Shown here: positions 1-64,000 of the stretch, in pieces | Numbering within the stretch: position 1 is the first letter of the stretch | How the letters are laid out: each line of letters opens with the position of its first letter | Origin: an uncultured bacterium | GTDB taxonomy: Bacteria > Babelota > Babeliae > Babelales > Babelaceae | Length of the DNA: 64,000 bases | Assembly: GCA_963819815.1 (NCBI GenBank) | Contig: CAWFXL010000001.1 | Location: 1,184,001 to 1,248,000 of the forward strand | Direction of reading: 5' to 3' | Notes under the pieces: generated by a model | Seen by the model: the letters and a program-made list of their open reading frames with translations, nothing else | The model's database searches: none | Told to the model about the DNA's origin: nothing | Position numbers and translations under genes: made by a program

Positions 1-686
1 TCTTGGTGGTTTGCTTTGGGAATATGAACACCTTTTTGAAGTGTTCTCACAAATTTAAGTTGCCCATTAGTTATGAGACCTATCGTAGTCTCAAAAGTTC
101 CCATCTCGACCAAGGCTATGGTTGCATTGCCTTGTCCGGGAATTGTTTCATAAAGACTATAGAGCTCTAGAATCCCCACAGAAAGCTTATTAAGAGGAAG
201 CTCAGCATCTTCAAAATATTTTTCAAAACGGGCTATGCTATCTCGCTTCATCGCAGTTACAAGCACATTGGTCTTTTGCGCTTCTTCATTTGTTCCGATG
301 ATGATACCATCTACTACCCCGTCAGCAAGATTGAAGGGGAGTTGTGGTTCTACTTCAAAAGGGATCACAATCTTAACTTTTTTAGCTCCAATAAACGGTA
401 ATGTCAGCTCCTTAAAAATCGCATACGAACTTGGAATTATCCCATAGATTTCATGATAGGATCCAAGTTTCATTTTGAGATTCTTGAGCGCTACAACCAC
501 CTGCTCATCAAAGCGCTCTGCACCATGGAATCGTTCAGTAAGTACGCTCTCTATAGTGCGAGATCTTCCTTTCAGTACAATCACTGTTGCATGGACACTC
601 TGTTTTGTAATCTCGATACTTACAATTCTATGAGCTAAGGGGTAATAAGAGCCTATGCGCTTTGGCAAAAACAATGAGACAATCAT
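1..686 (-). CDS. PilM/GspL-like (actin-like fold) secretion/pilus assembly protein, 3' end runs off the window
   Basis: Not in the ORF track. Hand translation from ATG 686, which overlaps the gspD TGA (ATGA), stays open to the window edge: MIVSLFLPKRIG...IVSIEIT...AIFKELTLPFIGAKKVKIVIPFEVEPQLPF...ALVEMGTFETTIGLITNGQLKFVRTL. Pattern typical of PilM/GspL cytoplasmic domains; directly downstream of the secretin. Confidence 0.75.
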   Translation of the reverse strand, partial: MIVSLFLPKRIGSYYPLAHRIVSIEITKQSVHATVIVLKGRSRTIESVLTERFHGAERFDEQVVVALKNLKMKLGSYHEIYGIIPSSYAIFKELTLPFIGAKKVKIVIPFEVEPQLPFNLADGVVDGIIIGTNEEAQKTNVLVTAMKRDSIARFEKYFEDAELPLNKLSVGILELYSLYETIPGQGNATIALVEMGTFETTIGLITNGQLKFVRTLQKGVHIPKANHQ

Positions 687-3508
687 GCAAGGACTCCTTC
701 TTGGTCAACAAGGTCTAGAAGCCCTTGGCGCTTTTCTGGTGAAGACGAACGTGCTGGTTTTGTTTCTAGCGGAGAATCGTCCAAGTTGGCTTGTTTACGC
801 TGTGAGGCATCTATGTACCGTTGTTGTGTAGCCACAAACTTATCAAGAGCGCTGGCCTGTTTCTCTTTATGATCACTGAAGAACCATCGATGTATAGGGT
901 CACGTTTTTCAGAGCGCGAGCGCATAGAATACAGTGAGTCTTTAATGTCATTGATATGTCCAAAGGTATAGGTTTCAACGACCTCAGGTTTGATAATCTC
1001 AGGGCAAATGAGAATGAGAAGACTTGTGCGTTCAACAGTTTTCTTTTTACTCTTAAAGAGCCATCCAAGAAGCGGTATATCACCTAGAACAGGTACTTTT
1101 TGAATGGTCTCTGAGATCGTATCTTGGATAAAGCCGCCAAGAGCAAGAACCTCGCGGTTGGCAAGGAGTGCTTCGGTACTTATTTTTCGAATAATACGGT
1201 TCTGTGTAGTAGCATCGGTAAATTGGCCGAGCTCAACGTATACATTGAGATCAACCATATCATCATAACTTATCTGCGGGGTGATGACGATTCTAAGATC
1301 TGCAGAGAGGTCACCTTGAGCCTGAGTCTGGGTTTGACCTGTTACGATTGAGGTAGTAGTACGTCGCGTTTCCCCCACTTTAAATTCAGCCTTGTATTTA
1401 TGAGTTGCGATAAGGAACGGGTTAGCAACGACGCTGGTTCGCGTATATGATTCAAGTGCTTGCAACAGGCCGAAGAAGCCAAACATGTCTTGTCCGAGGG
1501 TCACCAAGGTACTTCCTGCCTGAAATGGTGAAACCCCATTGACACTGTTTGCAAGATTAATCAGATTGCCAAGTAGGCGCACTGCTCCGTTAGGAACTTG
1601 AGTGGGAGTCGTTCCTGAAGGAGGATTGGTAATGATAGGTCCAAGCATTGAAGTTTGGAAGTTAATATTGTTTTTTCCTAGGATGCTATCAAGGCCTCCA
1701 GTTCCGTCGCAGCAGGCTACACTATTTCTTAATTGAGTTCCTAACTCATTGGTATTGGTAAGATCAACGTTAAGAATAAGAATCTTGATGATCACTTGGG
1801 GCTGCTCGACATCAAGTTTTTGAATGACCTCTCTCAGTTTGAGGAACTCTTCATAATCAGCATTGATAATGAGCCTGTTAGCTGATGGTTCATCGGTAAT
1901 TCTTACGGTAGGTTTAAAGAACTTATTGCCATCGCGGACACCCCCCACGAGGGCGGGCGCAGTGTTAGCAGGATAGGAGTTAAACTTCTGTATGACTTCG
2001 TTTAATATTTTTGCAAGCGAAGTTGCGTCGATGTATTTAAGTTGAATGATATGTAATGGAGAAAACGGTAATTCAAGTGTCTTGTCGACATAGGTTTTCA
2101 CAAAGTCTTCAAAGCGCTTAATATTTTCGTGTGTACCTAAAACGATGAGCGAGTTGGTATAAGGCTCCTCAAATACTCGGGTAGCTTCAGTAAAGTATTG
2201 TGTGGTACTCGGTTTTCTCTGGCGCATATAGGGATTGAATGTGGCGCTCTTCGGGTCTTTTCCAATTAATCGATAATAGAGCTCTCGAACTTCACGTGCA
2301 TCTGTATGTTTTAATCGGATGATGGAGAGAGTTTCGGGTAATGTTACTTGGTCGATTTCCCTGAGAATGCCCATGACCGATTTAATATTTGCGGCCTTAT
2401 CAGTGATGATAACAGCACGTAGTGCTGGTACTTCGATAATAGGTGCAGAAGAGCCACTTTTAAGTTGTTCAATTATTTGAACAACCGTAGAGAGATCGGC
2501 GTTCTCTGCAAAGTATACATACCGAATTTTTGCATCGGTGTTTGGAAGTAACTCAGGATCGATGCCGATAAAGGTAGGCATCGGTTCACGGTTAGCAGAT
2601 GGTTTATCTCGTGAGGCGCTTGCAGTGACTCGGTACGTTCGTGGCTGTGTTGCAGGAATAATAGAGAACCCAGCCATTTCAAGGAAGGTAAGTCCAATAT
2701 CCCAGGCCTCCTTCAGTGAAAGGGGGACCATAGACTTAAAAGTTATTTTAGTACCCGCTAACGGTTGGAGCCCCTCTGCACGATTAGGCTCGACATAATC
2801 ATCTAGAATAAACGTAATGTTAAGAACATCTGAAAGGAATTTAAGCAGCTCGGAAATTTCTTCATTATCAAAATTCATTTCAACACGTTCTTCAGGATCA
2901 GCCCCTTTCCAGGGCTCGAGATACTGTCCTAAATAAATAGCTCCCGATGCGGTAAGTTTTTTAAGTGCTTGCTCATTCTCCTGTTTTTGCTCTTGATCAG
3001 TAAGCGAAGGAAGCTCTCCTGGTAAGGTAACATCGGCCATAGTGACCGTTGGCACCAGCTCATGTTCACGCTTAGAGGGAGCTACTTTGCCTGACTTGCT
3101 ACCTTTTTTAGACTTGCCAGGAGGTACCGGTTTGTGCTGCACTTGGGGAATATCAATGATATCAAGCACATCCTGCGCTGGCTTTCGTTTGGTTTCTTTA
3201 GGCTGATCTTTTTGGTCGCCAAGCGCAGGTACCGAACCAAAAGGAATATTCGTAATTTCAACATTTCCACCCGCAACAGATTCTTTTTGGGGCTTAGCGG
3301 GTTCTCCACCCTTTGGCTCTTGGGGGGGCTTTTCAGGAGAAGTTTCTGGCGCGGAGGGAGCAGTAGATACAGAGGGTAGCATGTCACTAAGCTTACCTAC
3401 GTTATCTTGGCTGCTTGGGCTTTCGACGGCTGTCTCAGCCTTAAGGTGAGCTAATCCGCCAACAAGAAGAACCAACATTAAGGTCAAGCGAATGAGCATG
3501 TACTTCAT
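683..3508 (-). CDS. gspD: Type II secretion system secretin (GspD family) with long Pro/Lys/Glu-rich N-terminal extension
   Basis: Signal peptide, N0 domain (MNFDNEEISELL), N-domain repeats (IIRLKHTDA, IIQLKYIDA) and secretin signature GGFIQD...KVPVLGDIPLLGWLFK. Confidence 0.93.
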   Translation of the reverse strand: MKYMLIRLTLMLVLLVGGLAHLKAETAVESPSSQDNVGKLSDMLPSVSTAPSAPETSPEKPPQEPKGGEPAKPQKESVAGGNVEITNIPFGSVPALGDQKDQPKETKRKPAQDVLDIIDIPQVQHKPVPPGKSKKGSKSGKVAPSKREHELVPTVTMADVTLPGELPSLTDQEQKQENEQALKKLTASGAIYLGQYLEPWKGADPEERVEMNFDNEEISELLKFLSDVLNITFILDDYVEPNRAEGLQPLAGTKITFKSMVPLSLKEAWDIGLTFLEMAGFSIIPATQPRTYRVTASASRDKPSANREPMPTFIGIDPELLPNTDAKIRYVYFAENADLSTVVQIIEQLKSGSSAPIIEVPALRAVIITDKAANIKSVMGILREIDQVTLPETLSIIRLKHTDAREVRELYYRLIGKDPKSATFNPYMRQRKPSTTQYFTEATRVFEEPYTNSLIVLGTHENIKRFEDFVKTYVDKTLELPFSPLHIIQLKYIDATSLAKILNEVIQKFNSYPANTAPALVGGVRDGNKFFKPTVRITDEPSANRLIINADYEEFLKLREVIQKLDVEQPQVIIKILILNVDLTNTNELGTQLRNSVACCDGTGGLDSILGKNNINFQTSMLGPIITNPPSGTTPTQVPNGAVRLLGNLINLANSVNGVSPFQAGSTLVTLGQDMFGFFGLLQALESYTRTSVVANPFLIATHKYKAEFKVGETRRTTTSIVTGQTQTQAQGDLSADLRIVITPQISYDDMVDLNVYVELGQFTDATTQNRIIRKISTEALLANREVLALGGFIQDTISETIQKVPVLGDIPLLGWLFKSKKKTVERTSLLILICPEIIKPEVVETYTFGHINDIKDSLYSMRSRSEKRDPIHRWFFSDHKEKQASALDKFVATQQRYIDASQRKQANLDDSPLETKPARSSSPEKRQGLLDLVDQEGVLA

Positions 3509-4719
3509 GAGTTAGCTCCTGCTGATAAGGAAGGTGAAGGCATGTTTTCAGGTCTTCCTCCATACCGTTTCATTGCATCAAGATCACGCTTTTTAATATC
3601 TTTTATATCGTTGCGCGCGGGCGTAGTTGGAGCTTGTGGTAGTACGGGAGCTACTTGAGCAACCGAAGGCCCATTTTTTGGTACGTCGTTCTGAGCTACT
3701 GGCTTCTTAGCTGCTACTGGTTGCGAAGGGCTCGGAGCTCTGCGTTGCGTACCGTCATCTTCTGTATCGAGCCTTGCTGTTGGATCTGCAATATTAAAAA
3801 GTGTATACGTGTTTACATTGAGGGTATTATGGCGCATATATTGAACAGGTATCTGGGCACCTAGTTCAAGTGATGCTATCTCATTAAAGAGAGCCATGCG
3901 CTCAGCTGATGAAACGGGAGCTGTTGAAAGGATCTTGGTAATAATATCTCCAGGCTCAAAGCCACCTGCAAAGCCGATCGATGTTTTCTTCATCTTGCCT
4001 ATTCGTACCCCAGCCGGCTTCCCTGCGCGGGATACGGTAGTGAGGTCGAGCATTTCAATAAGGTCTGCAAGGGAATTCACACGAGACTTAAACTCTGTAG
4101 GATTTATTAGGAAACTATGCTCACTTTGTTGTTGTAGTACTTCTGACCAACTTGTATCTTGCAGGATGGTAGTATCTTCTTTGGCCTCGTTTGAGTAAAC
4201 ATATATCGTTTCTTGCTGTCCGTTTGATCGTACTACAAGAACTTTTTTCGGTAAGATTCGTAAGATGTAGGCATCGAGTACTTTGTCACCGACTTTGAAC
4301 GACTCAGTCTTTCCTGTATTGGTGTTAACAAAAGATACCTGAGATTTCATTTCGTTGTTTGATCCGATAATACCGGAAATTTTGAGTGGTAATGGCTTTA
4401 AAAATTGAATAGCCTGTTTAGGTTTGCTCCTTACCGGAATACGTGCGGGTGGTGTAGGAATAGCTGGAAGTGTTTCTAAGGATTTGATGGGTATAATAGC
4501 GGGACGATAGGTGCCAAAAAGATCGTGTTCTTCGTAAATAACACTGACATCTCGCGGTGCTGCTTCTTCTTTCTTGCCAACTTCAGGTATCGCGGTAACT
4601 TTGATAGCAGCGGCCTTTGGAGCTATAAAAAGTGATTTCATGGAATAGAGGATGAATGCAAAAAGTGCCACAAGGATTATCGCGAATAAACTTGTGATAA
4701 TCCACAGAGGGCTTTTCAT
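3505..4719 (-). CDS. gspC: Type II secretion protein C-like (TM anchor, HR domain, PDZ domain)
   Basis: N-terminal TM, LKISGII...FKVGDKV HR-like region, PDZ-like GFEPGDIITKI; stop overlaps the gspD start. Confidence 0.75.
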   Translation of the reverse strand: MKSPLWIITSLFAIILVALFAFILYSMKSLFIAPKAAAIKVTAIPEVGKKEEAAPRDVSVIYEEHDLFGTYRPAIIPIKSLETLPAIPTPPARIPVRSKPKQAIQFLKPLPLKISGIIGSNNEMKSQVSFVNTNTGKTESFKVGDKVLDAYILRILPKKVLVVRSNGQQETIYVYSNEAKEDTTILQDTSWSEVLQQQSEHSFLINPTEFKSRVNSLADLIEMLDLTTVSRAGKPAGVRIGKMKKTSIGFAGGFEPGDIITKILSTAPVSSAERMALFNEIASLELGAQIPVQYMRHNTLNVNTYTLFNIADPTARLDTEDDGTQRRAPSPSQPVAAKKPVAQNDVPKNGPSVAQVAPVLPQAPTTPARNDIKDIKKRDLDAMKRYGGRPENMPSPSLSAGANS

Positions 4720-4883
4720 ACAATAGTATCCTTGCTAACCTGCTTATCCGAATTCGATCATTCTTCCTAGCATAGTTTACTGTAAGTTATATTTTTGTAA
4801 ACTTTACCCACAGGTTTTGTAAGCGTTTTCAGATTTTCTTTAAAAGCATCAAGAGATACTTTTATGGACCTTGACACAAAAAA

Positions 4884-5849
4884 TTATGGTGTCGGAACGG
4901 TAAGCAAAATTTTCTTAATAAGAATATCAGGTGTGATATTTTCAGCCTCGGCGTCTACCGTGAGTACGATACGATGCCTTAAAATAGGCAGTGCAACTGC
5001 TTTAACATCATCAGGGGTTACAAACGTTCTCTTTTTTAGGAACGCGTGAGCGCGACTTGCTTTATGCAGAGCCAGGGTTGCTCGCGGAGATACTCCGTAC
5101 AATATATATTTTCTCAACTCTTCTAGGCCGTAATTTTGGGGAGCTCTTGTTGCAAAGGCAAGAGACACAATGTAGTCAAGAATTTTTTCATCGCAATAGA
5201 TTTGGTCAACCGTTTTTTGAGCAGCGAGGAGTGTTTCTTTATCAAGCACCGGCTTGATTTCATCAACATCACGGTCTCTTCTCAATATCTCTTTTTCATC
5301 TTGGGGACTTGGATAGTGTATAAGGAGCTTGAACATAAAACGATCTACCTGTGCCTCTGGCAATCTATAGGTTCCTTCTTGTTCAAGTGGGTTCTGTGTT
5401 GCAAACACTAAAAAGGGACGATCAAGCATAAAGGTTGTTGAGCCAATGGTGACCTGATGTTCTTGCATAGCTTCAAGTAGCGCAGCTTGTACTTTTGCAG
5501 GTGCCCTATTTATTTCATCGGCAAGAATTAAGTTCGCGAAAATGGGCCCCTGTTTGATTTCAAAGTCTGCAATTTTTTGATTGTAGATGGGTGTTCCAAT
5601 AAGATCAGAAGGAAGTAGATCAGGAGTAAATTGTATGCGCTTGAAAGAAAGACCCATGGCTTTGGTAAGCGCTTTAATCATCGTTGTTTTTGCGACTCCT
5701 GGTACCCCTTCGAGCAAGATGTGTCCATCACACAAGATACCAAGAAGCATGTAATGAATGGTGTCATGTTGTCCGATGATAACTTTTCCAACTTCATCGG
5801 TGAGTTTCTGAAACGCGGTACTTTGTTCAGTAATGGTAGTATCGGTCAT
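4884..5849 (-). CDS. moxR: MoxR family AAA+ ATPase
   Basis: GHILLEGVPGVAKT, RIQFTPDLLPSD, LADEINRAPAKVQAALLEAM, ATQNPLEQEGTYRLPEAQVDRF. Confidence 0.95.
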   Translation of the reverse strand: MTDTTITEQSTAFQKLTDEVGKVIIGQHDTIHYMLLGILCDGHILLEGVPGVAKTTMIKALTKAMGLSFKRIQFTPDLLPSDLIGTPIYNQKIADFEIKQGPIFANLILADEINRAPAKVQAALLEAMQEHQVTIGSTTFMLDRPFLVFATQNPLEQEGTYRLPEAQVDRFMFKLLIHYPSPQDEKEILRRDRDVDEIKPVLDKETLLAAQKTVDQIYCDEKILDYIVSLAFATRAPQNYGLEELRKYILYGVSPRATLALHKASRAHAFLKKRTFVTPDDVKAVALPILRHRIVLTVDAEAENITPDILIKKILLTVPTP

Positions 5850-6182
5850 AGTTTTTCTCTCATGATAGCCTGGGTATGTAGTTTATAGTGGCAGTATACC
5901 ATAGATTCTTATGACGTTCTACTTGCGAATAATTATAAGGGTGGGAATATGAGCGATTGTTTTTAAAAATAAACTTATTTTTTGGTCTGCAACTTGTATA
6001 AAGACTGATCATATTAAAGTGTCTTCGGCGTAGTTGGCTCTCGCAGTTAGGGTGTCTTTATCCGACATCACCTCACCTATCCTAACTATATCGTCACATT
6101 AGTTAAAAACTTGTTCCCGATAGGTCTTGCCAAGCAAAGAAGAGCTTCTTCATACCCCTTACGCCAGATGGCATTCCTCTAG

Positions 6183-6226
6183 ATCTCGTAATCCCACAAG
6201 TAATTTGCCTTGTGGGATTACGAGAT
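6183..6226. terminator. Perfect 18-bp inverted repeat, probable terminator of the 6332-7690 gene
   Basis: atctcgtaatcccacaag (6183-6200), 8-nt loop, cttgtgggattacgagat (6209-6226); about 100 bp past the gene's stop. Confidence 0.65.
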
Positions 6227-6331
6227 TAAGTATCATTTTGCAAAATCATATCATAGAATACTATGTTCTAAAGGCTTTAAACCAAAAGAGCTTCTAATAC
6301 TCAAAGAAAATTCGTGTAAGGGATACAAAGA

Positions 6332-7690
6332 CTATCTTGCAACAGTAGCCTGCCACTGAGCGTGCAAGCCATTAAAGAGTAATTGTGCACGTTCTGCAAT
6401 AAGAGCATAGTACATATAATTAGCCCTATAGGTTACACATCCCTCAAAGTTACCGGGCTCCAACGAATTCCTTGCACTTATAATAATTTCTTTTACTGCC
6501 TCTACAATGGCGGTAAACGCCTCTAAAGGGGATGCTTGCGAGAAAGAATGTATGCTTCTCTGAAATACAATAGCTTTATGGGCTAGATCGGAAGCTCCAC
6601 TTTCAATGCCAGAAACTGCTAACCTTGCGTGTTCAAGTTTTTGCATCATATTCGGAGCATATGTTTGCAGCGACACCCTGCATTCATCGAGATTCCTTTG
6701 GCATTGCTTTTGCTCTTCTATGAATGTCTGAAGGGTGGAAGCTACGGCATTGCCCGAAACTTGGGAATGGATATTTATTGAAGAATTTGCACATGCTTCA
6801 TAAAACCCTGGCAAGAACGCTTGTGCTTCAGGTGTCTGGGCATCAAAAGAAAATAGCTGAGCCATTTTGAAATACTTGGTGTTACCAAACTCAGCCTCTA
6901 CAGGATTAACGATAGCATCATAAGCACTCTTACGACTTTCAGCGCGCTGGCGTGCACCTGCTCCATGCAAGATTACATCTGTATGATACACTAGATTATT
7001 CAAAGCATCTAAGCGAGTTTTTGAAGCTACAAATTCCGCAAACATTGTTCTCAGATTCCTCTCTCTTGTGTCAATAAAATCGAGAGTTTTTGTCAGCTTC
7101 ACGAGTCCTTGTATGAATTCATCGCTGGCCCCCAAACGAGCTGAGATACTTTCAGGGTGCCGTACAAAATACTCTGCTGCATTTGTCTTAAAACTACCCT
7201 GTGCTTGTAGAAGCATTTTTTCAAATGGCTCAAATGAAAGCTCTGCAAGCGCACGCTGCACAGCTTCTGGAGAATTTTTTGTGAGAGCTAACCGATTTCT
7301 GTTCGCTTCTAGGCTCATAGCAAGGTTGCTTAATCCGCCCATGAGCTGAGTAATGAGCTCACGTAAATCAATGTGAGTAACCATGAGTGCTGTGAGGAAT
7401 TGATCTTCTTGAGTACCTTCAAACTTGTCGACAGATTCTCGGATGCTCGTAATTATTTTTGTATAGTCGGTGGTTTGACCCAAACAATTCAATAAGATCG
7501 GCATGTTTTCGCATAAAGCTTTCTCGGCTTGCAGTGTAGTACACGTAAGAGGCATAAGGGGATACAACATCTCTCTGCAGGATTTATAGTTCTCGACTGG
7601 CTGCTTTCGTACCAGAGTACTTTGGCATGCTCTTCCTTGACCATAATTTGCACATACGATCAATGTAATCGCTAGAATTTGTTTTTTCAT
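6332..7690 (-). CDS. Secreted helical hypothetical protein, paralog A
   Basis: Signal peptide MKKQILAITLIVCANYGQG; colinear with 8133-9494, sharing blocks such as LEAN.NRLALTKNSPEAV.RALAELS and FSQASPLEAF. Confidence 0.8.
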   Translation of the reverse strand: MKKQILAITLIVCANYGQGRACQSTLVRKQPVENYKSCREMLYPLMPLTCTTLQAEKALCENMPILLNCLGQTTDYTKIITSIRESVDKFEGTQEDQFLTALMVTHIDLRELITQLMGGLSNLAMSLEANRNRLALTKNSPEAVQRALAELSFEPFEKMLLQAQGSFKTNAAEYFVRHPESISARLGASDEFIQGLVKLTKTLDFIDTRERNLRTMFAEFVASKTRLDALNNLVYHTDVILHGAGARQRAESRKSAYDAIVNPVEAEFGNTKYFKMAQLFSFDAQTPEAQAFLPGFYEACANSSINIHSQVSGNAVASTLQTFIEEQKQCQRNLDECRVSLQTYAPNMMQKLEHARLAVSGIESGASDLAHKAIVFQRSIHSFSQASPLEAFTAIVEAVKEIIISARNSLEPGNFEGCVTYRANYMYYALIAERAQLLFNGLHAQWQATVAR

Positions 7691-7761
7691 GGAGATCATC
7701 CTTTTCTTGTTACATATAGTTATTTTGTTTTACTATGGCCTTCATTGGCCGTCTCTAAGAT

Positions 7762-7796
7762 TATTCTAAATTTTATTAATAGTAAAATTTAGAATA
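7762..7796. promoter_or_regulatory. AT-rich perfect palindrome (14-bp arms, 7-nt spacer) upstream of paralog A; possible operator
   Basis: tattctaaatttta-ttaatag-taaaatttagaata; a degenerate copy lies at about 9560-9595 upstream of paralog B. Confidence 0.4.
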
Positions 7797-7902
7797 GGAA
7801 GTGTGCTGCAAAATGTTGGTCACATAAAGAGTAACAAGGGAGTAAGGAGGCTGAAGCTTGTATTTGAGAATCTAGATCAATTTTGCATACCGCAACCACA
7901 GC

Positions 7903-7938
7903 TCATGCTCTTATATAAATTTGTTTTCCTTTTGTTGC
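7903..7938 (-). pseudogene. 3' remnant of an MNT nucleotidyltransferase gene
   Basis: Reads ATKGKQIYIRA* versus KREGKQIYTKA* at the end of MNT 9691-10029, at the equivalent position of the duplicated unit. Confidence 0.6.
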
Positions 7939-8132
7939 CTACGATTATGTTGCTATTTCTTCCCAAGCAATAGCTCTATGGTGACAGCCAGTTTCTGCGG
8001 TTGAGCACCGTTGTCCCGATGCTCTATGCATCTTGTCAACAAAGTAAGGTTTTCCTCGTTCCGAGATATTAAGACCCCACAAGGCTTAACCAAGGCTTCT
8101 CGTACTCAGAAAGTTTTGCGTATAGTGAAGAA

Positions 8133-9494
8133 CTATTTTGTAACTGCAGTCTGCCACTGGGCCTGCAAGCCTTTAATAAGTAATTGTGTACGTTCTGCAA
8201 TAAGTGCATAGTGTTCATAATCAGCCTTATAGGTTGTGCACTCCTCAACGCTACCTGGTTTCAACACAAATCTTGCGCCAGTAATAATTTCCTTTGCTGC
8301 CTCCACAATAGCCCTAAACGCCTCTAAGGGAGATGCTTGCGAGAAATAATGCATGCTTTCCTGAAACGCAATAATATTATGGGCGAGATCCGGAATTTTC
8401 CGTTGAATGCTACTAGCTGCTAACCTTATTTGTTCCAGTTTGTTCATAATCTCTGGAACATCTGATTGCATCATTAACCTGTATTTATCGAGGCTCTCTT
8501 CGCAGACATTCTGCTCATCACTTAGTGATTTAAGGGTGGTGGCTAGAGCATTACCTGTATATCTGGAAAGGGTATTTACTGAAGAGTTTGCGCAGGCCTC
8601 ATAAACCCTTGGCAACAATGCTTGTGCTTGGGGTGTCTGGGCATTGAAAGAAAACTGATGAGCCATTATGAAATAAAGGTTGTCACCATGCTCGGCCTCC
8701 GCGGAATTAACGATAGTATCATAATCCTTCTTACGGTTTTCAGCTCGCCCCAACGGTGCTCCATGCAACATTACTTCTGTATGATAGAGTACATTATTTA
8801 AAATATCTAGACGAGTTTTTTTAGCTATATACTCCGCAAATATTGCTCTCAGTTTACTCTCACATGCATTGCAATGATCGAACATTTTTGCGAGGCCATT
8901 GAGTCGCTGAATCCATGCATCGCAGGATCCTAAACGAGCAGATATACTTTCAGGATGCCCTATAAAATATGCTGCAGGGTTTGTTGCAAAACTTTGTTGT
9001 GCTTGTAGAAGTATTTTTTCAAAGGGCTCTGATGAAAGCTCTGCGAGTGCGCGCTCCACTGCCTCTGGAGAATTTTTTGTGAGAGCTAACCTGTTCTTGT
9101 TTGCTTCTAAGCTCATACCAAGGTTGCTTAATTGACCCATGAACTGAGTAATGAGCTGATGAAAATCTACGTGAGAAAGCATGAGTGCTGTAAGATAGCG
9201 GTCTTCTTGAGATCCCTCAGATGTGTCGACAAATTCTCGGATGCTTGGATTTTTTGCAAAGCTAGTAGTTTGATCTAGATAATCCAACAGAACCGGCATA
9301 TTGTCGCGAAAGGTTTTCTCGGCCTGCAGCGGCATATAGCCCCATATGCCCGTATCATAGTAGCTAACTGGAAGGCCTTGCACCGTTGAGTAACACATAT
9401 TTGGCTGATCTTCCACCAAAGTATTTTGGCATGCTCTTCCTTGGCCATAGTGTAAGCATATGAGAAAGAGGATCGCTAGAATTTGTTTTTTCAT
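8133..9494 (-). CDS. Secreted helical hypothetical protein, paralog B
   Basis: Signal peptide MKKQILAILFLICLHYGQG; full-length similarity to 6332-7690. Confidence 0.8.
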   Translation of the reverse strand: MKKQILAILFLICLHYGQGRACQNTLVEDQPNMCYSTVQGLPVSYYDTGIWGYMPLQAEKTFRDNMPVLLDYLDQTTSFAKNPSIREFVDTSEGSQEDRYLTALMLSHVDFHQLITQFMGQLSNLGMSLEANKNRLALTKNSPEAVERALAELSSEPFEKILLQAQQSFATNPAAYFIGHPESISARLGSCDAWIQRLNGLAKMFDHCNACESKLRAIFAEYIAKKTRLDILNNVLYHTEVMLHGAPLGRAENRKKDYDTIVNSAEAEHGDNLYFIMAHQFSFNAQTPQAQALLPRVYEACANSSVNTLSRYTGNALATTLKSLSDEQNVCEESLDKYRLMMQSDVPEIMNKLEQIRLAASSIQRKIPDLAHNIIAFQESMHYFSQASPLEAFRAIVEAAKEIITGARFVLKPGSVEECTTYKADYEHYALIAERTQLLIKGLQAQWQTAVTK

Positions 9495-9690
9495 GAGGGG
9501 GTCCTTATTACATATAGTTATTTTGTTTCACTACGACCTTCATTGGCCACCTCTAAGATTATAATAACTTTTATTAATAGCAATATTTAGAATAGGAAGT
9601 ATGTTAGTCACATAACGAGTGGCAAGGGATAAGAAGTCTAAAGTTAGTATTTGAGAATCTAAATCAAGTTTAAAGGAGTGAAACTACAAC

Positions 9691-10029
9691 TTATGCTTTT
9701 GTGTAAATTTGTTTTCCTTCACGCTTCACCTTGAAACAGAGCGAAAACATATCTGTTGTTTGCTCTTCAAATTCCACTTTCGTGTACAACAAAAGATCTT
9801 TGGCAATTCCTAGATTAAAAAGTGCCAAGTACCCTTCAAAAAGTAGTCCATTTCGATCTTTAGCGAGTTCGTTAACAATGATTAATACATCGAGATCACT
9901 ATCCTCTGTTGGCACACCCCATGCATATGAACCAAAAAGATAGATCTTGAGAGGGTTATATGTTTCAATGAGACTTCTTTTTGCGGCGCTGATTAAATGC
10001 TCGGTTGCACTTATCATATTTACCTCCAA
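9691..10029 (-). CDS. Minimal nucleotidyltransferase (MNT), no HEPN partner downstream
   Basis: IYLFGSYAWG...DSDLDVLII motif. Confidence 0.88.
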   Translation of the reverse strand: MEVNMISATEHLISAAKRSLIETYNPLKIYLFGSYAWGVPTEDSDLDVLIIVNELAKDRNGLLFEGYLALFNLGIAKDLLLYTKVEFEEQTTDMFSLCFKVKREGKQIYTKA

Positions 10030-10305
10030 ATCTCCTCAGGCTAGTGTTTAATTGTGCGATGAAATAATCTACTTTTTTTGAATATTCTACATATCCTATC
10101 TATCAGGAAGAAGTATATCAAAGTGAGCTTAATGCTTACAACTTTATTAGTTCAGATGTTGTGATTTAAAGATCTCTTTTCTCGGAACTTTGAGAGCATC
10201 AGAAAATACTCATGCTAACTCGAAGCAATGTTTTGAAAAAGAAATGTATTCATGGTATACTCGCTGCCATGGGACCTATACTTGTATACCTCATGAAAGG
10301 ACACC

Positions 10306-10626
10306 ATGATTAACAGAGATATGATTGAATTAGTGAAAAATAAACTTGTAGAAACGTATAATCCTCAAGCTATCTATCTTTTTGGTTCATATGCATGGGG
10401 AATGCCAGATGATGAAAGTGACCTTGATCTTCTTATAGTAGTCGATGCACTGACTGACACACATTACAAAATGCTAGTGGATGGTCATATGGCACTTTTA
10501 CGGTTAGATGTTTCAAAAGATCTGTTGCTGTATACCAAAGAACAGTTTGACGTGCTTTCACAAGACAATATGACCTTCTGTTATAAAATCAAACAAAGAG
10601 GGATTAAGATTTATGCAAAAGCATAG
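10306..10626 (+). CDS. MNT antitoxin (minimal nucleotidyltransferase)
   Basis: IYLFGSYAWG...ESDLDLLIV; overlaps the HEPN gene; TTGAAA-17-TATACT promoter upstream. Confidence 0.9.
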   Translation: MINRDMIELVKNKLVETYNPQAIYLFGSYAWGMPDDESDLDLLIVVDALTDTHYKMLVDGHMALLRLDVSKDLLLYTKEQFDVLSQDNMTFCYKIKQRGIKIYAKA

Positions 10627-11044
10627 CCTTTGGTTGGCTTATGCACAAGATGATCTAGAAATTGCGCAATTAATTCTTGCTTCAAGGGGCATAAGAATCG
10701 TCGCTGTGTTATATCATGCGCAACAATCTGCTGAAAAGGCGTTAAAAGCCTACTTAATTGCCCAAGATGCCTCAATACTGAAAACACATGATCTTGTTAA
10801 GCTGGTAATCGCTTGTACCAAGTTAGATTCAGAGTTTGAAACTATTGGAGAGCATGCGGCTGCGTTTAATCCATTTTCAATAAAAACCAGATATCCGGAA
10901 GATTTTTTCTTAATGCTTCACACGAGCGTTGCAATTCAGGCGATAGATCATGCCCGCCAGATCCTTGAATTTACAGAAATAAAAATAGCTTCTATAGCTC
11001 CTTCATGTAGAATGCCTAAAAAGCAGATTCGTAAGCAAATTTAA
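10613..11044 (+). CDS. HEPN domain protein (MNT-HEPN toxin-antitoxin pair)
   Basis: YHAQQSAEKALKAYL, KTHDL, TRYP motifs of HEPN proteins paired with MNT. Confidence 0.9.
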   Translation: MQKHSLWLAYAQDDLEIAQLILASRGIRIVAVLYHAQQSAEKALKAYLIAQDASILKTHDLVKLVIACTKLDSEFETIGEHAAAFNPFSIKTRYPEDFFLMLHTSVAIQAIDHARQILEFTEIKIASIAPSCRMPKKQIRKQI

Positions 11045-11069
11045 TAGCAAGCTCAAGGTCACGTGGATT

Positions 11070-11813
11070 TTAGTTCTGTTGAATTGGCCCTGTAGTTAGC
11101 CCCCTGATAAACTGATAGATATAAGGATTTTCTGATTCCCAAATAGTTGATGCTTCACCGAAGTACTTAATATTCCCTTCATAGAGAAGAGCAACATAAT
11201 CAACATACTTAAATACTTCAAGATCATGGCTGATGATAACAGAAGTTACCTTAAGCCTTTTTTGCATATCTCTCATAAGTTCATGTACAACTCGTGAGGT
11301 AATTGGATCAAGTCCTGTGGTCGGTTCGTCATAGAGAATGATCGACGGGTGGCTAATGAGTGTGCGAGCGATACCGACCCGTTTACGCATTCCTCCAGAA
11401 AGATCCGAAGGATAGCGGTCCATGATATCACTGTGTAATTCAACAAGGGCGAGTTTTTCTATGACAAGAGGGCGTACCTCTTCTTCTTTAAGACCATGCT
11501 CAAGTAGGGAAAGGCCAACATTTTCAAAGACGGTAAGTGAATCAAGAAGAGCGGCAAATTGAAATACATAGCCACAGGTCTTATAAAAGGTTTCTCGCTC
11601 TCGCTCACTGAGTCGAGTTACCTCCTTGTTATCGATGCTGATAGAGCCTGAAGTGGGATATAAAAGTCCGATAATCGATTTGAGAAGGACTGACTTTCCT
11701 TCACCAGATCTTCCTATGATGACGGTCATTTTACCCTCAGGCAGCTCAAGATTCAAATTATCAAGAACCTTACGCCCATTGAACTCTTTGGTGAGATGTT
11801 TGATAGTAATCAT
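11070..11813 (-). CDS. mlaF: MlaF/Ttg2A-type ABC ATP-binding protein
   Basis: GRSGEGKS, LSGGMRKRVGIAR, YDEPTTGLDP; follows an MlaE permease. Confidence 0.88.
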   Translation of the reverse strand: MITIKHLTKEFNGRKVLDNLNLELPEGKMTVIIGRSGEGKSVLLKSIIGLLYPTSGSISIDNKEVTRLSERERETFYKTCGYVFQFAALLDSLTVFENVGLSLLEHGLKEEEVRPLVIEKLALVELHSDIMDRYPSDLSGGMRKRVGIARTLISHPSIILYDEPTTGLDPITSRVVHELMRDMQKRLKVTSVIISHDLEVFKYVDYVALLYEGNIKYFGEASTIWESENPYIYQFIRGLTTGPIQQN

Positions 11814-12589
11814 AGGCCAGCTTTCCAGAGATAGACGCTGAGGAAATAGTTTGCAATTAAGATGGCAATGCAGCCAACTACCACAGCTTGTGTGGTCGAA
11901 AGACCTACTCCGCGGGCTCCGCCAGTTGTTTGAAATCCTTTATAGCAGCCAACAAACGCAATAATATATCCAAAAGCGCATGATTTTATGAGCCCCCCTA
12001 CGATATCCCCAAGGGTCAAAAAGTTTCTAATATTCACCAGATAGATTTCTGGACTGCTGGTGAGCGTAATAAGTGCAAAGAGATAGCCGCCAAGGATACC
12101 AAAAAACATACCAAAGAGGGTAAGGAACGGCATGATAAGAGTTCCTGCCAGTATGCGAGGAACAATTAAATAATGAAAGGGGCTTATGCAAAGGGTTCGT
12201 AGAGCGTCAACCTGTTCAGTGATTTGCATGGTTCCCAGCTCAGCAGCTATTGCTGATCCTGATCTTCCGCATACCATGATTGCGGTGAGTACTGGTCCAA
12301 GCTCTCTGGTCATACCCCAGGCTACAATGACGCCGAGCATCTCTTGACCGCCAATACGGCTCAGCCCTGCATAGGATTGGAGCGCTAAAGCAAATCCAGA
12401 TGAGAGGGTGCTCAGTACGATAACCGATGATGAGTCTACCCCAATGCGCTTCATTTGAAGGGCAAGCTCTTTTACACGTAGGCCCTTGGTAAAGACAGAT
12501 TTTACCGTTCTCATAAAGAAGAACGACCAAGCACCTATTTCTGTAAAGAAATGGATAAACGTAGATCCGATACTATCGATGATATACAC
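11810..12589 (-). CDS. mlaE: MlaE family ABC permease
   Basis: RELGPVLTAIMVCGRSGSAIAAELGTMQITEQVDAL, GGARGVG. Confidence 0.92.
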   Translation of the reverse strand: MYIIDSIGSTFIHFFTEIGAWSFFFMRTVKSVFTKGLRVKELALQMKRIGVDSSSVIVLSTLSSGFALALQSYAGLSRIGGQEMLGVIVAWGMTRELGPVLTAIMVCGRSGSAIAAELGTMQITEQVDALRTLCISPFHYLIVPRILAGTLIMPFLTLFGMFFGILGGYLFALITLTSSPEIYLVNIRNFLTLGDIVGGLIKSCAFGYIIAFVGCYKGFQTTGGARGVGLSTTQAVVVGCIAILIANYFLSVYLWKAGL

Positions 12590-12613
12590 GAGCTTTAGAT
12601 GTTTGAGCTACAC

Positions 12614-12985
12614 TTATGCCTGTGCCGATTCTGCAGATTGTGTCTCTGCGGGGACTTCAGCTGTTGCAGGTGCCGCAGGTATAGATTCTGCCATAGGTGA
12701 AGGAGGTGTTTGGGCCTGCTGGCGTGCAATACTTCCTATAACTTTTGAAGAAGTAGGACGCTTTATAACAGCTAGTAGAAGAGAGCCACCAATAAAGAGA
12801 GCTCCTAAAGCCCAGGTAACTTTTTGAAAAAGGTCCTGTCCTCCAGAGCCGCCAAAGAGTAATTGAGTACCGCCGCCCATACTGCCAAAACCAAGGCTAC
12901 TTTTACCTTTTTGCATAAGGATGAGAAGAATCATAAAAGCGCACAAGAGAACAAAGGCAAAGACGAGTAGGTTATACAAAAACAT
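12614..12985 (-). CDS. secG: Preprotein translocase subunit SecG
   Basis: Two TMs, LILMQKGK and Gly-rich loop LFGG; canonical position downstream of tpiA. Confidence 0.9.
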   Translation of the reverse strand: MFLYNLLVFAFVLLCAFMILLILMQKGKSSLGFGSMGGGTQLLFGGSGGQDLFQKVTWALGALFIGGSLLLAVIKRPTSSKVIGSIARQQAQTPPSPMAESIPAAPATAEVPAETQSAESAQA

Positions 12986-13035
12986 GGTCAGCTCCTTATC
13001 AAATTTTTTTCAAGAATCATATGCTGAGTCCTAGT

Positions 13036-13749
13036 CTAGCATGAAAGAATTATTTTTTTAAGTTCTTCGCTCTTGAGGCTAGACGTTCCGAGTAAAAAGC
13101 CGTCTACAAAGGGGCTAAAGAGCTTTGCTTGAGCTTCCTGTACACTGCCCCCATAGAGAATAAGATGCTTGTGATCACCAAGGAGCTCTCGTATGAGCTC
13201 AAGGATGGTACATAGATCCTCTTGTGAAGGAACTTTGCCTGATCCTATCGACCATACCGGCTCGTAGGCGATGATGCACAAGTCATCGGAGGTAAATGCC
13301 GGGAGTACCGATTCTAGTTGTTCTTGTAAGATAGATCTGCGAATGGGTATCTGGTCAGCTGCTTCACCTATGCAGAGCACGGGATGCATATGGTGCTTAA
13401 GAAGCAGAGTAGCTTTTTTTCGTATTAACTCGTTTGTTTCTCCTTGATACCGACGACGTTCGCTATGGCCTATCAGAGTGTAACGCACCCCCAAGTCTTT
13501 TAAAGAAAGGACCGATACATCACCTGTATAAGCCCCTTTTTCTTCAGCTCCACAATCCTGTGCACCCCATGCAAGATGCTCAAACAGTGAGGTGGCATAG
13601 GGAAGTTCGGTAAAGGATGGACAGATAATGAGCTCATGCTCAGTGAACGAGAGGGTTTCTTGTACTGAAGGAAGCTCTTTTTCAAGCCAGGTACAGGCTT
13701 CCTCATGGCTTAATTGCATCTTCCAGTTAGCAATCAGAAGCTTCTTCAT
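13036..13749 (-). CDS. tpiA: Triosephosphate isomerase
   Basis: ANWKM, GAYTGDVS, IGHSERR, AYEPVW, LYGGSV. Confidence 0.96.
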   Translation of the reverse strand: MKKLLIANWKMQLSHEEACTWLEKELPSVQETLSFTEHELIICPSFTELPYATSLFEHLAWGAQDCGAEEKGAYTGDVSVLSLKDLGVRYTLIGHSERRRYQGETNELIRKKATLLLKHHMHPVLCIGEAADQIPIRRSILQEQLESVLPAFTSDDLCIIAYEPVWSIGSGKVPSQEDLCTILELIRELLGDHKHLILYGGSVQEAQAKLFSPFVDGFLLGTSSLKSEELKKIILSC

Positions 13750-16310
13750 TACTGTATCACGATCGTATCTTTTTTAAGCGATATTGATAGCTTTTTCTGA
13801 TCGGGATGTGCAAGCAGGTACTGAGAAAGGGGGACACTCAGATACTGTTGCAGAGCACGTTTTAAAGGACGAGCACCAAACTCTTGCTCGTAGCCAAGTG
13901 AGGCGATCTTTTCATAGACATCCTCGTCAATGGCAAGCTCAATATGTTTTTCTGCAAGGCGCTTTTTAAGCTGTTCAATCTGCAAACGTGTAATCTGAAC
14001 GACATCCTCATGAGTAAGCATCGTAAAGTACACAATAGCATCAATTCTATTGAGAAACTCTGGCCTAAAGTGCTGATGGAGAAGTTTATCAATCGAACGC
14101 TTTACCGATTCATCAAGTTTTTGAGCTTCAAGGATCAGAGAAGAGCCGATATTAGAGGTCATTATGATGATAGAGTTTTTAAAAGATACGGTACGCCCTT
14201 GCCCATCAGTAAGGTGTCCTTCATCAAGAATTTGTAAAAAGAGATTAAAGACATCTGGATGAGCTTTTTCAATTTCATCAATGAGGAGTACACAATAGGG
14301 ATTTCGTCGTACTGCTTCAGTAAGCTGACCACCTTCCTCGTAGCCGACATATCCTGGAGGTGCTCCGATGAGTCGAGCTACTGCATGCTTTTCCATGTAC
14401 TCAGACATATCGATACGGATGAGCTTTTTAGGATCATCAAAAAGAAAGTCGGCTAGAGTTTTTGCAACTTCAGTTTTACCTACGCCGGTAGGTCCCAGGA
14501 ACAAAAAGGATCCAATAGGTTTATTAGGGTCGGTAAGCCCTGTGCGATGCATTTGAATAGCATTGCTAATAAGTTCAAGTGCTTCATTTTGCCCAACAAC
14601 TCGTTTTTTCAAAATGTCGGTCATGTGAAGAAGCTTTTCAGACTCAGAGGTCTGGAGCTTTTCAACGGGAATTCCCGTCCAGCGTGCAAGAACTGCAGCG
14701 ATATCCTGCTCATCAACTTCTTCTTTAATAAGGTGCTTATTAATACTTTGGAGCTTCTCTTGCTCTTTCTGTAATTGTTGCTCAAGCTTTACTAACGTCC
14801 CATATTTGATTTCAGATGCCTTAGCAAAATCACCTTGACGCTCAGCATTGGTAAACTTGTGTTGTGCTTCATCGATCTGCTCTTTTAATTTACCGATAGA
14901 TTCAAGAGGTGCTTTTTCTGCTTTCCATTGATTTAAAAGCGTTTGGAAATCTTCCTTAAGAGTAGCGAGCTCCTTTTCAAGCTCAGCAAGTCTCTTTTGG
15001 CTTACTCCATCACCTTTTTCTTTGCTGAGTGCAACTTTCTCAATCTCAAGTTGACGTATCTTCCGCTCAAGCTGATCAAGCTCAATAGGTTGTGAATCGA
15101 TTGCCATCTTAATCATAGCAGCAGCTTCATCGACAAGGTCGATAGCCTTATCCGGCAGGAACCGTTCAGGAATATTTTTAGCTGAAAGGAGTACAGCGTT
15201 AACGAGAGCCTGGTCCTTTATTCTGATGCCATGATGCAGCTCATACTTCTCTTTAAGGCCGCGAAGTATTGAAATAGCATCTTCAATTGAGGGCTCTTCT
15301 ACAAGAACTTTTTGAAAACGTCGCTCTAATGCTGCATCTTTTTCGATATACTTTTTGTATTCTTTAATCGTTGTTGCACCAATGCAGTGAAGGTCACCTC
15401 GAGCAAGTGCTGGTTTGAGTAGATTTGAGGCGTCCATGCCCCCGCCAGTTGCACCAGCTCCGACGAGCATATGGAGTTCATCGATAAAGAGGATAATCTT
15501 ATCTGAGCTTTCTTGAATCTCTTTAAGGGTACCTTTTAGCCGTTCCTCAAATTCCCCTTGATATTTAGCGCCTGCGATAAGAAGTCCTAGATCAAGTGCA
15601 TAGATGACATTGTTTTTTAAGCTTTCAGGAACGTCATTATTAATAATACGTTGAGCGATCCCTTCTACGATAGCAGTTTTACCGACGCCCGGTTCTCCGA
15701 TGAGTACTGGATTATTCTTTGTTCTTCGTGAAAGGATTTGGATTACACGCCGTATCTCGTCATGGCGCCCGATAACAGGATCTAATTTTCCCTGACGTGC
15801 TTGTTGCGTAACATTGAGGCAATATTTTTCAAGCATTTGGTATTGCTTTTCCGCATTTTTATCGGTCACTTTTTTCCCTTTCCGAATACTAGACATATGC
15901 TGCAAGAGCATCTGTCGTGTTATCCCGGTTTGTTTAAAAAACGAGCGAAGAGACTCAGGAAGGTAGCTCGTTTCCCACCATTGTACCATAAGATGCTCAA
16001 GAGTGACATATGCATCACCAAGCTCTTGTGCTTCTTTTTCACACGCTTGTAAGAACATATCAAGAGAGTGGTCTCCGGTGAGCTGCGCACCTTCAATGCG
16101 AGGGAGCTTTTCTAGCTCTTGCTCAATGAGCAACGTTAATTTTTGCACATCTACAGCAAACACGGTAAAAAAGGAGAGACAAAACTCTTGGGTTACTGAA
16201 GCTGCTAAGAGATGCAAAGGCACAAGTGCCGGATTCTTACGCTCTTGTGCAAGAAGGATAGCATTGTTTATCAGTTCTTGAACTGAGGTTGAAAAGCGCT
16301 CTGTATCCAT
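13749..16310 (-). CDS. clpB: ATP-dependent chaperone ClpB
   Basis: Two AAA modules ([16 protein letters not shown]), coiled-coil middle domain, [30 protein letters not shown]. Confidence 0.96.
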
Positions 16311-16353
16311 GGTTATCCTTGAACTACTTCAAATCATTAGTATAGGGAAAACC

Positions 16354-17748
16354 CTACTTAACGACCTCACCATCTTTAACGAGCTGGGCATTTTTACGTC
16401 CAACGTAGAGAGCCGCAAGTATCCAAATAAAACTAAACCCTAGACTATAATAGGTACCAAATATTAAGAGGTCGGTTAGGTTATGCTTATAGGCGTCAGT
16501 AATTTGTGCACCACCCATTTTTGCCATTCGTGCGCCAAAGACATCCGTAAAACCTTTTGTTTTGAACTTTACATCTTTGCTTGTTGGAATGTACATCATT
16601 TCCTTGACCGGATTATTGACTGCGTAACCAAGGCCTTTGGCAATCATCATAACTACGAACGTTGCTAATAAGAGTAAGCCAGCTGTTGGGGCGCCATACG
16701 TAAAATAGAGAAAGAGTGATACGAAAGCGATGATTAAGCAGACAGGGAAGAACAAGAGACCAAAGCGTAAGCCATAATTCTTTATAAGATAGCTCGTCCC
16801 CAGAAGAGCCATCAAGAAGGCTAGAGTATTCGTAGCTACCCCATAGAATCCCTGAAATTGGGCAAAGCCAAGCTCGGTTGAAAAACGGGGAAACACATCC
16901 GCCTGGGATTTCATCTGATACTCAATGATCTGATTAATAACTTCATAGAGTGTAGAGACGATAAAAATGCCAATCAGATACGGACGAGTGAGTAGTAACC
17001 GTATACCTTCAGTAAATCCTGAAATGCCTTCACTTTTAGTTGCAACTTGTGCGGCATGAATATCACCTATTTGCTGGGATGCAGGGATAGTCTTCATGAA
17101 GTACCAGATAAGTATCATAATACTTGCGGTGACACAGGTAACCAATCCAAAGAGTTGCCAGAGGCCAAAAGATGCGGAAAATATCATGAGTGATGATCCG
17201 ACAATAGCCCCTATTTGTGCCCCAGCGATTATAAAAGGATACCCTCTTTTTGCTGATTCTGAATCGCAGATACTGTTGGTAAAAGACCAAAAGAGTGCTG
17301 CAATAAGTGAACCAAAGCTTTCAATTGCAAAGTAAGATACCCAACCTACGTATGCAAGCACATCTTTCCCAAGAAATATATCACCATAGATGCTCCGCAT
17401 TGCTAGGAGTACCGTAATTGTACCAAAAAGCAGAGAATAAAAGGTACAGATAATATAAAATAGCTGATGTTTCTTAAATATATCAACCAGTTTGGAATAG
17501 ATCATGACGACGGCAAAGACCACAAATGGTGACCAGAATTTTGCGGTTGGTTGGAACAACCTTCCTTGGCAGGGGAGCCAGCCGAGATCAGCAGGAAAGC
17601 ATACTTTAAAAAAGAGCGTATCTTTTAATAAACGTAGAAGCCAGTATGCGCCAATAGTCATAAAAAAGGTAAGCGCGAGTAGCGAGAATTTTTTTGTTTC
17701 TTCAGGTTTCAAGTCAGGATAAAAATACTTAATAAGTCCGGCTTTCAT
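16354..17748 (-). CDS. TLC/NTT family nucleotide (ATP/ADP) translocase
   Basis: About 12 TMs; LLRLLKDT, FWSFTNSI...AKRGYP, YAVNNPVKEMMYIPTSKDVKFKTKGFTDVFGARMAK match the TLC family pattern. Confidence 0.88.
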   Translation of the reverse strand: MKAGLIKYFYPDLKPEETKKFSLLALTFFMTIGAYWLLRLLKDTLFFKVCFPADLGWLPCQGRLFQPTAKFWSPFVVFAVVMIYSKLVDIFKKHQLFYIICTFYSLLFGTITVLLAMRSIYGDIFLGKDVLAYVGWVSYFAIESFGSLIAALFWSFTNSICDSESAKRGYPFIIAGAQIGAIVGSSLMIFSASFGLWQLFGLVTCVTASIMILIWYFMKTIPASQQIGDIHAAQVATKSEGISGFTEGIRLLLTRPYLIGIFIVSTLYEVINQIIEYQMKSQADVFPRFSTELGFAQFQGFYGVATNTLAFLMALLGTSYLIKNYGLRFGLLFFPVCLIIAFVSLFLYFTYGAPTAGLLLLATFVVMMIAKGLGYAVNNPVKEMMYIPTSKDVKFKTKGFTDVFGARMAKMGGAQITDAYKHNLTDLLIFGTYYSLGFSFIWILAALYVGRKNAQLVKDGEVVK

Positions 17749-18012
17749 TGAGGCACCTCGTCAAAATATAAGAGATGTAGCTAACGAATTTTCAGTATAG
17801 ACCCCATGTAATAATTATGCAATGGACCCAAAGCTGATGGAGTACGTATATTTTGATAGGATGGGATATTTCTTGGACCAAAGTGTTCGAAGTATTGAAG
17901 TGCTTTTTGCAGAATTTATAAAACTCGTGGAGTAATCGTTTTCGGCGTGAAATGCCTTAAGAAATTTCTTGGGAAGATCATCAAGAAAAGCATCTGTACA
18001 TTCCTTCAAATA

Positions 18013-18042
18013 TTGCATTCATAGTTTTGGCTAGGCTATGCT
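18013..18042 (+). promoter_or_regulatory. Sigma70-type promoter TTGCAT-18-TATGCT
   Basis: Both hexamers and the spacer length are conserved at 19921-19950 in front of the paralog, while the spacer sequence has diverged. Confidence 0.6.
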
Positions 18043-18095
18043 GAAACTAATCTGGGTAGGATGCTCGAAATACAAACCTTTACAGGAGAAATCAT

Positions 18096-19691
18096 ATGAA
18101 GCTCACGTCAAAAATTCTTGGGTTACTGATAACCCTTACTGTGCTTATGCCTGCATTAGCAAAATCGAACAAGCGCAATGACAATGATTGTAAAGAAGAA
18201 ATCGTAAAGTATGTTAAAGGAGGGGGCTATACACCAGGTAAAGGTACCAGGAAACATCCTTTTTCCTCACTCGTAGAGGCACAAAATGACCGAAGTTGGG
18301 ATGTTCTTATTGTCCTTCCCTCAACTATAGCACTTGATTACGGTATTACCCTTAAACCAGGGCAGAAACTAATCGGTGAGTGTAATCCTACGAGGGGTCT
18401 ATTGCCAACCCAGCCTACCATTACTAACACTCATAGTACTTCTAATGGTGGCAATGGAGCAGTGGTTTTGGGCGATTCGACTATAAAGAACATCTATTTT
18501 AAAAATACCTATGCTTCTGCAATCAATTATGATTCAGCGAAAGATCTTGTGGTACAAGATGTCCTCATTACCCGTTTTGATCACGGAACTGGCACTATAT
18601 CGGGGATACAGGGGACTTGCACAAAGTCCGGAAGCACTCTTATTGAGCGCACTATTATTCGCAATGACAATGGCGGATATGCAGGAGTTAATGACGCTAC
18701 ACCAGCAAAGTCCGTTGGAATTCATCGGGACTTAACTGTGTGCAACTGCGAGCTTTCCGAACTTTCTGATACTGGTATAAATACTGGGCCAGTAGGTGAT
18801 AGCACGAACTCATCGTTTGTTGTTATTAAAGATTGTAATTTTCATGATTTTACTAATCTTGCTGAAAACGGAATTATCTGCGGTGGCACTGGTGGAGCTA
18901 CCCAGATAGTTCTCGTAGAAAGTTCAAGGTTTTATAACATTGGTGGTGAGAGTGTCCATATTTATGGCCATCCCGTTTCTCTTTCCTCATTAAAACTCAA
19001 AATCGATTCATGCTTATTTGAAGAAACCAGCCTAAATGGGGCTGTGGCGGTAGAGACGGAGACTTTTGATTCATCAAGTGAATTGATTATAGAAAATTCC
19101 GCAAGTGTGAGTTTGTCGAACTTTTTTGTGTCGCAACAGGATAAGGGTACCGCTGCGAATGTTCAAAAAAGCAAGCTCTGTGGTAATACTGTTACTGGAG
19201 GGATTTTCTATTCTGTTAGTGGTGACGAGACAACTTCTATAGAAAATGTGGCAATGACCGATGTCGTAGGGAATCTCTTTACTGGGTTAACTGGTATTTT
19301 AGTTTCCCCAAATGAGCCGTGGAAGCTACTGACCATCAACTTAGAAGGCAATTGTTTCAGTGGTAGCAATGCTCTAGGCAGCAGCGGTATTTCCATAATA
19401 AGATCCAATACCAATACAAATGCTGGTAATGCGACGATTAATGCCCACTGCAACTCAATTATAGACTTTGCTACTGATATTCAGAATGAAACAAGTGCAA
19501 CCATCAATGCGACCGAAAACTGGTGGGGAGGTCAGCGGTGCCCATCCGGTACCGGTTGCGTTGGCTCACAAATCTGCCAGAAAGGAGTATGTGTAGGACC
19601 AGCGCATGTCATTAACACTGGCGGTGGTACGGTATATGTAATGCCTTCCCTTACAGCCTCTATTAAATGCCCACTCTGTTGTGTAAAATAG
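18096..19691 (+). CDS. Secreted right-handed beta-helix (pectin-lyase-like) protein with Cys-rich tail, paralog A
   Basis: Signal peptide; GKGTRKHPFSSL cap; Asn/Ser/Thr-rich beta repeats; INATENWWG followed by a Cys cluster. Confidence 0.7.
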   Translation: MKLTSKILGLLITLTVLMPALAKSNKRNDNDCKEEIVKYVKGGGYTPGKGTRKHPFSSLVEAQNDRSWDVLIVLPSTIALDYGITLKPGQKLIGECNPTRGLLPTQPTITNTHSTSNGGNGAVVLGDSTIKNIYFKNTYASAINYDSAKDLVVQDVLITRFDHGTGTISGIQGTCTKSGSTLIERTIIRNDNGGYAGVNDATPAKSVGIHRDLTVCNCELSELSDTGINTGPVGDSTNSSFVVIKDCNFHDFTNLAENGIICGGTGGATQIVLVESSRFYNIGGESVHIYGHPVSLSSLKLKIDSCLFEETSLNGAVAVETETFDSSSELIIENSASVSLSNFFVSQQDKGTAANVQKSKLCGNTVTGGIFYSVSGDETTSIENVAMTDVVGNLFTGLTGILVSPNEPWKLLTINLEGNCFSGSNALGSSGISIIRSNTNTNAGNATINAHCNSIIDFATDIQNETSATINATENWWGGQRCPSGTGCVGSQICQKGVCVGPAHVINTGGGTVYVMPSLTASIKCPLCCVK

Positions 19692-19920
19692 CGATTGGCC
19701 ATAGAGCTGTCATGCTCTCAGAAGAGACGGGGCGGGAGAGAAGGAGTAAAAGCCTGGCGTTCATACATATAGCAGCTGTTTAAGCTGCGTAACAGTAATC
19801 TAGGTCCTACTTATCATATCTGGTTGGTTGATGTGTATAGTCGCAAGTTATGAAATGAATCGGGAATCTTTGTAGCAAGGTTAGAAATAAAACAGATGAT
19901 TTACCTTCTAAAAAATACCA

Positions 19921-19950
19921 TTGCATTCATAAGCTTCACTAAGTTATGCT
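19921..19950 (+). promoter_or_regulatory. Sigma70-type promoter TTGCAT-18-TATGCT
   Basis: Duplicate of 18013-18042. Confidence 0.6.
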
Positions 19951-20003
19951 GAGAGTAACGGGGCAGAGCGCCCAGAATAACAAATCTTTAAGGGAGATAT
20001 CAT

Positions 20004-21584
20004 ATGAAGCTCATATCAAAAATTCTTGGGTTATTGGTAACCCTTACTCTGCTTGCGCCTGCGTTAGCAAAATCGGACAAGCTCTGTGACAAGAATTGTA
20101 AAGAAGAAATCGTAAAATATGTCCAAGGTGGTGCCTGTGCCTCGGGTAATGGCACAAAAAAATCTCCCTTTGCAACACTTCTGGAAGCGCAAGATTCGTC
20201 GTGGGATGTGCTTATTGTTCTTGCTTCGCCAGTAGCACTTGATTTTGGCATTACTTTGAAACCAGGACAGAAACTGATCGGTGAGTGTAATCCTACGAAG
20301 GGCATATTGCCAACTCAGGCAACCATTACCAATTCAAATGGCGATGCACCTAACAATGGTAATGGTGTTGTTGTGATGGGTGATGCGACTATTGAGAATA
20401 TTTATTTTAAAAATACGTATTCATCTGCTATCAATTATGATAAAGCTAGGAGTCTTACGGTAAAAAATGTTCTCATCGATGGCGCTAACCAAAATGCTGG
20501 CATTGCAGCAATTCAGGGAACGTGTCCAAAATCAGGTGATACTCATATTGAACGGGCGATTATTCGTAATGGCAATGGACAAGGCGTTTTAGATGCCCCA
20601 TCCGGCAGCGGAATTAATCGGGAAATAGTGGTATGTACCTGCCAGTTTGATAGTCTTAATGATGTAGGTATCACTCTACAGCCTACCGGTGCTAACAGCT
20701 CATGTGCGGTGATCAAAGATGCTTATTTTCATGATTTTCAAATTAGCTCACAAGTTATTCAATGCTTGCCCACATCTGGCGCTGAAAGCGCTGTTTTGAT
20801 ACAGAACTCAAATTTTTATAATAATTTTAGTCTAAATGGGAACGGTACCGGGGTTTTAGCTAACCCAAGCGGCACTTCCTCTTCCTTGAAACTTAAAATC
20901 GATAGCTGTTCGTTTATAGAAATTGAACCACTGTCTGAAAGTGAGACCGTACAAATCGATAATCAGGGAGAGTCGAGTGAAGTAATCGTAGTAAACTCAG
21001 TAAGCGTTAACTTTAGTACTTTTTTCCAATCTACAGGTGGTGCTAGCCTGCACAATACGCTCTGCAATAACACGGTTACTGGGGTGGAGTTTTACAGCGT
21101 AAATAATAGCTTCAGTGGATCTACAGAAATAACTGAGATACAAGGCAATATTTTGAATGGGGCACTATTTCTTCTTGATGTTACTTCCAACCCAGCTGCA
21201 CCTTGGAAACAGCTGGCAATAACTCTAGAGGATAATTGTTTTACCGGTAATGGGGACTCTGGTAGTATAGGTATTGCTACATACGGCTCAGGTGGCAGCA
21301 CGGTGACGATTACCGCTCATAATAACTCAATTATAGATTATAATATGGATATTAATAATGGGACGGCAGCGACTATCAACGCGACGAGTAACTGGTGGGG
21401 ACCCGGCAAGGCTTGTGCGACCAGTACAGATTGTAATCCACTGTATCAAACCTGCCAACATAGCGTATGCGTAGGGCCTGCGAATGTTATTAATGGAGAT
21501 GGGGGTACAGTTCTGACGATTCCTTCGCTCACAGCCCCTATTAGATGTCCTCAGAGTTGTCCCCCGGTAAAATGCACTCGATAG
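20004..21584 (+). CDS. Secreted beta-helix protein with Cys-rich tail, paralog B
   Basis: GNGTKKSPFATL cap; ITLKPGQKLIGECNPT shared with paralog A; INATSNWWG plus Cys cluster. Confidence 0.7.
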   Translation: MKLISKILGLLVTLTLLAPALAKSDKLCDKNCKEEIVKYVQGGACASGNGTKKSPFATLLEAQDSSWDVLIVLASPVALDFGITLKPGQKLIGECNPTKGILPTQATITNSNGDAPNNGNGVVVMGDATIENIYFKNTYSSAINYDKARSLTVKNVLIDGANQNAGIAAIQGTCPKSGDTHIERAIIRNGNGQGVLDAPSGSGINREIVVCTCQFDSLNDVGITLQPTGANSSCAVIKDAYFHDFQISSQVIQCLPTSGAESAVLIQNSNFYNNFSLNGNGTGVLANPSGTSSSLKLKIDSCSFIEIEPLSESETVQIDNQGESSEVIVVNSVSVNFSTFFQSTGGASLHNTLCNNTVTGVEFYSVNNSFSGSTEITEIQGNILNGALFLLDVTSNPAAPWKQLAITLEDNCFTGNGDSGSIGIATYGSGGSTVTITAHNNSIIDYNMDINNGTAATINATSNWWGPGKACATSTDCNPLYQTCQHSVCVGPANVINGDGGTVLTIPSLTAPIRCPQSCPPVKCTR

Positions 21585-21662
21585 GGGACCGTTATGCTCG
21601 GAAAAGAAAGATAAGCTTGATTGTGGCTATGCATTAGAACTAATCAAGTCTCATAAAAATTG

Positions 21663-21709
21663 ACCATACCTACCTAGGGTAGCCTTAATTTACCCTAGGT
21701 AGGCATGGT
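21663..21709. terminator. Long hairpin between convergent genes
   Basis: accat-a-cctacctagggta ... taccctaggtagg-c-atggt. Confidence 0.6.
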
Positions 21710-21884
21710 AATGGTATCCAAAAGTAAGGCATACTCAGTCTCTGTAGATAGAGTACATCAAACATCAATCCTATTCAGCTGTCTATGGCAAGGGTTTGAA
21801 AACTTTGTTGAAACGAATCATCGGAGGCGTATAGACACGCGGTTCCTTACAGCGAGATCAATGCATGTGCATATAAGTCTACGA

Positions 21885-23225
21885 TTAAAGTTTGGTGAAG
21901 TTCTTCGAACGCAGTACCCTGTGATAGGATATCGCAAAGTGATGGGCATAGTCTCTCAGGCTCATCAGGAGTCGCCCAAGAGGGGTCTTGATATCAAGAG
22001 GAATTCCCTCTGGATGTAAGGGTGTATGCAGAAGCTCTTCTTTTTTAGCAAGGCTTATGCAATACAGATCAGGAAAAAGCTGCTGTACCGATGAAAGCTG
22101 ACCCTTGCCCCCATCAATCAGTGCAATATGGGGCATATCTTCAGGGTTTCTATAGCGACGGGAAACTATTTCTTGCAATGCTGCATAATCATTCTGTTCC
22201 GTGAGCGTCTTAATTCTGAAGCGTCTGAATCTGTTTTTATCGGGGATACCATCCTTGAATCTGATGCAGGACCCCACTAGATAGCTACTTTGGAAATGCG
22301 ATATGTCAAAACAGTCTATGGTCTCTGGCCGTTCTTTGAGCCCAAGAAGTTTCTGCAGTTCAAAGAGGGCCTCCATCGGTTGCTGAATTTTTGCCGATAA
22401 TGGGGTAGACATAACCGTAATGTCTTTTTCGTATTTGCGCTCAGTAAAACCGGTTTTAAGGGCTTCAAAGAGTGATGCAAGATCAGTGAGGTAGATGCTT
22501 AATCGCTTAGATTTTTCAAACTCAAGTCGCTCATTATGCGCTTGTATTTGTTGCATAAGGAGTGTTTGGCAGGCTTCGTATTTGCCTTCAAGTAATCGTT
22601 GTGCAACCATAAGTCTTATCAGATAATCTTCTTTGCTAAAGGACGCTCGACAATTGCCGGCACAGAGACCCATATGGTAATCAAGGCATCCTTGCTCTAT
22701 CTTGGTAGTGCAGAGGCGAAGCTTCAAGGAACGCAGAAGATACTCATAGGATGAACGAGCCCGCTTTTTGTAAAGAAATGGTCCGAAAAAGGTCCCCTTA
22801 CCCTTTTTTTGCCGAACCAATTCGAGCTGAGGGAGCTCTCCTGCTGTAATAACCAGGTATACAAAGGGGTTTGCATGCTTTAGAAGCACATTGTACTTAG
22901 GTTTATAGGTCCGAATTAGCTGGGCTTCTAAGAGTAGCGCTTCAACCTCGTTTTTCGTAAGGATGTATTCGATTGTGGCGTGCTCTTTGATTAATTCTTG
23001 AACTTTCCAATCATCCTGTTTGCGGAAGTATGAAGAAACCCTATTTTTGAGCTGTTTGGCTTTTCCCACATAGATGATTGTACTCGAATGGTCCTTGAAT
23101 ACGTATATTCCAGGCAATCGAGGTAAGGAGCGTACGTAATCAGGTGATACCATAGTCATTATCGTAAGTGTTTTTTTATACAGTCTTTTTAATTCATGAT
23201 AAAAGTATACCACACAAATGGCCAT
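21885..23225 (-). CDS. uvrC: Excinuclease ABC subunit C, lacking the C-terminal HhH domain (true start possibly about 23159)
   Basis: GIY-YIG LPRLPGIYVF..IIYVGKAKQLKNRVSSYF, EALLLEAQLI..KPKYN, CFDISH, IDGGKGQL, RDYAHHFAISYHR. Confidence 0.92.
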   Translation of the reverse strand: MAICVVYFYHELKRLYKKTLTIMTMVSPDYVRSLPRLPGIYVFKDHSSTIIYVGKAKQLKNRVSSYFRKQDDWKVQELIKEHATIEYILTKNEVEALLLEAQLIRTYKPKYNVLLKHANPFVYLVITAGELPQLELVRQKKGKGTFFGPFLYKKRARSSYEYLLRSLKLRLCTTKIEQGCLDYHMGLCAGNCRASFSKEDYLIRLMVAQRLLEGKYEACQTLLMQQIQAHNERLEFEKSKRLSIYLTDLASLFEALKTGFTERKYEKDITVMSTPLSAKIQQPMEALFELQKLLGLKERPETIDCFDISHFQSSYLVGSCIRFKDGIPDKNRFRRFRIKTLTEQNDYAALQEIVSRRYRNPEDMPHIALIDGGKGQLSSVQQLFPDLYCISLAKKEELLHTPLHPEGIPLDIKTPLGRLLMSLRDYAHHFAISYHRVLRSKNFTKL

Positions 23226-23313
23226 TTGAATATATACTTCTTTGTTTACGAGCTGTTATGAATGAGCTATACTTGATACTGTTCTCAGGCGTTACATATA
23301 AGGAAACTAGAGC

Positions 23314-23487
23314 ATGTCGAATACTAAATGGGCTATACAATTAATAATTCTGTGCGTGCTTACCATAGGTGGTTTTATCGGGTGGCACTATCTTGAAAGT
23401 TTATTCAAATTTGATCGACTTAAAGCAATGAATTCACAGAGGGTATATCAATCTGAAGATAAAAGAGTCACGGTGTACAAGTATTAA
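23314..23487 (+). CDS. 57-aa membrane peptide homologous to the N-terminal anchor of the adjacent M23 peptidase
   Basis: Below the ORF-track cutoff. MSNTKWAIQLIILCVLTIGGFIGWHYLESL... preceded by an AAGGA RBS; upstream DNA duplicated with that of 23535. Confidence 0.6.
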   Translation: MSNTKWAIQLIILCVLTIGGFIGWHYLESLFKFDRLKAMNSQRVYQSEDKRVTVYKY

Positions 23488-23534
23488 TGAGTGTTCATAG
23501 AGCAAGTTGGCGTTACAAATAAGGAAATTAAAGC

Positions 23535-24747
23535 ATGTCATATATAAAAGCTGGGTTATTTCTAAGCGTTCTTCTCGTAGGTGGCTATTTTGGTTGGCGT
23601 TATTATGAAAGCCTTTCACGTACTGTGTCCCCCTCTTTAGAGATTCTTGGTATAGAACCGGAAAGTGGTATTTCGAAAGATACCGAAATAACGATTAAAG
23701 GCTCTGATGGATCTAAAATAGAATCCTTACAGATTTCTCTTGATGGAGAGCCCCTTATAAAGCCTGTTTCTTTGGGGAAAAGAACCTTTACGCAGCCTCT
23801 GGCCCTTGTAGTTAAAGAGCTTGGGGAAGGAGCTCATACGCTGGTTGCTGAAATGACCAGTTCAAATCAGGAGCAACCGAAAACTATCCTCGAACTTTCT
23901 TTTCACGTTGATACCTTACCATTACAAGCGACTCTTACTAAAAATGAATTTGACGGACGTGTGTATCAGGGCCATACCCTTCATGTAGAGTTCCAAACAA
24001 ATAAGGAGATACGAGAAGCTCAGATTAAGACGCTTTCAGCATCATATCCTTGTTATTTACAGTCTAACAGAGGTTTGATCTACGAATGCTTTGTACCTCT
24101 TGAATGTGAAGAACTTCCTCAAGAGTATCCCTACACCATAGAAATAACTGATTGGGCAGGCAATTCGATGCTTCTTGAAGGTAAGTTTACTATAGTTGCT
24201 TTCCCTTTTAAAAAGCAGACAATACGGGTAGATAAGCAAAAGATTCAGGAAGAAAATAGTCTCGGTCGTCCCGAAAAAGAGCTTGAAGATGCAATAGTTG
24301 AGCTCACGAAAAAGTCTCCTCAGCAAAAGCTCTGGCATGGCCACTTTATTGTACCCTTAGAGCTCAAGGATACAACGCAAATCACCTCAGATTTTGGGGT
24401 GATTCGTGCAACGCAAGAACGTGGTTTGTGTCAGCATAAAGCTCTTGATTTGATAGCCACACCGAAAAGCGTCGTCTGGGCTCCCCAGGAAGGAATTGTT
24501 GTGATCAAGGATCGGTATGCGCATAGTGGCAATACGATAGCAATAGATCATGGCTATGGACTTATGTCACTCTTTTTTCATCTTGATGAATTTGCTGATG
24601 CGAAGGTTGGGGATCGTATTAAAAAAGGTAAACCGGTAGGGTACGGTTGGTAAAACCGGCTATGCAACGGGGTATCACCTACATTGGGAAATGCGCGTTA
24701 ACACCATACCTGTAGAACCTCTCGAGTGGACAAAGCCAACCTTCTAA
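23535..24747 (+). CDS. M23 family metallopeptidase with Ig-like N-terminal domains; one +1 frameshift near 24640
   Basis: HKALD (HxxxD) lies in the main ORF. Removing one G from GTAGGGTACG restores GTVGKTGYATGYHLHWEMRV (HxH) through to TAA 24747. Confidence 0.88.
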
Positions 24748-24777
24748 AGAAACTAAGAACAACTTCCTCGCCCGAAC

Positions 24778-25344
24778 TTGTTACAAATGAAGTACCAATT
24801 CTTGGGGTCATATATTACAGCAGTTTCCGATACGTATCTTGCTCTTGGTGCGTTTCTTTTTTTTGCTAGTATGGTGGGCTCTTGGTACATATGGGGCTTA
24901 TGCCCTCTTTACCAAGAAATGAGTATTCAGAGGCAGCACACAATGCAGCTTCAAAAGCGCATTGCACTGATACGGAAAAGAATGCGGCATGCACACCTCA
25001 TTAAGCAAAAGCTATCAGATTTACAGCAGTCCTTTGCTCAGCAGAACCTGCCCCCCACGACAATGGAGACCTTAGGGTGCTGGATGAGAGCCATTCATAG
25101 CAATAACCTACATCTTATACGGTACAAAAATGAACCTCCAAGAGAGTATCGATATGTTGTTGAGCAGATGGTTGTCTGCGAACTTCTTGGGTCATATGAG
25201 GACCTCTATGGGTTCCTATCTTCAGAAAGTGTTCGATGTGGTGAATGTACTATTACTCAACGGTCAGAAGGGTTGCTCTTGGGGGGTACATTTGGTGTTT
25301 ATGCTTGTGCACGTGAAGAATCATCCTCTAAGGAGTCTCTATGA
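24778..25344 (+). CDS. PilO/GspM-like inner-membrane protein
   Basis: Single TM, coiled coil, then ELLGSYEDLYGFL resembling the PilO G.Y..L..F pattern. Confidence 0.55.
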   Translation: MLQMKYQFLGSYITAVSDTYLALGAFLFFASMVGSWYIWGLCPLYQEMSIQRQHTMQLQKRIALIRKRMRHAHLIKQKLSDLQQSFAQQNLPPTTMETLGCWMRAIHSNNLHLIRYKNEPPREYRYVVEQMVVCELLGSYEDLYGFLSSESVRCGECTITQRSEGLLLGGTFGVYACAREESSSKESL

Positions 25345-25652
25345 AGGCCCTTGTTCTCAGTGTATTGTGGGCATTCTCGATGGGGGCTGTCCACCGAAAC
25401 CCTTTTTCATATGGCGATGACTATCGGGTGATTGTCTGCGTAAGCATCGGCTGTCTTAATAATCAGGAGTATTTTGCACGCATATACCTTGATGGAGAGT
25501 TCGTGATTCTGCGAGCGTATGAGAGATACCGAGAGTATGAAGTCGTCAGCATTAGCTCCCATAGCATTACGCTGAAAGATAGCGCTGGGATTCATCATGT
25601 GATGCTAGCTGACCAAAAAATACCTCTAAAAAAAAGCCCTTCAACTTTGTAA
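25341..25652 (+). CDS. PilP-like small exported protein
   Basis: Signal peptide, RNPF motif, beta domain ending VVSISSHSITL; coupled to the PilO-like gene. Confidence 0.5.
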   Translation: MKALVLSVLWAFSMGAVHRNPFSYGDDYRVIVCVSIGCLNNQEYFARIYLDGEFVILRAYERYREYEVVSISSHSITLKDSAGIHHVMLADQKIPLKKSPSTL

Positions 25653-25662
25653 AGCTGAAGGG
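25637..25662. terminator. Hairpin between convergent genes
   Basis: cccttca-acttt...aagc-tgaaggg. Confidence 0.4.
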
Positions 25663-25794
25663 TTAGGGGGGACACGAACAATACGAATATTGTTCGGGGA
25701 CAATAATGTCATTTCTATTTACTAAGAAGCAAGACTAACAGTTAATTTCAAAAAGGTCAAATATTTCAGAAAGACTTTTGTGAAATACAAGATA

Positions 25795-26499
25795 TTACTC
25801 CTGATGTCCTTCTATAAACTTTTTAATGAGAGGGTAGTTAGCAGGATTTTTTTCAAAATCAGAACTCTTAGCTATTTGGGCAATCTCTCCCTTTGTTTTC
25901 ATCAGATAGATTGTACAGCCAAGTTTGTTAAGCAACCCAATATCATGCGATGCAACGAGCACCACATAGCCATCTTTTGCAAGGTCTTGTATGGTTTGTG
26001 CAACATAGTTAGTAAGCATCGGATCTAACGCTGAAGTTGGTTCATCTAAACAGATAACACGGGGCTTCATAGCTAGTGAGCGTGCGATAGCAAGTCGCTG
26101 CTTTTGTCCTCCAGAAAGATGGCTTGGATAGAGTAATGCTTTATCTGCAAGGCCATAACGGGTAAGAAGATCATGTGCGATGAGCTGAGCTTCTTGGGGA
26201 GTCTTACCTGCTGCTTTAATCAGCGAAAATGTAATATTAGTTTCTACGGTCATATGATCAAAGAGATTGAACTGCTGAAACACCATGCCTACATCATGCG
26301 GCTTGAGTGGTGCTCCATCAAGTAACAGCGTACCTTCGTCAATCGTTTCAAGATTGTTAAGGACACGCAAAAGGGTAGACTTCCCAACTCCTGAGGGGCC
26401 TAATAGGAAGGCGATTTCTCCTGGTTTAACTGCAAGAGTAATCTCATTAAGTATTTTTTGGGAACCAAAGCATTTGGTGAGCTTTTTAATTTCTAGCAT
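25795..26499 (-). CDS. Polar amino acid ABC transporter ATP-binding protein
   Basis: GPSGVGKS, GMVFQQFNLF, LSGGQKQRLAIAR, DEPTSALDP. Confidence 0.93.
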   Translation of the reverse strand: MLEIKKLTKCFGSQKILNEITLAVKPGEIAFLLGPSGVGKSTLLRVLNNLETIDEGTLLLDGAPLKPHDVGMVFQQFNLFDHMTVETNITFSLIKAAGKTPQEAQLIAHDLLTRYGLADKALLYPSHLSGGQKQRLAIARSLAMKPRVICLDEPTSALDPMLTNYVAQTIQDLAKDGYVVLVASHDIGLLNKLGCTIYLMKTKGEIAQIAKSSDFEKNPANYPLIKKFIEGHQE

Positions 26500-27148
26500 G
26501 TTTTTTACGATAAGAATGTTCGAGTTTTAAAAAGAGTAATGATACTATTGAGGTTATTAAAAGATAGAGAAGTCCCACCAGGGTATATACTCCCAGGGCA
26601 TTATAGGACTGGGAAACAAAGATTTCACCGCGCTTATACAGCTCAAGAACTCCAATAGTTGATGCTAAACTTGAATCTTTAATGAGCGTAATAAATTCAT
26701 TTCCTAAGGCAGGTAGAACGATTCTCAATGCTTGAGGAAGAACGATATAGCGTGTGATATCATAGCGTGATAAGCCAAGCGTTGTTGCAGCTTCGATCTG
26801 TCCTTGTGAAACTGAAGTGATTCCTGAACGAACAATTTGGCTGATATAGGCACTGCTATTTAAGCCAATAGCTATAATGGCGGTTGGTAAAGGCGCTATA
26901 TGGATGCCTAGGTTTGGTAACATAAGAAAAAAGAACATAATCTGGAGCAGCATAGGAGTACCGCGGATGATAGTTACATACAGCGTAACCAAGAAACGCA
27001 GAAGCTTTGAAGAGCCTGTTTGAGCTATACCAAGAAGTGTACCTCCAAAAAATCCAAGTAGTGAGCCACAGAAGGCTATTTGGAGGGTAACTAAGACTCC
27101 CCTAAGAAGCTGTGGAGCTGCTGAGGTAATAAGAGCGAGATCGATCAT
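26486..27148 (-). CDS. Polar amino acid ABC transporter permease
   Basis: IIRGTPMLLQI, GQIEAATTLG, LIKDSSLAS; ATG 27148 overlaps the upstream TGA. Confidence 0.93.
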   Translation of the reverse strand: MIDLALITSAAPQLLRGVLVTLQIAFCGSLLGFFGGTLLGIAQTGSSKLLRFLVTLYVTIIRGTPMLLQIMFFFLMLPNLGIHIAPLPTAIIAIGLNSSAYISQIVRSGITSVSQGQIEAATTLGLSRYDITRYIVLPQALRIVLPALGNEFITLIKDSSLASTIGVLELYKRGEIFVSQSYNALGVYTLVGLLYLLITSIVSLLFLKLEHSYRKKHARN

Positions 27149-27918
27149 AGTACGTTCCACTTCTTCTTGAGAGCTGCAAGGGTACCATCAGCTTCCATAT
27201 CATCAAGCGCCTTCTGTACTTTTTGAACAAACTCTTCAGGAAGATGCTTAGATATAGCAAGGGCATTTTCTTCATCAGTCTGAGGTATGACATGGACCTT
27301 AAAGCGAGTATCACCTTCTTTTACATAGGGCTGTAAAGTAAATGCTGCCGTTACGAAAGCATCAGCTTTGTTATACTCAAGAGCTGTTAAGGCATCCGTA
27401 ACGCGGGGTAAGCGTAGGAGCTCCATAATGGCCATTGAGGACATGAGCGAGGTCATGTATGCTTCTGCTGTATACCCGGTATTTACGATGACCTCTTTCA
27501 ATTTAAGATCTTCAAGCCCTTGGATATCTGATGAAGATTTGGTGACGATGAGTAGTGGGTTACCTGAGAGATATGATTTGGTAAAGTGAACACGTTTTGC
27601 CCGTTCAGGAGTTGGTGTCATTCCTGCGGCAATTACATGAATTTGGCCAAGCTCAATTTGGGGGATTAACGTACCAAATGGTTTATCTTGAATCTCAATC
27701 TCAAGTGAAAGTCGTTTAGCGACCTCTTTAATCACATCAATATCAAAACCAACAATTTGGTCATCCTTGGGGCTTCTAAAAGAAAAAGGTGGAAAATCAG
27801 CGCTCGTTCCTACGATGAGAACTTGGCTTAGAGGCTTGACGTCACTTGTAGACCGGTACCAAAATAAGAAGCCAGCTGCTGCAATGAGTAACGCAAGTGT
27901 GCCGAGTATTTTTTTCAT
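27145..27918 (-). CDS. Amino acid ABC transporter substrate-binding protein (family 3)
   Basis: GTSADFPPFSF, GFDIDV, AGMTPTPERAK. Confidence 0.92.
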   Translation of the reverse strand: MKKILGTLALLIAAAGFLFWYRSTSDVKPLSQVLIVGTSADFPPFSFRSPKDDQIVGFDIDVIKEVAKRLSLEIEIQDKPFGTLIPQIELGQIHVIAAGMTPTPERAKRVHFTKSYLSGNPLLIVTKSSSDIQGLEDLKLKEVIVNTGYTAEAYMTSLMSSMAIMELLRLPRVTDALTALEYNKADAFVTAAFTLQPYVKEGDTRFKVHVIPQTDEENALAISKHLPEEFVQKVQKALDDMEADGTLAALKKKWNVL

Positions 27919-27995
27919 AGGTTACGTCCTTAGGTGGATGTTGTACTGGGTGAAGCTGAAAGCAGTATAGCTCAGAGTAAGCTGAGCTGCAAATA

Positions 27996-28601
27996 TCATG
28001 AAGAAAAGAGCTCTTTTCTTCGGGCAATAACAGAATAGATAGTTCCGTCTTCTGAATGTCCAGTATCCTGCACTTCGTACAGCTCTTTGGCTTCGGCAAA
28101 GTAGATACTCTCAAAATCTTTTAAAAGCTCTCGAAGCTCTTTTTCGGTAAACAAGGGAACTAACTCAGAGCTTTCTTCGGTAAAGAAACCGTCAATTTGA
28201 GTATTTTTTTGAAGATGGGTGTAGAGTTCCCCTATGAAATACCCACCAGGTTTGATCTGCTTGACGATATGGTGCCATATACTCTGAAACTTTTCTGGTT
28301 GTATAAAACAGAGCGAAAATGACGCAACAAAAAGGTCAACTGGTGGAATAAGATTCCAGTCGAGCTCTTCGAAATTAGCCTGTATGGTATGTAATCGGGT
28401 AAGGTGCGGCTGAACGTCTTTTCGTAAGCGCACCTCGTCGAGAAACTCCTTAAAATTATCAATAGCAATCACTGAATAGCCATGATGAAGCAGGGCGCCC
28501 GTTTCTTCTCCCGTGCCAATGCCAAAGTCTATCGCAACAGCACCATCGGTGGCTGGGATAAGAGCAAGTGCTTTTGTTATAAGTGGACGTACGGTTTCCA
28601 T
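27996..28601 (-). CDS. Class I SAM-dependent methyltransferase
   Basis: AIDFGIGTG, VIAID, IKPGGYF. Confidence 0.85.
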   Translation of the reverse strand: METVRPLITKALALIPATDGAVAIDFGIGTGEETGALLHHGYSVIAIDNFKEFLDEVRLRKDVQPHLTRLHTIQANFEELDWNLIPPVDLFVASFSLCFIQPEKFQSIWHHIVKQIKPGGYFIGELYTHLQKNTQIDGFFTEESSELVPLFTEKELRELLKDFESIYFAEAKELYEVQDTGHSEDGTIYSVIARRKELFSS

Positions 28602-28706
28602 ATGAAAGTAGTGTATCGTGTATATGTTGGGTATACAAGGGGGGTTTTTTCAAATAAGGAGATCTGTAGTACACTTTCTCATGAACCCATATGTAACGGA
28701 GGTCCT

Positions 28707-29660
28707 ATGTATTTATCACGAATCTGTGCGTTTCTTCTCATGTCCCTGAGCTTCTTGTCTTGCTGCGGCCAGGAGCTTCCCTTGCCCCGTAAGCTAGCTT
28801 CAAAGGCGGTCCATTACATGGAAACTAAGCAACTTGATGCCTTTAGCTGCGGCTATAATTGCCTCTTCAATGCAGCGAACTTTCAGCAGAAGTGTAGCTT
28901 TCAAAATAAGGCATATAAGTATGAAACCTTTGAGGATAAGGTTCTGCCCTATGTACAAAACAAAAGATTAGATCCTCTACAGGCTAGTACCAATACCGAT
29001 ATACAGCATCTTGCACGTAATATCCTTAAGCTCATGCCCACGTACGACCTGTATAGAGGCAAAAAGACAAAGCAGATTGAGTTCTTGAGTTCTGAGTCCG
29101 TAAGGATTTCCTATCCTGCAGGCTCTTCTCAGGCAGAGATTAATCGCCGTATGGATGCAGCAGTTTTGCAAAAGCAGAAGGGTACTATTGAGTCTATAAA
29201 AAAGTACCTCACAAAGAACCCAATAACGGTCATTCATTTTATATGCTACGTAAAGAGCCAAGGTGTTGATCATGCTGTTCTTGTTTCATTGCATCAGAAT
29301 GCAACAGGTCGGGGTCTCTATCTTTTTGATAATATGAATGCGCTTGTGAATGAATCAAGTGATGTAGTACAGTGTATTGAGTATCTCTGTAAGACTTTTT
29401 CTGTAAGTTCTAGGGCGAGCTTCGTTGGCCCTGAATTGCCTCGGCGATGGCCCTATCTTGATAGTGATAGAGAGTATGCTAATCCTATGTATTATCCATA
29501 CTCTACTGAACCAGCTTATGAAGATGATGTATTTAGCTACATTGAGAATGTATGCAAGAACCTTTCAATAAGTCCTGCAAAACGCTTTGTTGCTACTCGC
29601 CGCCGGTCACGCAATAACAGATATAAAAAGAATCGTACATTTAAAAGATATCTTCGATGA
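28707..29660 (+). CDS. Exported protein with putative papain-fold Cys-His-Asp triad
   Basis: GGAGG RBS before ATG 28707; signal peptide; KQLDAFSCGYNCLFNA (C48), HFICYV...DHAVLVSL (H189), LYLFDNMN (D208). Confidence 0.65.
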   Translation: MYLSRICAFLLMSLSFLSCCGQELPLPRKLASKAVHYMETKQLDAFSCGYNCLFNAANFQQKCSFQNKAYKYETFEDKVLPYVQNKRLDPLQASTNTDIQHLARNILKLMPTYDLYRGKKTKQIEFLSSESVRISYPAGSSQAEINRRMDAAVLQKQKGTIESIKKYLTKNPITVIHFICYVKSQGVDHAVLVSLHQNATGRGLYLFDNMNALVNESSDVVQCIEYLCKTFSVSSRASFVGPELPRRWPYLDSDREYANPMYYPYSTEPAYEDDVFSYIENVCKNLSISPAKRFVATRRRSRNNRYKKNRTFKRYLR

Positions 29661-31245
29661 GCTGTTTGACCGGTTTTGCTGCCATAGTATGCATCATAGC
29701 AAGATAAAACTTCTCATCGTATTCACGTGTTTGGATAACTACCGGCATAGCGATAGCATGGCCAAGAAGAATGCCTGTTTTTTCGTTTCAAGGCCGGCAA
29801 GAACGGTGCGCAGCTGTGCAGCGTTATTAACTCCCGTTAGAGTAGCTTGGATATCTTTTTCATCATTTAATTGAGCTACAATCTTAGTGCCAATCTGAGA
29901 AAGTATTTCTGGATCTATACCAGAAGGACGCTGATCAACGACTAAGTAATGATACGTAATATTTTCGCATTTCACGTGCAATGATGCCAAAAATAGTTTG
30001 TCGTGCTGCTTGGAGATTAAGAAATTTATGAGCTTCTTCAATGGTGATCATCAGTTTTTTTGGCTCATCTTCTGTTCTTTGTGAACCGAGAAATTTTTCT
30101 GTTTTTTCAATATAGAGTGCATGAATACGTCGAGTAATAATGTTTGCAATCAATAGATAGCAGAACGTAGAGGTAAAGTTACCAAACTCAATTACTATTG
30201 AGATTCCCTTATCTATATATTCCATCATCTGAGTCGATAACATCTCTTTGAGATGCTACTGATGGTGTGATAAAAGGAAGTCGTTCGATAGCTTTAAGCT
30301 TTCGATACAGTGCGGCGATGGATTCAGGATGAGCACCAATCTCTTGTGCAAACTCCTTCAACGTGTCACCTTGTGCTAAAAAGACTTCAAGCCAGTTTTG
30401 TTTATATTTGGCTGCAATTAAATAAGCTGCTTCATAGGCAGTCGGATTAAGATTAAGTTCTGTATCGAGTGAAACAATATCTTCAACTGCGATAGAGCTT
30501 ATATGAAATAGTAAGTTCAACATCGGGCATACCGCCACGGCGCCGAGTTGATGCAGGATCTAATGAGAAGATAGCAACTTTTTCGGGAAATAGTGTTTTT
30601 AAGTCCTTTTACGAAATGACTTTGGTTGCCCTCTTTGCGTGCTTGTAATCCATATTCACTATGCATATCAAAGATAACATTGACCGCTTTGTCATTTTGA
30701 ATAAGCCCTGCAAGTACTAAGCGAGTTAAAAATGTTTTACCGGTTCCTGTTTTTCCAAAAATGCCATTACTACGCTCAGTGAGTTTTTCAAGATCAAGGC
30801 ATACAGAAGTATCCATATCAAGAGGGTTACCGATATTAAAATAGCGTTTACTCGCATCTTTTTCATCACCAAAAATCTGAGCAATATCTTTTGCGTTGCT
30901 TCATATACCGGAGCAAAATGAGGAGGAATGTTTTTACGGGAGCAGGTATTCCGTCAGCGGTAGAGCATGAGCATAGGGCTTAACGTTGCTGTTGCATAGA
31001 TATCTTTGGTTCGCAAGAGATCTTTTAAGAGCAGTTCTTCATTCGTTGGAGGAAATAGCAAGATATCGGGATGAGTTACTTCTAAACTTACATCGGTAAT
31101 TAAAGAAAAAAAGCGATGGTTGTCTCCATGAATTGAAACAAATTTCCCCGTTTTAAGTTGCTCAAGTGCCGTATGAGCACTGTACTCGCATGGTAAATCC
31201 TTCAGTAAGAGAACCAGAAACGATATGGCCTAAATGTTCATTCAT
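29641..31245 (-). pseudogene. HerA/DUF87-like ATPase, split by about eight frameshifts (likely sequencing error)
   Basis: Fragments join into MNEHLGHIVSGSLTEG (HAS barrel), GIFGKTGTGKT, FDMHSEYG, IEEAHKFL, IAREMRKY, VVDQRPS; ATG 31245 overlaps the end of atpC; TAA at 29641. Confidence 0.85.
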
Positions 31246-31480
31246 GAGTTATAAGCAGGGTTATGGAGGTTCGAGTAATTTGTAGTATGCCACCAGCGAT
31301 AGTCATCTCAGTTCGGGTACAATCCCACATTTCAATGGAGAGTTCTTTATTAGGGGCAAGCAAAATAATCATCGGTGTATGACCTGGCATAATCACAAAA
31401 TTGCCTTGTTCAGTTTGAGCTTCAAGCCAATTGATATTCATGGTCTGAGAGCTCATGGGCCGCACAATCTTGAGTTCCAT
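31238..31480 (-). CDS. atpC: ATP synthase epsilon subunit, N-terminal beta domain only
   Basis: GNFVIMPGHTPMI..L, IAGGIL; immediately follows atpD. Confidence 0.8.
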   Translation of the reverse strand: MELKIVRPMSSQTMNINWLEAQTEQGNFVIMPGHTPMIILLAPNKELSIEMWDCTRTEMTIAGGILQITRTSITLLITHE

Positions 31481-31482
31481 AG

Positions 31483-32949
<1,467 letters not shown>

Positions 32950-33072
32950 ATGTCCCTTTTAGCGAGTATGACCTTAAGGTACCCTGTTACAAAAAGTATA
33001 GTCGATTTTCCGATTAGGACAAGTTATTTTAGCTACTGAAGTTATAGTAACTAGATTACAAACTAGTTAGAC

Positions 33073-33113
33073 TATGACCTGGAGATCCGAAAATATTAGG
33101 TTTCCAGGTCATA
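33073..33113. terminator. Inverted repeat downstream of the AAA/DUF4143 gene
   Basis: tatgacctgga ... tccaggtcata (11-bp arms). Confidence 0.5.
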
Positions 33114-33152
33114 TGTCGAGTTTTCCTTATAGTTCAACGATTTTTGAGACAA

Positions 33153-34328
33153 TTAAATGCCAGGGTTTGGTGTTATTACGGGCTGAGGTTTTAGAAGTTC
33201 TGGAAGCTCTAGTAATGCTTGCTCGAATGGAATAGCAGTGATAGGACCGTAATATTCTTTATGAGTTCCAAAATGAAGCATATATAATTTTGCTTCCGGA
33301 TAATCTTCCGAAAATGACTTTAATGCTCGAAACATTTTGGGAGTCACATTAACCGTTCTTTTAATTTCAAAGGCATGGAGACCATTAGGGCCATAGAGTA
33401 TAAAATCAATCTCTTGACCATTTGCAGTTCGCCAAAAATATATGGTATATCCTAACCCAAGATAATCATTAAGTGCTCTTACTGATTGTAGAAAAAGTGT
33501 TTCAAGGGCGGCTCCATCGACTTCCTCTTGTTTATCAAGTGGAAATACGGGACGTAAGATTCTGTATACTCCCGTATCAAAATAATAGAACTTTTCATGA
33601 GCAATCATTTTTCGCTTTGCACGATGGGTAAAGGGTCCTATGCGTACACTGAGAAGTAAATCTTCAAGAATCGAAAAATAATTGGCAACGGTAAACCTCG
33701 ACAATCCTAACTCTCGGCCTATGTCTGTCATGGTGATGACGTTCCCTTGGGAAAAGCTCGCAGCTTCTAAAAAGCGGGTGAAAGAGCCGATATTTCTCAT
33801 GAGACCTTCTTGCAGAACTTCTTCGCGAAGATATGTCTGGACATAATTTTCCAAATATTGTTGTGGATTCTCATGAGTGACAGCTATTGGCAGCAAGCCA
33901 TACCGTAAGGCGTGGGATAAATTGAAATTCGCCCCGATTTCCTGAGCTGTTAAGGGGTGCATGAAATATTTAAATGCTCGCCCAGCTAGCAAATTAACAC
34001 CTCTGCGTTTGAGGCTTCGAGCGCTTGATCCCGTGAGAATAAAGCGATACTTTTTCTCTTCAATAAGTCGATGTACCTCATTGAGTAGTTCAGGGACTCT
34101 TTGCACTTCATCAATGATTATCCATGAATTATTTGAAGAGGGTATAAGCTATTCTAGCTGTGATGGATTTGATGCAAGACGGTTATAATCCGTAAACTTG
34201 AGTAAATCGATATATTTTGCATCGGGTAGATGGGCTCTAAGCCATGAAGTTTTTCCCGTACCCCGCGGCCCAAAAAGAAAAATGCTTGTTTGAGATTCGA
34301 GTGGTAAGTGTAATAATCTGTGGAACAT
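33153..34328 (-). pseudogene. AAA_14/DUF4143 ATPase with an in-frame TAG at codon 60
   Basis: ATG 34328 MFHRLL...LFGPRGTGKTSW...SQLE*(34149-34151)LIP...IIIDEVQRVPELL, TGSS, KFYYFDTG, EIDFI...FEIK. Confidence 0.85.
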
Positions 34329-34406
34329 AGGCTTATCTTTCCCTATTGCACGGTTACTTCAGGGGGCAGAGGAAAATCCATGACTTTCCCGAAAAATGTT
34401 ACATTG

Positions 34407-34437
34407 AAAGCTCATATTACCATGCAATATGAGCTTT
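34407..34437. promoter_or_regulatory. Perfect palindrome (12-bp arms) upstream of the AAA/DUF4143 gene
   Basis: aaagctcatatt-accatgc-aatatgagcttt, with an extra ctcatatt half-site at about 34443. Confidence 0.4.
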
Positions 34438-34587
34438 GTGGTCTCATATTTCCTAAAATAATTTAGATTTTTCGATAAAGTTCTGAAACTTTCCTTTTGA
34501 TTGTATTTCTGATCGCGAAGGTTGATCGAATAAGTCTTTAATTCGAGCTTTAGAGGGCTTTGGTGTTTGGGAAGCCTTTTTTATAGA

Positions 34588-35682
34588 TCAAAGAGCATAA
34601 GTCTGTACTAACTTTGTGCCCATATTCTCGGCCTTTTGTTCTAGTATCTCAAGACTTAAGAGCCCCTGTTTAGCATCAGGATGCTGGATGACTGAAGATG
34701 CGTTGAGAATTCCATATATAAGAGCTTTCTCTAGTGGTACCCCAAGAGAAAGAGCTCCTAAAAAACCGCTATTAAAGGCATCACCTGCTCCCAGGCTATA
34801 CACAGGACTCGTCGGAATACTTGGATGAAAATAGATAGTTTCTGCAGTTACGACATAGACCCCTTCGGCTCCATTGGTAATAACGATAGTTTGTGGGCCA
34901 CTCTTAAGAATAAGTTTTGCGATAGCTCGCAATGAAAAGCTTGTGTCAGTGTTATTAAAGGAAAGGTAGTCCTGTAATAGCGCTGGTTGGTCTAATTGTC
35001 TATAATAAAACACAGGTTGTTTCTTTTGCTGCAAAAGAGCTTGCATAAGATATCCCGACTCAGCAGTATTTACCACGAGGATATCGCAATAGCGTAGAGA
35101 CTCAGTAAGCTCAAGAGTATCGTGGGTGAGTTGAATCATACTTGGATTAAGAGCAACCGTAACTCCTGCAGCATGTGCTCGAGGTGCAAGGTAAGGAAGA
35201 AGCTCCTGAGATTGACCACCTAAAGGTCCAAGATAGAGAAGATCAATCTCTTCAAGTAGTGCAAGAGGAAAGTCTTCTTTTTTTTGATTTCTGTTAGCAG
35301 CTCGATAGCAGAGTGCTACATGGTCATGCTCTTGGGAGGGGATGATAACTGATATTGCCGTGCCATGTTCGTTATCTGTTGTACAATAGGTGGTGCTAAT
35401 ACCATCATGTGCGAGCTTTTCTTTAATAGAACATCCCGTGGCATCGTTGCCGGTCCTGAAGAATGCTTCTACCTCAAATCCCAGCTTTTTAAGACCTACG
35501 CCAACATTGGTAGCTCCGCCTCCTAAGGCATAATGTGCCAAAGGTATATCTATCTTTGCGCCTTGAGGCAAAAGAATATAGGAACACTCGGAGTGCTTTG
35601 TGCGCATGAAAAGTGTATCAGCGCCTTCATAGAGCATGAAGATATCCTGAGTTGCACTGCCGATTGTGCAGACTTTTTTCAT
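34588..35682 (-). CDS. PfkB family carbohydrate kinase
   Basis: GGGATNVG, ITNGAEG, LGAGDAFNSGF. Confidence 0.9.
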   Translation of the reverse strand: MKKVCTIGSATQDIFMLYEGADTLFMRTKHSECSYILLPQGAKIDIPLAHYALGGGATNVGVGLKKLGFEVEAFFRTGNDATGCSIKEKLAHDGISTTYCTTDNEHGTAISVIIPSQEHDHVALCYRAANRNQKKEDFPLALLEEIDLLYLGPLGGQSQELLPYLAPRAHAAGVTVALNPSMIQLTHDTLELTESLRYCDILVVNTAESGYLMQALLQQKKQPVFYYRQLDQPALLQDYLSFNNTDTSFSLRAIAKLILKSGPQTIVITNGAEGVYVVTAETIYFHPSIPTSPVYSLGAGDAFNSGFLGALSLGVPLEKALIYGILNASSVIQHPDAKQGLLSLEILEQKAENMGTKLVQTYAL

Positions 35683-35694
35683 CAGAGATCCCGA

Positions 35695-38061
35695 TTAGTG
35701 GGGCCCAGAGGTTTTTTTAATAACGGGCATAAGCACGTGGGTAAGTACTTCGTCAGCATGTTTCACCCAAATGACTTCAATTCCTTCAGTTAATTCTTCT
35801 GATCCAATCAGATCATTTTTGTTTTGATCAGGCAATATGACATTAGGAACCATATTTCGCTTAGCAGCAAGAATTTTTTCTTTTACTCCGCCTATAGGCA
35901 TCACATTTCCACGTAGGTTCAATTCTCCTGTCATCGCATAGGCGGCATTAATAGCACGTCCGGTCATTGCCGATAGAATTGATGAGAGCAGAGTCACTCC
36001 TGCAGAAGGGCCATCTTTTGGAATGCCTCCTCCTGGGACGTGGATATGGAGATCATACTGCGTAAACATTTTAGTGTCGATATCAAATTCTTTTGCATGA
36101 GCACGGGCATAGCTTAGCGCAGCGCGCGCAGATTCCTGCATGACATTACCAAGAGATCCTGTAAGAATGAGTTTCCCTTTTCCGGGCATGATAACTGCCT
36201 CAACTTTGATAATTTCACCCCCATAGGCAGTCCAGGCGAGTCCATTGCAGATACCTACTTGGCTTTCTGTGTAGCTTTCACTTTGAATAAATTTCCGTGG
36301 CCCGAGGTAGAGTTCTAGATTGTCGATACTGAATACTATAAGTTCATTTTTTTCCACGAGAGAACGTGCAGCTTTTGAGCAGAGTTTTTTAAGAAGTCGT
36401 TCAAGTTCCCTAACTCCTGCTTCTCGTGTGTAGCTTTGGATAATTTCGGAAATGATCTCTTTGCTGATAATTATTTGATGGGCATCTAAACCTGATTCAT
36501 TGATTGCTTTCTTTGTCAGGTAATTGACTGCGATATTAATTTTCTCTTCAAGAGTGTACCCTGCAAGATGAATTACTTCCATACGATCACGAAGTGGTTC
36601 TGATATAGAATCCACATTATTGGCTGTCGCAATGAAAATGACCCGCGATAAGTCAAAGGGAAGCCCTAAATAGTTATCATAGAAAGATACATTCTGGTTA
36701 GGATCGAGCACTTCAAGCATAGCTGCTGATGGATCTCCTCTAAAATCTGAACCGATTTTATCAAGCTCATCTATGATTATCACAGGATTCATAGAGCCTG
36801 CTTTTCTAATGCCTTGTAAAAATCTTCCCGGCATAGCACCTACGTAGGTGCGGCGATGGCCTCTAATCTCAGCCTCATCATTAACCCCACCTAAGGATAT
36901 TCTAAAGAAGTTTCGTCCCAGGCTGCGAGCAATAGATTTGCCAAGCGAAGTTTTACCAGTTCCCGGAGGACCTGCAAGACAGAGGATAGGAGAATACCCA
37001 TCCTGTTTTAGATGACGTATTGATATAAAATCAAGAATTCTCTCTTTTATTTCCTTTAATCCATAATGATCTTCATCGAGAATCTGTTTGGCGTGTTCTA
37101 TCTCTAGATTGTCGACTGTTTCGATCCCCCAGGGAAGTCCCGCGATCCAGTCAAGATAACCACGTATGACTGCTGCTTCCATAGAGTCAGGAGATGTTTT
37201 TTCAAGCCGATTTAACTGGCGGTTTACTTCGGTTCGTACTTCTTCGGTGAGTTCAAGCTTACCTATCTTTGTGCGCAGCTGATCAATTTCATCTGCATCG
37301 TCTTCGCCAAGCTCTTTTTTAATTGCTTTAATTTGCTCACGCAGATAAAACTCTTTTTGCGACTGATTCATCGATTCACGAGCGCGACTTTTAATATTTT
37401 CTTGCATTTCGCTGACTTCAAATTCTTTTGATAAATGTGCAAAAAGTTCTTCCAGAAGGGCCGTATGTGTGCGGCATTCTAAAAGGCGCTGCGCTTGATC
37501 AACTCGTAAATTTAGATGAGATAAAATGAAGTCGGCCATTTTCTCAGGGTCATTCATTTTTGATAAAATGATATGAAAATCAGGGCTGAGCGCATGTCCT
37601 GATGTTGAAATGTGTTCCGCAAGGTCTTTAATATTTTTTTTCTGAGCTAGAGTTTCAGTGTTTGAAAGCTCTTCTTCATAGAATATTTGTTCGATATCAG
37701 CATGAAGAACTCCTTCATCTGCAACTATATCATGGACAAAAGCCCGTGTAATGCCTTGTACTAATATTTTTATGCCCCCCTCGGGCACTTTGATGACGCG
37801 CATGATCGATGCAACGGTACCTACATCATATAAGTCCTTCGTACCAATAATACCCTGGTACGTATCGGATTGCTTTTTTGACGCAAGAAGAAGGACGAGT
37901 TTATGCTCATCTTCAACAGCTTTATTAATTCCTTGGATAATTCGTTCATCAAGAACAAGTAGTGGCACAATTTGATTAGGAAAAACCACTATATCCATTG
38001 TAGGAACAACAGGGAGCATCTCTGGTAGTGCATTATGCACTAGTTGTTCGCTTTGCTTCAT
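35695..38061 (-). CDS. lon: Lon protease
   Basis: LON N-domain, GPPGTGKTS, HRRTYVGAMPG, PKDGPSAG. Confidence 0.97.
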   Translation of the reverse strand: MKQSEQLVHNALPEMLPVVPTMDIVVFPNQIVPLLVLDERIIQGINKAVEDEHKLVLLLASKKQSDTYQGIIGTKDLYDVGTVASIMRVIKVPEGGIKILVQGITRAFVHDIVADEGVLHADIEQIFYEEELSNTETLAQKKNIKDLAEHISTSGHALSPDFHIILSKMNDPEKMADFILSHLNLRVDQAQRLLECRTHTALLEELFAHLSKEFEVSEMQENIKSRARESMNQSQKEFYLREQIKAIKKELGEDDADEIDQLRTKIGKLELTEEVRTEVNRQLNRLEKTSPDSMEAAVIRGYLDWIAGLPWGIETVDNLEIEHAKQILDEDHYGLKEIKERILDFISIRHLKQDGYSPILCLAGPPGTGKTSLGKSIARSLGRNFFRISLGGVNDEAEIRGHRRTYVGAMPGRFLQGIRKAGSMNPVIIIDELDKIGSDFRGDPSAAMLEVLDPNQNVSFYDNYLGLPFDLSRVIFIATANNVDSISEPLRDRMEVIHLAGYTLEEKINIAVNYLTKKAINESGLDAHQIIISKEIISEIIQSYTREAGVRELERLLKKLCSKAARSLVEKNELIVFSIDNLELYLGPRKFIQSESYTESQVGICNGLAWTAYGGEIIKVEAVIMPGKGKLILTGSLGNVMQESARAALSYARAHAKEFDIDTKMFTQYDLHIHVPGGGIPKDGPSAGVTLLSSILSAMTGRAINAAYAMTGELNLRGNVMPIGGVKEKILAAKRNMVPNVILPDQNKNDLIGSEELTEGIEVIWVKHADEVLTHVLMPVIKKTSGPH

Positions 38062-38197
38062 TAACTCCCCTTCAATTTTCTATCTAACCATATCTTGAGT
38101 CTAGCGGAAGTCGGTTGGCGATTACAATACTTTCTCAAGATCTATTTTTGAGGTATTCTAAGAGACACGGAAAAAGAATAACAAAAGGTATTTTGCG

Positions 38198-38923
38198 ATG
38201 TCTAGACTATCGTATCTTCAAGCTCAGGACCTTAGCCTTTCCTTTTTGCAGGGATTGAAGCAGGTAGAGATTTTAAAAGGGATAACCTATCAATTTCAAA
38301 AAGGGTCCTCTTATGGTCTCATGGGAGCTTCTGGTTCGGGTAAGTCTAGCTTGCTCGCACTATTGTCCGGTCTTGAAACCCCTACGTCGGGACAGGTGTC
38401 TATCCAGGGTAAAGACCTCTATGCTGCCCAACCAGATGATAGGTTAGGTATGTGTAGGCAGTTTGGAATTCTTTTCCAGTCTCCTCACCTGATCGATGAG
38501 CTTTCTCTTATTGAAAATATTATGATTAAAGGGCTTATTGAATACCAAGAGTATGATGTTGCCTATCAAAAAGCACAGGATCTGCTTAACCAGATTGGAT
38601 TAGCTGGTAAGGAAGATCAGCGCCCGCGTTCACTATCAGGTGGAGAGCAGCAGAGAGCGTGCATAGCACGTGCTCTTTTTGCAGAACCATCTTTTATTAT
38701 TGCTGATGAACCTACGGCCCATTTGGATGATGCAACTGCACGTGATATTATGTCGGTACTCTGTATGTATCAGAATGAGAAGGGCGCGGGATTGCTTATT
38801 GCTACCCATGATGCCATGGTGCTAGGTATGCTTGATATCACCTTAAAGCTTGAAGCGGGGAGTCTCTGCACTGTTCCCAGTGCCGCACCAAAGCAAGCAA
38901 TGGAGCAGAAAACCTATGGATAA
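38198..38923 (+). CDS. LolD-like ABC ATP-binding protein
   Basis: GASGSGKS, LSGGEQQR, ADEPTAHLD. Confidence 0.8.
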   Translation: MSRLSYLQAQDLSLSFLQGLKQVEILKGITYQFQKGSSYGLMGASGSGKSSLLALLSGLETPTSGQVSIQGKDLYAAQPDDRLGMCRQFGILFQSPHLIDELSLIENIMIKGLIEYQEYDVAYQKAQDLLNQIGLAGKEDQRPRSLSGGEQQRACIARALFAEPSFIIADEPTAHLDDATARDIMSVLCMYQNEKGAGLLIATHDAMVLGMLDITLKLEAGSLCTVPSAAPKQAMEQKTYG

Positions 38924-40493
38924 GCTCCATAAGAAATCGATTCTTAAAAAAACGGCGAGCGTTTCAGCGTCTCTACTTTTCAGCAAACTACTTGGGGTAG
39001 TCCGGGAGATCTTCCAGGTAAGTTATCTTGGCGTAGGGGCATTTTCAGATGCCTTTAATACAGCTCTTAAGATACCAAATCTCTTACGAAAAATTTTCGC
39101 AGAAGGGGCATTGAGCGCAGCTTTTGTCCCCACAATCATTAAGGTAACCTCAGAAGATTCGCAGAAGCAGGCAAGCAAGCTGATGACGTTAACCTATGCA
39201 ATTTTTGGAACGATGGTGCTTGCCTTATGTGTGCTTATTTCGTTTTTTCCACACGTAGTTATCAGGTTGATTGCATCAGGTTTTATAAATAAGCCCGTCG
39301 AGATGGAAGTGGCTACCAGTATCATTCGCATTCTCATTTATTTCGTATTCTTTATGTTTACGAGTGCCTTATTACAGAGTGCCTTGCAAGCAAAGATGCA
39401 CTTTACCGTCCCTGCCTGGGGTCCAACGCTCTTAAATGTTTTTTATATTGCAGGACTTGCGGTCTGCCAATGGATGGGTTTTTCCGTAGAAGTGTTTTCA
39501 TACTTTTTGCTGTTTGGAGGACTCGCTCAGGCACTTATTTATGCGTATGTATATGTAGGTTTGCATTTTACGATTGAATGGCCTGATAAGAATACCTATA
39601 AGTACTTTAAAGAGGTGATTGCCAAGTTCATCCCCTGCCTATTGAGTGTAAGCATTGTAGAGATTAACCTTATTATCGATAATAATTTTGCATCAACTTT
39701 ACCTACTGGCTCGGCAACGTTAGTGTCGATTTCATCAAAATTCATGACCATAGCTTTGGGGGCTTTTGCGGTAGCGTTTTCAACAATCTTGTTACCTCAC
39801 TTCTCTCGTATATCCACGTATGCACCGAAGCGCTTGAGCTATTATCTCTTAGAGTCAACAAAGTTTATCTTCTGGATAACTATTCCCGTTGCTTTGCTTA
39901 TGACCTTTTTTTCCTATGACATCTTCTATACGATCTTTTATCAAATTACCGGTGAATTTACCTTAGCCATGGTGAAGGAAGCGGCTTCGCTGCTCGTTGC
40001 TTTTTTGCCCGGTCTCTTTTTCTTCTCCATTAATAAAATGCTTCTGAATATATTTTATGCTCTACATGAGACCCGATATACGGCAATTATTACGGTAATT
40101 GGCGTTATGGTAAACGTTATCCTTAATCGTTTTCTCATGCCTCTCTATGGGGCTCAGGGAATTGCTCTAGCGACCGTTTTTGCAGCGGTAGTTCAGACTC
40201 TTCTGCTTCTTATTGTTTTGCAGCAACGACTCGGTCTTAAAATATACATGAAACAATTTACACGATATATGCTTGCCTATGGGATACAGCTTGCTATCTT
40301 TATGGGCATTTTCTTTCTTCTGTACCATCTTGGGGTTATGGCTATTATCTATGTCGTTCCTGAGCGGTTCGCAGATTTCTTGCTCCATCATATTGGTCTT
40401 TGGATGTGGGTGGGACCAATATGCTTGATTCCCGCAGGCTTTCTCTATTATATGCGTAATAAAGGCGGTGTGAGCCTCTACTTTTTGGAGTGA
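38916..40493 (+). CDS. murJ: Lipid II flippase MurJ (MviN)
   Basis: SKLLGVVRE, DAFNTALKIPNLLRKIFAEGALSAAFVP; start MDKLHKK at 38916. Confidence 0.93.
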   Translation: MDKLHKKSILKKTASVSASLLFSKLLGVVREIFQVSYLGVGAFSDAFNTALKIPNLLRKIFAEGALSAAFVPTIIKVTSEDSQKQASKLMTLTYAIFGTMVLALCVLISFFPHVVIRLIASGFINKPVEMEVATSIIRILIYFVFFMFTSALLQSALQAKMHFTVPAWGPTLLNVFYIAGLAVCQWMGFSVEVFSYFLLFGGLAQALIYAYVYVGLHFTIEWPDKNTYKYFKEVIAKFIPCLLSVSIVEINLIIDNNFASTLPTGSATLVSISSKFMTIALGAFAVAFSTILLPHFSRISTYAPKRLSYYLLESTKFIFWITIPVALLMTFFSYDIFYTIFYQITGEFTLAMVKEAASLLVAFLPGLFFFSINKMLLNIFYALHETRYTAIITVIGVMVNVILNRFLMPLYGAQGIALATVFAAVVQTLLLLIVLQQRLGLKIYMKQFTRYMLAYGIQLAIFMGIFFLLYHLGVMAIIYVVPERFADFLLHHIGLWMWVGPICLIPAGFLYYMRNKGGVSLYFLE

Positions 40494-40924
40494 TGATGAA
40501 AAAAGAGATTTCAGCAGGTATTATAGTTTATACGATGGAGCTCATAAACGATGTTCCTACGCGAGTGTATCTGCTCCTTGCCTATCCCAGGAGGTATTGG
40601 GACCTTGCGAAGGGCAAGCTGGAACCAGGTGAGACTTCAAAAGATGCTGCTATTCGTGAACTAAAGGAAGAGACAGGTCTTGAGGCGAGACTTGATGAAG
40701 GTTTTATGGAAGACCTTTTTTATAAGTTCAAAGACCCTCAAGGTGTTCTTGTGGATAAGAAAGTTACCTTTTTCTTAGGAGAGGCCTTCTCAAAAGATGT
40801 GCACATCTCACACGAGCATAAAGGTTTTTGTTGGCTTCCTTACGATGAGGCTTTCAGGAAATTAACCTACCGTAATGCGCGCAATCTTCTTACAGATGCC
40901 GAAAATTTTCTGAAAAAACAGTAG
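40490..40924 (+). CDS. Nudix hydrolase (Ap4A hydrolase-like)
   Basis: Nudix box KGKLEPGETSKDAAIRELKEETGL, SHEH. Confidence 0.9.
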   Translation: MMMKKEISAGIIVYTMELINDVPTRVYLLLAYPRRYWDLAKGKLEPGETSKDAAIRELKEETGLEARLDEGFMEDLFYKFKDPQGVLVDKKVTFFLGEAFSKDVHISHEHKGFCWLPYDEAFRKLTYRNARNLLTDAENFLKKQ

Positions 40925-40927
40925 AAT

Positions 40928-41004
<77 letters not shown>

Positions 41005-41046
41005 TCGAATATTTGTTCTAATCGTGGATCTTTAGGATATAACGTA

Positions 41047-41074
41047 AGTATAGTCCCATTTGCTAAATTGTCAA
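41047..41074 (-). promoter_or_regulatory. Sigma70 promoter of tRNA-fMet
   Basis: TTGACA-16-TATACT on the minus strand. Confidence 0.7.
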
Positions 41075-41267
41075 CAAAGAGGGCAGTTTTTTTAGCTTTT
41101 GCTGACGCATGGGGCTGGTAGGGTGAAAAGTTTGGAAAAATATAATGGTTTGCGCATTCAGATACTACTCGATGTGTTCCTCAATCGTTTCACAGTGGCC
41201 GATAGAGGAAGGATCAGGCTTGAGAGAGTCCCAAGGCAAACCACTTTTATGTCCTTGCTTCTTCAGC

Positions 41268-41645
41268 CTACTTTAAAGATACGAGTACGAGAGCAGTAGC
41301 GGTCGTTCTTGTATGAGTAAGGGTTACTTCAGCGTGGTATTGGATGGCATTAACGCTTTCCCAGGGAAACTTTAGAAGTGGTTCTCCGCGGCCGCTGTAG
41401 GAAATAGAGCAGTGTTTAGCAAGAAAAAGAAACGGTACTGGTTGAGGAAGTAGCGGTGTTAGTGCTTTGTAAAAAGCTTCCTTGGCAGCAAATCTGACAG
41501 CAAGCCGTTCGGCAGTTTTTTGTGGTATTGCAAAGCTATATGAAAGTTCTTCATCGGAAAAAATACGCAAAAGCTTTTTCTGAGAATATGCCATCCAGGG
41601 AATAAAGCGTTCAATTTCGACTGAGTCGATTCCGATTTTGATCAT
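41268..41645 (-). CDS. acpS: Holo-ACP synthase
   Basis: IGIDSVEIERF, RFAAKEAFYKA, TLTH. Confidence 0.9.
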   Translation of the reverse strand: MIKIGIDSVEIERFIPWMAYSQKKLLRIFSDEELSYSFAIPQKTAERLAVRFAAKEAFYKALTPLLPQPVPFLFLAKHCSISYSGRGEPLLKFPWESVNAIQYHAEVTLTHTRTTATALVLVSLK

Positions 41646-41824
41646 AGGTGCTCCGTTTAGTCTGTCGATGAGTAGTATCGCGCTCTTCGTACGTTTTGTC
41701 TAATGCATGTGACAAAGCCCGGGAAAACAGAATGTTCTTTTTTTGGAAAGAAATAAGTTTTTGCTGTATACTGGACTGCATAGAAAAAATAAGATCCAAT
41801 GCTCATGATGCCAAGGATTCATCA

Positions 41825-44608
41825 ATGATACCGAAAATTTCCCTGTTAAGTGTATTCTGTATTGCTACCTCATTGAGTGCACATCTTGTCCAAAAGTTCC
41901 CCTTTCCTTTGGGGACTCATGCTCTCTATAGACCCTTTGGTCAATTGTATGTGGGAGCAGCTACGAGTGTGCCAAATAATGATCTTGCTGTAGCTGTTGC
42001 AGGGAGAACTGATACGGCATTTCGTGGTATTACTCCCGTAAAAGTTACTTTAAACGAGCAGCCTGACAAAACTAATCCTCTTAATGGTGCACGAATAGAT
42101 CATTTAGCTCTCCTTGATAGACGTCCCGTGGTTATTCCACATACTCTGCCGTCATCGCTTTTTCTTATTGATGATCGGCGTAATCCGATAGCAGTATTTC
42201 AATCGGTACCTATTAATAACGCTCTTGGACAGGCAGCTCAATCGATTCTTTTTTTAACGACGACTGCATCTGAAGTTACTACTTCTTTAGAGCCAGGTGC
42301 CTCCTTAGCAGCAATTGCCGCGGTACCTAATGCTAATGGTGGCTTTGATGGCAATGGGTCAGGAATTGCTCTTGCAGCATTTCGCCAAGTTGTTCAGGAC
42401 AAGCAGAAGTTTTTCGCATGGGATGTTGTAGATGCTACCACCGGAGCTTCATCATTTCCTGATGTCATTACTGCTCAGGCGAGTACCGGTAATAAGGCAG
42501 CACCTTTTGGTAAAGATACGCCCCAGGTTTTTATTTCGGTTCCCGTGAGCGTGCTTTCTTCGGCTGTTGATCTTCATTTTGATAGAGAGTTAGGAAGACT
42601 TTATATTGCCACCCAGGTAACAGCAGGCGGTGCTGCCAAAGCGGGTGCACGTGCTATTATTATTGCTTCTTTAGCTAATGGGCACGTACTGTACCAAGCC
42701 ATCGCTCCTGATGCTGTTTTTGATGGGAGTAACCAGATTGTAGGCCAACTTGGAGCAAACAGTAGTACGAGTATTTTTAAGGTCCGTACGATGCAAACAA
42801 GTACGTATGTGCGATATCTTATTGTAGTAGGTGGTAATGGAAATGATCCTGCTCTTGCGCAAACTGTATTTGCGTTGCCTCTTGTTGATAATATTGCATC
42901 TCCAGCTAGCCATGGCACGTTGGCTAACGTGAAAGCTTCTCCCATCACTCTTTTTGGAGAGAGTAAACCGCATAGATTTAGGGCTCGCGTATTTGCAGTA
43001 CCAGCACAAGCACCACAAGATGTATTTACCATGAGCTCATTGCCGGCAACTGTTGGAGGGCAAGCGACGCTGCCTGGACCGATTACCGATATTCAGATAG
43101 CGGGAGAAGCGGTTTTTGTATCCTGTACCCCAAGTGCTACGCGTAATGAGGATCAGCTTGCGCCAGGTATCTTTTTTTCACAGCCAGTTTTTGATCAATT
43201 GGGTCGCATAAGTGGATGGACAGACTGGCAGCGCGTTGCCGATTCTTCTCATGCAATAGCTGGATTTGCCTATGATGCTCTTGCTGGAATCTTTTGGAAG
43301 CTTCCTGAAAATGAGGGAACTTTTACAGAAGTATTTCGTTCCCAGTGGACCGATGGATCTGATGAGCTGAGTCAATTCATTGCGCCTTTTTTTAACAAAG
43401 AAAACGGTGGCGTACAAGGTTTGACCGACTTTCCTTTTACAACAGATGGATTTACTACCACTATAGCAAATCGAATCTCTGTACAATCCTATGTAGGACT
43501 CAAAAAAGTGCTTTTAAGGCAAACGGGTAAGCAACAGGGCCTCTTTGGTCCTTTTGAGAGTTTTAACAATGTCTTTGTCAGCACCGATGGTTCAATGAAC
43601 GGCTTTAGCGGTGCAGCTTCGAACCTGGTTTTTTCTGGTGGAGAACTTAATTCTTTAGGTCCTATTTCCTCATCGGCAGTACTTACTGATGGCATTACCG
43701 GTTGGTTTGTCGTCGCTGGGGTAGGTGGAATAGCAATTCTGACAGATGCGCAAGGCATAGGTTGGGATGCACAAAGGGGTTTAGGTTCTGGCTTTACTGG
43801 TCTTTCATCTCAAGCTTCCTGGAAGCGTATAAGTAAAACACCTTTTGTCCGGAAACTTATTGTGCAAGACGGGCAGCTATTTGCTCTTTCTCAGAATAAG
43901 CTCGAGCGCATTACTATTTCTGCGGAAAGTTTAGTAAACGGAACTCTATCTAAGACAGTTCTTGCCGAGCTTACTGCAGCGCAGAAAAAATCTGAGGCTA
44001 GCTACTCGGATGTATACCTAAAAGGACCATTAGCGCTTTTGGCCACAAGTTTTGGGCTGCTCAGGTCAGGCACAGGAGCGGATGTTAGAGTAGATACGCA
44101 GGTACCGTGGATTGAAGTTCCTCTTAAAGAGTCTGTGGGCTCTTTAACCAGTGCAGGTCCCGTGACGAGGCTCTTTGGTATTACAACCTCAGATCCTACA
44201 GCTCAGGATAATATCTATCTATTGAATGCATACACGGGATTGAACCAAGCTCTTATCTATAGGTTAACCATCACATTAGCACATGGACAGACTACAGACA
44301 GCTCTGTTCTGCTTTTTCCCGATTTTCTGGTTAGAGACACGAACTCATTTTTCACCGATGTTGGTGAGTACCGCAATTATGTAGTAACAGATGGATCTTT
44401 AATAGCTCTATCAAGAAGTTCTTTCGGGAGTAGTCCACCACTTCTTCAATTACTTTCTCCAACCCTTAAGAGTGGGGAAAGTGCGCGTATGAGAGTACCG
44501 TTCGTCATCGTACCTGAAAATGTAGGTACGATAGGTCTCTTGCTTCGCAACTCTGCTTCAGGAGCCTGGATGGTTCCGGGTGATTTTGGTGTACGTGTTC
44601 AACGATAA
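41825..44608 (+). CDS. Large secreted beta-rich (propeller-like) hypothetical protein
   Basis: Probable start MIPKISLLSVFCIATSLSA (signal peptide); beta-strand-rich with G.W/LY.A-type repeats. Confidence 0.6.
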   Translation: MIPKISLLSVFCIATSLSAHLVQKFPFPLGTHALYRPFGQLYVGAATSVPNNDLAVAVAGRTDTAFRGITPVKVTLNEQPDKTNPLNGARIDHLALLDRRPVVIPHTLPSSLFLIDDRRNPIAVFQSVPINNALGQAAQSILFLTTTASEVTTSLEPGASLAAIAAVPNANGGFDGNGSGIALAAFRQVVQDKQKFFAWDVVDATTGASSFPDVITAQASTGNKAAPFGKDTPQVFISVPVSVLSSAVDLHFDRELGRLYIATQVTAGGAAKAGARAIIIASLANGHVLYQAIAPDAVFDGSNQIVGQLGANSSTSIFKVRTMQTSTYVRYLIVVGGNGNDPALAQTVFALPLVDNIASPASHGTLANVKASPITLFGESKPHRFRARVFAVPAQAPQDVFTMSSLPATVGGQATLPGPITDIQIAGEAVFVSCTPSATRNEDQLAPGIFFSQPVFDQLGRISGWTDWQRVADSSHAIAGFAYDALAGIFWKLPENEGTFTEVFRSQWTDGSDELSQFIAPFFNKENGGVQGLTDFPFTTDGFTTTIANRISVQSYVGLKKVLLRQTGKQQGLFGPFESFNNVFVSTDGSMNGFSGAASNLVFSGGELNSLGPISSSAVLTDGITGWFVVAGVGGIAILTDAQGIGWDAQRGLGSGFTGLSSQASWKRISKTPFVRKLIVQDGQLFALSQNKLERITISAESLVNGTLSKTVLAELTAAQKKSEASYSDVYLKGPLALLATSFGLLRSGTGADVRVDTQVPWIEVPLKESVGSLTSAGPVTRLFGITTSDPTAQDNIYLLNAYTGLNQALIYRLTITLAHGQTTDSSVLLFPDFLVRDTNSFFTDVGEYRNYVVTDGSLIALSRSSFGSSPPLLQLLSPTLKSGESARMRVPFVIVPENVGTIGLLLRNSASGAWMVPGDFGVRVQR

Positions 44609-44620
44609 AGGTGTAACTCC

Positions 44621-45886
44621 ATGAATCTACGTTATCTTATAGGGTTTCTAGTAAGTGTCTCGGCCTGCAGTGCTATGCCACGCATAAATTTATTTAGACC
44701 AAGTGATCGTCCCTTAATGCCCGAACCGGTTGGTTCAAGTCAGCTGAGCATTGGGTATGAGGGAGCATTTCATATTCGTGCATTTCGTGATACTGAAGAG
44801 TATGGAATGCAGATTGATTTAGATAAGATCTGTTCCCATGATAAAAAGACCTGTCTTTTTGGTCTCTTTCAGAATACCCAGAATGCTCTCGCGGCTCTCA
44901 AGGGAACCGATTCTGACACCGCATCTGGAAGTCTTGCTCAGCAGTTTAACATTGATGATGAAGCTCGCAGAAATGGACGATTTCGGCCTACAGGGTCCCT
45001 ACATATACCATTAAACCTTTTGATTGCTCAAAGATTTTATTTTAATCATGGACTCACGTTAGGGTTCTATGTGCCAGTTATCCATGCTGAGCTGAAGGAT
45101 GTTGTATGGCATGCTGTTGAACAGCCGGCGACGAGTGAGCAGATCCTCGGGCAAGATCTGGTTAAAGAAGTTGAGAGGATCGGCGGGCTTAATCTTGGAG
45201 GATGGAAACGCACAGGTGTCGGAGATTTGGTTGTTCAGGTTGACTGGATGCGCGATTTTCCCCAATGCAGATCATTGCTTACTCACGTGAGAACGATAGC
45301 GCGTTTAGGATGTATCGTCCCTACAGGAAAGCGTATGGATGAAGATCGGTTACTTGCATTTCCTTTTGGCAGTGATGGTGCCTGGGGTCTTCAGTTTGCT
45401 GGAGGTATTGACCTGAACTTTGGGTATACCTTACGAGGTGGTGTTGACGTTCAATTCGAATACCTATTTGGAAACACACGATGTCGCCGAGTTAAAACAG
45501 CTCCAGGTCAAACGGATTTTATGTTAGCACAGAACGCACCTATATACCGCGAGTTTGGTCTTGGGCAGCAATACAATATTTATCTTGAATCATGTAATTT
45601 TTGGTGCAATACCTCATTGAAGCTTAACTATCAACTTTTGAAGCAGAATGATGACCGAATCGACCTCGGCAGCGACCGGATCGACTCACGGTTAGCAAAC
45701 TCTGCAGAAAATCTTTATGATTGGACCGCCCACAGTCTTATTTTTATGGTAAAGCACGATCTTTGGAAAGACTATGAATGTTCCCGCATATATCCTTCCC
45801 TTCTTGGATGGATCAAATGGGGCTTTAATGGAAAGCGTGCATTACTTGCAAATACTGTTGGTATACAATTTAATGTAGCTTTCTAG
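44621..45886 (+). CDS. Putative outer-membrane beta-barrel protein
   Basis: Signal peptide, amphipathic strands, TGVGDL and PTG motifs, C-terminal GIQFNVAF ending in Phe (BAM-type signal). Confidence 0.65.
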   Translation: MNLRYLIGFLVSVSACSAMPRINLFRPSDRPLMPEPVGSSQLSIGYEGAFHIRAFRDTEEYGMQIDLDKICSHDKKTCLFGLFQNTQNALAALKGTDSDTASGSLAQQFNIDDEARRNGRFRPTGSLHIPLNLLIAQRFYFNHGLTLGFYVPVIHAELKDVVWHAVEQPATSEQILGQDLVKEVERIGGLNLGGWKRTGVGDLVVQVDWMRDFPQCRSLLTHVRTIARLGCIVPTGKRMDEDRLLAFPFGSDGAWGLQFAGGIDLNFGYTLRGGVDVQFEYLFGNTRCRRVKTAPGQTDFMLAQNAPIYREFGLGQQYNIYLESCNFWCNTSLKLNYQLLKQNDDRIDLGSDRIDSRLANSAENLYDWTAHSLIFMVKHDLWKDYECSRIYPSLLGWIKWGFNGKRALLANTVGIQFNVAF

Positions 45887-45895
45887 GGTAACTTG

Positions 45896-48028
45896 TTAGC
45901 GCGTTGCTTCTCGTAATCCTGGAAAGAGCGTGTACAGTTCCCCATGTGCAAGGGCATTAGTAATCTTTGATGAAGTTCCCCATGATTTTTTTATAGGTAG
46001 ATACCAGGTAGTACCCTGTGAGTCTGAAAAATAGATACTGATGAACGCTTCATGTTTGATTGCTTCAGTAGTCGGAACGTTTCTTGTTATGATGACGTCG
46101 TGAAGAACGGTCTGGGAGCTTTCTCGACCTCGTATAAGTGGCTTAACAAACTCTAAGGGCAGAAAAAAGGGTGGAGGGTTCTCTCTTTTGCAGGTCAGTT
46201 TTTTAATCCAGAAGACTTTTGGAGTACTGAGTGTGGGAAGCCCAAGAAAACTCATGGCAAGTTGGCCAAGCGATTGCGTACCGGCTTCAAGGAAGTCTAT
46301 TACATGGTAGGCAGGCCCTTCGAGTAACGATACGAAGCTTGGTATCTGCTCAGCAAGAGTCAGTTGTCCATAGCGGGGTTGTGTTAAGAGAGCAACATCG
46401 ACCGAAGTTCCTAGTGCTTTCGATGAAGCAGGAGATACAGAGTCTCCTTTACGTACAACAGTAAACGATGTACTACCTGCTGGGCGCTCTAGAGCAATAT
46501 TTTCAAGACTGTCAGGTACCATTTTACCCTGCTCTGTATAGGGGTGTAGGCAATGAATTAACGTAAATGCATCACGCTTTGGATCACGAGCTTTCATAAA
46601 AAACTCGTCAAAATGAATGGAGGTAAGAGGAGCTAATCTTTTGTTCTTAAGATCGATGGAATCATGGTTGATCCCTTCAATAATTGTTTTTGATGAAGTA
46701 CGACTACTGCGATAAGGAGGAAGCAAAAGCATAGGGGTCGTTTGAAAGGAGACCGTATCACTTAATGAGCCCGCAATACAGTCATACTTTAAGATCTTAG
46801 TATTCCCTTGGTAAGGTGATATTAGATGCTCGCCTCCACCGTAGCAGCTTGTATAGAGAAGAAGTGAGGTTTCAACCTCCAGCTGTAAAAATAGAAGTAC
46901 CTTCTTGAATTCATCTACGGTGAGTGAGCAGATAATCTTCTCATAGCTTTTTGGTAACTGAGCAAGCTTGAGTTCTGTTTTTGTGAGTTCCTCTTGCATA
47001 AGTCGGTGACGTTGAGATACGGTTCTTTTTTCTTCAGGCCGTTGAGGAATGGTGAGTTGCTCTGCGTAGAAGTTCTTAAGAAGGGTAAGATGCTCGATTT
47101 TTCTCCGCTCTGGATAGGAAGGGAGCCCATGCCCCGTAAAATAAATCGCCCAAACGTGAGTGCCCCCTTCTTTTTTAGTTACAAAAATGTTTCTAAAGCT
47201 TTCAACGAGCTGCATTCCATGGGTTATGGGGGTAGGATGAAGTAGCCGCTTGGTATCAATAACATCTTTAAGATGGTTAACTTTTAGGCCAAGCTGTTTC
47301 TCTAAGGGAGTTATAGGAGTTCCAGCATTATAGGTAACGATGTCTGGTGTATTTAAGCGGGGTAATAAAAGGATAAGCTCTTCCGATACTTCTTTTATAA
47401 CGTAGTTTTCTAAGGTGAGAGGTGCGTAGTAACAGAGGGCGTAGGCTTGGAGCTCTTTATGTAAGGTATCTTTTAGTGAGCGTTTTTCTCCACTATACAC
47501 CTGAAGAGTTCTTGGTGCAGATGCTTCTAAGCATGAATGCTTAGCCGCAAGAGTTCTCATTGCCGTGTGTGTATCAGATTGTTGTTTGGAGAGTTCAGTC
47601 AATTCTTTGTGTATCTCGGCATACATTTTTTGAGCGTAGAGACAGTGCTGTTTAAACAAGGAGAGTGAGGGTGCCTGGGTGACGGACTGACGATCATAGA
47701 GGCGCGATAGTTGGGTAAGATCCTTGGTAAGAAAGTCTTCAAATATCTGTTTTCGAGTAAGAAGTGAAAATAGAAGAGACCTGCTCACGAGGATAGGGGC
47801 AACTTTTTGGTATAAAGCAGGAATAAGGGTACTTGTCATAGCTCCAAGCTTGGCGAGGCCCTCAATAACATGGCCTTGGCTTGATCTTTCTGAGCTCCCG
47901 GTTCTAAGGAGCTCTTCTGATTGTCCGTAATCCAAAATAATGATGAGATCATCTGTGGGCTTTTGTGGGATGCCAAAAAGCGTTGTTGTAAAGCCAATAA
48001 GAGCGCCAATAAGAAGTATTTTTTTCAT
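45896..48028 (-). CDS. Secreted protein with putative clan CD (caspase-like) His-Cys dyad
   Basis: Signal peptide; WAIYFTGHG (H300) and LLLYTSCYGGG (C395). Confidence 0.55.
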   Translation of the reverse strand: MKKILLIGALIGFTTTLFGIPQKPTDDLIIILDYGQSEELLRTGSSERSSQGHVIEGLAKLGAMTSTLIPALYQKVAPILVSRSLLFSLLTRKQIFEDFLTKDLTQLSRLYDRQSVTQAPSLSLFKQHCLYAQKMYAEIHKELTELSKQQSDTHTAMRTLAAKHSCLEASAPRTLQVYSGEKRSLKDTLHKELQAYALCYYAPLTLENYVIKEVSEELILLLPRLNTPDIVTYNAGTPITPLEKQLGLKVNHLKDVIDTKRLLHPTPITHGMQLVESFRNIFVTKKEGGTHVWAIYFTGHGLPSYPERRKIEHLTLLKNFYAEQLTIPQRPEEKRTVSQRHRLMQEELTKTELKLAQLPKSYEKIICSLTVDEFKKVLLFLQLEVETSLLLYTSCYGGGEHLISPYQGNTKILKYDCIAGSLSDTVSFQTTPMLLLPPYRSSRTSSKTIIEGINHDSIDLKNKRLAPLTSIHFDEFFMKARDPKRDAFTLIHCLHPYTEQGKMVPDSLENIALERPAGSTSFTVVRKGDSVSPASSKALGTSVDVALLTQPRYGQLTLAEQIPSFVSLLEGPAYHVIDFLEAGTQSLGQLAMSFLGLPTLSTPKVFWIKKLTCKRENPPPFFLPLEFVKPLIRGRESSQTVLHDVIITRNVPTTEAIKHEAFISIYFSDSQGTTWYLPIKKSWGTSSKITNALAHGELYTLFPGLREATR

Positions 48029-48190
48029 AGTGCCCTATTTTTATTTCATTTTTTATTTCTATATGCATCTATAGAGTAAAGGATTTTTGAGGATTCAGCA
48101 AAAGCCTGCCTTTAAAAAATTATAAGAAATTCTTGCATTTCGGTTCGCTGGTAAGGTAGGGTGATGAGTATGTTAAAAAAGGAAAAAACT

Positions 48191-48301
48191 ATGAAGCTTG
48201 TGTATAAGCTTATCTTCTTTGGGATTCTTATTGCGTGTGATTCAGCCCTTACGTTGCTCGTTGCTCGTTCTGGTTATTCAGGTAAACAAGAGAAAAACTA
48301 A
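48191..48301 (+). CDS. 36-aa peptide with lipobox-like LIAC (tiny lipoprotein or gene remnant)
   Basis: AAGGA RBS; MKLVYKLIFFGILIACDS... Confidence 0.3.
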   Translation: MKLVYKLIFFGILIACDSALTLLVARSGYSGKQEKN

Positions 48302-48435
48302 ACTATTTCAGGAGTTTCTTGTCTGCACGAAAGCAGATAGGATAAATTTCTCTTGATATTTTCATGGCTACTGGTGTATGATTCTACTTAAGGACCAGCA
48401 GTGTGCTAGTCTATGTCTGTAGTGGAGGGTGTAGC

Positions 48436-48789
48436 ATGAAAAATATGCTTATTGTCGGTGGATTTCTTCTACTGATCTTACCTGTATATGGCGCCGATGA
48501 AGAGAAGGTGGTACCTGAAGATCATCGTTCGTCCCTGACTCTTACCGCTGATATTCCTCATAAGAGGAGCTTTTTGGAGAAATGTATCTTGGCAGGCAAA
48601 AGCTTGGGTGCTGTAGCTGCCGGTACTATTTTTGGGACTTTCTGTTATACGATACAAGATGTGGGTAATTCAAAGCCTCAGTTAGTAGATAGATTAAGCA
48701 CGTTGTGTACAGCAGGAGTTGCTTTAGTGTGTGCTGCCAAATTGGGTTCATACAGCATTGAATGTGCAAAAGAATTACTTGAAGAGTGA
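48436..48789 (+). CDS. Small exported/membrane hypothetical protein
   Basis: GGAGG RBS, signal peptide, two hydrophobic segments. Confidence 0.65.
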   Translation: MKNMLIVGGFLLLILPVYGADEEKVVPEDHRSSLTLTADIPHKRSFLEKCILAGKSLGAVAAGTIFGTFCYTIQDVGNSKPQLVDRLSTLCTAGVALVCAAKLGSYSIECAKELLEE

Positions 48790-48796
48790 GTGAGAT

Positions 48797-49381
48797 ATGA
48801 AAAAGAGTATAGGATTACTTTTTTGTATCATTTCATGTTCATCCATCTGGGCTGAAGAGAAAGAAATTGTCCCAGGGTCTTTGAGAAAGACCGTCAAAAC
48901 TGGCATGGCGGCAGCTATCGGTATCTGCTTAGCTTATGAAGGGTATAAGTGGTACACAAGCCCTTCTGAAGAAGTGTCGCAAGAACAAGTATCTGATGGT
49001 CAAAACACTATTAAAGAAAAAAAGCCTATTACTCTGAATGATCGCATCGAATATTTTGGTATTGGTGCCGGGTATAGTTTGCTCACTGTTGCATCAATAC
49101 TTGCAACCTATAAGTGTGCTATGCTTTCGCTTGATAAAATGTATAGGTTTAATGCTGATCCCGTAAAGCAATTGCATAATTTCTATGATAGAATGGGGTA
49201 TCCTAAATCTGGTGATGAATGGGAAGAAGATTTAGCGGAGGAACGTGATAGAAAAAGGGGTTTTTTATTGGGAAGTCCCTTTATAGGCTCATTAGCAATT
49301 GCCATTCCCTATCTAGCCTATTATAGATATAAGTTTCCGCATGCCGCAGTTGAAAACTTAAAAAAAGCATTTCAGAGATAA
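48797..49381 (+). CDS. Exported/membrane hypothetical protein
   Basis: Signal peptide plus three hydrophobic segments. Confidence 0.7.
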   Translation: MKKSIGLLFCIISCSSIWAEEKEIVPGSLRKTVKTGMAAAIGICLAYEGYKWYTSPSEEVSQEQVSDGQNTIKEKKPITLNDRIEYFGIGAGYSLLTVASILATYKCAMLSLDKMYRFNADPVKQLHNFYDRMGYPKSGDEWEEDLAEERDRKRGFLLGSPFIGSLAIAIPYLAYYRYKFPHAAVENLKKAFQR

Positions 49382-49391
49382 GGATCTATTC

Positions 49392-51776
49392 ATGAATTCG
49401 CTCATGATGTTGGCTGCATTGGGTGGTCAGCTTTTATCAGAAACTGATCCTCAAAGCTTGCTAGATGCTCAAGCTTTGGTAAAAGATACCCTACAGCAAC
49501 ACATTGCCGATCCTAAGCTCTTTAAGAAGGCCGCTGTTACACTTTTTAAGTTTGGACAATCTGGAAGCTTCGAGCGAGCATGTTGTGATCAACTTATTGA
49601 AGATCTTGTTAAGGCACATTATCTTGATGCTTCCTCTACGCGCGTTCCTTTTTCTGATGGCGTTTCAAGCATGCAATATGGCTATGTGATTGCCTCAGAT
49701 GCGCTGCGCATTTTTAATCTTGGTCATGGCAATTGTCACCAAGTTGGATGGTCAGGGGCTCGAGCCGTTTTTAATGCGGCGGCGCTTCAACAGCAGCTTC
49801 AATCGGGATTGTTGTCAAGTCGAGCTCTTGATGCTACTTGTCATGATATATATACAACAAACCCAGGGATTAAGAGAAGCATAGAGTATAGCATTTTCCG
49901 ATCTAAGGTTAATGCGGTATGTTCTCTGCTAAGACGGGACCAAAGCAAATTAGATGAAGCTTGGGCGCTGTTAAACAAAGATAAACCTGATACTCTTAAA
50001 GTTCTTTGGCATATGCAACCTGATTATTTCATTAGAAGGACAGGCTTAGATTTTTTAAGGTCATATCATGTTACTAATGCAATTTCATTGTTAGGAAAAG
50101 CCTCTCATGTAGCTCTCAGGGAGGTGAGTGCCGAATTAGTTAAAGTTTGTATAGGGATACTTGATGCAGCCTCTCTTGAGAAAATCGATAAGATGCTCCA
50201 CGATATGTATACCGCAATTGGTGTGCAAAGGAATGTCAGCGATCCAGATTTGAAGAGATTCTTTTTATGGAAAGATGATATCAAAAAGTATAGATCTCAG
50301 ATTATATCACTGGTGCTTACCGGTCGACCTTCCTCTGTTGGAAAACAACTAGCAGCCCTTTGTAAGGCAGATCATGTAAAAGTATGTGGTGAAAAGCTAC
50401 GCAGAGAATTGGCACATCTTGACGCGTCCCCATCTCGCTTTAAGTCGAAAATAAGTGATTGCATCCTTCTTGTACATAAAGCCGTCGCTGAAAATATAGT
50501 ACAGGCGCAAGATGCTTGCTGTACTAAAGACGATCGACTGTGTGTTATTAGTGGAACTATTAATGGTTGTGATTGCCCTTGGGCAAAGACTGCGCTTGCT
50601 CTATTTAATTCCCCCGATTGTGAAATCGATGATGTTATTGATCTATTAAAGAAATCGAGCAAGAGGGGCATTCTAGAGGCTCTCAGCATGATAAACGAAA
50701 GTGAGCATGAAAGGATTCAAATGAGTAGTGAGAAACTTAGAAAGGATCTGGAGGCTTGTAGAAGAGAGAACCTTGCGGGGATGTTCAGAGAGTTGGAACC
50801 GCTAACCACCCCCCAGGTACAAAAGGCTAAAAAGAAGTTGCGTGAAAAGCAACGTGATGGTTTACAGCTCGAAACGACTTTGCGTGAAGAGTTACAACTT
50901 TTGCAGGATATTGAACGTGATAGAATGAGTGCTGTATTTGCTAAGCTTGATTTGGAATGCCCTAAAGCAGGACAATCTTGGTATAAAGAGGAGGGGCTTT
51001 TCCTTGAGCCAGCTGAATTGCAGGAGGCTTTAGCGAAGTTTAAAGATCCAGCAATCGATGAAGCGATAAAAGTTCTTGAAGATGCTGTGACTCAGGAGGA
51101 TGCCCTCAAAGCTCTTGATGCAATACGGAGAATAAAAATAGATACCAAAGATGCGCGAGCTCTTTTAGAATCTGATCATACTAACTTTGAATCTTGGAGT
51201 GTAGCGGATGATTGTATTCTAGCAGGTGAAGCAATACAAGGCATTCGTAAGAACCTACCGGAAGAAAACAGGATAGCTAATCCTGAACATCTGCTTAGTC
51301 TTGTTAGGTTGCCAAATTTAGGCCTACCTCGAGAGAATGTTCATATTCTTGGAGATTTCAAGAACGCGGGACAACTGTTATTTGATCCTACTGATGCTAT
51401 CCTTCCACAACAAGCGGATCTGCTTGGTGAAGGTTGCGAGTCTGATGAGCAAAAAAGTGAACGTGTAGCGAATGCGATAAAAAAGCATTTTGAAGAGCAA
51501 TATCTCGATAAAGATAGCGCAGGGGCACATCACTTTATATGCAAAGTTCAGCGCCCCTTTGAACATTGGGTTCTGGTGTCCTTAGTTAAGTTTGCTGGTA
51601 AAAAACCTATATTGGTACTGCGTGAGACACAAAATTGTCCAGTTGAGTCCCATAGCCAATCATTTCTTGTCGGGTCTGATACTGTACTTGCCTTTCTGTA
51701 TAATACATTTATGCGCCAAGAGGGACAAATTCATGGAAGTTCTAGTACTAGTGGCATGAGTGCGAGCAGATTCTAG
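49392..51776 (+). CDS. Papain-fold-like protein with large helical insert, catalytic Cys missing (paralog A)
   Basis: GWSGARAVFNAA in place of WSCGYRSILSAA; HHFICK...HWVLVSLVKF...LRET. Confidence 0.6.
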   Translation: MNSLMMLAALGGQLLSETDPQSLLDAQALVKDTLQQHIADPKLFKKAAVTLFKFGQSGSFERACCDQLIEDLVKAHYLDASSTRVPFSDGVSSMQYGYVIASDALRIFNLGHGNCHQVGWSGARAVFNAAALQQQLQSGLLSSRALDATCHDIYTTNPGIKRSIEYSIFRSKVNAVCSLLRRDQSKLDEAWALLNKDKPDTLKVLWHMQPDYFIRRTGLDFLRSYHVTNAISLLGKASHVALREVSAELVKVCIGILDAASLEKIDKMLHDMYTAIGVQRNVSDPDLKRFFLWKDDIKKYRSQIISLVLTGRPSSVGKQLAALCKADHVKVCGEKLRRELAHLDASPSRFKSKISDCILLVHKAVAENIVQAQDACCTKDDRLCVISGTINGCDCPWAKTALALFNSPDCEIDDVIDLLKKSSKRGILEALSMINESEHERIQMSSEKLRKDLEACRRENLAGMFRELEPLTTPQVQKAKKKLREKQRDGLQLETTLREELQLLQDIERDRMSAVFAKLDLECPKAGQSWYKEEGLFLEPAELQEALAKFKDPAIDEAIKVLEDAVTQEDALKALDAIRRIKIDTKDARALLESDHTNFESWSVADDCILAGEAIQGIRKNLPEENRIANPEHLLSLVRLPNLGLPRENVHILGDFKNAGQLLFDPTDAILPQQADLLGEGCESDEQKSERVANAIKKHFEEQYLDKDSAGAHHFICKVQRPFEHWVLVSLVKFAGKKPILVLRETQNCPVESHSQSFLVGSDTVLAFLYNTFMRQEGQIHGSSSTSGMSASRF

Positions 51777-51779
51777 CGA

Positions 51780-51862
51780 TCGACATTCCCCATGTAGCCT
51801 GCCATACTAGAGATGCCGGTTGAAAACCTCAAAAAAGCGTTTCAGCGATAAGGATCTTATTT
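51780..51862 (+). repeat. Degenerate duplicate of the 3' end of 48797-49381 plus the RBS region
   Basis: gttgaaaacctcaaaaaagcgtttcagcgataaggatct matches gttgaaaacttaaaaaaagcatttcagagataaggatct (about 49349-49387). Confidence 0.8.
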
Positions 51863-54196
51863 ATGAATTCCATGATGTTGGCTGCCTTGGGAGGGCAGCT
51901 TTTGTCCGCAACTCTTTCCCTTGAAGAGGCTCAAGTTTTCGTAAAAGATACCCTGCGACTATTTATTACTGATGAAGAAATCTCTAAGAAAGAGATTTTT
52001 AAGAAGGCATCACGTACGCTTTTTAAACTAAAACAATCTGCAAGTCTCGACCGAGAAAAGTGTTGCTTGCTTTTTGATGAGCTTATAAAGGACCACTCTT
52101 CTTGCAAATTGCTTCCTCTTCCCAGAATCATCGATAGTGCAAGATATGGAAATGCAAGTGTTTTAGCATCACAACGAGTTTTCTATCTTCAGCATGATGA
52201 TCAACAAGATGATTCTTGGTCGTGTGGATACCGGTCAATTTTGAGTGCAGCATGGCTCCAAAGTCATCTTAAACCTGGATCGGTTATGTCAAGTACAGAT
52301 TTAGGAAGTATGTGTCGTGATCTGCGTCTGCGTAACCCCGGTATTAGGGGATGTATAGAGTATATTGCTTTTCGGACTAAGATTGAGGAGGTACGCTCTC
52401 TTATAAGAGAAGACCAAAATAATGTGGAAGAAGCTTTAGCTCTGTTGAGTGAACAGGAACCGGATACTCTGAAGGTTCTTTTACAACTTCAACCTGATTA
52501 TTTTATCAGACGGGTTGTTTTGAAATTTTTGAAGGCAAATCTTAAAGATGGTCGTATTGTTGATTCGATTGCATTAATGGGAAAAGCCTCTCATAACGCT
52601 ATTAAGGCTGCGGGTACCCAGTTAGTTAAACTCGTGATGAGAAAGATTACCGTATCGAAAGTTGATGCTCTCCTCAAAGCCATACAAGATGCGCTTAAGC
52701 GCGAGAAGGATTCGGAACTTAAGCGCATTGTTTCAGGAACTCATCTAGAGGCCAGAGTAGAAATGGTTGAACTTATGCTTACTAGCCGACCGCTAAGCTT
52801 GAAGAACCAGATAGCTGCTCTTTGCGAACGAGACAGCGCTGTAAAAGAAAGATATAAACAGCTACGTCAAGAATTGGAACGAGTAAAGTCTCTTAATTTC
52901 TCTGAGTTTTCTGCTGAAATAGAGGCATGCCGTAATAAGGTAAAAGCCGTTATTGAGGCAAATACTCAGGAGATACAAGATGTCCTTTGTGCTAATGATC
53001 CTCGATTGAGGGAAATTAACCAAGTTATTGATCGTTGTGGTGACCCTAAGATACGAGCTGCTCTTGCACTTTTCCACTCTGCTGACTTTGCGCATGATGA
53101 AGTTATTGACCTTTTAAAAAGTTCTGAAATAAATGGTATTCAAGGCGCCCTCCAGCTTATCGATGAAAGTCAATGTACCTTGATTCAAAAGTATATTGCA
53201 GATGTTACAGAGCGCTTGGCTAAAAATGAGCCTGAAGGCCCCGCAAGCATAGGTGGTTCATCTTCTGATTCGGCAGTTGAAAGGGTTTTAGGGCTTCTTC
53301 AAATGGCTGTAGATCTTCTTAATGAGAAGAGGGTGGATGCTGAAAAGAATATACGGGAGGCTCGAAACGTTTGGCGGGAAGCGGTTAATGAAAGGTTTCT
53401 TAATGCTTTTTCTAGGCTTGGGTTTGGGTGTCCTAAAGCCGGTGTGCTTACTGTTCCTACCGAACAATTGCGTGGTTATGTAGAGAAGCTTAGGGATCCC
53501 CTCATAGATCGAGCTAAAAGGGCTCTTGATAATTTACAACCTGGGGATGATATGCGCAATGCTGTTGCAGCAATAAGGGCTATTAGGGATATAACCACGA
53601 AAGAAGATGCAATAGCTCTTTTACAATCTGATCATACAAAGGGAAATGCCTGGACAGTGAGTCCTGTGTATAAACTTGCTTGTCAAAGGTTAGTGGATAT
53701 TAAGAGCGCTTTACCTGAATATGAAGATGAAGCTTATGTGGACCACCTCATTAAGCTAGCCAGAATGCCAATGCTTGGGCTGCCTCAAGACCATGTCCAT
53801 ATGCTTGGGGATTTTGCTAATCGTGGTGATGTTGCTAATCGTGGTCAGCTGTTGTTTGATTTTTTAGACCCCTTTCTTTCTCGTATTTTAGATTCTCTTG
53901 TTGACGCTTGCGAGACACAAGATCAAAAAAGTGACCGTGCTGTGGATGCGATTAGAGAGCATTTTAAGGTCAAATATCTAGATACTAATACAGCAGGTGC
54001 ACATCATTTTATATGCCGCATTAATGGGAATCACTGGATTCTCGTATCTTTGGTTAAATTTGCTGATAGAAAGCCTATATTGGTAGTGCTTGATTCGTTC
54101 AATAAGCAAATTGAGTCTAATAGTGGATCCGGCAGTGTTGGTGCTGATACGGTGCTTGCCTTTCTCTATAATAAATTACTAGTCCCTCTTGGGTAA
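51863..54196 (+). CDS. Putative papain-fold cysteine peptidase with large helical insert (paralog B)
   Basis: QQDDSWSCGYRS (C121), HHFICRINGNHWILVSL (H724), LVVLDSFN (D744). Confidence 0.65.
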   Translation: MNSMMLAALGGQLLSATLSLEEAQVFVKDTLRLFITDEEISKKEIFKKASRTLFKLKQSASLDREKCCLLFDELIKDHSSCKLLPLPRIIDSARYGNASVLASQRVFYLQHDDQQDDSWSCGYRSILSAAWLQSHLKPGSVMSSTDLGSMCRDLRLRNPGIRGCIEYIAFRTKIEEVRSLIREDQNNVEEALALLSEQEPDTLKVLLQLQPDYFIRRVVLKFLKANLKDGRIVDSIALMGKASHNAIKAAGTQLVKLVMRKITVSKVDALLKAIQDALKREKDSELKRIVSGTHLEARVEMVELMLTSRPLSLKNQIAALCERDSAVKERYKQLRQELERVKSLNFSEFSAEIEACRNKVKAVIEANTQEIQDVLCANDPRLREINQVIDRCGDPKIRAALALFHSADFAHDEVIDLLKSSEINGIQGALQLIDESQCTLIQKYIADVTERLAKNEPEGPASIGGSSSDSAVERVLGLLQMAVDLLNEKRVDAEKNIREARNVWREAVNERFLNAFSRLGFGCPKAGVLTVPTEQLRGYVEKLRDPLIDRAKRALDNLQPGDDMRNAVAAIRAIRDITTKEDAIALLQSDHTKGNAWTVSPVYKLACQRLVDIKSALPEYEDEAYVDHLIKLARMPMLGLPQDHVHMLGDFANRGDVANRGQLLFDFLDPFLSRILDSLVDACETQDQKSDRAVDAIREHFKVKYLDTNTAGAHHFICRINGNHWILVSLVKFADRKPILVVLDSFNKQIESNSGSGSVGADTVLAFLYNKLLVPLG

Positions 54197-54412
54197 CTGC
54201 TCTGTGGAGCGATTGTGTGCACCGCTCTATGCTGCTTGGTTGCAGATAAGTCCGTATGGCTGCTGGTATGGCATTTTCCTCCATCTATACTAAGTGTGTA
54301 TGCACTAATTCAACCGACACGTACTCCTTTATTACGATTTATAGGACCTGTTGCTCGCAGGGAGGGGCGTGCTATACTAACGATAATTAACTCTAGTAAC
54401 CTAGGAGAAATT

Positions 54413-55738
54413 ATGAAAAAGATAGTACTATTAGTAAGTATTTTTGGTACAGCATCTATGTATGCAGCCGCACCAGTAGTGAACAATGCGGATGAGTTTA
54501 CTGAAGAATTAAAGAGACAGTTACGTAGCCAGGGGCATAGGGACTGGGAGCAAATTTTTGGTGCGGATTGGAACAAAGCATCAAAAGAAGAAAAAATTGC
54601 TATGATGGAAGGTGCTTTCGCAAATAATAGAGTGCGATGGGACCTTTTAAAGGTTACTGAATCTATCAGAATGTTGGCAAAGCCAAAGACATTAGCATCC
54701 CTTAGTTTAGCATCATTGGGTATCTTTGCAGCGTGGCATGCAACGTCCTTAGTAAAGGATGTGGCGAAACACTACCTTCTTATACCACCGCTTTGCAATC
54801 CTTCTGAGTCTTCGATTCGAGGATGGGATAGCACGGTGAAAGACTTTTTTGTGTATGAGGAAAAAAAGTTCCCTGTACGAAGTGACGTGGTACTTACAGA
54901 GCATCTTAAAGAACGCTTTGCAAAGCTGAGTCACGCGATTACGAATGCAGCCAAGAATGATGTAAACTTTAGACATTATCTTCTGTATGGTCCTCCAGGA
55001 ACGGGTAAAACCATGATGGCAAAAGCAATTGCGCAGGAAGCAGGCCTCGAGCATATGTATTTCTCTGCGGCTAACCTTGAGCAGTATAGTCTTGAAGAGG
55101 GCGTTCAACAGATTCGGCATCTTTTTGAGTATGCAAAATCCTATCCTAAAAAGCTTATGGTTATTATGGATGAAGCAGATAGTATCTTTGCTCATCGTGA
55201 TACTTGTTCTGATAAGGTCCGTACCTTCTTGAACTTAATATTAACGTATACAGGTACTGAACAGAGCAACTATGTGGTAATAGCTATTACCAATAGACCG
55301 CAGGACTTTGATGAGGCTGCGTTGAGCCGTTTTGGGGTGAAGATCAAGCTTGATGCCCCAGGGTTTGAAGAGCGTAAAATGATGTTTGCGAATTATGCCC
55401 AAAAATACTTTGTGGATTCACATACGGTTAATCGTGATAAACGTTCAATCTTCCAATGGTTATTCAGTAGAAAGCCTGCTGAAAGAATGCCATTGAAGAT
55501 CGCAGAAGACGTATTTACTGATGAAACATTCTTTGATCGACTTGCAAAAAGAAGCGAGGGGCTAGCAGGACGTGAGATCGCTGACGTTATATCGAATGTG
55601 CAGCATGATGCGTATGGAACCCCAGATCATACGGTCACCCAAGAAATGCTCTTGAATGCTCTTGAAGATAAGTTTCAAGATATAGCGACGATGAAAGACT
55701 TTACGAAGGGACGTGGCAGAGCAACAGCTGCAGCCTAA
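54413..55738 (+). CDS. ATAD3-like AAA+ ATPase with signal peptide and TM helix
   Basis: AGGAGA RBS then MKKIVLLVSIFG; LLYGPPGTGKTM, MDEADS, TNRPQDFDEA; TM and linker resemble eukaryotic ATAD3. Confidence 0.8.
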   Translation: MKKIVLLVSIFGTASMYAAAPVVNNADEFTEELKRQLRSQGHRDWEQIFGADWNKASKEEKIAMMEGAFANNRVRWDLLKVTESIRMLAKPKTLASLSLASLGIFAAWHATSLVKDVAKHYLLIPPLCNPSESSIRGWDSTVKDFFVYEEKKFPVRSDVVLTEHLKERFAKLSHAITNAAKNDVNFRHYLLYGPPGTGKTMMAKAIAQEAGLEHMYFSAANLEQYSLEEGVQQIRHLFEYAKSYPKKLMVIMDEADSIFAHRDTCSDKVRTFLNLILTYTGTEQSNYVVIAITNRPQDFDEAALSRFGVKIKLDAPGFEERKMMFANYAQKYFVDSHTVNRDKRSIFQWLFSRKPAERMPLKIAEDVFTDETFFDRLAKRSEGLAGREIADVISNVQHDAYGTPDHTVTQEMLLNALEDKFQDIATMKDFTKGRGRATAAA

Positions 55739-55758
55739 TTCCTTTACCTTAACTATAC

Positions 55759-55798
55759 AAGACTCCGTATGTGCAACCACATACGGAGTCTTCTTTTT
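55759..55798 (+). terminator. Rho-independent terminator
   Basis: aagactccgtatgtg-caac-cacatacggagtctt followed by cttttt. Confidence 0.85.
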
Positions 55799-55821
55799 GC
55801 TCTAAAAAAATACTCGATCTC

Positions 55822-55851
55822 TTGACAGTGCCCTAGGCAGTTTTCTAGGCT
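55822..55851 (+). promoter_or_regulatory. Sigma70 promoter
   Basis: TTGACA-18-TAGGCT upstream of 55877. Confidence 0.55.
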
Positions 55852-55876
55852 TGGCTCACATGAAAGAGAGGTCTGT

Positions 55877-56245
55877 ATGCAAAGATTATTTATGCGATGG
55901 TCTGTCGTGCTCAGTGTCGCACTATTTTGTGTAGGTAACGCAGGTCATCTGCACGCCAAAGTTATCACGTTGGTTAATGATGTGGTACATAATGGAGTGG
56001 GGAGTCCTTTTGAGATACCTGAAAGAGTTCACGGTGATAAGCTCGTTATAACATCAACCTCTCATAAAGCGGTAATTATAAGAAAGGGTAGCACGTGGGA
56101 CCTTTCGGATCTATCTTCGACCTATAAGACTATAGAATTTGCGGGAAATGCTCGCTTAGTATGTGAACCAGGCTCTCGACTGCATGGCACCGGTGGGGTG
56201 TTACGCTTTGTAGATGAGGCTCGTTTTATTGTGGGGAAGGAGTAG
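55877..56245 (+). CDS. Small secreted beta-solenoid-like protein
   Basis: GAGG RBS, signal peptide, IEFAGNARL/LRFVDEARF repeats. Confidence 0.65.
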   Translation: MQRLFMRWSVVLSVALFCVGNAGHLHAKVITLVNDVVHNGVGSPFEIPERVHGDKLVITSTSHKAVIIRKGSTWDLSDLSSTYKTIEFAGNARLVCEPGSRLHGTGGVLRFVDEARFIVGKE

Positions 56246-56246
56246 T

Positions 56247-58601
56247 ATGAGCTTGAGCAAGGGAATCATACTGCTTGTCTCCACGGTGTCTTTGTGTAGT
56301 GCGGGAAGAACGGTTACTGATGGGTTTCAAAGTAAATTTGTGCGACCTTCAGTTGATAGACCCACTCCTGATCCTAATCCCTGCTTTCGATTTTTTGATG
56401 TCTATCTGCCTGATGAGTTTGATACGAATCCTGAGATGACCTTTCCTATTGTGTATCATCTTACTGGTTTGGGCGGTACCAATACTCAGTATTCGATGTG
56501 CGATCAGATGGTGATGGATGAGATGCTTGCAAATAAAGAAGTCGTTCCGATGATTATTGTTGCACCAGATCCTAGTACTCTTAATTATAGCAGCAGTTTT
56601 TGGACCGACTCTAATCTCGTGCAAGATCCTACTGAGTCATTTAATAATATGTTTGAAAAATACATAATTGATGAACTCATTCCGTTTGTAGATGCAAAGT
56701 ATCGTCAAAAGACAACTGCTGACGGTGATGCAGGTCCCTTTCGTGCCGTAATGGGTCAATCTATGGGAGGGTATGGTTCTCTATTCTTTGGTATCAAACA
56801 TCCGGAGATGTTTTGTGGGTATGCAGGAGATAGCGCAACAGCTTTTTGGTTGCTCAATACAAACTTAGCCAGTCCCCCAGAGCCCGGGTTTCCTGATGGC
56901 AATCCTATGTTTAGCTTTAGCAAACTTCTTATTCCAGAACTTTCCCAATCAGTGCCTCCGGGAAGACTTGAGTTTGGCAATGGTGATCTTACGGCCGGCT
57001 TTTTTTCTCAGGCAGGAGCATTTAGTCCGATTGTGGAAGGTATTGGGCCATCCAATTGTACCGATGAGACGAATGCCTGTCTTGCTTCAGCACCATTTTG
57101 TTTAGCCTATCCTTTTCTTATGGCTGACCCCGCTACTAATGTTCCTCAGATTGTGAATGGTAGTTTTGTAGTGAACCAACCGATTCTAGATGTCTGGCAG
57201 ACTTTTGATCCCTTTGTATTTCTTGATACTGCTGATCCTGCAACTCTTAATTCTAAGGCAATTTACCTTGATGCGGGTGATGACCTTGTAAATGAGATCG
57301 TTGATAATGTCGGAGCACATTATTTTTCCGCTAAGTTGAGCTCTATGGATGTAAATAATGAATTTCTTTTATTTTGCGGGGGACATACATCATGCACTGC
57401 ACCTCCTATGCTCTACTGTTACCGTTTTACGACGAACCTAAAATTATTCTCAGGTAAGTTTTCAGATGCGGGAATGCCACCAGCTAAAACGGTTATCACG
57501 GGTGACATGACGATTGAACTTGCCGATAGCTCAGTCATGAGCATAACTGATAAAGCGTTGCTTGCTATTGAGACAGTGGATGTATTTAAAGTTTCTAGTA
57601 CGTCAAACGTAACATTTAACATTACTGACTCTGCGCGTCTTGAAATTGGAACTGATGACATACTTGGTGGTGGTCTGCAGGTGGGTAATGCATTTGGTAA
57701 AGCAAACTTGATCTTTGATCATGCTCGTGTTGATGATAGCATAACATGTACTTTGAATATTAATGGGCCAGGTGCGGTCCTTCAGATAGGTAAGCAAGGG
57801 TATCTTGGCTTTGGCATTGGTGTTATTGGTAATAATACCGATGTTGCTAACTACTGGGGACTAACCTCTTTAACTAATGTTGATAGTGTAGTACTTTCAT
57901 TTAACGAAGGACGATTTGAACATAACCAAATAGCTTCAGCATTGGCTGATCGGGGTTCCCTATTAGCACTTGGGGTGAGTAACGCGTATGAGATGATGCT
58001 AAATCCTGAGACCTTCGTCATATCAGGGGGAGCCAATCTTGCAATGATCACCGAAGCAAATCGTATTCATCCTCTTGTACAGGATACTGCTGGTGTTGTC
58101 GACCCAGGTGGAATTCGTAACTGCATTGTGCCAGTACCGGCTCAAGAATTTGATGACTTTTATGGTCCTCCGAAGGGTTTATATAACTCCGAGACCTTCT
58201 CCCAAAACTTACTAACCGTCGGTATCTTATCGTCATCACTGATGCTGTTCGATACTGACAAAGAGCCTCTTGCTAACCCTGCAACGCAGGACCAACTCTA
58301 TACCTTCCTTGCTGTTCAAAATTACTTTGATCAAGGAAGAAAGCGTGCACCTATCAATGAGCTTGATGGGCAGTTAGTTGTTGGCTATATTACGCCTGAG
58401 ACCGTTACCACGGGTGGTGTAACCACAACGACCATGCACATTAATCGCTTTGTGGTGAACCAAGATGATCCCTGTAATGCGTTAACGAACCCCTTTCCCA
58501 CCGATAAAATTCTTGAAGAGGGTGCTGTAGGTATTGCGCTAGCAACTATCGATGGTGAGCTGCAGGTGGTGAGGCTCTTCGATCTTAATCCAGTGGTCTG
58601 A
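56247..58601 (+). CDS. Secreted alpha/beta-hydrolase (esterase family) fused to a beta-solenoid-like C-terminal region
   Basis: VYLP...FPIVYHLTGLG, DELIPFVD, GQSMGG nucleophile elbow, LDAGDD, GGH. Confidence 0.8.
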   Translation: MSLSKGIILLVSTVSLCSAGRTVTDGFQSKFVRPSVDRPTPDPNPCFRFFDVYLPDEFDTNPEMTFPIVYHLTGLGGTNTQYSMCDQMVMDEMLANKEVVPMIIVAPDPSTLNYSSSFWTDSNLVQDPTESFNNMFEKYIIDELIPFVDAKYRQKTTADGDAGPFRAVMGQSMGGYGSLFFGIKHPEMFCGYAGDSATAFWLLNTNLASPPEPGFPDGNPMFSFSKLLIPELSQSVPPGRLEFGNGDLTAGFFSQAGAFSPIVEGIGPSNCTDETNACLASAPFCLAYPFLMADPATNVPQIVNGSFVVNQPILDVWQTFDPFVFLDTADPATLNSKAIYLDAGDDLVNEIVDNVGAHYFSAKLSSMDVNNEFLLFCGGHTSCTAPPMLYCYRFTTNLKLFSGKFSDAGMPPAKTVITGDMTIELADSSVMSITDKALLAIETVDVFKVSSTSNVTFNITDSARLEIGTDDILGGGLQVGNAFGKANLIFDHARVDDSITCTLNINGPGAVLQIGKQGYLGFGIGVIGNNTDVANYWGLTSLTNVDSVVLSFNEGRFEHNQIASALADRGSLLALGVSNAYEMMLNPETFVISGGANLAMITEANRIHPLVQDTAGVVDPGGIRNCIVPVPAQEFDDFYGPPKGLYNSETFSQNLLTVGILSSSLMLFDTDKEPLANPATQDQLYTFLAVQNYFDQGRKRAPINELDGQLVVGYITPETVTTGGVTTTTMHINRFVVNQDDPCNALTNPFPTDKILEEGAVGIALATIDGELQVVRLFDLNPVV

Positions 58602-59964
58602 TTACCTAAGTGTGGTAATCGTTCCATCAGTATCTAAAAAACCCTTATAATAATAGGAGATATAAAGTATAGGGCGCTGCCATTCGATAGCTTTAAAGCG
58701 GGCAGCAAGATACATAAGATGCCGAATGTAGGCCGATTTTGCCCAGAAATCATTTGAGAGTTCTGCGATGACCGCATCTGGATACTGATCATCAGGGCTA
58801 TCGCTGAAGAAAAGTTCAGAGCATACGTAGGGTACCAATGCTACGCCCGGTAAGACGGCAAAGGGAACGCGGGGATTTGTGGACGGTTGTACGATAGGAC
58901 CGACTCCATGAAATAGGGTGCGTATAAAGCTTACGTTATACCAACTTATTGATTCAGTAACTGCCATCGTATGCCGTTTATTGAAGCTTTCTTTAATCTG
59001 CCCATCAGAGATCCAGTACACCGTATTACGGTATTGATCATCTTCCCATTTAAAAGCTCCCACTAAGATCTGTATTGGCTTGCCAAGAGATTCAGTATCC
59101 CAATAGGTAGCAAGTTCGCGAGCGGTATCAAGATTCAGCTTAAATAATGAAGATTCGGGAAGGATGACGACCTCGAGGTCCGGGTACTTCGCTATGAGTG
59201 ATCTGATATCATCTTTGATTGCCTCTATCGATGCCATAGGTTGAGGTACCGGCAGGAATTTTTTTTGAAGTGTGGCTACTTTGTGAAGCCATTGAGGGGG
59301 AGTTTGGGGAGGCTTTGCAGACATACACTGTAAAACCCAGGGAAGCATTCCGATAAGAGGGCATATGCATCTTAGGAGAGTACTCTTTGTGAGTAACGGG
59401 ATCGTGAAGGCAGCATTGGTAAGTAACAGAAACCACATGAGAATACCTTTACCCAGTACAGGCATCCATGAAAGAAGTGCTGGCTGTTCTGCCAGGGGAA
59501 GCAGTGGATACAGAAGAAAGTATCCTTCCCAATAATTAAACATGCTTAAACTTAAATGTATAACCCAATAAAAGTAGAAGCCGGTGGTGAGTATCCACAC
59601 GCCAAGTCGTGCATAGGGAGAAACAATCTGTGCTCGCGTAAGGAAGCGTTGAGGTGAGATAAAACCATACCCCTCCAAAGAATCCTTGAATAATGAGAAT
59701 AACTATTGAAGGAATGATACGGGCCCAAACAGGGCCTATTCCTAATAAAAAGAGCGTCTGAAGTATTCCGGCTCCTCCTAGGGCCCAGAGAAGGGCGCTG
59801 TAGAAAAAGCCATCTTTAAAAGTGAGATTCTGGCGTGAGCCAAGATAGAATAATGGCACGAAGCAGATGAAAGAGCCCCACCATAAGGAAGGGCTCATGA
59901 TAAGGGCAAGCCCATACACGAGTGCTGAGCTTGCGAGTATCATCCATCTGTTTACGGTCTTCAT
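58602..59964 (-). CDS. lnt: Apolipoprotein N-acyltransferase-like protein, one +1 frameshift near 59652
   Basis: N-terminal TMs (59536-59964 ORF) join the CN-hydrolase ORF containing ILPES, FNKRH, VCSE, SNDFW (E-K-C triad). Confidence 0.75.
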
Positions 59965-60560
59965 GCAGCTTCCGCATTTTCTGCTTTCTCTGCAGCCGCT
60001 GCTCCTGTTAGGTCTTTGGTTCCTGCAAGGAAAAGAACTGGCTTATTCTTTACCGGATCCATATAGACGCCAGTACCGTCAGTTTTTAGGGTGATATCCG
60101 CTTTGAAATCACCAGCAAGTTCTTTATGGAGTAATCCAGCATAGGTCATTTTACCGATTTCAACCCACGTTCCTGCGGGATCACTCGCAAAACGGCGATA
60201 GATTCTCATAAGTGTTTTACCAGCAAGTCGAGTACCGGGCCTTTGTCGTTTGTTGTCAAAGGCGATAGTTACCAGCTGACCTTTAGATTCACCCGTTGTT
60301 GGGGTGAAGCTATAGGCAGTTTGAGTACCAGGCTCTTTTGGAAGAGTGAGGGTGACCTTTTTTTCTTGAGTGATCAAACCCAATGAGGTAATTTGATTGC
60401 TCGGTATAGTAAGGGTCATCGTTTCACCAATCGCATTCAAAACCACTGTTTGTTCGCATTGAGAATTTTGCCCACAGGGTTGAAGTACTGTTTTACTATT
60501 GTCTGAATTTGCAAGTAACCCACAGGGGACCGCAAGTAAAGTTATAAGTAATTTCTTCAT
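59961..60560 (-). CDS. Secreted beta protein, NAIG/RPGT family member E
   Basis: Signal peptide; C-x5-C, LNAIG, TAYSF, RPGT, IYR..W; stop overlaps the lnt start (ATGA). Confidence 0.8.
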   Translation of the reverse strand: MKKLLITLLAVPCGLLANSDNSKTVLQPCGQNSQCEQTVVLNAIGETMTLTIPSNQITSLGLITQEKKVTLTLPKEPGTQTAYSFTPTTGESKGQLVTIAFDNKRQRPGTRLAGKTLMRIYRRFASDPAGTWVEIGKMTYAGLLHKELAGDFKADITLKTDGTGVYMDPVKNKPVLFLAGTKDLTGAAAAEKAENAEAA

Positions 60561-60581
60561 TATAGTTTCCTTTAATATATG

Positions 60582-61139
60582 TTAGATGTTTACAGTAAAT
60601 GAACCATCTGGTGATAGCGTTACAGAAACTGGTTCAAGAACCTGATTAGTTTCTACGTAGAGGATATTATTTCGTAACCACTCATTTTTCGCATCATTAT
60701 AACGGTAGAGTTCAACGATATTAAAGTCTTTCCCTGCAGTTAACTTCCTTCCTTCTGCTGTTTGATACGTAAAGTATCGAGTACCAGGACGGGGTGTGCG
60801 CTTCATTTCAAGACCTAAGTATACTGTTTTGCCACCTTGGGTAGTAAACTTATATAAAGTCTTAGCGCCCACTTTTGATGGGATCTGCAGCTTCTCATTG
60901 GTTGCTGAGGTTACCGTGCCAAGATCTATAAAAGATGCTGCACCAGGATCCACATCAAATGTTGATCCTATTGCATTGAGAGTTTGAGTTTGGCTACAGC
61001 TACCGCCACCTAGGCAGGTTTGAACACCGATAAGTGCCTTAATGTCAACTTTTGTGCTATCCATTGCTCGCATATCTCTGACGTTATACGCCAGTGCTGC
61101 GAAGGTAAGTGCGGTGATGATTTTGAATTGGTTCTTCAT
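60582..61139 (-). CDS. Secreted beta protein, NAIG/RPGT family member D
   Basis: Close copy of 61735-62307; VQTCLGGGSC, LNAIG, RPGT. Confidence 0.82.
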   Translation of the reverse strand: MKNQFKIITALTFAALAYNVRDMRAMDSTKVDIKALIGVQTCLGGGSCSQTQTLNAIGSTFDVDPGAASFIDLGTVTSATNEKLQIPSKVGAKTLYKFTTQGGKTVYLGLEMKRTPRPGTRYFTYQTAEGRKLTAGKDFNIVELYRYNDAKNEWLRNNILYVETNQVLEPVSVTLSPDGSFTVNI

Positions 61140-61157
61140 GGTTATTCCTTTTTGTGA

Positions 61158-61712
61158 TTATGGGTTAATAGTTATAGGAAATGAAACTGGGTCGACGCCC
61201 GTTTTTACGAAGATTATGCCTTCGCGTGACCAGTCATTTTTGGCGTCATTATACCGGTAGATTTCAATGATATGATAATCCTTTCCTGCAGTTAACTTCT
61301 TACCGCCTTTAGTATGTAAGATGGGGAAGTCAGCGCCCGGAGCTGGGACGGGCTTCATTTCAAGTCCCATATGCACCGTTTTACCGTCTTTGCGGGTAAA
61401 TTTAAAGAGTGATTGTGCGCCCACTTTTGCGGGAAGCGTAACTATCTCGACCTGTGTTGAGGTTACTTTCCCTAGATCTTTATACACGGCAGTTTTTGGG
61501 TCAATCGTAAAGATTGACCCAAGTGTATTAACTGACTGATCTGGACTACAGCTGCACATGCGGTTATAAAGGACAGTTGTATTTCCAACTTTCTTAGTGA
61601 AGTACGTGTATATCCTTTCTGCAAATGAGATAACTGATGGTAAGCATAGAAGGATGATCGCTATCCTTTGCCACCATATTACCTTTTCTAATTGCTGAGT
61701 ATCCATGTTCAT
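61158..61712 (-). CDS. NAIG/RPGT family member C with different, membrane-anchor-like N-terminus
   Basis: Core similar to B/D (GLEMK, KLTAGKD, YRYNDAKN.W); N-terminus WWQRIAIILLCLP. Confidence 0.8.
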   Translation of the reverse strand: MNMDTQQLEKVIWWQRIAIILLCLPSVISFAERIYTYFTKKVGNTTVLYNRMCSCSPDQSVNTLGSIFTIDPKTAVYKDLGKVTSTQVEIVTLPAKVGAQSLFKFTRKDGKTVHMGLEMKPVPAPGADFPILHTKGGKKLTAGKDYHIIEIYRYNDAKNDWSREGIIFVKTGVDPVSFPITINP

Positions 61713-61734
61713 TCCTAGCTTGCTGGTGTGTTAT

Positions 61735-62307
61735 TTATATCGTTCCGTGTTCTCTTACGGTAAAAGCACCATCAGGCGATAACGTTACAGGAAGTCGCTC
61801 TAAAACCTGATTGGTTTCTACATAGATGATATTATTTCGTAACCACTCATTTTTCGCATCACTATAACGATAGAGTTCAACGATATTAAAGTCTTTCCCT
61901 GCGGTTAACTTCTTTCCTTGTGCTGTTTGATAGGTATAGTATCGTGTGCCAGGACGGGGTGTAGGCTTCATTTCAAGACCTATGTACACCATCTTTCCAT
62001 CTTGTGTAGCAAACTTATACAAAGTCTTAGCTTTAACTTTTGATGGGATCTGGAGCATCGCACTCGTTGGCGAGGTTATGGTACCAAGATCTATAAAAGA
62101 TGCTGTCATAGGATCTACATTAAATGTTGACCCTATTGCATTAAGAGTTTGTGTTTGGGTACAGCTACCGCCACCTAGGCAGGTTTGAACACCGATGATT
62201 GCTTTAATATCAACTTTTACACCGCCACCCAATGCTTGGGCATCCTTGACGTGACAAGCCAAAGCAGCGAATGTAAGTGCTGTGAGGATTTTGAATTGAT
62301 TCTTCAT
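61735..62307 (-). CDS. Secreted beta protein, NAIG/RPGT family member B
   Basis: Signal peptide, VQTCLGGGSC, LNAIG, RPGT. Confidence 0.82.
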   Translation of the reverse strand: MKNQFKILTALTFAALACHVKDAQALGGGVKVDIKAIIGVQTCLGGGSCTQTQTLNAIGSTFNVDPMTASFIDLGTITSPTSAMLQIPSKVKAKTLYKFATQDGKMVYIGLEMKPTPRPGTRYYTYQTAQGKKLTAGKDFNIVELYRYSDAKNEWLRNNIIYVETNQVLERLPVTLSPDGAFTVREHGTI

Positions 62308-62398
62308 GATTAATTCCTTTTTGTTAGATCTGTGTTTATGATGTTATTTGCGCTACTGTTCTCTATCTCAGGATGATCTTCAAATAGATCATCTTCTC

Positions 62399-62947
62399 TT
62401 ATGTGTTTATCACTGTCTGCCCAAGAAGAAACTGAGTGTCCTGTGCAGTGAAGGTTCCATCTGGCTTTACGCTAAATGGCATGTTCAGATTTCCAAAGTT
62501 GAGATTTCCAACCTCGGTCCAGGAGCCTTCTTGATCAACATTTTTTACATTCCTATACATTTTAATAACCATCTTGCCGAAGTCTTTGGTGCCGGGTCGC
62601 TGTGCTACATTATCAAAAACGAGATACACCGTTTTACCTGCAAGGTCATAACCTTGCGAAGGAACAAAGCTATAGGCCGTTCGTGTTCCAGCGGTTACCG
62701 GCAGCACAAGATCTTGATCGGGTTGTGAGAGATCAAGAGGCTGAATTTTAAGCTGACTAAGTGGTATGTTTACCTTGTCTCCAATAGCATTGACTACCTG
62801 CCTACATTTTGTTTTTGGACCACCTTTAACACCAGTACAGGACTGTATCGCTACCCGTATGTTTAATTTAAGATCAAAAAGGGCAGCTTGTATGGAGGAT
62901 ACTCCCAGTGCTGAGCCGGTTAAGATTAAGAGCATATATCTAGTCAT
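62399..62947 (-). CDS. Secreted beta protein, NAIG/RPGT family member A
   Basis: Signal peptide, IQSC...KC, VNAIG, TAYSF, RPGT, MYR..W, PDGTF. Confidence 0.8.
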   Translation of the reverse strand: MTRYMLLILTGSALGVSSIQAALFDLKLNIRVAIQSCTGVKGGPKTKCRQVVNAIGDKVNIPLSQLKIQPLDLSQPDQDLVLPVTAGTRTAYSFVPSQGYDLAGKTVYLVFDNVAQRPGTKDFGKMVIKMYRNVKNVDQEGSWTEVGNLNFGNLNMPFSVKPDGTFTAQDTQFLLGQTVINT

Positions 62948-63003
62948 CTTAATTCCTTTTATTGATTAGGCTTGTATTCATTCTTTCACTTTTCTGCTAT
63001 CCC

Positions 63004-63456
63004 TTAGGGTAATTTCATGCGTATATTAGAATTACATGTAGCTCCCGGAGCACCATTACAGATTACATGCTTATCTCCGATTGTAAGGTTTGTCTGACAG
63101 GTACCATCGGCTGGAGCCTTACATCCTTGATTCATAGATCCCCATCGAATGCATTTTCCTGATTCATCATTGGTAATGCAGGGAATGTTTGCATGTGTCG
63201 TACCTTGACTTGTGGCTGACGGAAGTATCGCATTGCATGACTTGCCCGCTTGAGCGCTACATGATGCTGAACCCAAAAAAGGAACCGAAACGTTTATTGA
63301 ACAGGGACCCTGGCATCCTTGGACCAAGCCGCCCCAAGAGGTACATTCGCCTTTACTATTTCTTTGATGACAGGGAACCTCAACGGTTACTGAGTTTTCA
63401 GCGGCTTCAAGATAGCCGAGTGTCATACTGAGTACGAACAAAACTTTCATCTTCAT
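63004..63456 (-). CDS. Secreted Cys-rich protein with two 6-Cys repeats
   Basis: PC...G.C..WG...QGC repeated twice after the signal MKMKVLFVLSMTLGYLEA. Confidence 0.8.
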   Translation of the reverse strand: MKMKVLFVLSMTLGYLEAAENSVTVEVPCHQRNSKGECTSWGGLVQGCQGPCSINVSVPFLGSASCSAQAGKSCNAILPSATSQGTTHANIPCITNDESGKCIRWGSMNQGCKAPADGTCQTNLTIGDKHVICNGAPGATCNSNIRMKLP

Positions 63457-63480
63457 AGGAATCTCCTTCTAATTTGTTAT

Positions 63481-63720
63481 TTATTCTTGCTCTTGTATCT
63501 TACATTCTGTAGGGGTTCCCCAGGTGCCGCAGGCATCTTTTTGGGCCTCCGGGCTACAATCGCGAGCAGGAATATGGTGCACGATTTTAAATATTGGCAC
63601 ATTCTTAAGTTTGCAGGATACAGATCCGGTCATATGAATTGCCTCACCGGCTACTGATTTTTCAACAGCTTCAAGATAGCCGAGTGTCATACCGAGTATG
63701 AACAAAATTTTCATCTTCAT
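63481..63720 (-). CDS. Secreted 79-aa 4-Cys mini-protein
   Basis: Same signal peptide as 63004-63456; mature domain MTGSVSC...IPARDCS.EAQ.DACG.WGTPTECKI. Confidence 0.78.
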   Translation of the reverse strand: MKMKILFILGMTLGYLEAVEKSVAGEAIHMTGSVSCKLKNVPIFKIVHHIPARDCSPEAQKDACGTWGTPTECKIQEQE

Positions 63721-63732
63721 AGTTACTTATCC

Positions 63733-64000
63733 TTATTGTTGTTGGTTTTTGCGCAACTGTTCTTGTCGTATTTTTTCAATGTCGAGTATCTTACATTCAG
63801 TGGGAGTTCCCCAGACGCCACAAGCATCTCTTTGCGCCTCTTGGCTACAATCTCGAGCCGGAATATGTCCCACAATTTTTTGGGGTAAAATATTAACTCT
63901 GCAGGATACGGATCCGGTCATAGGTATGACTTCCGCCCATGCCTTGAGTGCATTAGGATCGCCCCACGTTTGGCAAGAAAGAACTTTGCCTGCACTAGGA
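63733..64000 (-). CDS. C-terminal part of a Cys-rich protein that starts beyond the window
   Basis: Frame open to the edge: ...PSAGKVLSCQTWGDPNALKAWAEVIP-MTGSVSC...WGTPTECKI; same domain as 63481-63720. Confidence 0.75.
   Translation of the reverse strand, partial: PSAGKVLSCQTWGDPNALKAWAEVIPMTGSVSCRVNILPQKIVGHIPARDCSQEAQRDACGVWGTPTECKILDIEKIRQEQLRKNQQQ

Follow-up and report, generated by a model that had tools for sequence, protein, structure and literature searches.

Small exported all-beta paralogues that are encoded in one operon and carry a disulfide on the N-terminal side are found among the chaperone-usher pilins (type 1 and P). The type V pilins of Bacteroidota (FimA/Mfa) likewise come from operons of paralogous subunits, with biogenesis through the lipoprotein pathway, and are larger, two-domain proteins. 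In obligate intracellular bacteria, tandem families of surface paralogues are known from the Anaplasmataceae (OMP-1/P28) and from the chlamydiae (Pmp). Further points of comparison are FG-GAP_2 blades and two-blade lectins such as RSL and BambL. The locus compared here to these systems comes from an amoeba-associated member of the Dependentiae (Babelota), a group described in the sections of PMC6561590 consulted as widespread obligate protist parasites with almost half of their proteins exported and mostly unannotated. For a cultured member, the same sections report signal peptides on 44% of the CDS and a secreted set that is enriched in ORFans.

The window, i.e. the whole stretch of 64,000 nucleotides that was analysed (contig CAWFXL010000001.1 of the genome studied, G000), contains five co-oriented paralogues, A to E, on the minus strand at 59961-62947. 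Their neighbourhood is organised as follows.

55877-56245, plus strand: p122, a small secreted protein; overlaps the start of est795
56214-58601, plus strand: est795, secreted; the N-terminal part is an esterase domain (PF00756), the C-terminal part is beta-helix-like
58602-59964, minus strand: Lnt homologue (apolipoprotein N-acyltransferase-like), split into two frames
59961-60560, minus strand: paralogue E, 199 aa, the most conserved class
60582-61139, minus strand: paralogue D, 185 aa, a near copy of B
61158-61712, minus strand: paralogue C, 184 aa, without the last two family strands
61735-62307, minus strand: paralogue B, 190 aa, without the last family strand
62399-62947, minus strand: paralogue A, 182 aa, with a signal peptide and a full-length family C-terminus
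63004-63456, minus strand: small Cys-rich secreted protein of 150 aa, co-oriented, upstream of A by 56 nt
63481-63720, minus strand: Cys-rich small secreted protein, 79 aa, co-oriented with the array
63733-64000, minus strand: 3' part of a Cys-rich secreted gene of about 287 aa that runs off the window

Gaps of 91, 22, 18 and 21 nt separate A-B, B-C, C-D and D-E, respectively. The shared motifs listed in the first-pass annotation were all seen in the alignment of A to E, namely a Cys pair, NA/T-I/L-G, (A/L)(Y/F)xF, (R/A)PG(T/A) and YR...W. B and D are indeed close copies (80% identical), and the PDG/TDG strand is present in four of the five proteins (A, B, D and E), C being the exception. Measured against the family, B and D miss the last C-terminal strand and C the last two, while A and E are complete. 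A and E had been grouped as a second subtype; they do have the full-length C-terminus in common, but they are not sister groups in the tree. C had been set apart as a TM-like class without the terminal strand. That strand is missing, and a longer N-region precedes the hydrophobic segment, followed by a CxC pair. In A the cysteines lie 10 residues apart and the motif reads NAIG, whereas B has a lipobox-like ALAC at residue 18, a cysteine that is absent from D. Judged by their hydrophobic N-terminal segments followed by AxA-like sites, the array proteins are probably exported. Compared to the closest relative (G001), C is 91% identical to its orthologue and E 98%. Positions 60248-60485, within E, are also covered by a 239-nt contig from an RNA library with one mismatch, for which DNA carry-over is possible.

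Next to the alignment, a profile HMM was built on 51 members from genomes other than G000 and G001. Among the 167 window ORFs of at least 60 aa, it picks A to E alone, with E-values from 2.5e-42 to 8.5e-10 (4.6e-29 for A and 8.5e-10 for C), and no further ORF at an E-value of 10 or below. Pairwise BLAST is significant for nine of the ten pairs, the exception being A versus C (E-value 2.1). The family was not recognised at first, and no Pfam or NCBIfam model matches it. These data support the view that A to E form a family of exported all-beta proteins not described before, encoded in an operon coupled to lnt.

Members were found in 25 of 261 Dependentiae genomes, spread over 11 of 145 genera and three taxonomic families. 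They nearly always form tandem arrays of two to six genes, and nearly all matches within a genome adjoin one another; the homologues are operonic rather than scattered, and scattered homologues had been named in advance as an argument against the fibre proposal. The tree shows lineage-specific duplications (among them B/D, two copies each in G003 and G030, and three in G009), the strand-lacking subtype of B, C and D was seen in G000 and G001 only, and E has as its orthologue in other arrays the gene closest to lnt, its class being shared by orthology throughout the genus. Between species, most paralogues have arisen by duplication within a lineage and do not form conserved subunit classes. In this tandem layout of divergent paralogues, the lineage-specific expansion and the host-dependent bacterium, the array resembles OMP-1/P28 and Pmp; however, these are outer-membrane beta-barrels or autotransporters, whereas the array proteins look like small soluble beta-sandwiches and lack a C-terminal aromatic signal. 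Of 61 members, 58 keep the Cys pair and the NAxG motif, with 1-20 residues between the two cysteines, and Gly/Pro-rich linkers of 4 to more than 100 residues join the Cys loop to the core.

In AlphaFold2 models, the cores of A (mature residues 38-158, pLDDT about 90) and B (residues 61-185, pLDDT >90) are confidently predicted, while the conserved N-terminal 33-60 residues are unmodelled in both monomers and do not pack on the core. In a structure search no solved fold matched the predicted core. The best Z was 4.8, and values of 4.6-4.8 are below the 7-8 that the tool states as typical even for models without a clear Foldseek match. In particular, no known enzyme or lectin family is matched; such a match had been put forward as speaking against a fibre. 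At these insignificant scores, carbohydrate-binding beta-sandwiches and propeller blades appear as neighbours: VP8* (Z 4.6, rmsd 4.1 over 91 aligned residues, a score that unrelated folds equal), galectins (Z 3.7-4.1), as well as two-blade lectins and propeller segments, to which residues 90-190 align weakly (Z 3.6-4.3). Over the length of a single blade, the C-terminal 45-50 residues (YR..W...PDG) are locally similar to FG-GAP_2, with an hhalign probability of 69% for the last 45. However, A to E have no Pfam FG-GAP match at E≤1, profile self-comparison finds no internal repeat in the family, and the scores are within noise. PliI, a periplasmic lysozyme inhibitor, is a further weak neighbour (Z 4.4, rmsd 3.8 over 83 aligned residues). 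One idea is that the array proteins inhibit host hydrolases from the periplasm or after secretion, in the manner of lysozyme or protease inhibitors, with the paralogues covering different host enzymes of the food vacuole. Small exported beta-sandwiches would suit such a role, as would the phagotrophic protist hosts described in the parts of PMC6561590 and PMC12172432 consulted. The PliI score is within noise and is equalled by dozens of unrelated folds, and the sequence searches brought up no resemblance to inhibitor families; this explanation is considered highly improbable.

The first-pass annotation proposed that the array encodes a polymerising fibre of the donor-strand kind, its subunits falling into major, minor and anchor types. 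A version that does without usher and chaperone can be formulated, in which the N-terminal Cys-loop segment would insert as a strand into the incomplete sheet of the next subunit and so complete its open edge, with B, D and C, which in this lineage have lost their last one or two strands, as acceptors and with assembly tied to the Lnt-containing envelope operon. It is regarded as quite unlikely, and would place such a surface fibre in a phylum for which no outer-membrane tethering or pilus-like adhesion system of such type has been described. The lost strands, which A and E retain, the tandem multi-paralogue arrays and the genus-wide orthology of the E class are consistent with it, as is the N-terminal segment outside the modelled core, a feature shared with chaperone-usher pilins. 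In the monomer models, this segment is what an inter-subunit element would look like, and it would fit an oligomerisation element too. However, in G000, which is 88% complete, neither the usher (PF00577; detected in the E. coli control) nor the PapD-like chaperone (PF00345) was matched at E≤0.01, and FimA/Mfa (PF06321) was absent. The neighbouring ORFs of the window contain no usher by Pfam either, as had been noted. A to E have no Pfam match, fimbrial or FimA-family, and no pilin, Ig-like or other, is among the listed fold neighbours. With type V pilins, which depend on the lipoprotein pathway, the array shares the operon of paralogues and has an Lnt homologue as its conserved neighbour; it differs from them in size, the array subunits having 160-180 residues in one domain, and in the lipobox, as a lipobox-like motif at the signal peptide was seen in only 7 of 61 members (among A to E, only in B). 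An alternating hydrophobic N-terminal extension, visible by eye in A, B and D, had been likened to the extensions of donor-strand-complemented pilins. Compared to composition-matched shuffles of its own 16-residue segment, none of 57 members reached p<0.05 (A p=0.17; B and D p about 0.65), so that the pattern is not above chance. Moreover, the N-termini are short or the extension is absent in members of the other two taxonomic families, the strand-lacking subtype is confined to two genomes, and some arrays have two genes only. A donor-strand fibre with three subunit types is not supported on these grounds, and nothing tested shows that the array proteins build a pilus.

The gene next to E encodes an Lnt homologue. 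As had been observed, the stop codon of E overlaps the lnt ATG by 4 nt (ATGA). In the window, lnt is split into 59536-59964 and 58602-59678 by one extra base near 59642-59646, which is absent from G001 and from a soil-metagenome relative. A profile of 15 Dependentiae Lnt homologues matches the solved Lnt 5xhq over positions 20-431 (E-value 6.5e-11), and the PE, K.H and C.E motifs align. The catalytic Glu-Lys-Cys triad (E270, K329 and C381) is invariant in all 15. The score of 58-62 bits is below the curated TIGR00546 cut-off of 132.9. The expected synteny of array and lnt was found across genomes, with an Lnt homologue no more than 1.4 kb away in 15 of the 17 genomes examined, persisting through inversions and also where est795 and p590 are distant (G182, G183 and G029). 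Adjacency of this kind, the ATGA overlap, the intact triad and a conserved Cys near the mature N-terminus of all members would agree with array proteins that are partners or substrates of Lnt, either acylated proteins of an unusual kind or periplasmic factors that would handle lipids or lipoproteins together with Lnt and the esterase. However, no LolA- or lipocalin-type fold is among the structural neighbours, the conserved Cys lies 10-25 residues past the hydrophobic segment, the residues before it are not lipobox-like, and few members have a lipobox-like motif at all. Arrays are also retained alongside a frameshifted lnt (G000), a split one (G009) or none that could be found (G008, 77% complete). 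A role as Lnt partner or substrate is judged unlikely.

The co-oriented block continues upstream of A through two Cys-rich genes and past the window end, the gene of about 287 aa being frameshifted near its 5' end in the assembly. A known case of cysteine-based stiffening is the chlamydial cysteine-rich outer-membrane complex. By analogy, the Cys loop could join the array proteins to each other or to their Cys-rich neighbours in a disulfide-cross-linked lattice that stiffens the envelope of the extracellular stage, an option held to be rather unlikely. The Cys pair is near-invariant, homologues of the Cys-rich small secreted proteins flank arrays in the same genus, the consulted part of a preprint (bioRxiv 10.1101/2021.05.31.446380) reports four known outer-membrane tethering systems as absent from ten Dependentiae genomes, and the consulted sections of PMC6561590 mention dark-staining periplasmic material. 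With the family present in only 25 of 261 genomes, such a lattice cannot serve the envelopes of the phylum in general; for two cysteines separated by a few residues, an internal loop is the more likely arrangement, and the Cys-rich genes were not seen beside arrays in the other two taxonomic families.

On the other side of lnt, est795 is convergent with it, and p122 is kept upstream of est795 across the phylum. With "full length" set post hoc at an E-value below 1e-60, full-length est795 was found in 22 of the 25 array genomes and the array in 22 of the 25 genomes with full-length est795, indicating co-inheritance. In one 97%-complete genome of the same genus, array, lnt, est795 and p590 are jointly missing.

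The reading preferred here, tentatively and at somewhat less than even chance, is that the array is a lineage-specific repertoire of Sec-exported, disulfide-bearing binding proteins of the envelope or surface. Each would be a Dependentiae-specific protein of about 17 kDa when mature, made up of a Sec-type signal peptide, a flexible N-terminal segment with the conserved Cys...Cys loop and NAxG(D/E), and a compact beta-sandwich core whose 9-10 strands adopt an unrecognised fold. Presumably, the cysteines form a disulfide and the core is docked or tethered through the N-terminal module. The diversifying, adhesin- or lectin-like repertoire, envelope-associated or released, would bind its ligands at the surface or outside the cell and contribute, outside the cytoplasm, to interaction with the protist host. 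The array would belong to an ancestral envelope/secretome operon of p122, the outer-membrane protein p590, the esterase exoprotein est795, Lnt and the array itself. As no fold or sequence match reaches significance, the term "binding protein" rests on weak resemblance and context. Lnt is the tightest conserved neighbour, a linkage for which the binding-protein reading does not account.

For future work, the array domain is a tractable handle, being confidently predicted and unmatched by solved structures, and the array, Lnt, the esterase exoprotein and the outer-membrane partner travel together as a neighbourhood signature. Lnt being intact, split or lost depending on the genome offers natural variation for tests of Lnt-dependence. 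If the array proteins bind host surfaces, they would be candidate host-range determinants; if they polymerise, a new assembly route would be implied.

Finally, dN/dS was compared between G000 and G001. In the array region it ranges from 0.06 to 0.26, with 0.16-0.26 for A to D and 0.06 for E. Because these values are well below 1, there is no sign of whole-gene positive selection. The array genes are functional and under purifying selection, which is relaxed in A to D relative to neighbouring genes such as lnt (0.07), p122 (0.08), est795 (0.13) and an AAA gene (0.04). The Cys-rich neighbour genes gave values of 0.20-0.26.

Five adjacent, co-oriented paralogous genes (A to E) occupy positions 59961-62947 of the minus strand, and an Lnt homologue (lnt, apolipoprotein N-acyltransferase-like) lies directly after E. 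The gaps A/B, B/C, C/D and D/E are 91, 22, 18 and 21 nt, and E stops with a TGA that shares bases with the start codon of the following ORF (ATGA), in agreement with the overlap at the lnt start described in the first-pass annotation.

Array genes and neighbours, with dN/dS computed between the genome under study (G000) and its closest relative (G001)
A: 62399-62947, minus strand, array gene, 182 aa; dN/dS 0.16
B: 61735-62307, minus strand, array gene, 190 aa; dN/dS 0.25
C: 61158-61712, minus strand, array gene, 184 aa; dN/dS 0.22
D: 60582-61139, minus strand, array gene, 185 aa; dN/dS 0.26
E: 59961-60560, minus strand, array gene, 199 aa; dN/dS 0.06
lnt: 58602-59964, minus strand, Lnt homologue; dN/dS 0.07
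est795: 56214..58601, plus strand, secreted esterase-domain protein; dN/dS 0.13
p122: 55877..56245, plus strand, small secreted protein; dN/dS 0.08
Cys-rich neighbours: 63004-63456 and 63481-63720, minus strand, and a gene running off the window from 63733; dN/dS 0.20-0.26
AAA gene; dN/dS 0.04

A family profile made from 51 members of other genomes (G000 and G001 left out) picks exactly A to E among the 167 window ORFs, with E-values of 2.5e-42 to 8.5e-10, and no further ORF among these 167 matches at E<=10. Together with the ORFs themselves, this bears out the proposed five adjacent co-oriented paralogues. BLAST between array pairs is significant in 9/10 cases, the exception being A versus C. 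B and D, earlier described as close copies, are 80% identical, and the motifs listed in the first-pass annotation are all visible in an alignment of A to E. The G+C content of the array (0.42-0.46) is unremarkable, being the same as in the rest of the window. G000 (1.64 Mb, two contigs, 88% complete) has these five copies only. The contig of a soil-metagenome relative joins window position 61727 back to 60588, which suggests either another copy number of B/C/D or an assembly collapse of near-identical copies. In G001, one of the B-like genes has a reading frame of 263 aa (L023 7108-7899), which encodes a B-like domain and, after it, a further incomplete copy of the C-terminal third.

Neither Pfam nor NCBIfam gave an appreciable match to any of A to E. 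A search of 1.84 billion representatives yielded 128 proteins at E<=0.001, the majority being single-domain proteins of 160-250 aa. The remaining matches are long repeat proteins, aligned only at profile positions ~131-180; the twelve scanned are FG-GAP_2/Kelch-type propellers, save one PPC-domain protein. The C-terminal 45 residues of the family align with one FG-GAP_2 blade (hhalign probability 69%). Unlike such propellers, the array proteins show no detectable internal repeat, and profile self-comparison detected no duplication within the core. The family is present in 25/261 Dependentiae genomes, representing 11/145 genera and three taxonomic families (14/40, 2/2 and 8/80 genomes of f1, f17 and f19). 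According to the place table, nearly all matches adjoin one another within a genome, with 2-6 per genome. A contig search with protein E matched the closest relative only. Sequencing runs gave small shares only (0.07 for a DNA run and 0.05 for an RNA run), the uncovered parts in the RNA run being uninformative. The literature searched (outer membrane and pilus/adhesin in Dependentiae; Babelota), with few subscription journals covered, held no account of the family.

All members have an N-terminal hydrophobic segment followed by AxA-like sites, signal peptides here being read by eye from the sequence. A lipobox-like motif occurs in 7/61 members, including B and both B-like copies of G001, and is missing from D. 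A Cys pair with a downstream NAxG is found in 58/61 members. The two cysteines are 1-20 residues apart, and the distance from the second to NAxG varies from 4 to >100 residues, with Gly/Pro-rich inserts. Because of this variable distance, the N-terminal module looks like a tethered element. A thioester/isopeptide reading of the Cys motif was rejected by eye, as there is no conserved Cys-Gly-Gln; an outer-membrane beta-barrel was rejected for the array proteins given their short strands and lack of a C-terminal aromatic residue. That the proteins form a disulfide-linked envelope lattice is considered unlikely. The family consensus C-terminus consists of PDGT, a turn and an F.LGKKD strand. The first-pass annotation had the DG-containing strand missing from C alone, and C indeed ends before PDG. 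B and D end after the first of the two C-terminal strands and lack the last family strand. This truncated B/C/D clade is found in G000 and G001 only.

AlphaFold2 models of B and mature A give the same picture. For B (alignment of 78 sequences), the mean pLDDT is 80, with residues 61-185 above 90 and forming ten strands, and residues 1-60 at 38-59. For A (curated alignment of 57 sequences, trimmed to 16 residues before the first Cys), the core 38-158 reaches ~90 and residues 1-33 stay below 50. Foldseek returned nothing at E<=0.001 against PDB for either model, nor in a search of the viral library BFVD with model A. In a VIA-align comparison with 48,161 chains, neither model reached Z 5 (best Z 4.8 and 4.6, within noise). 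At this noise level, model B has Ptr ToxA, Siah1 and flavivirus E domain I in its top rows, and model A has rotavirus VP8*, galectins, PliI and many propeller fragments; no LolA, lipocalin, outer-membrane barrel or pilin fold is among the matches listed. The family profile had no match below E 0.15 among PDB sequences, and ESM Atlas gave no usable match for residues 18-180 of B and E. A role of the array proteins as inhibitors of host hydrolases appears highly improbable.

The first-pass annotation proposed a polymerising donor-strand fibre with major, minor and anchor subunits. The conserved N-terminal module that stays unmodelled in the predictions and the loss of the last strand(s) in B, C and D would fit such a fibre. 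However, G000 contains no usher, PapD chaperone or FimA homologue, and subunit classes are not conserved between species. An alternating hydrophobic extension is seen by eye before the first Cys in A, B and D, yet 0/57 members reach p<0.05 against 2000 shuffles of each 16-residue segment before this Cys, so the pattern is not above chance. The fibre with its subunit classes is thus not supported, and we regard it as quite improbable. A three-copy prediction of B residues 27-190 had an ipSAE of 0.00 in both runs, which, made from its own alignment and without controls, counts neither way on binding.

In a tree that includes 30 members of nine genomes, the lnt-proximal genes of the genus fall into one E-type clade (88/92 support), the other copies being mostly species-specific duplicates. 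All genes compared by dN/dS are under purifying selection, which is relaxed in A to D.

The window lnt is the sole Lnt homologue of G000. When 15 Dependentiae homologues are combined into a profile, it matches solved Lnt structures along almost the entire length (5xhq, E 6.5e-11); the PE, K.H and C.E motifs align with those of solved Lnt, and E270, K329 and C381 are invariant in the 15 homologues. Their scores of 58-62 bits are below the curated TIGR00546 cut-off of 132.9. The gene is split (59536-59964 and 58602-59678) by one extra base near 59642-59646, which is absent from the closest genome and from the contig of the soil-metagenome relative. Since the C-terminal part has a dN/dS of only 0.07, the break, unless it is an assembly error, must be very recent. 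Such an error is made plausible by a second frameshift within 6 kb: upstream of the array, a Cys-rich gene for a secreted protein of ~287 aa (L031 733-1606; window 63733 to ~600 nt beyond the end) has its signal peptide in another frame than the rest. Lnt is also split in G009, and was not found in G002, G007 and G008.

Synteny was compared between the window and 16 loci of other genomes, the check suggested by the first-pass annotation for the coupling to lnt. An Lnt homologue lies <=1.4 kb from the array in 15/17 genomes and at 4.6 kb in G030; in G008 (77% complete), the G001 Lnt query found none at the array locus or elsewhere in the genome. This adjacency is kept through orientation changes, and also in G182 and G183, whose est795 sits elsewhere, and in G029, where no est795 was found. 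As a background-synteny control, the remaining reference proteins from around the window (the AAA ATPase, a 777-aa protein and two Cys-rich proteins) were not found near the arrays of the other two taxonomic families. The array proteins might be partners or substrates of Lnt, which seems rather unlikely. In two genomes of one genus, two tandem Lnt homologues lie beside the array (L033 12086-14845; L038 4962-7715), and four loci of the same taxonomic family (L033, L034, L038, L040) have an ankyrin-repeat gene separating lnt from the array.

Other recurrent neighbours are est795, p122 and p590, a ~590-aa protein. Secreted est795 combines an esterase domain (PF00756, E 7e-20) with a beta-helix-like C-terminal part. 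At a cut-off of E<1e-60, set after the table had been seen, full-length est795 is found in 25/261 genomes, 22 of which also have the array. Three genomes have the array without it (G062, G029, G199) and three the reverse (G218, G219, G234). One same-genus genome, 97% complete, lacks array, lnt, est795 and p590 together. In one genome (L037), p122, p590, est795, lnt and array are all co-directional with gaps <=115 nt, and the ancestral operon may have had this order.

Tentatively, and at somewhat below even odds, the array, as part of an envelope/secretome operon, is read as encoding binding proteins of the envelope or surface, Sec-exported and disulfide-bearing, in a repertoire specific to the lineage. 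The binding-protein reading leaves the Lnt linkage unexplained. For a cultured member of the Dependentiae, one paper describes an inner and an outer membrane with dark material in the periplasm, and reports signal peptides in 44% of CDS, the secreted set being ORFan-enriched (PMC6561590). According to another, none of the known outer-membrane tethers was detected in ten Dependentiae genomes (bioRxiv 10.1101/2021.05.31.446380).

p590 is far wider in distribution than the array (149/261 genomes), and in G000 it lies ~68 kb from it (L041, G000:C1:1314298-1315974). It carries a signal peptide, its last residue is aromatic, and from its sequence we infer a putative outer-membrane barrel. Its usual neighbour is a 1300-1800-aa protein sharing the central domain of est795; the two look like a phylum-wide outer-membrane-protein/exoprotein pair without a Pfam model.

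Upstream of the array, the 150-aa Cys-rich protein (63004-63456) has two C-x7-C-N-(A/S) stretches resembling the array Cys-loop and NAxG, a likeness that may be coincidence. Immediately beyond the window end, the minus-strand block is headed by a co-oriented gene for a secreted protein of 216 aa, repetitive, G/T/V-rich and beta-helix-like (L031 1603-2253), so that the block comprises about ten genes.
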